The notes under the pieces: generated by a model
What the model was told of the DNA's origin: nothing
Database searches by the model: none
What the model saw: the letters and a program-made list of their open reading frames with translations, nothing else
DNA from: a virus
Lineage: Duplodnaviria > Caudoviricetes
IMG/VR virus record: IMGVR_UViG_3300005522_000013
Location: 1-26,092 of that record
Strand: one strand, 5' to 3'
DNA: 26,092 nt
Position numbers and translations under genes: made by a program
In this document: positions 1 through 26,092 of the stretch, piece after piece
Position numbering within the stretch: the stretch's first letter is position 1
Layout: the number at the start of each line of letters is the position of its first letter

Positions 1-1
1 T

Positions 2-505
2 GATATGACCAAATCACAATTGGTCAAAGGCGCGTTTAGAATGTTAACACTTAAATTAGGTCAAGCAAATGTCCCGCTCATTGTCACAAACCATACATAT
101 GATGTCATCGGAGCTTATGTACCAACTAAAGAGATGGGAGGAGGTTCGGGACTCAAGTACGCGGCAAGTACAATCATTTATCTCGGAAAGAAAAAGGAGA
201 AAGATGGAAAAGAAGTCATTGGAAACATTATCAAAGCTAAGACGCACAAATCACGTTTAAGTAAAGAGAACAAGCAAGTTGAGATTCGTTTGTATTATGA
301 TGAGCGTGGTCTTGATCGATATTATGGTCTTCTTGAGTTAGGAGAACTTGGTGGACTCTGGAAGAACGTTGCTGGACGTTATGAGATGAATGGTAAGAAG
401 GTTTATGCTAAGGCCATATTGAAAGATCCAGAACAATACTTCACACCAGAGGTGATGGAGGAACTTGATAGAATTGCAAAGGAACAATTTAGTTATGGTG
501 CTTGA
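2..505 (+). CDS. uvsX: UvsX RecA-like recombinase, C-terminal part (begins upstream of window)
   Basis: RecA-like motifs LIVTNHTY and [17 protein letters not shown]; directly upstream of gp41 as in T4-like phages; frame open from position 2. Confidence 0.95.
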
Positions 506-1878
506 TGGACAAGATTGAGTTTTTGATTTTAAAAAATTTAATACACAATGAAGAATATTTGAGAAAAGTTCTTCCTTTTCTCAAAGAGGAATATTTTGAG
601 GATAATAAATATAAAGTAATCTTTGATGAGATCTCTACATTCTCTTCAGAATATAATGAGGTTCCAACAAAAGAGATTCTAAAGATTGAAATTGAAAAGA
701 GACGAGATATTAATGAGGATTCTTATAAACAGATTTCTCATGTAGTTAGTTGTCTTGAAGATGATGTTGTAGAGTTTGATTGGTTAGTTAATACTACTGA
801 AAAGTGGTGTCGTGACAGGGCAATTTATATCGCCCTTGTCGAATCAATTCAAATTGCTGATGGTGGTGATAGTAAGAAGGCACCAGATGCCATTCCGTCT
901 ATTTTATCTGATGCTCTTGCTGTTAGTTTTGACAATCATGTAGGACATGATTATTTGGAGGATTATGAATCACGATATGAGTCTTACCACAAGAAGGAGG
1001 AAAGAATTGAATTTGATCTCGACTATTTTAATAAAATCACGAAAGGTGGGCTCCCTAACAAAACTCTTAATATCGCTCTTGCTGGTACGGGCGTCGGGAA
1101 AAGTCTATTCATGTGCCATGTGGCTAGCTCCGTCTTGCTCCAAGGGAGGAACGTTCTGTACATTACAATGGAAATGGCAGAAGAGCGCATTGCTGAACGA
1201 ATTGATGCAAACCTTCTAAACGTAAATATTCAGGAGATTGTTGACCTTCCAAAACAAATGTTTGAAACGAAGGTTACAAACTTGGCTAAAAAGACACAAG
1301 GTCAACTAATTATTAAGGAGTATCCTACGGCATCAGCACATTCTGGTCACTTTAAGTCACTTCTTAATGAACTTGCACTTAAGAAATCATTTAGACCTGA
1401 TATTATTTTCATTGATTACCTTAACATATGTGCTTCCGAAAGGTATCGTGGAAATAGTACTATCAATTCATATTCATATATTAAAGCAATTGCTGAAGAA
1501 CTTAGAGGACTTGCTGTTGAAGCAAATGTTCCTATCATATCTGCCACTCAGACTACTCGTTCTGGTTTTGGTAGTTCTGATGTTGAACTTACTGATACTA
1601 GTGAGTCCTTTGGTCTTCCTGCTACTGCTGATCTTATGTTTGCCCTTATTTCTACTGAAGAGTTGGATGGGCTTGGACAGATACTTGTAAAACAATTGAA
1701 GAACAGATATAACGATCTTTCTGTATATAAACGTTTTGTTGTTGGTATTGATAGAGCTAAGATGAGACTCTATGATTGTGAGCAGAGTGCTCAGACAGAT
1801 TTGGTTGATAATAAGGAGGAAGAGTATAATAATGTTGAGAAACAACCTAAAAAATCCTTTGATGGATTTAAGTTTTAA
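505..1878 (+). CDS. gp41: gp41 replicative DNA helicase (DnaB-like)
   Basis: Walker A ALAGTGVGKS, YITMEMAEE, IFIDYLNI, SATQTTR, KQLKNRY; ATG at 505 overlaps the uvsX TGA. Confidence 0.97.
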   Translation: MDKIEFLILKNLIHNEEYLRKVLPFLKEEYFEDNKYKVIFDEISTFSSEYNEVPTKEILKIEIEKRRDINEDSYKQISHVVSCLEDDVVEFDWLVNTTEKWCRDRAIYIALVESIQIADGGDSKKAPDAIPSILSDALAVSFDNHVGHDYLEDYESRYESYHKKEERIEFDLDYFNKITKGGLPNKTLNIALAGTGVGKSLFMCHVASSVLLQGRNVLYITMEMAEERIAERIDANLLNVNIQEIVDLPKQMFETKVTNLAKKTQGQLIIKEYPTASAHSGHFKSLLNELALKKSFRPDIIFIDYLNICASERYRGNSTINSYSYIKAIAEELRGLAVEANVPIISATQTTRSGFGSSDVELTDTSESFGLPATADLMFALISTEELDGLGQILVKQLKNRYNDLSVYKRFVVGIDRAKMRLYDCEQSAQTDLVDNKEEEYNNVEKQPKKSFDGFKF

Positions 1879-1888
1879 TATGTAAAGG

Positions 1889-1917
1889 TTGACAGCTTTT
1901 AGAGTAGGAACTATAAT
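1889..1917 (+). promoter_or_regulatory. sigma70-type early promoter upstream of mazG-purH
   Basis: TTGACA (1889-1894), 17 nt spacer, TATAAT (1912-1917): perfect consensus, intergenic. Confidence 0.85.
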
Positions 1918-1946
1918 TAAAAAGATAAAACACCTAAGGGTTATTG

Positions 1947-2351
1947 ATGAGTCAAGTTGATACTGAAAAATACGTTGAGTTTGTTAATGCTGTTACCAGC
2001 GATGAATCAAAAAGATATGATGCATTTGATAAGAGAGTTTACGAATTGGAATCTAATATTCCTGTTGAACGTCTCTTGACCGCAGCTCTTGGTATTTGTG
2101 CTGAGGGTGGTGAGTTTACTGAGGTAGTCAAGAAGATTATTTTTCAAGGTAAACCACTCAATGAAGAAAATATCTTTCATATGAAACGTGAGTTGGGAGA
2201 CATTATGTGGTATGTTGCTCAGGCATGTATGGCATTAGATACAAATTTCAATGAAATTATTGAAATGAATGTAGAAAAATTAAAGGCTAGATATCCTGGT
2301 GGAGAATTTGATGTAAAACATTCCGAAGTCCGAAAGGAAGGTGACGTATAA
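1947..2351 (+). CDS. mazG: MazG-like NTP pyrophosphohydrolase
   Basis: AEGGEFTEVVKK and RELGDIMWY motifs; usual position after gp41 in cyanomyoviruses. Confidence 0.93.
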   Translation: MSQVDTEKYVEFVNAVTSDESKRYDAFDKRVYELESNIPVERLLTAALGICAEGGEFTEVVKKIIFQGKPLNEENIFHMKRELGDIMWYVAQACMALDTNFNEIIEMNVEKLKARYPGGEFDVKHSEVRKEGDV

Positions 2352-3289
2352 TGCATGATTCTTCAAAACTATTGACTGGATTAAAATTTAAACAGTCTCT
2401 AAGATATGGTGAGAATCCACAACAGAATGCAACGTGGTGTGTGTACCCAGATCACGGTTTATCATCAGCAAATCAATTACAAGGTAAGGAATTAAGTTAT
2501 AATAATTTAATAGATTTAGACGCAGCAGTAGCAACAGTAAAGGAATTTCCTGATGAACCTGCTGTTGTTGTAATTAAACATACTAATCCATGTGGTGTTG
2601 CTATAGGAGAGACTATAGATTCTGCATTAACTAGAGCATTAGATTCTGATAGGGTTAGTTGTTTTGGTGGAATTATTGCTTTAAATAGAGAAGTAAATAA
2701 GGAGTGTGCTGATGAGTTAACAGGTGCTTTTTATGAATGTATCGTTGCTCCATCATTTAGTGATGAAGCGAAGAAAGTACTTTCTACTAAAAAGAACTTG
2801 AGATTACTTGAGTTGGATATTGATAATATGCAACTAAAACCATATAATGTTAGGAGTATTCTTGGTGGAGTATTGGTTCAAGAAAAGGACAATGAACCAG
2901 TTAATATTAATGATTGGAAAGTAGTTAGTGAAAGAGCTCCAACAGTTCAAGAATTGATTGACCTTACATTTGCTTGGAAGGTTTGTCGTCATGTTCGTTC
3001 TAACGCAATTTTAGTTGCTAGTAATGGAGCAACATTAGGTGTTGGAGCAGGACAAATGAATCGTGTGGGTTCAGCAAACATTGCATTGAATTCAGCAGAT
3101 GTTAATGGTGCTGCATTAGCAAGTGATGGGTTCTTCCCATTTGGTGACACTGTAAGATTAGCACATGAATATGGTATCAAGGCAGTCATTCAACCAGGTG
3201 GAAGTATCAAAGATCAAGAATCTATTGATGCATGTAATGAGTTAGATATGGCTATGATATTTACAGGTAAACGACATTTTTTACATTAA
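2351..3289 (+). CDS. purH: AICAR transformylase (C-terminal half of PurH as a stand-alone gene)
   Basis: LRYGENPQQ, GKELSYNN, KHTNPCG, GVGAGQMNR, ASDGFFPF, IQPGGSIKD, and the PurH C-terminus TGKRHFLH. Confidence 0.95.
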   Translation: MHDSSKLLTGLKFKQSLRYGENPQQNATWCVYPDHGLSSANQLQGKELSYNNLIDLDAAVATVKEFPDEPAVVVIKHTNPCGVAIGETIDSALTRALDSDRVSCFGGIIALNREVNKECADELTGAFYECIVAPSFSDEAKKVLSTKKNLRLLELDIDNMQLKPYNVRSILGGVLVQEKDNEPVNINDWKVVSERAPTVQELIDLTFAWKVCRHVRSNAILVASNGATLGVGAGQMNRVGSANIALNSADVNGAALASDGFFPFGDTVRLAHEYGIKAVIQPGGSIKDQESIDACNELDMAMIFTGKRHFLH

Positions 3290-3925
3290 ATGATTATGAG
3301 TTACGCATTATTAAGTGTTTCAAATAAAGATGGTATTGTAGATTTTGCAGAAGAATTAGTTCGTGCAGGATACACCCTTATTTCAAGTGGTGGAACCCAT
3401 GCAGTAATTCATGCAGAAGGTATACCCGTAATGAAGGTATCTGAATATACTGGTTCACCAGAAATTCTTGAAGGTAGAGTAAAGACACTACATCCAAAGA
3501 TTCATGGTGGTATTCTTGCAAAGCGTGGTCATCCTTTACATGATCTAGATCGTAATGCAAATGGTATTGGACTCATTGATATTGTTGCAGTTAATCTGTA
3601 TCCATTCAAAGAAACTGTTTCTAAACCAGATGTAACCTTTGAAGAAGCAATAGAAAATATTGATATTGGTGGTCCTAGTATGGTAAGATCAGCAGCAAAG
3701 AATCATAAAGATGTTGCTGTATTGACTAATCCTAATCAGTATGGAATTTTTCTTGATGTATTGAAGGGCAATACATCTTCTACTACAATGGACGAATTAA
3801 AAACTCAATTTGCATTAGAAGCATTCAAACATACTGCTGAGTATGATGCGACAATTAGCGCATGGATGCAGGAAAATAATATCTATGAAGAGACAAAAAG
3901 TTCATACGGTGGAACCCTTACCTAG
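3290..3925 (+). CDS. purH: IMP cyclohydrolase (N-terminal MGS-like half of PurH as a stand-alone gene); start may be ATG 3296
   Basis: [64 protein letters not shown]. Confidence 0.95.
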
Positions 3926-3974
3926 AACTTTCTCAACTTGAAAAACAAAACAACCTACAGAGTAAATTAAAAAA

Positions 3975-4169
3975 ATGATTAATATTGAAGTTGATGTGAG
4001 AACCTCTATTGCAATTAGACAAGTTCTATTTCGTGAACAGGATCTTTATACATATGATCCTACCTGTTGTCCTCAACGAATCGTTGATATTCGGAGTGTT
4101 ATCCAAAACCTTGACGAACAGATTGAAAGTGAGTTAAAATCTATTGAAGAAGAAAATACTGAAGAATGA
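3975..4169 (+). CDS. small hypothetical cyanophage protein
   Basis: 64-aa ATG ORF filling the gap; its stop overlaps the next start (ATGA). Confidence 0.7.
   Translation: MINIEVDVRTSIAIRQVLFREQDLYTYDPTCCPQRIVDIRSVIQNLDEQIESELKSIEEENTEE
4111..4140 (+). promoter_or_regulatory. possible sigma70-type promoter for the cmoA-like gene
   Basis: TTGACG (4111-4116), 18 nt spacer, TAAAAT (4135-4140), inside the upstream ORF. Confidence 0.4.
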
Positions 4170-4861
4170 CATACGACTTTTCTTTTGCACATTCACCAGA
4201 AGGTTTTGATAATCATATTGATAGTTCTATCCGCGGATATTCAAACCTTCTAGAAGATACTGTATCATTTTCCCGATACTTTGTGGAAGATGATACTAAA
4301 GTCGTTGATGTTGGTTGCTCAACTGGTAAACTCACTAAGATGATTATTGGTAACAATCCCAATCGTCAGAGGGCCCAATATGTTGGTGTAGAACTTGCTG
4401 GTAGTTTTTATGATGATCTGACAGAACGTTATACGGAAATTCGTAAGGATTATTGTTGGGCTCTTTTGGAATGGGTTCGGGGTAACATTACAAACTATGA
4501 GTTTAGGAACTGTTCTCTAGTAACTTCACTATTCACTCTACAGTTTATGCCAAAGACCACTAGACAAGAGACGATCAATAAGATCTATAATGGTATTAAT
4601 GAAGGTGGTGCATTTATCTTTGCAGAGAAGTTGATGTGTGAGAATGCATTCTTTCAAGAACTTCTTACTTTCAATCATTATGACTACAAGAGAAAGTCCT
4701 TCTCTTCTGAAGAGATCATGGATAAGGAGCAACAACTCCGTGATATGTTAAAACCTAATACATGGAAAGAACTTTATGGTATGATTATGTCAGCTGGTTT
4801 CAAAGACTGTCAGATCTTCTGGAGAAACCATCAGTTCGTCGGAGTCATCGCAATCAAATAA
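4166..4861 (+). CDS. cmoA: CmoA-like carboxy-S-adenosyl-L-methionine synthase (class I SAM-fold)
   Basis: Collinear CmoA motifs: FDNHIDSSIRGYSNL, VDVGCSTG, FTLQFM, GGAFIFAEK, HYDYKR...EI..K, AGF...F.G.IAIK. Confidence 0.85.
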   Translation: MTYDFSFAHSPEGFDNHIDSSIRGYSNLLEDTVSFSRYFVEDDTKVVDVGCSTGKLTKMIIGNNPNRQRAQYVGVELAGSFYDDLTERYTEIRKDYCWALLEWVRGNITNYEFRNCSLVTSLFTLQFMPKTTRQETINKIYNGINEGGAFIFAEKLMCENAFFQELLTFNHYDYKRKSFSSEEIMDKEQQLRDMLKPNTWKELYGMIMSAGFKDCQIFWRNHQFVGVIAIK

Positions 4862-4870
4862 ACTGGCACA

Positions 4871-4894
4871 AGGGACCTAGACAGGTCCCTTTTT
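4871..4894 (+). terminator. intrinsic terminator-like hairpin after cmoA
   Basis: AGGGACCT-AGAC-AGGTCCCT, perfect 8-bp stem followed by a T run. Confidence 0.7.
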
Positions 4895-4905
4895 AGTGTT
4901 ATATT
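4878..4905 (+). promoter_or_regulatory. sigma70-type promoter overlapping the hairpin
   Basis: TAGACA (4878-4883) and extended -10 TG-T-TATATT (4897-4905). Confidence 0.55.
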
Positions 4906-4997
4906 ATATTCATGGTTCTCAAGGGAACCTGCAGATCCTATCTGAATCCTTCGGGACATGGGGATCTGGTTTTCACGTAAACCCTATCCATTTAATT

Positions 4998-5945
4998 ATG
5001 ACTATTTTTACTTATCCCGGTGTCAAACTCCAAGGACAAGTCCCCCTTCTCCTTGACGCATTTGACCAAGACAGTTTGCAGAATGCATCCCGAGCCGGTG
5101 ATACTGATCCCCTGAATGTCAAAAAGATTGAACAATCTTTCCAGACCCGTGGGGTACTTGAAGAGTGTCCTCTTCCTACTGCAATCAAAGGACCCAATGG
5201 TCGTCCTCTTCTAGTCGATGGTGCACACCGTTGGACTGCTGCACTCAATCTTGGTTGGAAAGAACTGAAGTTCAACTACTATGTTCCTAGTGATCCTAGT
5301 ACGTTTGATTACGAACACTTCCTCATGTCCAAGGGACTTGAGAGTAATGATCATGTTCCTGCCAAAGCTATCTCTTCCGCAGACTTTGAACGTGCAGTAG
5401 CAGTATATGTGGATAACAATATCGACACTTTTGAAACTGAGGCTGACGTTTTGAATTTTGTAAGCCAATTCAGTATTTCTTCTATTGTCCAAAAGACAAA
5501 GAACAATATTGCAAAACGTGTCTTCCTTAAGAAGGTCAACACATCTCAAATCAAACAGTTTGATAAGAGAAATGTTGAAACTACGTTCCGTAATCTTCTT
5601 AAAGGTTGTGAAGTTGAAACTGTAGAGAACGTAAACTCTGGCACTCAGACTACTCGTTCGACTATGGATCCTGTGCTTCGTGCAATCAAACATTACGAAA
5701 GGCATGGAGAACCTATTCGTTATGTTGTCCTGACCAAGAACTGTGAATCCATGAATGATGTTGTTACAACTCGTTCAGAGATTGTCAAAACTTGGGAAAG
5801 GAACTATAATATGCTTCGTGCAGTCATTTACGAAGTGGACGATCAAGAATCTGGTTATCAAATCGAATACCCATTTGAGATCGTAGGTGCAATCCCACAG
5901 GTAAATGGTCAAGAGTCAGTTGATAAACTTGCCGATATCGTATGA
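4998..5945 (+). CDS. ParB/sulfiredoxin-like N-terminal domain protein with unknown C-terminal region
   Basis: ParB/Srx signature P...LLVDGAHRWTAA preceded by 'IEQSFQTRG'; ATG 4998 preferred over GTG 4896, which lies in the promoter. Confidence 0.7.
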   Translation: MTIFTYPGVKLQGQVPLLLDAFDQDSLQNASRAGDTDPLNVKKIEQSFQTRGVLEECPLPTAIKGPNGRPLLVDGAHRWTAALNLGWKELKFNYYVPSDPSTFDYEHFLMSKGLESNDHVPAKAISSADFERAVAVYVDNNIDTFETEADVLNFVSQFSISSIVQKTKNNIAKRVFLKKVNTSQIKQFDKRNVETTFRNLLKGCEVETVENVNSGTQTTRSTMDPVLRAIKHYERHGEPIRYVVLTKNCESMNDVVTTRSEIVKTWERNYNMLRAVIYEVDDQESGYQIEYPFEIVGAIPQVNGQESVDKLADIV

Positions 5946-6757
5946 TTGATAAACTTCTGGTAGATACTATCAGAAATGAGGTCCCCACGGATACCGTGGG
6001 GATTTTGTTATCTGGAGGTGTAGACAGTCTGAGTCTGGGTTTTGCTGCCCATCGTCTTGGTAAAAAAATTACTGCATATACTTTTCATCTGGAGGGTGAC
6101 AAGTCTTATGATGCAAACAAAGCTGAAGAAGTTAGTAAAGAATTTGGATGGGAATGTGAGACAGTTGTTGTTCCCACCACAAATCTTAGAGAGGACTTTC
6201 TTCGTCTTGTAAAAAATTATGATTGTAGAAAGAAGACTCACTTTGAGTGTACTTTTCCTTTCCTCTACGTTTTTCCCCACATCAAAGAATCATATCTCCT
6301 CAGTGGTATTGGTGCCGATGGATACTATGGTGTGAGTAAGAAAGCAATCCTTCACTTCAAAGAACCAAAAGAGAAGTTTGATCAATTCAGACGTAACTAT
6401 TTCATGCCACATAATGTGACTGGATTCCGACAAATCGAACAGTTGGCTAATGAGAAAGGTGTTAGACTTGTACATCCCTACATCTATCATGATGAAGTAA
6501 GAGATTATTTCTTCAAGTATGATTGGTTTGAATTGAATCAACCCAAACAGAAACAGGTGGTGAGAGATGCATTTAAAGAAGAATTTGATAGAGTCACCAG
6601 TGTCAAAGATCATATCAATCTTCAACTTGGTTCTAACATTGATCACTTGTTTGAAAAATTACTAGATGATGAGGTGCTAAATAATCGTAAAAGGAAGAGA
6701 GTCATGGACTTGGCTTCCGACTACGCATCTACTGGACAATCGATACTACCCCTATGA
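5942..6757 (+). CDS. asparagine-synthetase-like ATP-dependent amide ligase lacking a glutaminase domain (CmoY-like)
   Basis: PP-loop LLSGGVDS, LLSGIGADGYYG, HPY, KQVVRDAF; only 271 aa with no N-terminal Ntn domain; ATGA overlaps at both ends. Confidence 0.85.
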   Translation: MIDKLLVDTIRNEVPTDTVGILLSGGVDSLSLGFAAHRLGKKITAYTFHLEGDKSYDANKAEEVSKEFGWECETVVVPTTNLREDFLRLVKNYDCRKKTHFECTFPFLYVFPHIKESYLLSGIGADGYYGVSKKAILHFKEPKEKFDQFRRNYFMPHNVTGFRQIEQLANEKGVRLVHPYIYHDEVRDYFFKYDWFELNQPKQKQVVRDAFKEEFDRVTSVKDHINLQLGSNIDHLFEKLLDDEVLNNRKRKRVMDLASDYASTGQSILPL

Positions 6758-7872
6758 AACTTCCCTACAAACTACAAGATGTCTATGACGGTGAGGCACA
6801 AGCCAAGTTCACTGTAATCTCTACATTCGCTGGTGGAGGTGGCTCCTCCACTGGATATCGTCTTGCTGGTGGTAAGATTCTGTGTATTAATGAGTTCGTT
6901 GAAGAAGCAAGGAACACATACTCAGAGAACTATCCTTCAACAAAGATTATCCCTGATGATATTAAACAACTGACAGGTAAAGACTTCCTGGAAGCCACTG
7001 GTCTCAAACAAGGAGAACTGGATATCCTTGATGGTTCACCACCTTGTTCTGCATTCTCTGTTGCAGGTTCTATGTGTCGTGGTGAGGGTTCTAAACACTC
7101 TGATGGGTGGGGTAAGACTAAGACTTATTCAGATGGTAAGAAGGTAGAGAATATTGAAGACTTGTTCTTTGAATATATTCGTGTTGCCAATGAAATCAGA
7201 CCCAAGGTTATCGTTGCTGAGAATGTCAAGGGTCTGACTATTGGTGAGGCTAAGACTTATTATGCTATGATTACCAATGCCTTTGAGGAGATTGGTTACC
7301 TTGTCACATCAAAAGTGATGAAGTCATCTCATTATGGTGTTGGTCAGGCAAGAGAAAGACTCATCTTCATTGCAGTTCGTGAAGATATTGCTGACATGGT
7401 AGGAATCAATATACTGACTGTATCCTCTCTTTTTCCACCTACATTATCCAAAGATACTACGATTCGTGATATTATTGATGGTGTTGAGAATGATCCTGAG
7501 AACATCAAAGGTCTCACAGAACACATGTTGAAGAGTGGTATCTATAAGAAAGTTGTCTCTAAGATGCCTAAGGATCCTAAAAAGATTCTTTCTGGTATGA
7601 ATTATCATGAGAAGGGTCATTGTTTTAATACTAAGAGGGCATCATTCTATAAACCATCTCCCACACTAACTGCAAGTGGTGGTTTAATTCATTGGAACGA
7701 GGATAGAGTATTGTCTGTTCCAGAACTGAAACGTATTCAATCTCTTCCTGATGACTTTGTTTTGACTGGTTCTCATTCTCAACAGACAGAAAGAGTGGGT
7801 AGAATGGTTCCGCCTTTGATGATGAAAGCAATCGCAGAAAACATCTATAAAGAAGTTCTTTCTAAAGTCTAA
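6754..7872 (+). CDS. C5-cytosine DNA methyltransferase family protein, probable carboxymethyltransferase (CmoX-like)
   Basis: Motif I FAGGGG, IV GSPPC, VI ENV, VIII QARER, IX R.LS..E..RIQSLP, motif X GRMV instead of GN(A/S)V. Confidence 0.9.
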   Translation: MKLPYKLQDVYDGEAQAKFTVISTFAGGGGSSTGYRLAGGKILCINEFVEEARNTYSENYPSTKIIPDDIKQLTGKDFLEATGLKQGELDILDGSPPCSAFSVAGSMCRGEGSKHSDGWGKTKTYSDGKKVENIEDLFFEYIRVANEIRPKVIVAENVKGLTIGEAKTYYAMITNAFEEIGYLVTSKVMKSSHYGVGQARERLIFIAVREDIADMVGINILTVSSLFPPTLSKDTTIRDIIDGVENDPENIKGLTEHMLKSGIYKKVVSKMPKDPKKILSGMNYHEKGHCFNTKRASFYKPSPTLTASGGLIHWNEDRVLSVPELKRIQSLPDDFVLTGSHSQQTERVGRMVPPLMMKAIAENIYKEVLSKV

Positions 7873-7875
7873 TAT

Positions 7876-7883
7876 CATAAATA
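7876..7883 (+). promoter_or_regulatory. T4-type late promoter
   Basis: CATAAATA, intergenic, about 30 nt upstream of ATG 7915. Confidence 0.65.
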
Positions 7884-7914
7884 ATGTTAATAAGAGTTGT
7901 TAGAATTAAAAACC

Positions 7915-8886
7915 ATGTCGGATATGAGTAATCTGTACAGAGCTTATTCAGCTGTACACAGTTCTGAAATTAGTGATCAATTGAACGAGTCTAGAGATAT
8001 CATCTCTGATATGGAATTTAATCAGATGAATTCTGCGGACCTTCAAGAGGTCGCAGAAGAAATCATTGAAGAGATGTTCGTTAATACTCTTACTGTTAAA
8101 CAATCGAAAGAAATTGTCGAACAGATTATTAATGAAGCACTTAATGGTGAACAGTCGGAACTTAGATCTAGTAAAGTTGAGTATATTAAAGAGTCATTTG
8201 ATAGAGCCTTTTATAATTGTCACACTGAAGAGAGATTTACTACGTATAGACATTCAAAGAAAGTTCAAGAGAATTTTCACAACATCTCTAATGAAGAACT
8301 TGGAAATAAGAGACTCCATGAGGCACTGATTGCTCAAGAGAAAAAGACAATCAAAGAGGGTATTCTTTCTTTGATTGAGAAGAAAACAAAAGATTCTTCT
8401 TACCTTGAGACCAATATAAAGAATATAGAAGAGAATAACGAGAAGGCCCGTAAGGGTATGGAGAATATGGGTACTACTATGAAGAGCCCTCAACTAGAAG
8501 AGTTCTCTCAAATCAGACAAGATTGGAGTAGTGCTTATTCTTCCATGTATGAGGAGAAGGGTGGTAAGTGTGAGGAGTGTGGTAAAGAGAATTGTAAAGA
8601 ACATGTTGAGCTCAAGAAAGAAGTCCAACAGGTTGATGAAATTTTGGCACCTGTAGTCGCAGGAACCGTTGGTGCAGTAACTGGTAAGAAAGGTAGAAAG
8701 GTCAAGAAGGCAATTGGTGCAGGTTCTGGTGCTGCTGTTGGTGGAGCGTTGGGTGGCCCACTTGGTGCTGTTGCTGGGGGTCTCGCTGGTGGAGCAATTT
8801 CAGATGAAGTTCAACATAAAGGAACAACATTCTCTGAAACTGAATTGAAAAAGTTTGAAGATATTGCAAATTCCTGGGTAGACTAA
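7915..8886 (+). CDS. hypothetical late protein, probably virion-associated, with C-terminal glycine zipper
   Basis: Long E/K-rich ORF behind a late promoter; GAAVGGALGGPLGAVAGGLAGG near the C-terminus. Confidence 0.75.
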   Translation: MSDMSNLYRAYSAVHSSEISDQLNESRDIISDMEFNQMNSADLQEVAEEIIEEMFVNTLTVKQSKEIVEQIINEALNGEQSELRSSKVEYIKESFDRAFYNCHTEERFTTYRHSKKVQENFHNISNEELGNKRLHEALIAQEKKTIKEGILSLIEKKTKDSSYLETNIKNIEENNEKARKGMENMGTTMKSPQLEEFSQIRQDWSSAYSSMYEEKGGKCEECGKENCKEHVELKKEVQQVDEILAPVVAGTVGAVTGKKGRKVKKAIGAGSGAAVGGALGGPLGAVAGGLAGGAISDEVQHKGTTFSETELKKFEDIANSWVD

Positions 8887-8901
8887 TATCTAGGAGATCC
8901 G

Positions 8902-11511
8902 ATGAAAGACGTATTTAAATATCTGAAGGGCTCCAGGGAACTCCTGGAGTCCACAACCTCTGAGAGGGCGCAGGAACTTGGTTATAAATATCGTGCACGT
9001 GGTGTCTGGGGAGATCCTAGAACTGGTAAAAGGTATAGAACTGATGGTCTTCGTTTCGTAGAAATAGACGAACCTACTCCTCAAGAGAAAGAACCCAAGA
9101 CACAAGAACCTAAAACTCTTCGTAACTTTAGAAAAGACGCACCTAAACCAGAACAACCACAACAGAAGCCTTCTGTAGCTGACCAATATGCCAGGAATCT
9201 TCCTGGTGGTCCTGATGAGAGTGCATTTGAATCAGGTGATATTGAAGTAATTGCCCAGATGCTTGAGCGTGATATTTATGGTATTGTCACTCCTGAAAAA
9301 CATAAAGAATACTTGGTAAGAGCTCAACAAGAACTTGACATTTACAATCAAGAAAAACAACAAATAGCTGCCCAAGCCGAAGCAGAAGCAGCGGCAGAAT
9401 TAGGATCTGAACAGGAAGCTGAAGCTCAGGCTAAGGCAGATGAACATAATAAGTTGGTAAAAGATGCAGGTGAACCAGAGAAGACAGAATCAGATTTCAG
9501 GACTATTGATAAAGTTGTAGTTGATAATCTTGAAGAAAATGGTCAAAACTTTGATGGATCGATAACTCAGGGTGACGTAGATATTGCCACAGAAGAATCT
9601 ATACAAAGAGTTACTGATATCTCAAATACTGATGTAGAAGATCAAAGATTTGATGACGGAAGAGAGTCACAAAAAGAATTCCTTGACTACTACTCTAAAG
9701 ACTCTGAGAATAGAAAAGGTCTAGACACCTTGAATTCAATTGCCAAAACCGATGAGAAGGTTGAGCAATTGATGGATGCTATTAATAATGGAGACTTTCT
9801 TCAGGAAATTAATATCACACAGAAAGATAAAAGATCTGTAAGTCAAATACTTTTGGATGCTGGAATTGATGTCAATGATCAAGCTCAATTGGATTGCTTC
9901 AAAAATGCTCACAAAGAAATCAATAACTTTGTTGATGGTAAAGGTAGATTCAAGACAAGTGAATCTAGTGAATTGACAGGTAGTAACCTGGGACACTACG
10001 AGGCTAGACACATTGAGAAGAGAACTGATCTCTCAACTATGGATGCTGCGGGAGTACAAACTAAAGCATTTAACTTGAGGAATGATGCTGAATCTAATAT
10101 GCAATGTGTCACCCCTACGATTACTGATGCTGTTTATAACTTATTACCAACACCAGCTAGAAGTCAGTTGGCAAAGAGTGGAGCACCAGGAGAGAAAAAC
10201 CATTATGATCCTACAAAGAAAAATAGAAAAGGAACAGCAAATCCTATCAGAGGATCAGCAGCATTACATATGTGGGTGATACAAGATGGTAGAGACGCAT
10301 ATGCTGCAGCAGGTAGGAGAAGATCCCCTGGTGAATTCCAAGTAGAACATATTGTTCCATTGAAATCTGGTGGTAAAGATGAGATTGAAAACTTCTCTAT
10401 GCTCTTAAGAAGAGTGAATGAGCCCAGAGCAGACCTAAGCTTTGAAAAATTCTTGGCACAAGCAGTGACTAAAGCAGCTGATCTCATGGCTGACTTAAGT
10501 AATCCAAAGACCAGGGCTAAGTTTGAGAAGAAATATAGATCATCCAGATACAATGATAAGCTTGCACCCTCTGTAGGTGGATCAGTACAATCAATTATTG
10601 GTGATGATTTAATGAAGAATGTAAATCAAGATCTTGACGATAACTTAAGTGAGAAGGCTGCAGCCAAATTGAAAATTAAACCAGAGGAATTCAAAAATTA
10701 TCAACAAGAGGTTCAGGGTTTCCTTGATAAGAATGGATTGGATAGTGATACGAACATTAAAGATATGACGGCCAATCAAATGAATAGTATCTTTGATATA
10801 ATGACTGAAAATCTTGGTATAGATAAGTCCAAGATGATGGAATATATGGGTAGAAATGTCATCAACAATTATGATGTTGGTGGTAGAACAGTTATCAATA
10901 AAGAAACTGGAGAGTTGGAAAGAGGAAGAAGTGGAACCCAATCTTCTTCTGGTAACCTTACTACCATGCAAAACTCTATCATCGCAGATGATAGTTTTGA
11001 ACCTGAACAGAAGAAGGAAATGCTAAAAACAATTAATGATAACCACCAACAATTTAAGAAAGCTAGAAATACCTACATTGATAATCCAAATGATCCCCAA
11101 GCATTTGAAGAATATGTAGGTAGTATGTTAAATAATATTAGTTATCTTCAAGGAGATGGTGACTCACCACTCAGTCCAGATAGAAAATATGATACAAGAC
11201 TGACTCCTTCCGAGAAGAACACCCTTGACGACGACGTATTAAAGGGTATAATAGGTATGACGACAACTGATAAATCATCCCTCGCCAAAGATAAAGATGT
11301 GTTCTCTCCCGGCAGACAGAAAGAGATGACTCCCAAGGCCAAAGAACATGTAAAGGCTCTTCGTAAGAAGATGATTGATGCATACTCAAGGACAAGTGGT
11401 TTGACTCCAGAACAAATTAAAAACCCCGATAGTCTTAAGGCAGGTGATAAGAAAAAACTTCTTACATTGACTAACGCTTTAGAAAACTTCGACGCAGGAC
11501 TTGGATTATGA
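8902..11511 (+). CDS. large probable internal virion protein with central HNH endonuclease domain
   Basis: SD GGAG before ATG; QDGRDAY...VEHIVPLKSGGKDEIENF.ML...VN..R HNH motif at about 10285-10440. Confidence 0.8.
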   Translation: MKDVFKYLKGSRELLESTTSERAQELGYKYRARGVWGDPRTGKRYRTDGLRFVEIDEPTPQEKEPKTQEPKTLRNFRKDAPKPEQPQQKPSVADQYARNLPGGPDESAFESGDIEVIAQMLERDIYGIVTPEKHKEYLVRAQQELDIYNQEKQQIAAQAEAEAAAELGSEQEAEAQAKADEHNKLVKDAGEPEKTESDFRTIDKVVVDNLEENGQNFDGSITQGDVDIATEESIQRVTDISNTDVEDQRFDDGRESQKEFLDYYSKDSENRKGLDTLNSIAKTDEKVEQLMDAINNGDFLQEINITQKDKRSVSQILLDAGIDVNDQAQLDCFKNAHKEINNFVDGKGRFKTSESSELTGSNLGHYEARHIEKRTDLSTMDAAGVQTKAFNLRNDAESNMQCVTPTITDAVYNLLPTPARSQLAKSGAPGEKNHYDPTKKNRKGTANPIRGSAALHMWVIQDGRDAYAAAGRRRSPGEFQVEHIVPLKSGGKDEIENFSMLLRRVNEPRADLSFEKFLAQAVTKAADLMADLSNPKTRAKFEKKYRSSRYNDKLAPSVGGSVQSIIGDDLMKNVNQDLDDNLSEKAAAKLKIKPEEFKNYQQEVQGFLDKNGLDSDTNIKDMTANQMNSIFDIMTENLGIDKSKMMEYMGRNVINNYDVGGRTVINKETGELERGRSGTQSSSGNLTTMQNSIIADDSFEPEQKKEMLKTINDNHQQFKKARNTYIDNPNDPQAFEEYVGSMLNNISYLQGDGDSPLSPDRKYDTRLTPSEKNTLDDDVLKGIIGMTTTDKSSLAKDKDVFSPGRQKEMTPKAKEHVKALRKKMIDAYSRTSGLTPEQIKNPDSLKAGDKKKLLTLTNALENFDAGLGL

Positions 11512-11756
11512 TTGAAATCGACGATCTTCCTTCAATTTTACAAAACATCTACGACACATTGGTGATTGATGCCGATGATGTTGGTCTGGCATTGGATGAT
11601 ATTATGATGTATATCCAAGAATTTGATATGGATGAGGATATGTTATACTCCTTTATCAAGGATAAGGTAGAAGAGACAAAGGAAAAAAATGAAATAGAGA
11701 AGGGAAGAGAGATGATTGAATCATTGAAGAGATCCCTGAAGGATGTAATGATCTGA
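11508..11756 (+). CDS. small acidic hypothetical protein
   Basis: 82 aa, D/E-rich N-terminal two-thirds; ATGA overlap with the HNH gene stop. Confidence 0.75.
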   Translation: MIEIDDLPSILQNIYDTLVIDADDVGLALDDIMMYIQEFDMDEDMLYSFIKDKVEETKEKNEIEKGREMIESLKRSLKDVMI

Positions 11757-11757
11757 T

Positions 11758-11765
11758 GATAAATA
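11758..11765 (+). promoter_or_regulatory. T4-type late promoter
   Basis: GATAAATA, intergenic, 22 nt before ATG 11788. Confidence 0.6.
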
Positions 11766-11787
11766 CTTCTATGGAATCTGATAAAAG

Positions 11788-13059
11788 ATGAAAAGTTTCT
11801 TTAAATTTATTACAGAAGCAAGAAGTACACCTGTATCTGAGAAGGCCAAGAAACTTGGTTTAGTCAGTGATGGTAGTGGTGGATGGAAAGATAGAGCAGG
11901 TAAGATTGTTGCGAGAACAGTTGGTGGTAACCTTAAGTTCTCTGATAGAGGAACTTCTGCACCTACTACTGGTGGTGGTCAGCAACCCACTCAACAAAGA
12001 ATAGAAGTTCCTCAACAGAAGAGGGTTTCTGCTGAGGAAGAACCTACTACAAAGAGAAGTAGTGGTGGTGATGATAAGGAAGGTGGTGAAAGTAAAGGAA
12101 ATAATGAAGGAGAGACTGTAACCTTAGTGTTTGGTAGATTTAATCCACCAACTATTGGTCATGAAAAACTTCTTGATGGTGCTGCACAAGTTGCAGGTGG
12201 TGATGATATGAGAATCTATCCCTCAAGGTCAGTTGATCCTAAGAAGAATCCTCTGGAGACTGATCAAAAGACGGAACTGATGAAGAAGATGTTCCCAGAT
12301 CATGCTGACAGTATCATTAATGATGAAAGTATCAAGACTATTTTTGATGCTCTGAAGTTGGCAAATAGTGATGGATTTTCAAATGTCAAGATCGTTGTAG
12401 GATCTGACCGTGTTTCTGAGTTTGATAATCTGGCTCAGAAATACAATGGTGATCTCTATGATTTTGAAGAGATTGAAACTATCTCTGCTGGTGAAAGAGA
12501 TGAAGATAATGAAGGAGTTGCTGGAATGTCTGCTTCTAAGATGAGAAAGGCTGCAACTGAGAATGATTTTGAAGCTTTCAGAAAGGGTGTTCCTGATATC
12601 TTGGATGATAGTGCTGTGAAAACTATGATGACTACTGTTCGTAAGGCAATGAAAGTTCAGACTGAATCTTGGAGTTTGTGGGAAATTGCTCCTAAGTTTG
12701 ATTGGAAGAATTTGAGAGAGAATTATGTGACTGGTAAAATCTTTAAGATTAATCAGTTGGTGGAGAATCTGAACACAGGATTTGTCGGTAAGATTGTTCG
12801 TAGAGGGACCAATTATCTGATTTGTGTAACAGAAGATGATATTATGTTTAAGTCCTGGATCAGTGATCTCCGTGAATATGAAGAGAAGAAACCAGATACC
12901 CGTGTCGGAACTACCGGTTACTTCAAGTATGCTGCCAAGATGACTCCTGGTTTTGATAAGGGAGAGAAGAGAAATCTTCAACCTGGTGGTAAAGCATACA
13001 AAGGTCCTAAGACAAATATTCGTGAATTCATAAATAAATACAACAGTAAAACTCTTTGA
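11788..13059 (+). CDS. cytidylyltransferase-like (HIGH-superfamily nucleotidyltransferase) cyanophage protein
   Basis: FGRFNPPTIGHEKL, KNPL, VVGSDR, MSASKMR; N-terminus MKSFFKFITEA. Confidence 0.9.
   Translation: MKSFFKFITEARSTPVSEKAKKLGLVSDGSGGWKDRAGKIVARTVGGNLKFSDRGTSAPTTGGGQQPTQQRIEVPQQKRVSAEEEPTTKRSSGGDDKEGGESKGNNEGETVTLVFGRFNPPTIGHEKLLDGAAQVAGGDDMRIYPSRSVDPKKNPLETDQKTELMKKMFPDHADSIINDESIKTIFDALKLANSDGFSNVKIVVGSDRVSEFDNLAQKYNGDLYDFEEIETISAGERDEDNEGVAGMSASKMRKAATENDFEAFRKGVPDILDDSAVKTMMTTVRKAMKVQTESWSLWEIAPKFDWKNLRENYVTGKIFKINQLVENLNTGFVGKIVRRGTNYLICVTEDDIMFKSWISDLREYEEKKPDTRVGTTGYFKYAAKMTPGFDKGEKRNLQPGGKAYKGPKTNIREFINKYNSKTL
13029..13036 (+). promoter_or_regulatory. T4-type late promoter
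   Basis: CATAAATA (within CATAAATAAATA) 28 nt before ATG 13065. Confidence 0.55.
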
Positions 13060-13064
13060 GATTC

Positions 13065-13802
13065 ATGAAAAGAAAAAATAAATTTTCGGATTGGAGAGAG
13101 GATTTGATTGAAATTAATGGTATTCCTGAAAAGGAAGCGATGAGTGATGTTGAATCTGAAAAAGAAATTACTGAGAAGAAAGTAAAGAATAAGATTGTTA
13201 TTAATCCTGAAATGAAGGAAGCCTTCGCGGCAATTGGTGGCGAAGTTCTTGAGATTGTAGAACTTGATGAGAAAATAGATATCGAAAAAGCTGATATGGG
13301 TGATGTTGTTGATGACTTTTATAAGTCGGATGCTCCTCAGTTCAAAGGTAAGTCAAAGAAGAAAAGACGTGAGATGGCCATCGCTGCCAAGTTAAGTGCA
13401 GAAGATGAGATGGAAGAAGGTCATTGTATGTCAAAGACATCCATGAAGAATGAAGCAGTCTATGGTGGTGAACCTGAAAAGAAAAAAGACGCCCGCATGA
13501 CTATCACCAATGCTGATAAGAAGGCAAACACTCCTGCTTATCAGAAGTTCAAGGCAGGTGACAAACGTTACAAGGCTGCTGGTCACATGGGTGAAGAAAC
13601 TGAAGATTCTCTGAGAGATAAGAGAATGGAAAGAGGTGGTGTTGATGGTAATTACCGTTACGATAAATCACCAGTAGGTAATAAAAATTCTGAATATGGT
13701 AAAAAGAAAAGAGCACCTGGACCGTCAGCTTTTGATGTTGTAAAAGCTCAAATACGTGCCAAGCATGGTGATGGAGCCATTATCGATACGAAAAAGAAAT
13801 GA
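13065..13802 (+). CDS. hypothetical late protein, probably virion-associated, highly charged
   Basis: K/E-rich ORF behind a late promoter; modules such as DFYKSDAPQFKGKSKKKRREMAIAA. Confidence 0.75.
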   Translation: MKRKNKFSDWREDLIEINGIPEKEAMSDVESEKEITEKKVKNKIVINPEMKEAFAAIGGEVLEIVELDEKIDIEKADMGDVVDDFYKSDAPQFKGKSKKKRREMAIAAKLSAEDEMEEGHCMSKTSMKNEAVYGGEPEKKKDARMTITNADKKANTPAYQKFKAGDKRYKAAGHMGEETEDSLRDKRMERGGVDGNYRYDKSPVGNKNSEYGKKKRAPGPSAFDVVKAQIRAKHGDGAIIDTKKK

Positions 13803-14026
13803 TGAATAATAAGAAATTAAAAGAGGCATTGAGGTCTAGTATTCTTTCTGACCCTAAGGCAATGAGTCAGATTGCTGATAATGATAGAAAGAATAGAGAA
13901 CAGAATAATAGGATGAAGTATGGTAAGTTTGTATCCAGAGCAAAAGATGCAAAGGATAGGCTAAGACCTGGCGAAGTTAAAAGATATGATAAAAAATTAA
14001 ATAAGTGGGTTTCCAATAAGGATTAG
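13799..14026 (+). CDS. small basic hypothetical protein
   Basis: ATGA overlap with upstream gene; 75 aa. Confidence 0.7.
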   Translation: MMNNKKLKEALRSSILSDPKAMSQIADNDRKNREQNNRMKYGKFVSRAKDAKDRLRPGEVKRYDKKLNKWVSNKD

Positions 14027-14062
14027 TGATATATAGAGTATAGATAACCTATGAGGTTTATT

Positions 14063-14263
14063 ATGCTCTCAATATTACTTCCATTTGCATCGAAAATTAT
14101 CAAAGATGCTGTCGCAAAAATTCCTGAGAATGAAGAACTTGGTGAGAAGATGGTTGAGATCTGTCTTGTTATTCTTGCTAAAGCAGTTAAGTTAACTAAG
14201 ACTGATATGGATGATCAACTTCTTGAGGTTGTATCTAAGGCAATTAAGAATAGAGAAGAATAA
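14063..14263 (+). CDS. small hypothetical cyanophage protein
   Basis: GAGG SD precedes ATG 14063 (alternative ATG 14051); helical 66-aa product. Confidence 0.75.
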   Translation: MLSILLPFASKIIKDAVAKIPENEELGEKMVEICLVILAKAVKLTKTDMDDQLLEVVSKAIKNREE

Positions 14264-14269
14264 GAATTT

Positions 14270-14295
14270 AGAGATATACGGTCTCTCTTTTTTTT
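14270..14295 (+). terminator. intrinsic terminator
   Basis: AGAGAT-ATACG-GTCTCT stem-loop followed by C and T8. Confidence 0.6.
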
Positions 14296-14302
14296 ATAAA
14301 TA
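14295..14302 (+). promoter_or_regulatory. T4-type late promoter
   Basis: Perfect TATAAATA, intergenic, upstream of ATG 14336. Confidence 0.8.
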
Positions 14303-14335
14303 TTTCTATCTAACAAAGTTTATTAGGAAAAAGGC

Positions 14336-14860
14336 ATGGCACTTTGGGGAAATAATGACAATGTGGATAGCGTAGGAACCGTTATCCTCAATTATGCTAC
14401 TGGCGCTGTCACTGGATCTGGTACTTCTTTTGGTCAAACAGGATCTGCCCAGGTAGGAGATGTCCTTCGTTTTGGTACTAAGGCAACTACCTTCTTTGGT
14501 GATGCGGTAATCGTTTCTATCGCTTCAACACTTTCTTGTAGTGTCGGTTCTACTGCTGGTCTGAGTGGTGCTGCTATCGCAGGTGTTCAGTTCGGAGTAT
14601 CACAACTTCCAAAATATACCATTGTTGATTCACACTATAGTAAGTCTGCTACTTTGGCAAATGACTTCGATGCATTTGTATATGGTACAAGTGATGCTTC
14701 GACTGAGGCAGAATTGAATACATCTTATAAACTAACTGCTGGTGGTTGGGTTGGTATTACTACTTACAATGATAATGAAGGCACCTTGAGAGTTAAGAAC
14801 GAAACTCTGGTTGCTATGTCTGGTATCACTACAGGCGGAACTGCTTATCCCACTCCTTGA
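14336..14860 (+). CDS. virion structural protein
   Basis: MALWG N-terminus, G/S/T-rich, C-terminal GWVG...RVKNETLVAMS typical of cyanomyovirus structural proteins; late promoter. Confidence 0.75.
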   Translation: MALWGNNDNVDSVGTVILNYATGAVTGSGTSFGQTGSAQVGDVLRFGTKATTFFGDAVIVSIASTLSCSVGSTAGLSGAAIAGVQFGVSQLPKYTIVDSHYSKSATLANDFDAFVYGTSDASTEAELNTSYKLTAGGWVGITTYNDNEGTLRVKNETLVAMSGITTGGTAYPTP

Positions 14861-14866
14861 TAACTA

Positions 14867-15259
14867 ATGATTTTTAATGAATTGAATGAGGGAAATTTCC
14901 TTCTCTTTGCTATTAAATATTATGAGAATCCCCAAGCTCTGACAAAGGAGGATTTTAATAAAGACTTGAACCATTTCAAGTATATTAAAAGACTCCTGAA
15001 AAGATATAAGAATAATGGTGAATTGAAGATACATTTATTGATAAATCATTTTATCATTTTGTATAATATCTTTGGTGATGCTACTACTCCCATGTTATTT
15101 TTTAAGATTGAAAGGGACTTGTGGTCAACTGTAAAGACATTTGTTGTCTTTATGGACAAATTACCCGAATATCCCCATACATATGTTCACGACATTGAAT
15201 TGGATCAAAGGTGTTTAGAAGAATTGGAGAGAGTTACCAATGGACAAAAACAAGATTGA
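14867..15259 (+). CDS. conserved hypothetical T4-like cyanophage protein
   Basis: FAIKYYENP...DLNHFKYIKRLLKRY...HLLINHFIILYNIFG pattern; usual position upstream of primase. Confidence 0.8.
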   Translation: MIFNELNEGNFLLFAIKYYENPQALTKEDFNKDLNHFKYIKRLLKRYKNNGELKIHLLINHFIILYNIFGDATTPMLFFKIERDLWSTVKTFVVFMDKLPEYPHTYVHDIELDQRCLEELERVTNGQKQD

Positions 15260-15566
15260 TAAGTTTGTAGATGCATTTCGTACAGCACTACACAGTGAAT
15301 TTAGTGTCAATGAGGAAGGCATGGTGGCAAATCCTCCTGGGCAATCTGGTGGATTTAGTAGTTCTGCTAATCCCAAAGGTCCAGTAGCTGGTTATGATCC
15401 AGTTATTGAGCCCATGTATAAAAGGGATATGAAGTTGGATGGCAGAAACAAATATGTTAAAAAGGCCATCAAAGATTTGATGGATAGACAGCAGAAGAGA
15501 AAAGGTAAGAAGGAAAAGAAAAAAGCATTGGAATTTAATCCATACTTTAAACCATTCAATGGATGA
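15240..15566 (+). CDS. hypothetical protein
   Basis: SD GGAG; GGFSSSANPKGPVAGYDP motif and basic tail; overlaps both neighbours. Confidence 0.7.
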   Translation: MDKNKIDKFVDAFRTALHSEFSVNEEGMVANPPGQSGGFSSSANPKGPVAGYDPVIEPMYKRDMKLDGRNKYVKKAIKDLMDRQQKRKGKKEKKKALEFNPYFKPFNG

Positions 15567-15930
15567 GGTAAAGGTAGCAATAATCGAACAAAAGCTTGAC
15601 GATCTTAAGCCAATTATCGTCAAGCTTGATAATGCAATAGAGAAATTGAGTGAGGTAAATATATCAGTTGGCAGGATGCTTGCTGTTCATGAAGAACGAA
15701 TATCGAAACATGAAGAGGTTGACATTATACTCTTTGCAAAAATTGACAAACTCCGTGATAAAATGGACACAGATAATGACGGTGTGCTACAAAGACTTCG
15801 TGGACTAGAGAGGAGAGTTTGGATGGTAGTTGGGGCGTTGTCAGTCATTTCGTTCATTCTGTCGCCAATGATGGAAAACATGTTGACATTTCCACAAGAA
15901 CCTCTTACAATGAATAGAGGTTCCTCCTAA
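15559..15930 (+). CDS. coiled-coil protein with C-terminal transmembrane segment
   Basis: Heptad-like N-terminus, MLAVHEERI, hydrophobic VWMVVGALSVISFIL. Confidence 0.75.
   Translation: MDEVKVAIIEQKLDDLKPIIVKLDNAIEKLSEVNISVGRMLAVHEERISKHEEVDIILFAKIDKLRDKMDTDNDGVLQRLRGLERRVWMVVGALSVISFILSPMMENMLTFPQEPLTMNRGSS
15883..15911 (+). promoter_or_regulatory. sigma70-type promoter for primase-nrdAB
   Basis: TTGACA (15883-15888), 17 nt spacer, TACAAT (15906-15911). Confidence 0.75.
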
Positions 15931-15936
15931 TGGTTA

Positions 15937-16926
15937 ATGGATTTTATTGATGTTAAATATATTCAACTTATATCATCCAGACTCCAGAAGTTCAAAAAGA
16001 TAAAATCGTATCTATATAACTGTCGGTGCCCAATATGTGGTGATAGTCAGAAGAACAAGAGTAAGGCCAGAGGATACTTTTACCGTGTTAAGAATAATAC
16101 CAATTATAAGTGTCATAACTGTGGATTGAATATTTCATTAAATAACTTTCTGAAACAGTTTGATGAACCCACCCACAAAGAGTATATCTTTGAGAAGTTT
16201 AAAGGTAATTATACAGGAAAGAATTTTTCAACAGAACAACCTGAAGATATATTTAAAAGGGTCGAAAGTTCCAAACCCGAATTCAAGAGAAAGGTAGAGA
16301 TAGATCTTCCTACTGCTTTTGATGTTGGTACATCTAAACACTATCTTCACAGTAGAGCCATCTTTGAGGGGAAGTTTTACTATGCAGAAAATTTTCAAGA
16401 GTTTGTAAATACTCTTAAACCCGGATCATTTACAAATACCAAATATGGTGAGGAGAGGATTGTGATTCCTCTTGTTAGGGATGGTAAACTTATTGGTATT
16501 CAGGGAAGAGCCCTCTCTTCAAACCCTGTTAAATACTTAACCATCATGTTGAAAGATGATGAGCTCAAGGTCTATGGTCTTGATAGAATTGACAAAGAGA
16601 ATCCAGTTTATGTTACCGAAGGACCATTTGACTCCACTTTCTTATCCAATGCTATTGCTATGTGTGGTAGCGATGTTGACCTCAGCAGTTTGGATTATCA
16701 ATTCATATACGTCTATGATAACGAACCAAGAAACAAACAAATCGTTGATCGAATTTCAAAACAAATTGAAGATGGAGAAAGGGTGGTGATTTGGCCATCT
16801 AATATTAGAGATAAGGACATTAATGATATGGTCTTATCTGGTCATAAGGTGAAGGATCTGGTAGAGTCAAACATCTACCAAGGATTAGAAGCAAAACTTA
16901 AGTTTACAACCTGGAAGAGAGTATGA
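15937..16926 (+). CDS. gp61: gp61 DNA primase
   Basis: Zn finger CPICGDS...CHNCG, TOPRIM VTEGPFDS, YDNEPRN, KDINDM. Confidence 0.97.
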   Translation: MDFIDVKYIQLISSRLQKFKKIKSYLYNCRCPICGDSQKNKSKARGYFYRVKNNTNYKCHNCGLNISLNNFLKQFDEPTHKEYIFEKFKGNYTGKNFSTEQPEDIFKRVESSKPEFKRKVEIDLPTAFDVGTSKHYLHSRAIFEGKFYYAENFQEFVNTLKPGSFTNTKYGEERIVIPLVRDGKLIGIQGRALSSNPVKYLTIMLKDDELKVYGLDRIDKENPVYVTEGPFDSTFLSNAIAMCGSDVDLSSLDYQFIYVYDNEPRNKQIVDRISKQIEDGERVVIWPSNIRDKDINDMVLSGHKVKDLVESNIYQGLEAKLKFTTWKRV

Positions 16927-19262
16927 GTAACGGTATTAAAGTCAACAAAAGAAATGGTCAAGTTGAGAAATTAGACCTAGATAAGATGCATCTTATGGTT
17001 GATGAGGCATGTAGGAATCTAGCCGGAGTGTCTGCATCACAGGTGGAAATGACTTCTGGGATCCAATTTTATGATGGTATTACTACTGATGAGATTCAAG
17101 ATATTCTTATACGTAGTGCCAGTGATCTAATTGATTTGGAACATCCCAACTATCAGTTTGTTGCCGCACGTCTTCTTCTTTTCGCACTTCGTAAACAAGT
17201 CTTCAAGAATAAGAAGGGTGATGCCCCTACCTTGAAAGATCATATTGAGAAGTGTGCATATCAAGGGACTTATGATAAGCAAATATTTGAGAAGTACTCT
17301 TCAGAAGAGATTGAGAAAGTAGATGGATATATTGATCACGGCCGTGACTTTTTGTTTACATATGCCGGACTTCGTCAAGTAGTCGATAAATATTTGATAC
17401 AGGATCGTAGTGGTGGAGAATTATTTGAGACTCCTCAGTTCATGTATATTATGATCGCTCTTACAATTTTCCAAGACTATCCTAAGGAGACCCGCCTCGA
17501 TTATGTTAAAAGATACTACAACGCAATCTCCAAACACAGACTCAACATCCCAACACCGATCATGGCAGGAGTCAGAACACCACTTAGACAATTTGCTAGT
17601 TGTGTTCTTGTTGATGTTGATGACTCCCTCGACAGTATCTTTAGCTCTGATATGGCTATCGGCAGGTATGTTGCACAGAGGGCGGGTATCGGTATCAACG
17701 CAGGTAGAATCCGTGGCATCAACAGTAAGATTAGAGATGGAGAAGTTCAACACACAGGTGTTATTCCCTTCCTCAAAAAGTTTGAATCAACTGTCAGATG
17801 CTGTACACAAAACGGTATCAGAGGTGGATCAGCTACTGTCCATTTTCCTATCTGGCACAAAGAAATAGAAGACATTCTCGTACTTAAGAACAACAAAGGT
17901 ACAGAGGATAATAGAGTCAGAAAACTTGACTATAGTATACAGATTTCAAAATTATTTTATGAACGATTTATCTCTAACGAGGACATTAGTTTATTCAGTC
18001 CTCACGACGTACCTGGGTTGTATGACGCTTTTGGTGGCGATACCTTTGACGAACTCTATACTCAATACGAGTCCGACGAATCAATCCCTAGAAAAACCAT
18101 TGGAGCACAAGAATTAATACTTGATCTTCTAAAGGAGAGAGCAGAGACTGGTCGTCTTTATATTATGAATATTGATCATTGTAATTCTCATTCCTCCTTT
18201 AAGGATAAGGTGTATATGAGTAATCTTTGTCAAGAGATTACACTCCCTACATACCCTATCAATCATATTGATGATGAGTATGGTGAGATTGCTCTTTGTA
18301 TTTTATCAGCAGTTAATGTAGGTAAGATTAATTCTGATAAGGAGTTGGAGGATCTTTGTGACCTTTCTGTCCGTGGACTGGAAGAATTGATAGACTATCA
18401 GGAGTATCCGGTCACTTCTGCAGAGATTGCCACAAAGGCCCGTAGATCCCTTGGAGTAGGGTTTATCGGTCTTGCCCACTATCTGGCTAAGTTGGGTTAT
18501 GATTATGACAGTCAAGAGGCCTGGGACGCAGTCCACGGTCTCACAGAATCATTCCAATACTTTCTTCTTAAGGCGTCAAATGAACTTGCAAAAGAGAAAG
18601 GACATTGTGAATACTTTGGTCGTACTAAGTATGCGGACGGCATCCTTCCTATTGATACATACAAGAAGGATGTGGATGAAGTTTCATCACAGGAGTTACA
18701 ACATGATTGGGAGAGTCTACGATCAGCTATCTCCACCTACGGTCTTAGGCACTCAACACTGTCTGCTCAGATGCCATCTGAAAGCAGTTCCGTTGTGTCA
18801 AACGCAACAAATGGAATTGAGCCACCTAGAGACTATCTGTCCATTAAGAAGAGCAAAAAGGGTCCGCTTAAGCAGATTGTCCCGTCTTACGGAACTCTTA
18901 AAAATAATTACACTCTTCTGTGGAACATGGCTAATAATAGTGGTTATATCAATGTTGTAGCCGTGATGCAGAAGTTCTTTGACCAAGCCATCTCTGGTAA
19001 TTGGTCTTATAATCCAGAGAATTATGATAATAATGAAGTACCTGTCTCAGTGATGGCGAATGATTTATTAACCACATATAAACTGGGTTGGAAGACTTCA
19101 TATTATCAAAACACCTATGATATTAAGACTGATGATGTTCAGGAACCATCTCATCCAATGGGGTGGCATGATGATGTACCAGAAGGGAAAACAAAATTAA
19201 ATACTTTACTTGATGAATTGGAAAACGCTGAAGAAGAGGAGTGTGAGTCCTGTGCAATCTGA
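16923..19262 (+). CDS. nrdA: class I ribonucleotide reductase alpha subunit
   Basis: N-terminal ATP cone, PTPIMAG, FASCVL, SNLCQEI, ALCILS, KTSYY, C-terminal CESCAI. Confidence 0.98.
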   Translation: MSNGIKVNKRNGQVEKLDLDKMHLMVDEACRNLAGVSASQVEMTSGIQFYDGITTDEIQDILIRSASDLIDLEHPNYQFVAARLLLFALRKQVFKNKKGDAPTLKDHIEKCAYQGTYDKQIFEKYSSEEIEKVDGYIDHGRDFLFTYAGLRQVVDKYLIQDRSGGELFETPQFMYIMIALTIFQDYPKETRLDYVKRYYNAISKHRLNIPTPIMAGVRTPLRQFASCVLVDVDDSLDSIFSSDMAIGRYVAQRAGIGINAGRIRGINSKIRDGEVQHTGVIPFLKKFESTVRCCTQNGIRGGSATVHFPIWHKEIEDILVLKNNKGTEDNRVRKLDYSIQISKLFYERFISNEDISLFSPHDVPGLYDAFGGDTFDELYTQYESDESIPRKTIGAQELILDLLKERAETGRLYIMNIDHCNSHSSFKDKVYMSNLCQEITLPTYPINHIDDEYGEIALCILSAVNVGKINSDKELEDLCDLSVRGLEELIDYQEYPVTSAEIATKARRSLGVGFIGLAHYLAKLGYDYDSQEAWDAVHGLTESFQYFLLKASNELAKEKGHCEYFGRTKYADGILPIDTYKKDVDEVSSQELQHDWESLRSAISTYGLRHSTLSAQMPSESSSVVSNATNGIEPPRDYLSIKKSKKGPLKQIVPSYGTLKNNYTLLWNMANNSGYINVVAVMQKFFDQAISGNWSYNPENYDNNEVPVSVMANDLLTTYKLGWKTSYYQNTYDIKTDDVQEPSHPMGWHDDVPEGKTKLNTLLDELENAEEEECESCAI

Positions 19263-20403
19263 TATTAAAGGAATGACTGTCTTCAATACTGAAGATGTGG
19301 ATACTAAGAAGCAACCAATGTTTTTTGGTAAACCACTTGGTGTACAACGATATGATAGTTATAAGTATCCCGCATTTGAAAATCTAACAAAACAACAACT
19401 AGGATATTTCTGGAGACCTGAAGAAGTTTCTCTTCAGAAAGATAGAGCAGACTACCAAACACTTAGACCAGAACAGAAACATATCTATACTTCTAACTTA
19501 AAGTATCAGATTATGTTAGATTCTGTTCAGGGTCGTGGTCCTAGTATGGCATTTCTTCCTTATTGCTCACTTCCTGAACTAGAAGCATGTATGGAAGTTT
19601 GGGGATTCATGGAAATGATTCACAGTCGTTCTTATACTTATATTATTAAGAATGTGTATCCTGACCCCAGTGATATTTTTGATCACATTATAAATGATCC
19701 TCGTATTCTTGAAAGAGCCTCTAGTGTGACAGAGTCTTATGATGATTTCATCAACAGTGCTCAACTATGGGGTACAGGTAACATGTGGAAAAATGAATTT
19801 AGGGATTCACCTTCATCCAAATGGGAAATAAAAGATCTCAAGAGAAAACTCTACAGAGCAGTTGCAAACGTTAATATTCTTGAGGGTATTAGGTTCTATG
19901 TTAGTTTTGCTTGTTCTTTTGCTTTTGGTGAACTTAAACTCATGGAAGGTTCATCCAAAATTATCTCTTTAATTGCAAGAGATGAGAACCAACACCTTGC
20001 AATCACTCAAAACATAATGAATAAGTGGAGAGATGGTGATGATCCTGAAATGGCAGAAATTGCTAAAGAAGAAGAAGAGTGGGTATATGCAATGTTTGAT
20101 CGTGCGGTGAATGAAGAGAAGAAGTGGGCCGACTACCTATTCAAAGATGGTTCAATGATTGGTTTGAATGATGTTCTTCTTCAGAAATATGTTGAGTGGA
20201 TTGCAAATCGTCGTATGAAGGCTATTGGTTTGAAACCCACTTATGATGTTGCCGCAAATAATAATCCTCTTCCTTGGACACAACATTGGATTAGTAGTAA
20301 AGGTCTTCAGGTAGCTCCACAAGAGACGGAAGTCGAATCATATTTGATCGGGGGGATTAAACAAGATGTTAAAGAGGATACTTTCTCTGGATTTAAACTC
20401 TAA
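19243..20403 (+). CDS. nrdB: class I ribonucleotide reductase beta subunit (start uncertain: 19243, 19252 or 19273)
   Basis: FWRPEEV, LDSVQGR, EMIHSRSY, LEGIRFY, RDENQH, APQETEVESY. Confidence 0.97.
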   Translation: MSPVQSDIKGMTVFNTEDVDTKKQPMFFGKPLGVQRYDSYKYPAFENLTKQQLGYFWRPEEVSLQKDRADYQTLRPEQKHIYTSNLKYQIMLDSVQGRGPSMAFLPYCSLPELEACMEVWGFMEMIHSRSYTYIIKNVYPDPSDIFDHIINDPRILERASSVTESYDDFINSAQLWGTGNMWKNEFRDSPSSKWEIKDLKRKLYRAVANVNILEGIRFYVSFACSFAFGELKLMEGSSKIISLIARDENQHLAITQNIMNKWRDGDDPEMAEIAKEEEEWVYAMFDRAVNEEKKWADYLFKDGSMIGLNDVLLQKYVEWIANRRMKAIGLKPTYDVAANNNPLPWTQHWISSKGLQVAPQETEVESYLIGGIKQDVKEDTFSGFKL

Positions 20404-20451
20404 AAAAGTTGATGCCAAGAGACAGGATGATTGGTGGTTTCATGAGGAACC

Positions 20452-20459
20452 ACTAAATA
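20452..20459 (+). promoter_or_regulatory. possible late promoter overlapping the 3' arm of a hairpin (20432-20455)
   Basis: ACTAAATA 19 nt before GTG 20479; stem TGGTGGTTTC-ATGA-GGAACCACTA. Confidence 0.45.
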
Positions 20460-20478
20460 CTCCAGATACAATGGTTAA

Positions 20479-20907
20479 GTGTGTGATTACGAAAATCCCT
20501 GGATTTATAATGGCAAAGTTTTTAACTCTGATAATATTCTCGACAACTTTGGTTTTGTTTATAACATTACCAATCTCAAGAACCAACGACAATACATTGG
20601 GCGAAAGTATTTTTGGCAGTTCAGAACTCCAAAGGGAAAAAAACGAAAAGTAAAATCAGAATCAGATTGGAAAAAGTATTATGGGTCTTGTCCTGAACTT
20701 AAAGAAGACGTTACAAAATACGGACAAGAGTCTTTTAGTAGAGAGATCCTTTCACTCCACGGATCTTTAGGTAAAGTAAATTTTGAAGAGACCCGTCAGT
20801 TATTTTTACATGAGGTCTTGTCACAAAAGTTGACAGATGATATGCCACTATATTATAATTCCAACATCCTTGGTCGTTATTATCGTAAGGATTATTTTAA
20901 CAAGTAA
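20479..20907 (+). CDS. GIY-YIG endonuclease (small, stand-alone)
   Basis: GFVYNITN...QYIGRK, later YYGS, E and YN motifs; GTG start. Confidence 0.85.
   Translation: MCDYENPWIYNGKVFNSDNILDNFGFVYNITNLKNQRQYIGRKYFWQFRTPKGKKRKVKSESDWKKYYGSCPELKEDVTKYGQESFSREILSLHGSLGKVNFEETRQLFLHEVLSQKLTDDMPLYYNSNILGRYYRKDYFNK
20830..20859 (+). promoter_or_regulatory. possible sigma70-type promoter
   Basis: TTGACA (20830-20835), 18 nt spacer, TATAAT (20854-20859). Confidence 0.55.
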
Positions 20908-20922
20908 ATTAATTTTTGATTA

Positions 20923-21504
20923 ATGATTAAGAAAATTTTAATTGGGTTGGTAAGTTATTCTCTTCTTGGTGCAGCAGTATGCGTTGCACAATCATCCCTT
21001 GAGAAAAAATCTAACCAAACCACAGAAAATTTAATAAAAGTAAAACGATGGACTTGTCCTACCTGTACTGAATCTGAACAAATAGTTCTTCAGAAACTTC
21101 AAGAACGTACTAAGATTAGTGATCGTAATTCCCTTTCTACCATTATGGGTAATATTAAACAAGAGAGTGATTTTAAGTCTAATATTTGTGAAGGTGGTGC
21201 AAGGGTTAATTATGACCAATGTCATCGGGGTGGTTACGGATTGATTCAATGGACCACTATTGGTCGTTACAATAACCTTGGAAAGTTTTGTAAAAATTAT
21301 GGGTGTGATCCTAGTTCACTAGAAGGTCAGACTCGTTATATGATTAATGAGAATATTTTCCAGACACAACTCCCTTACTTTGAGGGTAGTGGGCAGACTG
21401 TTAGTTACTATATGAATGCTGCTTACAGTTGGTTAGGTTGGGGTATTCACGGAAATCGTACTAATTATTCTTATGATTATGTTCACAAACTTGTATACGA
21501 ATGA
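20923..21504 (+). CDS. phage tail-lysozyme-like muramidase with N-terminal signal/anchor
   Basis: IMGNIKQES catalytic helix and GGYGLIQWT motif; hydrophobic N-terminus MIKKILIGLVSYSLLGAAVCVA. Confidence 0.75.
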   Translation: MIKKILIGLVSYSLLGAAVCVAQSSLEKKSNQTTENLIKVKRWTCPTCTESEQIVLQKLQERTKISDRNSLSTIMGNIKQESDFKSNICEGGARVNYDQCHRGGYGLIQWTTIGRYNNLGKFCKNYGCDPSSLEGQTRYMINENIFQTQLPYFEGSGQTVSYYMNAAYSWLGWGIHGNRTNYSYDYVHKLVYE

Positions 21505-21893
21505 CTAAACAAATTAAGTCTCGATTGGGTAAAATTCTTACTGGTAATAAGATTAAAATAAAGATGAAGAATTCTATTAGGATTAAAACCAAGAAGAAGA
21601 ATACTATTAAGGAACAGGTATTTTATAGGTCAATACCAGCACCAATCAAGATTCCTGATGATCCTTGGTTTAGTTGTACAACAAATACTGAAAAGAGGTT
21701 TGACATTTCACCCGAAATGGATTATAATACACAAGTTAAGATGGTACATCCTCATTCTGGTGAGTCTCCAACCATACATCAAGATATGTATGAGGAGGCA
21801 ACAAAGAATTGGACTTCTCTACAGGCTCAAGGAGGTTCTGAGACCTTCCAAGAATGCCCAGGAGGTTGGAATTCTGGAACTGGTTATAAGTAG
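21501..21893 (+). CDS. hypothetical protein
   Basis: ATGA overlap with upstream gene; basic N-terminus. Confidence 0.6.
   Translation: MTKQIKSRLGKILTGNKIKIKMKNSIRIKTKKKNTIKEQVFYRSIPAPIKIPDDPWFSCTTNTEKRFDISPEMDYNTQVKMVHPHSGESPTIHQDMYEEATKNWTSLQAQGGSETFQECPGGWNSGTGYK
21700..21728 (+). promoter_or_regulatory. sigma70-type promoter upstream of structured RNA and tRNA-Arg
   Basis: TTGACA (21700-21705), 17 nt spacer, TATAAT (21723-21728). Confidence 0.8.
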
Positions 21894-21905
21894 TTTCTCT
21901 CTTGA

Positions 21906-21955
21906 CTGCGGTAATCCCCTTGGTAGTTTAGGATTAGCGGCGATAGGAACTACCA
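21906..21955 (+). ncRNA. putative pseudoknotted structured RNA abutting tRNA-Arg
   Basis: Crossing stems TAATCC/GGATTA and TGGTAGTT/AACTACCA in an intergenic stretch more GC-rich than its flanks. Confidence 0.5.
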
Positions 21956-21958
21956 TTA

Positions 21959-22030
21959 GGGCTCATAGTTAAAAGGATATAACTACGCTCTTCTAAAGCG
22001 TTATTCTAGGTTCGATTCCTAGTGAGCCTG
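21959..22030 (+). tRNA. tRNA-Arg(TCT), CCA not encoded
   Basis: Acceptor GGGCTCA/TGAGCCT, anticodon arm ACGCT-CTTCTAA-AGCGT, T arm CTAGG-TTCGATT-CCTAG. Confidence 0.95.
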
Positions 22031-22066
22031 TTGTGACATAGTGGATCTTATTTTTTTTAATCGACA

Positions 22067-22642
22067 ATGAAACCATTTAAAATTCTTACGGATGATTATT
22101 TTGTAGGGAACTTTGGATCTGTTGAAGCAACTGATGAAGTTTTAAAAAATTGTAAGATAAATTTTCCTGATGATGATATCCTAAATCCTGGTGGACTTGG
22201 TAGTGCTGGGGTTGAAGACCATAGTCTTAGAAAATGCAAGACCAAAGGTATTAGTATAAGTCAAGTCAACTTTATTGAACAAGGACTGAGAAAAACTATC
22301 AGGTATATTAATGACATGAAGTGGAAAATGGATCTTAAACATAAATGGGAGTCATCTATACAATACACTAGGTATATTGGTAAGGGAGATTTTTATGGTT
22401 GGCACAAAGATAACTCTGAACCTACAAGTAGTATAGGTCATAGAAAAATCTCTATTGTATATTGTTTAAGTTATGAGAAAGATTATACTGGTGCAGAGTT
22501 TGAAATAAAGGCAAGTAATGGTAATATATACAGAAGAAAGTTTAATTATGGAGACTTTATTGTCTTCCCTTCAGATAGACTACATAGAGTGAATCCTTTA
22601 AAGTCTGGAAGCAGAACAACTTTAGTTGGTTGGTACATGTAG
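22067..22642 (+). CDS. 2OG-Fe(II) oxygenase (prolyl-4-hydroxylase/PKHD-like)
   Basis: YGWHKD (HxD), RKISIV, FPS...HRVNP...GSRTTLVGW. Confidence 0.92.
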   Translation: MKPFKILTDDYFVGNFGSVEATDEVLKNCKINFPDDDILNPGGLGSAGVEDHSLRKCKTKGISISQVNFIEQGLRKTIRYINDMKWKMDLKHKWESSIQYTRYIGKGDFYGWHKDNSEPTSSIGHRKISIVYCLSYEKDYTGAEFEIKASNGNIYRRKFNYGDFIVFPSDRLHRVNPLKSGSRTTLVGWYM

Positions 22643-22665
22643 AGTCCATTTATCATATAAATATT

Positions 22666-23328
22666 ATGAAAAAAATTATTACCACATTGATTTCATCACT
22701 GATGCTTACCAGTCCAGTGATGGCTGATCCTGAAGTTAAGGGTTGGAAGACATATGATTCTATGGGTTGTATGTTACTTGGAGAATGTACAGACAATGTT
22801 CAACAAGTCAGATCAATTAGAGACATTCAAAAATATTATCATAGTTCTAACTATTCTGTTGTTTCTTCTGAGTTTAATTCAATTCTCAGGTCCCTTGATA
22901 GAGTCGGAGTTAAAGTATTTTTAGCAGATGAGAAATATTTTCCGTCAGGTCACAGAGGGGCGTATCATACAGTCAGTAATACCTTCTTTTTAAATACCAA
23001 TTTCATGCACGAACAAGGTATATTGATGAGTGTAATGAGACATGAAGGATGGCATGCTGCACAGGACTGTATGGCAGGAACAATTGATAATAGTATGATT
23101 GCTATAATTCTTCCAGAGGAAGAGATTCCTGTCATTTGGAGAGTGATGGCAGAGAGAACATATCCAGAATCAGCAGTACCATGGGAAGCAGAAGCAGGTT
23201 GGGCAGGTAGAACAGATGATGTAACTGCAAAGGCACTTGAAGCATGTGCAGAAGGTAACATGTGGGAAACATACTCACCAACGCCTTTAACAAGAAAATG
23301 GTTAGTTGAAAATGGATTTATTAAATGA
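22666..23328 (+). CDS. exported HExxH-motif (zincin-like) cyanophage protein
   Basis: Signal peptide MKKIITTLISSLMLTSPVMA; RHEGWHAAQDC and downstream WEAEA; TATAAATA at 22656-22663. Confidence 0.75.
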   Translation: MKKIITTLISSLMLTSPVMADPEVKGWKTYDSMGCMLLGECTDNVQQVRSIRDIQKYYHSSNYSVVSSEFNSILRSLDRVGVKVFLADEKYFPSGHRGAYHTVSNTFFLNTNFMHEQGILMSVMRHEGWHAAQDCMAGTIDNSMIAIILPEEEIPVIWRVMAERTYPESAVPWEAEAGWAGRTDDVTAKALEACAEGNMWETYSPTPLTRKWLVENGFIK

Positions 23329-23364
23329 TTAAAGATTTTACTTTAGTTAAGAGGGTATACTATC

Positions 23365-23613
23365 ATGTTGGTAGTAAGATGCAAACAATGCAACACTGAG
23401 ATTCGTAGTACTAATAAACCAAAGTCCTGCGGATGTCCTAATATGATGACAGTCACTGGAGAAAACATTACTGCTGTTGACTTAAATGATGTTGTTATGA
23501 TAAATTTGAATGAAAATACCAAACAGAAAAATGTTTTGTCTTCTCAAGATTTGATGTATCAGGAACAGAGAAGACATCGTAAGGTTCGTAAATTGGATTT
23601 TGAAGTTCGTTAA
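23365..23613 (+). CDS. small Zn-ribbon hypothetical protein
   Basis: CKQC...CGC motifs; SD GAGG. Confidence 0.75.
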   Translation: MLVVRCKQCNTEIRSTNKPKSCGCPNMMTVTGENITAVDLNDVVMINLNENTKQKNVLSSQDLMYQEQRRHRKVRKLDFEVR

Positions 23614-23930
23614 TGACTATTGAAATGGATAAAGAGATAGTCTATACTAAGACTGAAGTTGATCGTCTTATTGCTGTTGTCAAACATGAGGTTATTGAAG
23701 AAGCAAGAGAGATTGATAGGGCTTCTATGGCTAAGCACAACTGGGACGCTACTATTATTAGTATGATTCTTGGATTCATTGCACTATCTTTATTTGTTGA
23801 TGGGTTGTTAAGGATACTTGGCATCATTCCACCTTTCATGGATTTGGATGTGGATATTATTGATGTTATTGTGGAGAGGGTAGAGAATGATCTTATTCCA
23901 TATATCTCTAATAATCTACCAGGAATATAG
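23613..23930 (+). CDS. small membrane protein
   Basis: Hydrophobic IISMILGFIALSLFVDGLLRILGIIPPF; TAATG overlap. Confidence 0.75.
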   Translation: MTIEMDKEIVYTKTEVDRLIAVVKHEVIEEAREIDRASMAKHNWDATIISMILGFIALSLFVDGLLRILGIIPPFMDLDVDIIDVIVERVENDLIPYISNNLPGI

Positions 23931-23982
23931 GTAGATTATTAGTGAAAAAATTACACACTCAACTTACATACATATATCAACA

Positions 23983-24162
23983 ATGAAATTTTACACCGTG
24001 GAAGAATTTCAAAAACATTGGGATCAGCTGATTACAAACGTTGAAAGTGGAGAGATTATAGGTATAACAAATGGAGAGGAGACGGCAATATTAACGACAA
24101 TGGAAGAAGAATTTGAAGAAGAACTTGTGAGGATTTATACTGAGCACAATGATGCGTCGTAA
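23983..24162 (+). CDS. Phd/YefM antitoxin-like small protein (59 aa, absent from the ORF track)
   Basis: Manual translation MKFYTVEEFQKHWDQLITNVESGEIIGITNGEETAILTTMEEEFEEELVRIYTEHNDAS; fills an otherwise empty gap. Confidence 0.7.
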   Translation: MKFYTVEEFQKHWDQLITNVESGEIIGITNGEETAILTTMEEEFEEELVRIYTEHNDAS

Positions 24163-24502
24163 GAAGAATAAATCATACAAGAGAGTTACGGACAACAGAG
24201 AACCAATTGTTATTGAACATTCTAAAATATGTTATCCATCAGGACCAAAGAAACAAAAACTTGTAGATGAAGCAGATCCTTCATATCCAGGTATTGTTAT
24301 ACAATATGATAATGGATATTATCTGATAGAAGATGGAGTTCATAGAATAACAAAACTTCAACAACAAGGTGTCTATGAGTCACTGTTTTATGTGGTCACA
24401 GTGGGCGAATACAAAAGTGGCCTAGTAGAAATGATATGTGGCTCTAACTCTGTTACATTAGGAGAGTGGAACCACAATAAACTAACTCCACAACCTCATT
24501 GA
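24149..24502 (+). CDS. small ParB/Srx-like domain protein
   Basis: YPGIV...YYLIEDGVHRITKL signature. Confidence 0.6.
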   Translation: MMRRKKNKSYKRVTDNREPIVIEHSKICYPSGPKKQKLVDEADPSYPGIVIQYDNGYYLIEDGVHRITKLQQQGVYESLFYVVTVGEYKSGLVEMICGSNSVTLGEWNHNKLTPQPH

Positions 24503-24508
24503 GGTAAG

Positions 24509-24582
24509 GGGGGTTTAGCAATCTGGTTGAATGCAGCAAGCTCATAACTTGCCGAAGGTGGGTTCAATCCCCACAACCCCCA
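24509..24582 (+). tRNA. tRNA with CAT anticodon (elongator Met or Ile2), CCA not encoded
   Basis: Acceptor GGGGGTT/AACCCCC, anticodon arm GCAAG-CTCATAA-CTTGC, T arm GTGGG-TTCAATC-CCCAC; lacks initiator features. Confidence 0.92.
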
Positions 24583-24611
24583 TTGACACTTCAGTGTCAT
24601 TCCCTTATAAT
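24583..24611 (+). promoter_or_regulatory. sigma70-type promoter directly after the tRNA
   Basis: TTGACA (24583-24588), 17 nt spacer, TATAAT (24606-24611). Confidence 0.85.
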
Positions 24612-24633
24612 ACTAAGGTCAACAAACGAGACA

Positions 24634-24849
24634 ATGACTATTACTTCTAAGTTCAAAAAAGATCTTCAAACCCTTCGTGGTGCTGTAAATGGCGAATTTT
24701 TCCTGGACGTAAAGAATCCGAAACTTTTTAAAAAGGTTCGTAAGTATTATGAAAATAGTGGAGTAGTATTCTCTGGTGATCCTCTGGATGACTATGACAT
24801 TCTCATCGACTGTATCGCAGAAGATCTAGAGACTGTTGAAGTTGGATAA
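24634..24849 (+). CDS. conserved hypothetical cyanophage protein
   Basis: ATG 24634 downstream of the promoter; LDVKNPKLFKKVRKYY...FSGDPLDDY. Confidence 0.8.
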   Translation: MTITSKFKKDLQTLRGAVNGEFFLDVKNPKLFKKVRKYYENSGVVFSGDPLDDYDILIDCIAEDLETVEVG

Positions 24850-25192
24850 TATAGTAAAAAAACCGTGGGGATCATATAAGGACTTGGATAGGAATCCCTT
24901 TCAAGTCATTAAACTCATAACGATCTTTCCTAATCAAAGATTCTCTCTTCAAAAACATCAGAAGAGAGAAGAGTTCTGGTACATCTTGTCTGGAACAGGG
25001 ATTATAACTTTGGACTCTGAAACCAAAGAGGTTAGACCTAAAGATCATTTTCACATTTCCGTAGGAATGATTCATAGACTTCAAGGTGGTATTGAAGGGA
25101 TTAAGTTTCTGGAAATCCAACAAGGAGAATGTGAAGAGACTGATATTATCAGACTTGAAGATGATTATAACAGAGTCACGGAAGGACTATAA
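24836..25192 (+). CDS. cupin, mannose-6-phosphate isomerase type II C-terminal-like
   Basis: KPWGSY, SLQKHQKREEFW, HRL, LEIQQG...EtDIIRLEDDYNR; TTG start uncertain. Confidence 0.88.
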   Translation: MKLDNIVKKPWGSYKDLDRNPFQVIKLITIFPNQRFSLQKHQKREEFWYILSGTGIITLDSETKEVRPKDHFHISVGMIHRLQGGIEGIKFLEIQQGECEETDIIRLEDDYNRVTEGL

Positions 25193-25307
25193 TAGAGTCA
25201 AATCCCATGGTTTCATGTTTCCATTTAAAGAAAAAGTTTAGTTACTAATCTTTGGGAAATGTGGTATGGGTATATAGATACCATGTAGAGTTTTAAACTA
25301 GTTTATT

Positions 25308-25586
25308 ATGACTGATGCACCAACCAAAGTTAAAGGTAGTTTATATAAACCACCAGTAGAGCGACCAGAAGATACACAGATTTCTCTTGCTGAGTATATT
25401 GAGGATGCTAAGGTACGATGGCAGATACATTTGTATGAGTGGAATGAATTTACCATGGATATACTTGTACCATTTGCTAAGACAACAGTATCTTGGTCTA
25501 AGATTGCTGTTGATAGAGTGAAAGAAGCGTACCATAGTATGGACAGTGGTACTACTGAAGTCAAGACAGATGATACAGCGGTATAA
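25308..25586 (+). CDS. hypothetical protein
   Basis: 92-aa ATG ORF followed immediately by a hairpin. Confidence 0.65.
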   Translation: MTDAPTKVKGSLYKPPVERPEDTQISLAEYIEDAKVRWQIHLYEWNEFTMDILVPFAKTTVSWSKIAVDRVKEAYHSMDSGTTEVKTDDTAV

Positions 25587-25587
25587 T

Positions 25588-25619
25588 GGGAGGACTTCTA
25601 CCAGAAGTCCCTCTCCTTT
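25588..25619 (+). terminator. terminator-like hairpin, followed by late-promoter-like ACTAAATA (25620-25627)
   Basis: GGACTTCT-ACC-AGAAGTCC stem right after the stop codon; short T tail. Confidence 0.55.
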
Positions 25620-25651
25620 ACTAAATACAGTTAGTTACTAATTTTGAGAAA

Positions 25652-25879
25652 ATGAAAGGTACATCAGGCAAGTCTTCAAGTGGGGCATCTATGTCAAAGT
25701 ATGATGTAGAAGTTGAAGAAAGACTTAAGGTATTGGAAGCGGCAGTAGCAGCACTCCAAGCACAACCATCCGGTGGTGGTGGAGATGTTTCAAAACTTAT
25801 TGATAGACTGAATGAGTTTCCCGCTATCACACAGTACTGTACCAAAGATTCAGATGGTGTCAGAAGAATAAAACTCTGA
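25652..25879 (+). CDS. small hypothetical protein
   Basis: 75 aa; GASMSKYDVEVEERLKVLE coiled-coil segment. Confidence 0.7.
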   Translation: MKGTSGKSSSGASMSKYDVEVEERLKVLEAAVAALQAQPSGGGGDVSKLIDRLNEFPAITQYCTKDSDGVRRIKL

Positions 25880-25910
25880 TATAATATTGAAAGTAAAACC
25901 AAAAAAAATT

Positions 25911-26092
25911 ATGAGTGATAATAAAAAGACAGCACTAGTTCTTGGTGCTGGTGGATTTATTGGTAGTCACATGGTGAAGAGACTACGTTCAGAAGGTTAC
26001 TGGGTTCGTGGAGTTGATCTCAAAGAACCAGAATACGGTGAAACAGAAGCAGATGAATTCATCGTTGGTGACCTTCGTGACGTAGATCTTGT
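25911..26092 (+). CDS. NAD-dependent nucleotide-sugar epimerase/dehydratase, N-terminal part (runs off window)
   Basis: Manual translation MSDNKKTALVLGAGGFIGSHMVKRLRSEGYWVRGVDLK with Rossmann GxxGxxG motif. Confidence 0.92.
   Translation, partial: MSDNKKTALVLGAGGFIGSHMVKRLRSEGYWVRGVDLKEPEYGETEADEFIVGDLRDVDL

Follow-up and report, generated by a model that had tools for sequence, protein, structure and literature searches.

Gene layout and the carboxy-SAM synthase

The window, by which we mean the whole stretch of DNA analysed here (26,092 nt, 36 ORFs), contains a cluster of genes encoding a predicted carboxymethylcytosine pathway, interrupted by a leader and an additional gene. Its features are as follows:

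4166..4861, + strand: cmoA, carboxy-SAM synthase, 231 aa, assigned by orthology to S-B43 SpCmoA and by CmoA structures
4862..4997, + strand: putative leader of the inserted block, with a hairpin and a sigma-70-like promoter match
4998..5945, + strand: extra gene, 315 aa, with a predicted ParB/sulfiredoxin-fold N-terminal domain (profile, Foldseek and structure-model matches)
5942..6757, + strand: cmoY, ATP-dependent 5cxmC:amine (likely glycine) amide ligase, 271 aa, assigned by orthology to SpCmoY
6754..7872, + strand: cmoX, DNA cytosine-C5 carboxymethyltransferase, 372 aa, assigned by orthology to SpCmoX (PDB 8YF3)
4862..6753, + strand: exchangeable ligase slot, from the cmoA stop to the cmoX start, delimited by comparison with loci L036 and L086 and with run X5

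Yang et al. (Nat Commun 2025, PMC12783734) reported the CmoA-CmoY-CmoX system of Synechococcus phage S-B43 (GenBank MN018232; PDB 8YF3), demonstrating each reaction, the GC target, the use of glycine and the HhaI resistance of 5cxmC DNA, with about 75% of GC sites modified in S-B43 DNA. The core pathway was thus already published in December 2025 (PMC12783734), and the window encodes 80–90% identical orthologues of it. An initial annotation, made from the sequence alone, had named this link correctly, and its proposed chemistry, from carboxy-SAM (Cx-SAM) through 5-carboxymethylcytosine to an amide, is supported and corresponds to the S-B43 pathway (PMC12783734). It had also described clustered CmoA-like, Asn-synthetase-like and C5 methyltransferase genes, the last two coupled by ATGA; we recovered all three ORFs with their domain matches, as well as the ATGA overlap of cmoY and cmoX at 6754–6757. 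The extra gene, ending at 5945, overlaps cmoY through ATGA too.

E. coli CmoA is an enzyme of the tRNA cmo5U pathway, in which it works with CmoB. The product of 4166–4861 resembles it in fold and sequence (structures 4GEK and 4IWN, E about 3e-26), but its partner in the window is a DNA C5 transferase, and a scan of the 36 ORFs against Pfam and PHROGs returned no CmoB match, in line with the initial annotation. The phage protein also scores 115.1 bits against the bacterial CmoA equivalog TIGR00740, below the cut-off of 193.3, and is not filed under that family. With SpCmoA of S-B43 it shares 87.9% identity over a gap-free alignment, and L144I is its single deviation at columns at least 95% conserved among 53 homologues. 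Glu188 aligns with an Arg of E. coli CmoA that binds the carboxyl group, and active SpCmoA has the same Glu. Orthology to an active enzyme and linkage to cmoX, with no cmoB in the window's ORFs, are the features expected of a phage CmoA.

A ParB-fold gene upstream of cmoY

The extra gene of the initial annotation encodes, on the evidence of its structure model, a ParB-fold protein. ATG 4998 is its best start; GTG 4896 was rejected because it lies inside a promoter-like element and homologues begin at the ATG. The leader combines a GC-rich hairpin and T-run (4870–4891) with an overlapping sigma-70-like promoter match (4878–4905), and a similar leader occurs in L004–L007 and L009 and, without any passenger ORF, in L098–L101. 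Promoter matches across 3800–8200 number 19 against 12.8 ± 3.8 expected, which is weak evidence, and a 9-base leader motif shows no enrichment across the window (3 occurrences, 4.1 expected).

The predicted protein comprises a ParB/sulfiredoxin-fold N-terminal domain, a helical middle and an alpha/beta C-terminal domain. It matches sulfiredoxin, SbnI and ParB profiles, its model (pLDDT 82.6) superposes on PadC (Z 11.0, rmsd 2.1, 94 aligned) and pNOB8 ParB (Z 10.3), and its top Foldseek matches are Noc, KorB and ParB, placing the modelled N-terminal domain in the ParB/sulfiredoxin superfamily. Pfam PF02195 (ParB_N, the ParBc of PMC12783734) gave no match to it up to E 1, and one distant relative, at 15.1 bits, fell short of the 26.3 cut-off. 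A Pfam LRAT match (E 0.15) and P0021, a repeat/STAND protein, as a relative were both rejected as chance. For locating distant relatives in viral contigs, an alignment of 22 sequences yielded no suitable pattern, the P0010 query found none and the A5 query found one 40-residue match. The window and L004 copies of the gene are separated by 46 synonymous codon differences and 16 non-synonymous ones.

S-B43 has modified DNA yet lacks the gene, as do 17 of 21 CmoY loci; the gene thus looks dispensable. In three loci a GmrSD_N-HNH-like gene takes its place, carriers of the ParB-like gene are not monophyletic on the cmoY tree (AU p 1e-5), and distant relatives turn up in S-CAM3 and S-MS29, neither of which gave a CmoA or CmoY match. 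Being optional, repeatedly gained or lost and sometimes replaced, it is most likely a passenger that the chemistry would not require. The close family is nevertheless seen solely directly upstream of cmoY, which still leaves room for a functional link.

Such a link could take the form of a true CmoY or CmoX accessory, a clamp or activator raising modification; this would be compatible with our main reading of the cassette, and we consider it unlikely. The gene lies directly upstream of cmoY in 4/4 viral and 9/9 metagenome loci (several redundant, one nearly identical to the window), is ATGA-coupled to it, and occurs in none of 52 loci with an AsnB-type ligase. R32, G52, R78 and N117 are invariant in 22 ParB-like sequences, like the nucleotide-binding residues of ParB, a correspondence with MxParB (PMC13229309) drawn from spacing; ParBc genes are present in 1660 CmoX contigs, and one S-MS29 relative adjoins an N4/N6 methylase. 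However, other relatives sit among tRNAs or small hypothetical genes, SpCmoX and SpCmoY are active without a ParB-like protein (PMC12783734), and the absences, the HNH-like substitutions and the looseness from any one cmoY lineage all count against an accessory.

A selfish or competitive role is more doubtful: the protein might, for instance, be a nuclease that gives the linked cmoY allele an advantage in mixed infections and in this way drive slot exchange. Insertion at a constant site, with a promoter-like leader of its own and in alternation with the HNH-like gene, would fit, as would the match between window and L004, which is 89–97% over the initial 700 bases of cmoY and ~82% in cmoA and cmoX. 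No nuclease signature was found, however: the C-terminal domain alone has no Atlas match and no Foldseek match at E 0.001 or better, its likeness to Shedu nuclease (Z 4.5, against a best VIA Z of 4.7) was rejected as background level, and alignment A4 has no outstanding acidic catalytic motif.

A probable glycine ligase and a probably GC-directed transferase

CmoY is a stand-alone Asn-synthetase ATP-binding domain (Asn_synthase, E 4e-14) that carries an SGGVDS loop and adjoins cmoX. Pfam detects no GATase in it, bearing out the earlier description of a ligase without a glutaminase domain. The one match among solved sequences, 4MKM, was judged spurious, leaving no meaningful match. In viral contigs all three genes stand together in 21 of 29 CmoY loci; in five others (51–57% identical) cmoA and cmoX were not seen in the DNA available. 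Comparison with characterised enzymes, proposed in the initial annotation, gives 79.7% identity to SpCmoY, with no gaps and 55 of 271 positions differing, and 90.1% to SpCmoX, again gap-free. An amino acid or amine other than glycine, joined by this CmoY within the same pathway, is improbable at such gap-free identity of 80%: the differences from SpCmoY fall mostly in variable stretches, and all 78 columns that reach 95% conservation or more across 30 homologues are unaltered.

The product of 6754–7872 is a C5 DNA methylase by Pfam (E 3e-53) and matches the CmoX structure 8YF3 at E 8e-227. All nine residues named in PMC12783734 are identical to SpCmoX: F25, E47, F48 and D69, which bind Cx-SAM, and the SPPC motif (S95-P96-P97-C98) with Arg350 that characterises CmoX, at the same positions. 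Residues 284–335 show no difference from S-B43, and every deviation at highly conserved columns of CmoA, CmoY and CmoX (1/108, 0/78 and 2/157) exchanges Leu for Ile or Val. GC occurs 52 times at codon junctions, where synonymous shuffles give 144, a depletion to 0.36; the figures are 0.59, 0.50 and 0.22 in other cmoX phages and 0.82 and 0.88 in two cyanophages without CmoA matches, a small comparison of three against two phages over unmatched regions, and CG is depleted too (0.57). The identity over residues 284–335 and the shortage of GC bear on the GC target indirectly. An ordinary GC methyltransferase making 5mC, its neighbours incidental, would agree with the Pfam and TIGR00675 matches but is highly improbable given Arg350, the 90% identity to SpCmoX, whose wild type takes Cx-SAM as sole cofactor (PMC12783734), and the linkage of cmoX to cmoA in relatives.

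With a probability of roughly 0.88, we interpret the cassette as the orthologue of S-B43 CmoA-CmoY-CmoX in a T4-like, probably cyanobacterial phage, producing 5-glycylcarboxymethylcytosine at GC sites and carrying the ParB-like gene as an optional passenger. CmoA would likely convert SAM and host prephenate to carboxy-SAM; CmoX would likely use this to carboxymethylate the cytosine of GC sites at C5; and CmoY would likely use ATP to join glycine to the carboxymethyl, giving 5-glycylcarboxymethylcytosine as the likely product, which would protect the phage genome against restriction nucleases. What we observe ourselves is which genes are present and in what order, how far their residues are conserved, the shortage of GC and the exchange at the slot, and from these we infer that the S-B43 reactions, GC target and glycine hold in the window phage too. 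By orthology, the target and the amine that the initial annotation had left open are very likely GC and glycine.

Slot exchange and relation to known systems

Of 392 cmoX loci, the 80 best have an AsnB-type glutamine ligase in the slot in 52 cases, CmoY in 21 and no ligase in 5, the slot being cut off in 2; the window's closest relatives in this set have the AsnB-type ligase, and the cmoX tree shows at least eight changes of ligase type. L036 and L086 agree with the window at 94–95% as far as 4861 and then from 6754 onwards, a 465-aa AsnB-type gene occupying the interval, and one contig of run X5 links 4853 to 6754 via 1401 different letters. Run X3 covers the flanks and hardly the slot, with no contig spanning it, so no evidence was drawn from it. 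The AsnB-type gene has an N-terminal Met-Cys and GATase and Asn_synthase domains, keeps an open reading frame in 41/41 full-length copies and shares only 23% identity with CmoY over the synthetase domain; its best annotated match is Streptomyces phage TurkishDelight gene 124 (40.6%). Most likely, the leader, ParB-like gene and cmoY recombined in as one block, displacing an AsnB-type ligase.

A different or missing ligase in near-identical phages would mean a different mark. The slot may act as a chemical allele switch, a reading we put forward tentatively, at somewhat less than even odds, in which near-identical marine phages, even in one sample, alternate between glycine, glutamine-dependent and no ligase and so carry glycyl-, carbamoyl- or bare carboxymethyl-cytosine at the same GC sites; hosts sensing one form would keep all three circulating, and ParB-fold passengers would travel with the glycine allele or help it. 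The exchange supplies matched natural pairs (~95% identical flanks, different ligase) for the role of the amide beyond the carboxymethyl, as well as many close variants of the glutamine-dependent type. While the cassette by itself is one more orthologue of a published pathway and carries small weight, slot exchange is a useful extra; relative to the text of PMC12783734 as available to us, it and the extra gene are additions, and four contig ids of this analysis do not appear in the supplements available.

The glutamine-amidotransferase (AsnB-like) ligase cluster of PMC12783734 (A0A7T0Q3R0) is a predicted ammonia user, uncharacterised, for which its authors did not achieve soluble expression. 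The slot gene of the window's closest relatives is likened to it by type, not by cluster membership, and the window itself has CmoY instead.

ParB activates some phage T-dioxygenases (O'Toole et al., PNAS 2026, PMC13229309). The window protein shares its ParB N-terminal fold with those activators, PadC and pNOB8 ParB, and as with the activators its gene adjoins a DNA-modifying enzyme and the nucleotide-binding residues are apparently kept; the likeness to 5mYOX ParBs (PMC13229309) is one of fold and gene neighbourhood rather than sequence comparison. In contrast to those systems, the S-B43 partner enzymes work without a ParB-like protein, the window gene is optional and its C-terminal domain gave fold matches of background level only. 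The gene is a candidate for asking whether ParB-fold proteins assist a carboxymethylcytosine pathway.

The S-B43 system itself, among the closest known, shares with the window all three genes, identically ordered and of equal length (231/271/372 aa), with 87.9/79.7/90.1% identity, and has mazG and a small ORF upstream as in the window. However, cmoA and cmoY overlap in S-B43, whereas 1080 bases, comprising the hairpin/promoter-like leader and the ParB-fold gene, separate them here, and the window's flanks are nearer to phages with the AsnB-type ligase than to S-B43.

The CmoA–CmoY–CmoX cassette and its phage

Judged from its sequence, the cassette in the window is very probably (roughly 88%) another member of the CmoA–CmoY–CmoX pathway of Synechococcus phage S-B43. 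According to the text of Yang et al. (2025, PMC12783734), S-B43 CmoA converts SAM and prephenate to carboxy-SAM (Cx-SAM), the only cofactor accepted by CmoX, which uses Cys98 and Arg350 to carboxymethylate C5 of cytosine in GC sites, and CmoY ligates glycine in an ATP-driven reaction. The same text reports HhaI resistance for carboxymethylated DNA and the presence of 5-glycylcarboxymethylcytosine at ~75% of GC sites in virion DNA. Searches of Pfam, NCBIfam and PDB bore out the identities and positions of the three genes proposed in the initial annotation, including a ligase without a glutaminase domain:

4166–4861, + strand: cmoA, CmoA-like methyltransferase fold
5942–6757, + strand: cmoY, asparagine-synthetase domain without glutaminase
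6754–7872, + strand: cmoX, C5 DNA methylase

The ATGA overlap claimed for the last two genes was also seen. The initial annotation read the cluster correctly as a phage DNA hypermodification cassette and proposed comparison with the characterised CmoX and CmoY; the pathway is already published (PMC12783734, text), and the window proteins align without gaps to the S-B43 enzymes at 87.9% (SpCmoA), 79.7% (SpCmoY) and 90.1% (SpCmoX) identity. That annotation also staked its reading on co-occurrence across phages, and the genes do travel together: among 29 loci on viral contigs that encode a CmoY relative, 21 hold all three, in the window's order (14) or as cmoY–cmoX–cmoA (7). Contig ends interrupt three loci, and five distant ones (L029–L033, 51–57%) show cmoY alone in the available DNA. 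Two of these five relatives, when aligned, are changed close to the motif that follows the ATP-binding region.

The cassette's neighbours (UvsX, DnaB-like helicase, MazG, primase, NrdAB and a 2OG-Fe oxygenase) and the best matches in Synechococcus phages lead us to regard the window as part of a T4-like phage, probably with a cyanobacterial host. The genome sequence analysed consists of this single contig.

Elsewhere in the window, PurH is divided between two neighbouring genes whose order is reversed: the transformylase (C-terminal) half occupies 2351–3289, and the cyclohydrolase/MGS half follows at 3290–3925. In the close relatives L036 and L086, the second gene persists at 98%, and the first lacks its middle part. 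In loci L018–L020, the DnaB-like helicase match is broken near residue 190 by a 400–1100-base insertion, possibly an intron or intein. An 869-aa ORF (8902–11511) has a weak HNH match at residues 475–518 only.

An exchangeable ligase slot

We surveyed the slot between the cmoA stop and the cmoX start (4862–6753 in the window) in the best 80 of 392 cmoX loci; in each of the 80, the best cmoX copy retains both SPPC and the motif-X Arg. An AsnB-type gene lies directly upstream of cmoX in 52; the slot holds cmoY in 21, holds no ligase in five and is cut off in two. The AsnB-type ligase (463–465 aa) has an N-terminal Met-Cys and GATase and synthetase domains; the text of PMC12783734 describes another cluster of ligases, which contain a glutaminase domain and whose expression failed there. 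The cultured phages RN05-S (L002) and S-CRM01 (L003) carry no ligase between cmoA and cmoX, and their DNA is predicted to contain bare carboxymethylcytosine, unless a ligase is encoded elsewhere.

The closest relatives among these 80 loci, L036 and L086, show 94–95% matches to the window up to 4861 and again from 6754, and carry an AsnB-type ligase in the slot, as does L035 (96% match from 6754). On a tree of cmoX DNA sequences with 49 rows (two cut loci and same-label near-duplicates left out), the window is nested in an AsnB group with 100/100 support, and ligase type switches 10 times, at least eight of them forced by well-supported branches, a count that is approximate because cmoX itself recombines. 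Moreover, in sequencing run X5, one contig (depth 9.25) links 4853 to 6754 via 1401 different letters, matching the AsnB allele by size alone, and contigs of depth 2.5–4.3 span most of the ParB–cmoY allele; two slot alleles therefore appear to coexist in one sample. Repeated exchange of ligase type in one slot among near-identical phages is one remaining interest; it is not mentioned in the consulted text of PMC12783734 or the literature searched, and subscription papers or figures may hold it.

In seven of the best 80 of 392 loci (L070–L075, L103), two cmoX copies lie in tandem. The second copy, ~66–70% identical to the window's, retains the motif-X Arg wherever the pattern matched. Its recognition region is different, and its target sequence may be another one.

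A ParB-like gene upstream of cmoY

The extra gene begins with the ATG at 4998, preceded by a leader with a hairpin and a promoter-like element; it overlaps cmoY by ATGA and shows mainly synonymous codon changes. A profile of 22 sequences, together with an AlphaFold model, points to a ParB/sulfiredoxin fold at residues 10–117; structure searches of the model assigned no fold to the C-terminal domain. Predicted structures from other cyanophages match the protein along its whole length. The text of PMC12783734 mentions ParBc genes of unknown function in 1660 contigs.

The close family lies directly upstream of cmoY in 4/4 viral and 9/9 metagenome loci; several of these loci are redundant, and L108 shares 99.97% identity with the window. 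Among the best 80 of 392 cmoX loci, it occurs in none of the 52 AsnB loci, and 17 of the 21 CmoY loci lack a ParB-like gene. Three of those 17 have a GmrSD_N–HNH-like gene in its place (weak Pfam matches), and four (L098–L101) keep the leader alone, just downstream of the cmoA stop, where cmoY follows it immediately and no passenger ORF is present. The four ParB-like carriers do not form one clade on a 20-row cmoY tree (AU p 1e-5), and distant relatives in S-CAM3 and S-MS29 lie among small genes, among tRNAs or beside an N4/N6 methylase. Because this distribution is patchy, the gene fits best as an optional passenger with a ParB fold, another remaining interest. A real if rather improbable rival is that its product is an accessory of the modification pathway, for which phage ParB proteins that can activate DNA-modifying dioxygenases set a precedent (PMC13229309, text).

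The GmrSD_N–HNH-like gene (443–448 aa; L009 2589–3920, L008, L051) occupies the same site between cmoA and cmoY, and the same hairpin leader precedes it.

GC depletion and comparison with the S-B43 enzymes

Across codon junctions of 15 long window ORFs, GC occurs 52 times vs 144 in synonymous-codon shuffles (ratio 0.36). The ratio is 0.59, 0.50 and 0.22 in cmoX-bearing stretches of S-B43, S-CRM01 and RN05-S, vs 0.82 and 0.88 in S-CAM3 and S-MS29, which have no CmoA match, a comparison of three phages with a small control of two over unmatched regions. CG is also low in the window (0.57), and equally low in one control. The rarity of GC at these window junctions is an independent sign of a GC-directed system.

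Columns conserved at ≥95% are all kept in the window CmoY (30 distinct homologues); the only departures are L144I in CmoA (53 homologues) and L218I and L372V in CmoX (73 homologues). The window CmoA scores below the bacterial equivalog cut-off and has Glu188 where E. coli CmoA has an Arg that we take to be carboxyl-binding. SpCmoA, which is active, carries the same Glu188, and all 53 CmoA homologues share both Glu188 and Arg192. Furthermore, F25, E47, F48, D69, SPPC 95–98 and R350 of SpCmoX are identical in the window CmoX, and residues 284–335 show zero differences between the two enzymes.

Follow-up and report, generated by a model that had tools for sequence, protein, structure and literature searches.

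The closest described system is that of Synechococcus phage S-B43, whose CmoX, CmoA and CmoY were characterised in PMC12783734 (Dec 2025; PDB 8YF3; GenBank MN018232). According to that paper, wild-type S-B43 CmoX (SpCmoX) takes Cx-SAM as its sole accepted cofactor and has GC as its target, DNA so modified being resistant to HhaI. In the 1.9 Å CmoX-Cx-SAM structure (8YF3), Arg350 takes the place of Asn304 of HhaI and touches the carboxymethyl group, and the R350N variant is described as using neither cofactor. CmoY adds glycine, and about 10% of C in the phage DNA bears the adduct (5gcxmC). The authors of PMC12783734 compiled 5,615 CmoX candidates using SPPC plus R350, expect other amines for other ligase clusters, report ParBc genes on many cmoX contigs, draw the parallel with M.MpeI N374K and discuss labelling uses. 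The literature searched contained no other publication on natural CmoX.

Two groups of related enzymes frame the comparison. In the engineered M.MpeI N374K and M.MedI N377K, substituting a basic residue for the Asn of motif X likewise permits the use of Cx-SAM (PMC12015181, PMC12783734), but these enzymes carry Lys, are CG-specific and retain SAM methylation (PMC12015181), whereas SpCmoX carries Arg, acts on GC and uses Cx-SAM only. Wild-type M.MedI, with Asn, is itself reported to carboxymethylate weakly (PMC12015181). The canonical C5 methyltransferases (PF00145, TIGR00675; M.HhaI, M.HaeIII, DNMT1) share with CmoX a common fold, motifs I, IV, VI, VIII and X and the covalent cysteine mechanism, but differ in having Asn in motif X (Asn304 in HhaI), SAM as donor and 5mC as product.

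The stretch of DNA analysed here (the window, 26,092 bases) is a linear record with an estimated completeness of 14%. Its gene order is that of the Synechococcus phages S-B43 and RN05-S, with a helicase, a MazG-like gene, methyltransferases and later a cytidyltransferase, and it therefore most likely derives from a T4-like cyanophage. The ORF at 6754-7872 (+ strand) encodes 372 aa, as does S-B43 cmoX, and the two proteins (S-B43 QDH50620) are identical at 335/372 positions without gaps in a direct comparison. The closest phage records are RB11-B, S-B43 and S-B05 (90.1%), and the top PDB match is 8YF3, over residues 1-371, gap-free (E 7.6e-227); the M.MpeI-type entries 8C56 and 4DKJ show a slight sequence likeness (E 5e-5). 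PF00145 spans residues 19-366 (E 3e-53), and TIGR00675 of NCBIfam is also matched. Motif I (F25-AGGGG, cofactor binding) lies at 6826-6843, motif IV with the catalytic cysteine (S95-P-P-C98) at 7036-7047 and motif VI (E156-N-V) at 7219-7227, all on the + strand. F25, E47, F48, D69, S95-C98 and R350 are all conserved with SpCmoX, and none of the 37 substitutions falls at a named site; 13 of them are in residues 231-283, adjoining the recognition region, while residues 284-335 and 337-371 are unchanged. Both features by which candidates were selected in PMC12783734, SPPC at 95-98 and Arg350, are thus present, as is a neighbouring cmoA (see below).

Motif X itself is at 7789-7818 (+ strand), where the translation reads ERVGRMVPPL (CmoX residues 346-355), as in S-B43 CmoX and 8YF3. 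The codon for Arg350 is AGA at 7801-7803 (+ strand; codon start 6754+3*349), and its SpCmoX counterpart is the cofactor-contacting arginine of PMC12783734. Pairwise alignment places R350 opposite the N of VGNAVPP in DNMT1 and of IGNAVPV in M.HaeIII, so that the canonical GN-x-V Asn is absent from the window protein and Arg350 occupies its site, just as the original prediction had read it from the sequence. GRxVxP occurs once across the six frames of the window. Among IMG/VR relatives (the best 80 of 392, 83-97% identical), Arg is found at this site in 80/80, and it is encoded by four different codons (AGA 67, CGT 12, CGA 6 and AGG 2, in 87 motif copies at these 80 loci), which rules out sequencing error or chance as its source: Arg350 is neither an error nor the result of drift.

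Taken together, 6754-7872 is almost certainly a CmoX orthologue. Its product very likely acts as a DNA cytosine carboxymethyltransferase in which Arg350 is predicted to bind the Cx-SAM carboxylate; the same role is very likely because the gene product is about 90% identical to CmoX and has the same arginine. By orthology with S-B43, CmoA (4166-4861) would convert SAM and prephenate to Cx-SAM, as shown for that phage, after which Cys98 of CmoX would attack C6 of cytosine in GC sites and the enzyme would move the carboxymethyl group to C5 while Arg350 binds the carboxylate. CmoY (5942-6757) would then adenylate the carboxylate with ATP and join glycine to give 5-glycylcarboxymethylcytosine, a modification which would shield the phage DNA against host restriction enzymes. 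For the window copy, which differs from S-B43 CmoX in being known from sequence alone, activity, recognition of GC sites, the use of glycine by the ligase and a role against restriction are predicted from the S-B43 system. Base composition lends no support to GC modification, since the GpC ratio of 0.68 is close to the 0.76 of a cmoA-free Melnitz locus, a difference without interpretable margin, and the CpG ratio is lower still (0.47). As regards structure, Arg350 faces the cofactor in 8YF3 (PMC12783734), and the window protein, which aligns there without gaps, is predicted to present it likewise; a single-sequence AlphaFold prediction of the window protein had a mean pLDDT of 29.8.

Pfam, NCBIfam and PHROGs all label the gene as a C5 DNA methyltransferase, labels which are either older than the CmoX work or blind to the difference between methyl- and carboxymethyltransferases. 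They could also be taken at face value, the enzyme then being an ordinary SAM-dependent C5 methyltransferase or one using both cofactors, with Arg350 incidental. The SAM methylation retained by engineered Lys variants (PMC12015181) and the tolerance of Met and Leu at the motif X site in other clades fit such a view, but the 90%-identical orthologue is reported to use Cx-SAM only (PMC12783734), and the Arg stays invariant despite synonymous codon change and travels with cmoA (see below), all of which makes it very unlikely. A carboxymethyltransferase also accords with the original prediction that the motif X Arg marks a natural Cx-SAM enzyme, which has been demonstrated experimentally for the orthologue at the same residue number (PMC12783734). 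The comparison it proposed between wild type and R350N is available for the orthologue: SpCmoX wild type is specific for Cx-SAM, and the substituted enzyme was dead instead of becoming a methyltransferase (PMC12783734). Arg350 is therefore necessary but no simple two-way switch, given the inactive R350N, the Lys enzymes that still methylate and the weak carboxymethylation by the Asn enzyme M.MedI. The Arg350 system is thus a correct finding but an already published one. Carboxymethylcytosine, a natural DNA base made with a cofactor borrowed from tRNA modification, is notable biology, and GC-specific carboxymethylation, if coupled to an amide ligase, could serve for labelling DNA; the December 2025 paper already makes both points for the 90%-identical enzyme with the same residue number. 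To this the window contributes a further orthologue, an inserted gene within the cassette and, across distant homologues, a check that Arg predicts cmoA.

Judged from the sequence, the whole kit of cmoA, cmoY and cmoX is present in the window, in the same order as in S-B43 and likewise downstream of helicase and MazG genes. The cmoA orthologue (4166-4861, + strand, 231 aa), a predicted Cx-SAM synthase, is identical to S-B43 QDH50618 at 203/231 positions (88%) without gaps; its top NCBIfam match is TIGR00740 at 115 bits, under the cut-off of 193 for that family, and it matches the E. coli-type CmoA structures 4GEK and 4IWN (E 3e-26). The cmoY orthologue (5942-6757, + strand, 271 aa), a predicted ATP-dependent amide ligase of the short glycine type, overlaps the start of cmoX by 4 bases at its 3' end. 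It has PF00733 alone, with no GATase domain, and at 216/271 identical positions (80%) to S-B43 QDH50619 it is the most diverged of the three proteins.

Two differences from S-B43 stand out upstream. Firstly, a split purH pair directly precedes cmoA in the window, with the order of its parts reversed: the AICAR transformylase part is at 2351-3289, followed by the MGS/IMP cyclohydrolase part at 3290-3925, and the second part is also present in two relatives (L008 and L064). Secondly, the window has an ORF between cmoA and cmoY with no counterpart in S-B43, at 4998-5945 (+ strand), which encodes 315 aa from the ATG at 4998 or 349 aa from a GTG at 4896. It matches no Pfam or NCBIfam family and one unknown PHROG at E 1e-6; its Atlas look-alikes include ParB_N clusters, and it has a DGxHR-like motif that also points to ParB-N, so that ParB-N-like is given here as a lead. 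It is present in 4/80 of the best relatives (of 392), at 77-90% identity.

An insert in this position could mean that the module is inactive or disrupted. Terminator-like and promoter-like sites of its own lie ahead of it at 4870-4907, including a terminator-like hairpin after cmoA at 4870-4891 (+ strand), a consensus match which is weak evidence because three such sites were found vs 2.4 expected in shuffles, and a GmrSD-N/HNH-like insert occupies the same slot in 2/80 relatives (L013 2589-3920 and L026 3846-5192; best 80 of 392). The three cmo ORFs are however full length, without stops or gaps, the inserted ORF overlaps the start of cmoY by 4 bases as cmoA does in S-B43, and the same arrangement recurs in 3/80 relatives with cmoA on the piece (best 80 of 392), so that disruption is highly improbable.

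What lies between cmoA and cmoX differs among the close relatives. In the best 80 of 392, it holds a glutamine-amidotransferase ligase in 40 (465 aa in place of the short ligase, at L008 2108-3505 and in 39 further loci of L007-L086), a short ligase alone in 14, a ParB-like gene with a short ligase in three, a GmrSD/HNH-like gene with a short ligase in two and no ligase in five, while cmoA is not on the piece in 16/80. Relatives with a swapped ligase have 85-97% CmoX identity, and some have no ligase; such swaps would mean that the end product of modification differs among near-identical phages. This frequent exchange, the 13 changes in CmoX residues 231-283, the 55 in CmoY and the expectation in PMC12783734 of other amines in other ligase clusters all speak for a carboxymethyltransferase in the window with a target sequence or ligase amine unlike those of S-B43. 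We consider this unlikely, as the window CmoX does not differ from SpCmoX anywhere in residues 284-335 and the window CmoY has the same length as SpCmoY, aligns without gaps at 80% identity and is not of the 465-aa glutamine-amidotransferase form. Two tandem Arg-type cmoX paralogues were seen in 7/80 relatives (L047-L052 and L082; best 80 of 392); they are about 69% alike and divergent in the recognition region, and may cover two target sequences.

The original prediction also proposed testing whether GRxV correlates with a neighbouring cmoA across genomes. This was examined in 366 loci, a query-biased sample in which the window and 12 regions of named phages were joined by loci retrieved in homologue searches; the best methyltransferase per locus was aligned to a profile for the motif X residue, and cmoA was sought with a five-sequence profile at a cut-off of 80 bits, within a gap in scores from 41 to 91, a search that covered flanks only for most loci. 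Arg was found in 207 loci (185 with cmoA), Leu in 80, Met in 38 and Asn in 32 (none of these three with cmoA), while nine loci did not align at the site, three of them with cmoA. The GN(A/S)V consensus ascribed to C5 methyltransferases thus applies to DNMT1 and M.HaeIII but is not universal, and loss of Asn alone is uninformative because there are Met and Leu clades without cmoA. Among the loci that extend 3 kb or more to each side (128, with 3 unaligned loci dropped), cmoA was present in 63/64 Arg vs 0/61 non-Arg loci, and after dereplication at 70% (64 loci, likewise query-biased and with at least 3 kb flanks) in 33/34 Arg vs 0/30 Asn, Met or Leu loci, bearing out the correlation. The Fisher p of 2e-17 for these 64 loci overstates the association, as the tree needs only four changes; the states are clustered on it, and the association represents a few independent events and not 64. 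For the same reason of common inheritance the residue, although residue-level evidence as had been claimed, is less independent of gene neighbourhood than supposed, Arg and cmoA being inherited together. Among the close relatives (best 80 of 392), cmoA was found in 64/80 loci, and in 49/49 of those with at least 2.7 kb upstream. The rule should help to annotate the many phage genes now called 'DNA methyltransferase'.

The lone Arg exception is Erwinia phage Yoloswag, in which cmoA lies about 14 kb away in the genome. Five whole records were searched including that of Yoloswag, with a match in 1/5 and no cmoA match in the four Leu, Met or Asn phages; a cmoA search of the genomes of L244, L197, L195 and L096, run with no positive control, found none. 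The Yoloswag enzyme (L088 3881-5989) is of the Arg type and 702 aa long; directly after the catalytic cysteine it carries a large insertion, intein-like by its position. A cmoA homologue is present in 48 Erwinia phage records. Searches of genome contigs with the window protein and with the Mcat8 protein found no relative, and a search with an alignment query had relatives among the matches listed (20/64 parts). Several loci with an Arg-type enzyme and adjacent cmoA (L209, L216, L221, L228, L240, L241 and others) are on bacterial-genome contigs from several phyla, and are probably prophages.

On quick trees, some enzymes from loci lacking cmoA are nested among the Arg enzymes, with either Asn (L244 5905-7215, L197 and L195) or Leu (L004 4010-5227 and L093-L172). 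There the Asn pair L244 and L197 falls inside starred Arg groups, and the Melnitz-type Leu enzyme clusters with cyanophage CmoX, which suggests that Arg was lost together with cmoA in some lineages. Possibly, Arg was gained once with cmoA and lineages within the CmoX clade that lost cmoA changed again (to Asn in L244, L197 and L195, to Leu in the Melnitz type, perhaps to Met), giving back-evolved methyltransferases or enzymes using another donor, a scenario we put forward tentatively and would not yet favour. In an AU test on a quick LG+G4 tree of 43 rows, a single Asn group was not rejected (p 0.067), and reversion to Asn is therefore treated as a lead and not claimed. If true, the back-evolved relatives would reveal the second-site changes needed for SAM use, which are of interest because R350N alone kills SpCmoX (PMC12783734). 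This reading concerns the relatives and not the window gene.

Further downstream in the window, 8902-11511 contains an ORF of 869 aa which matches no Pfam family and has a weak HNH match over residues 475-518 (PHROG 6050, E 7e-4).
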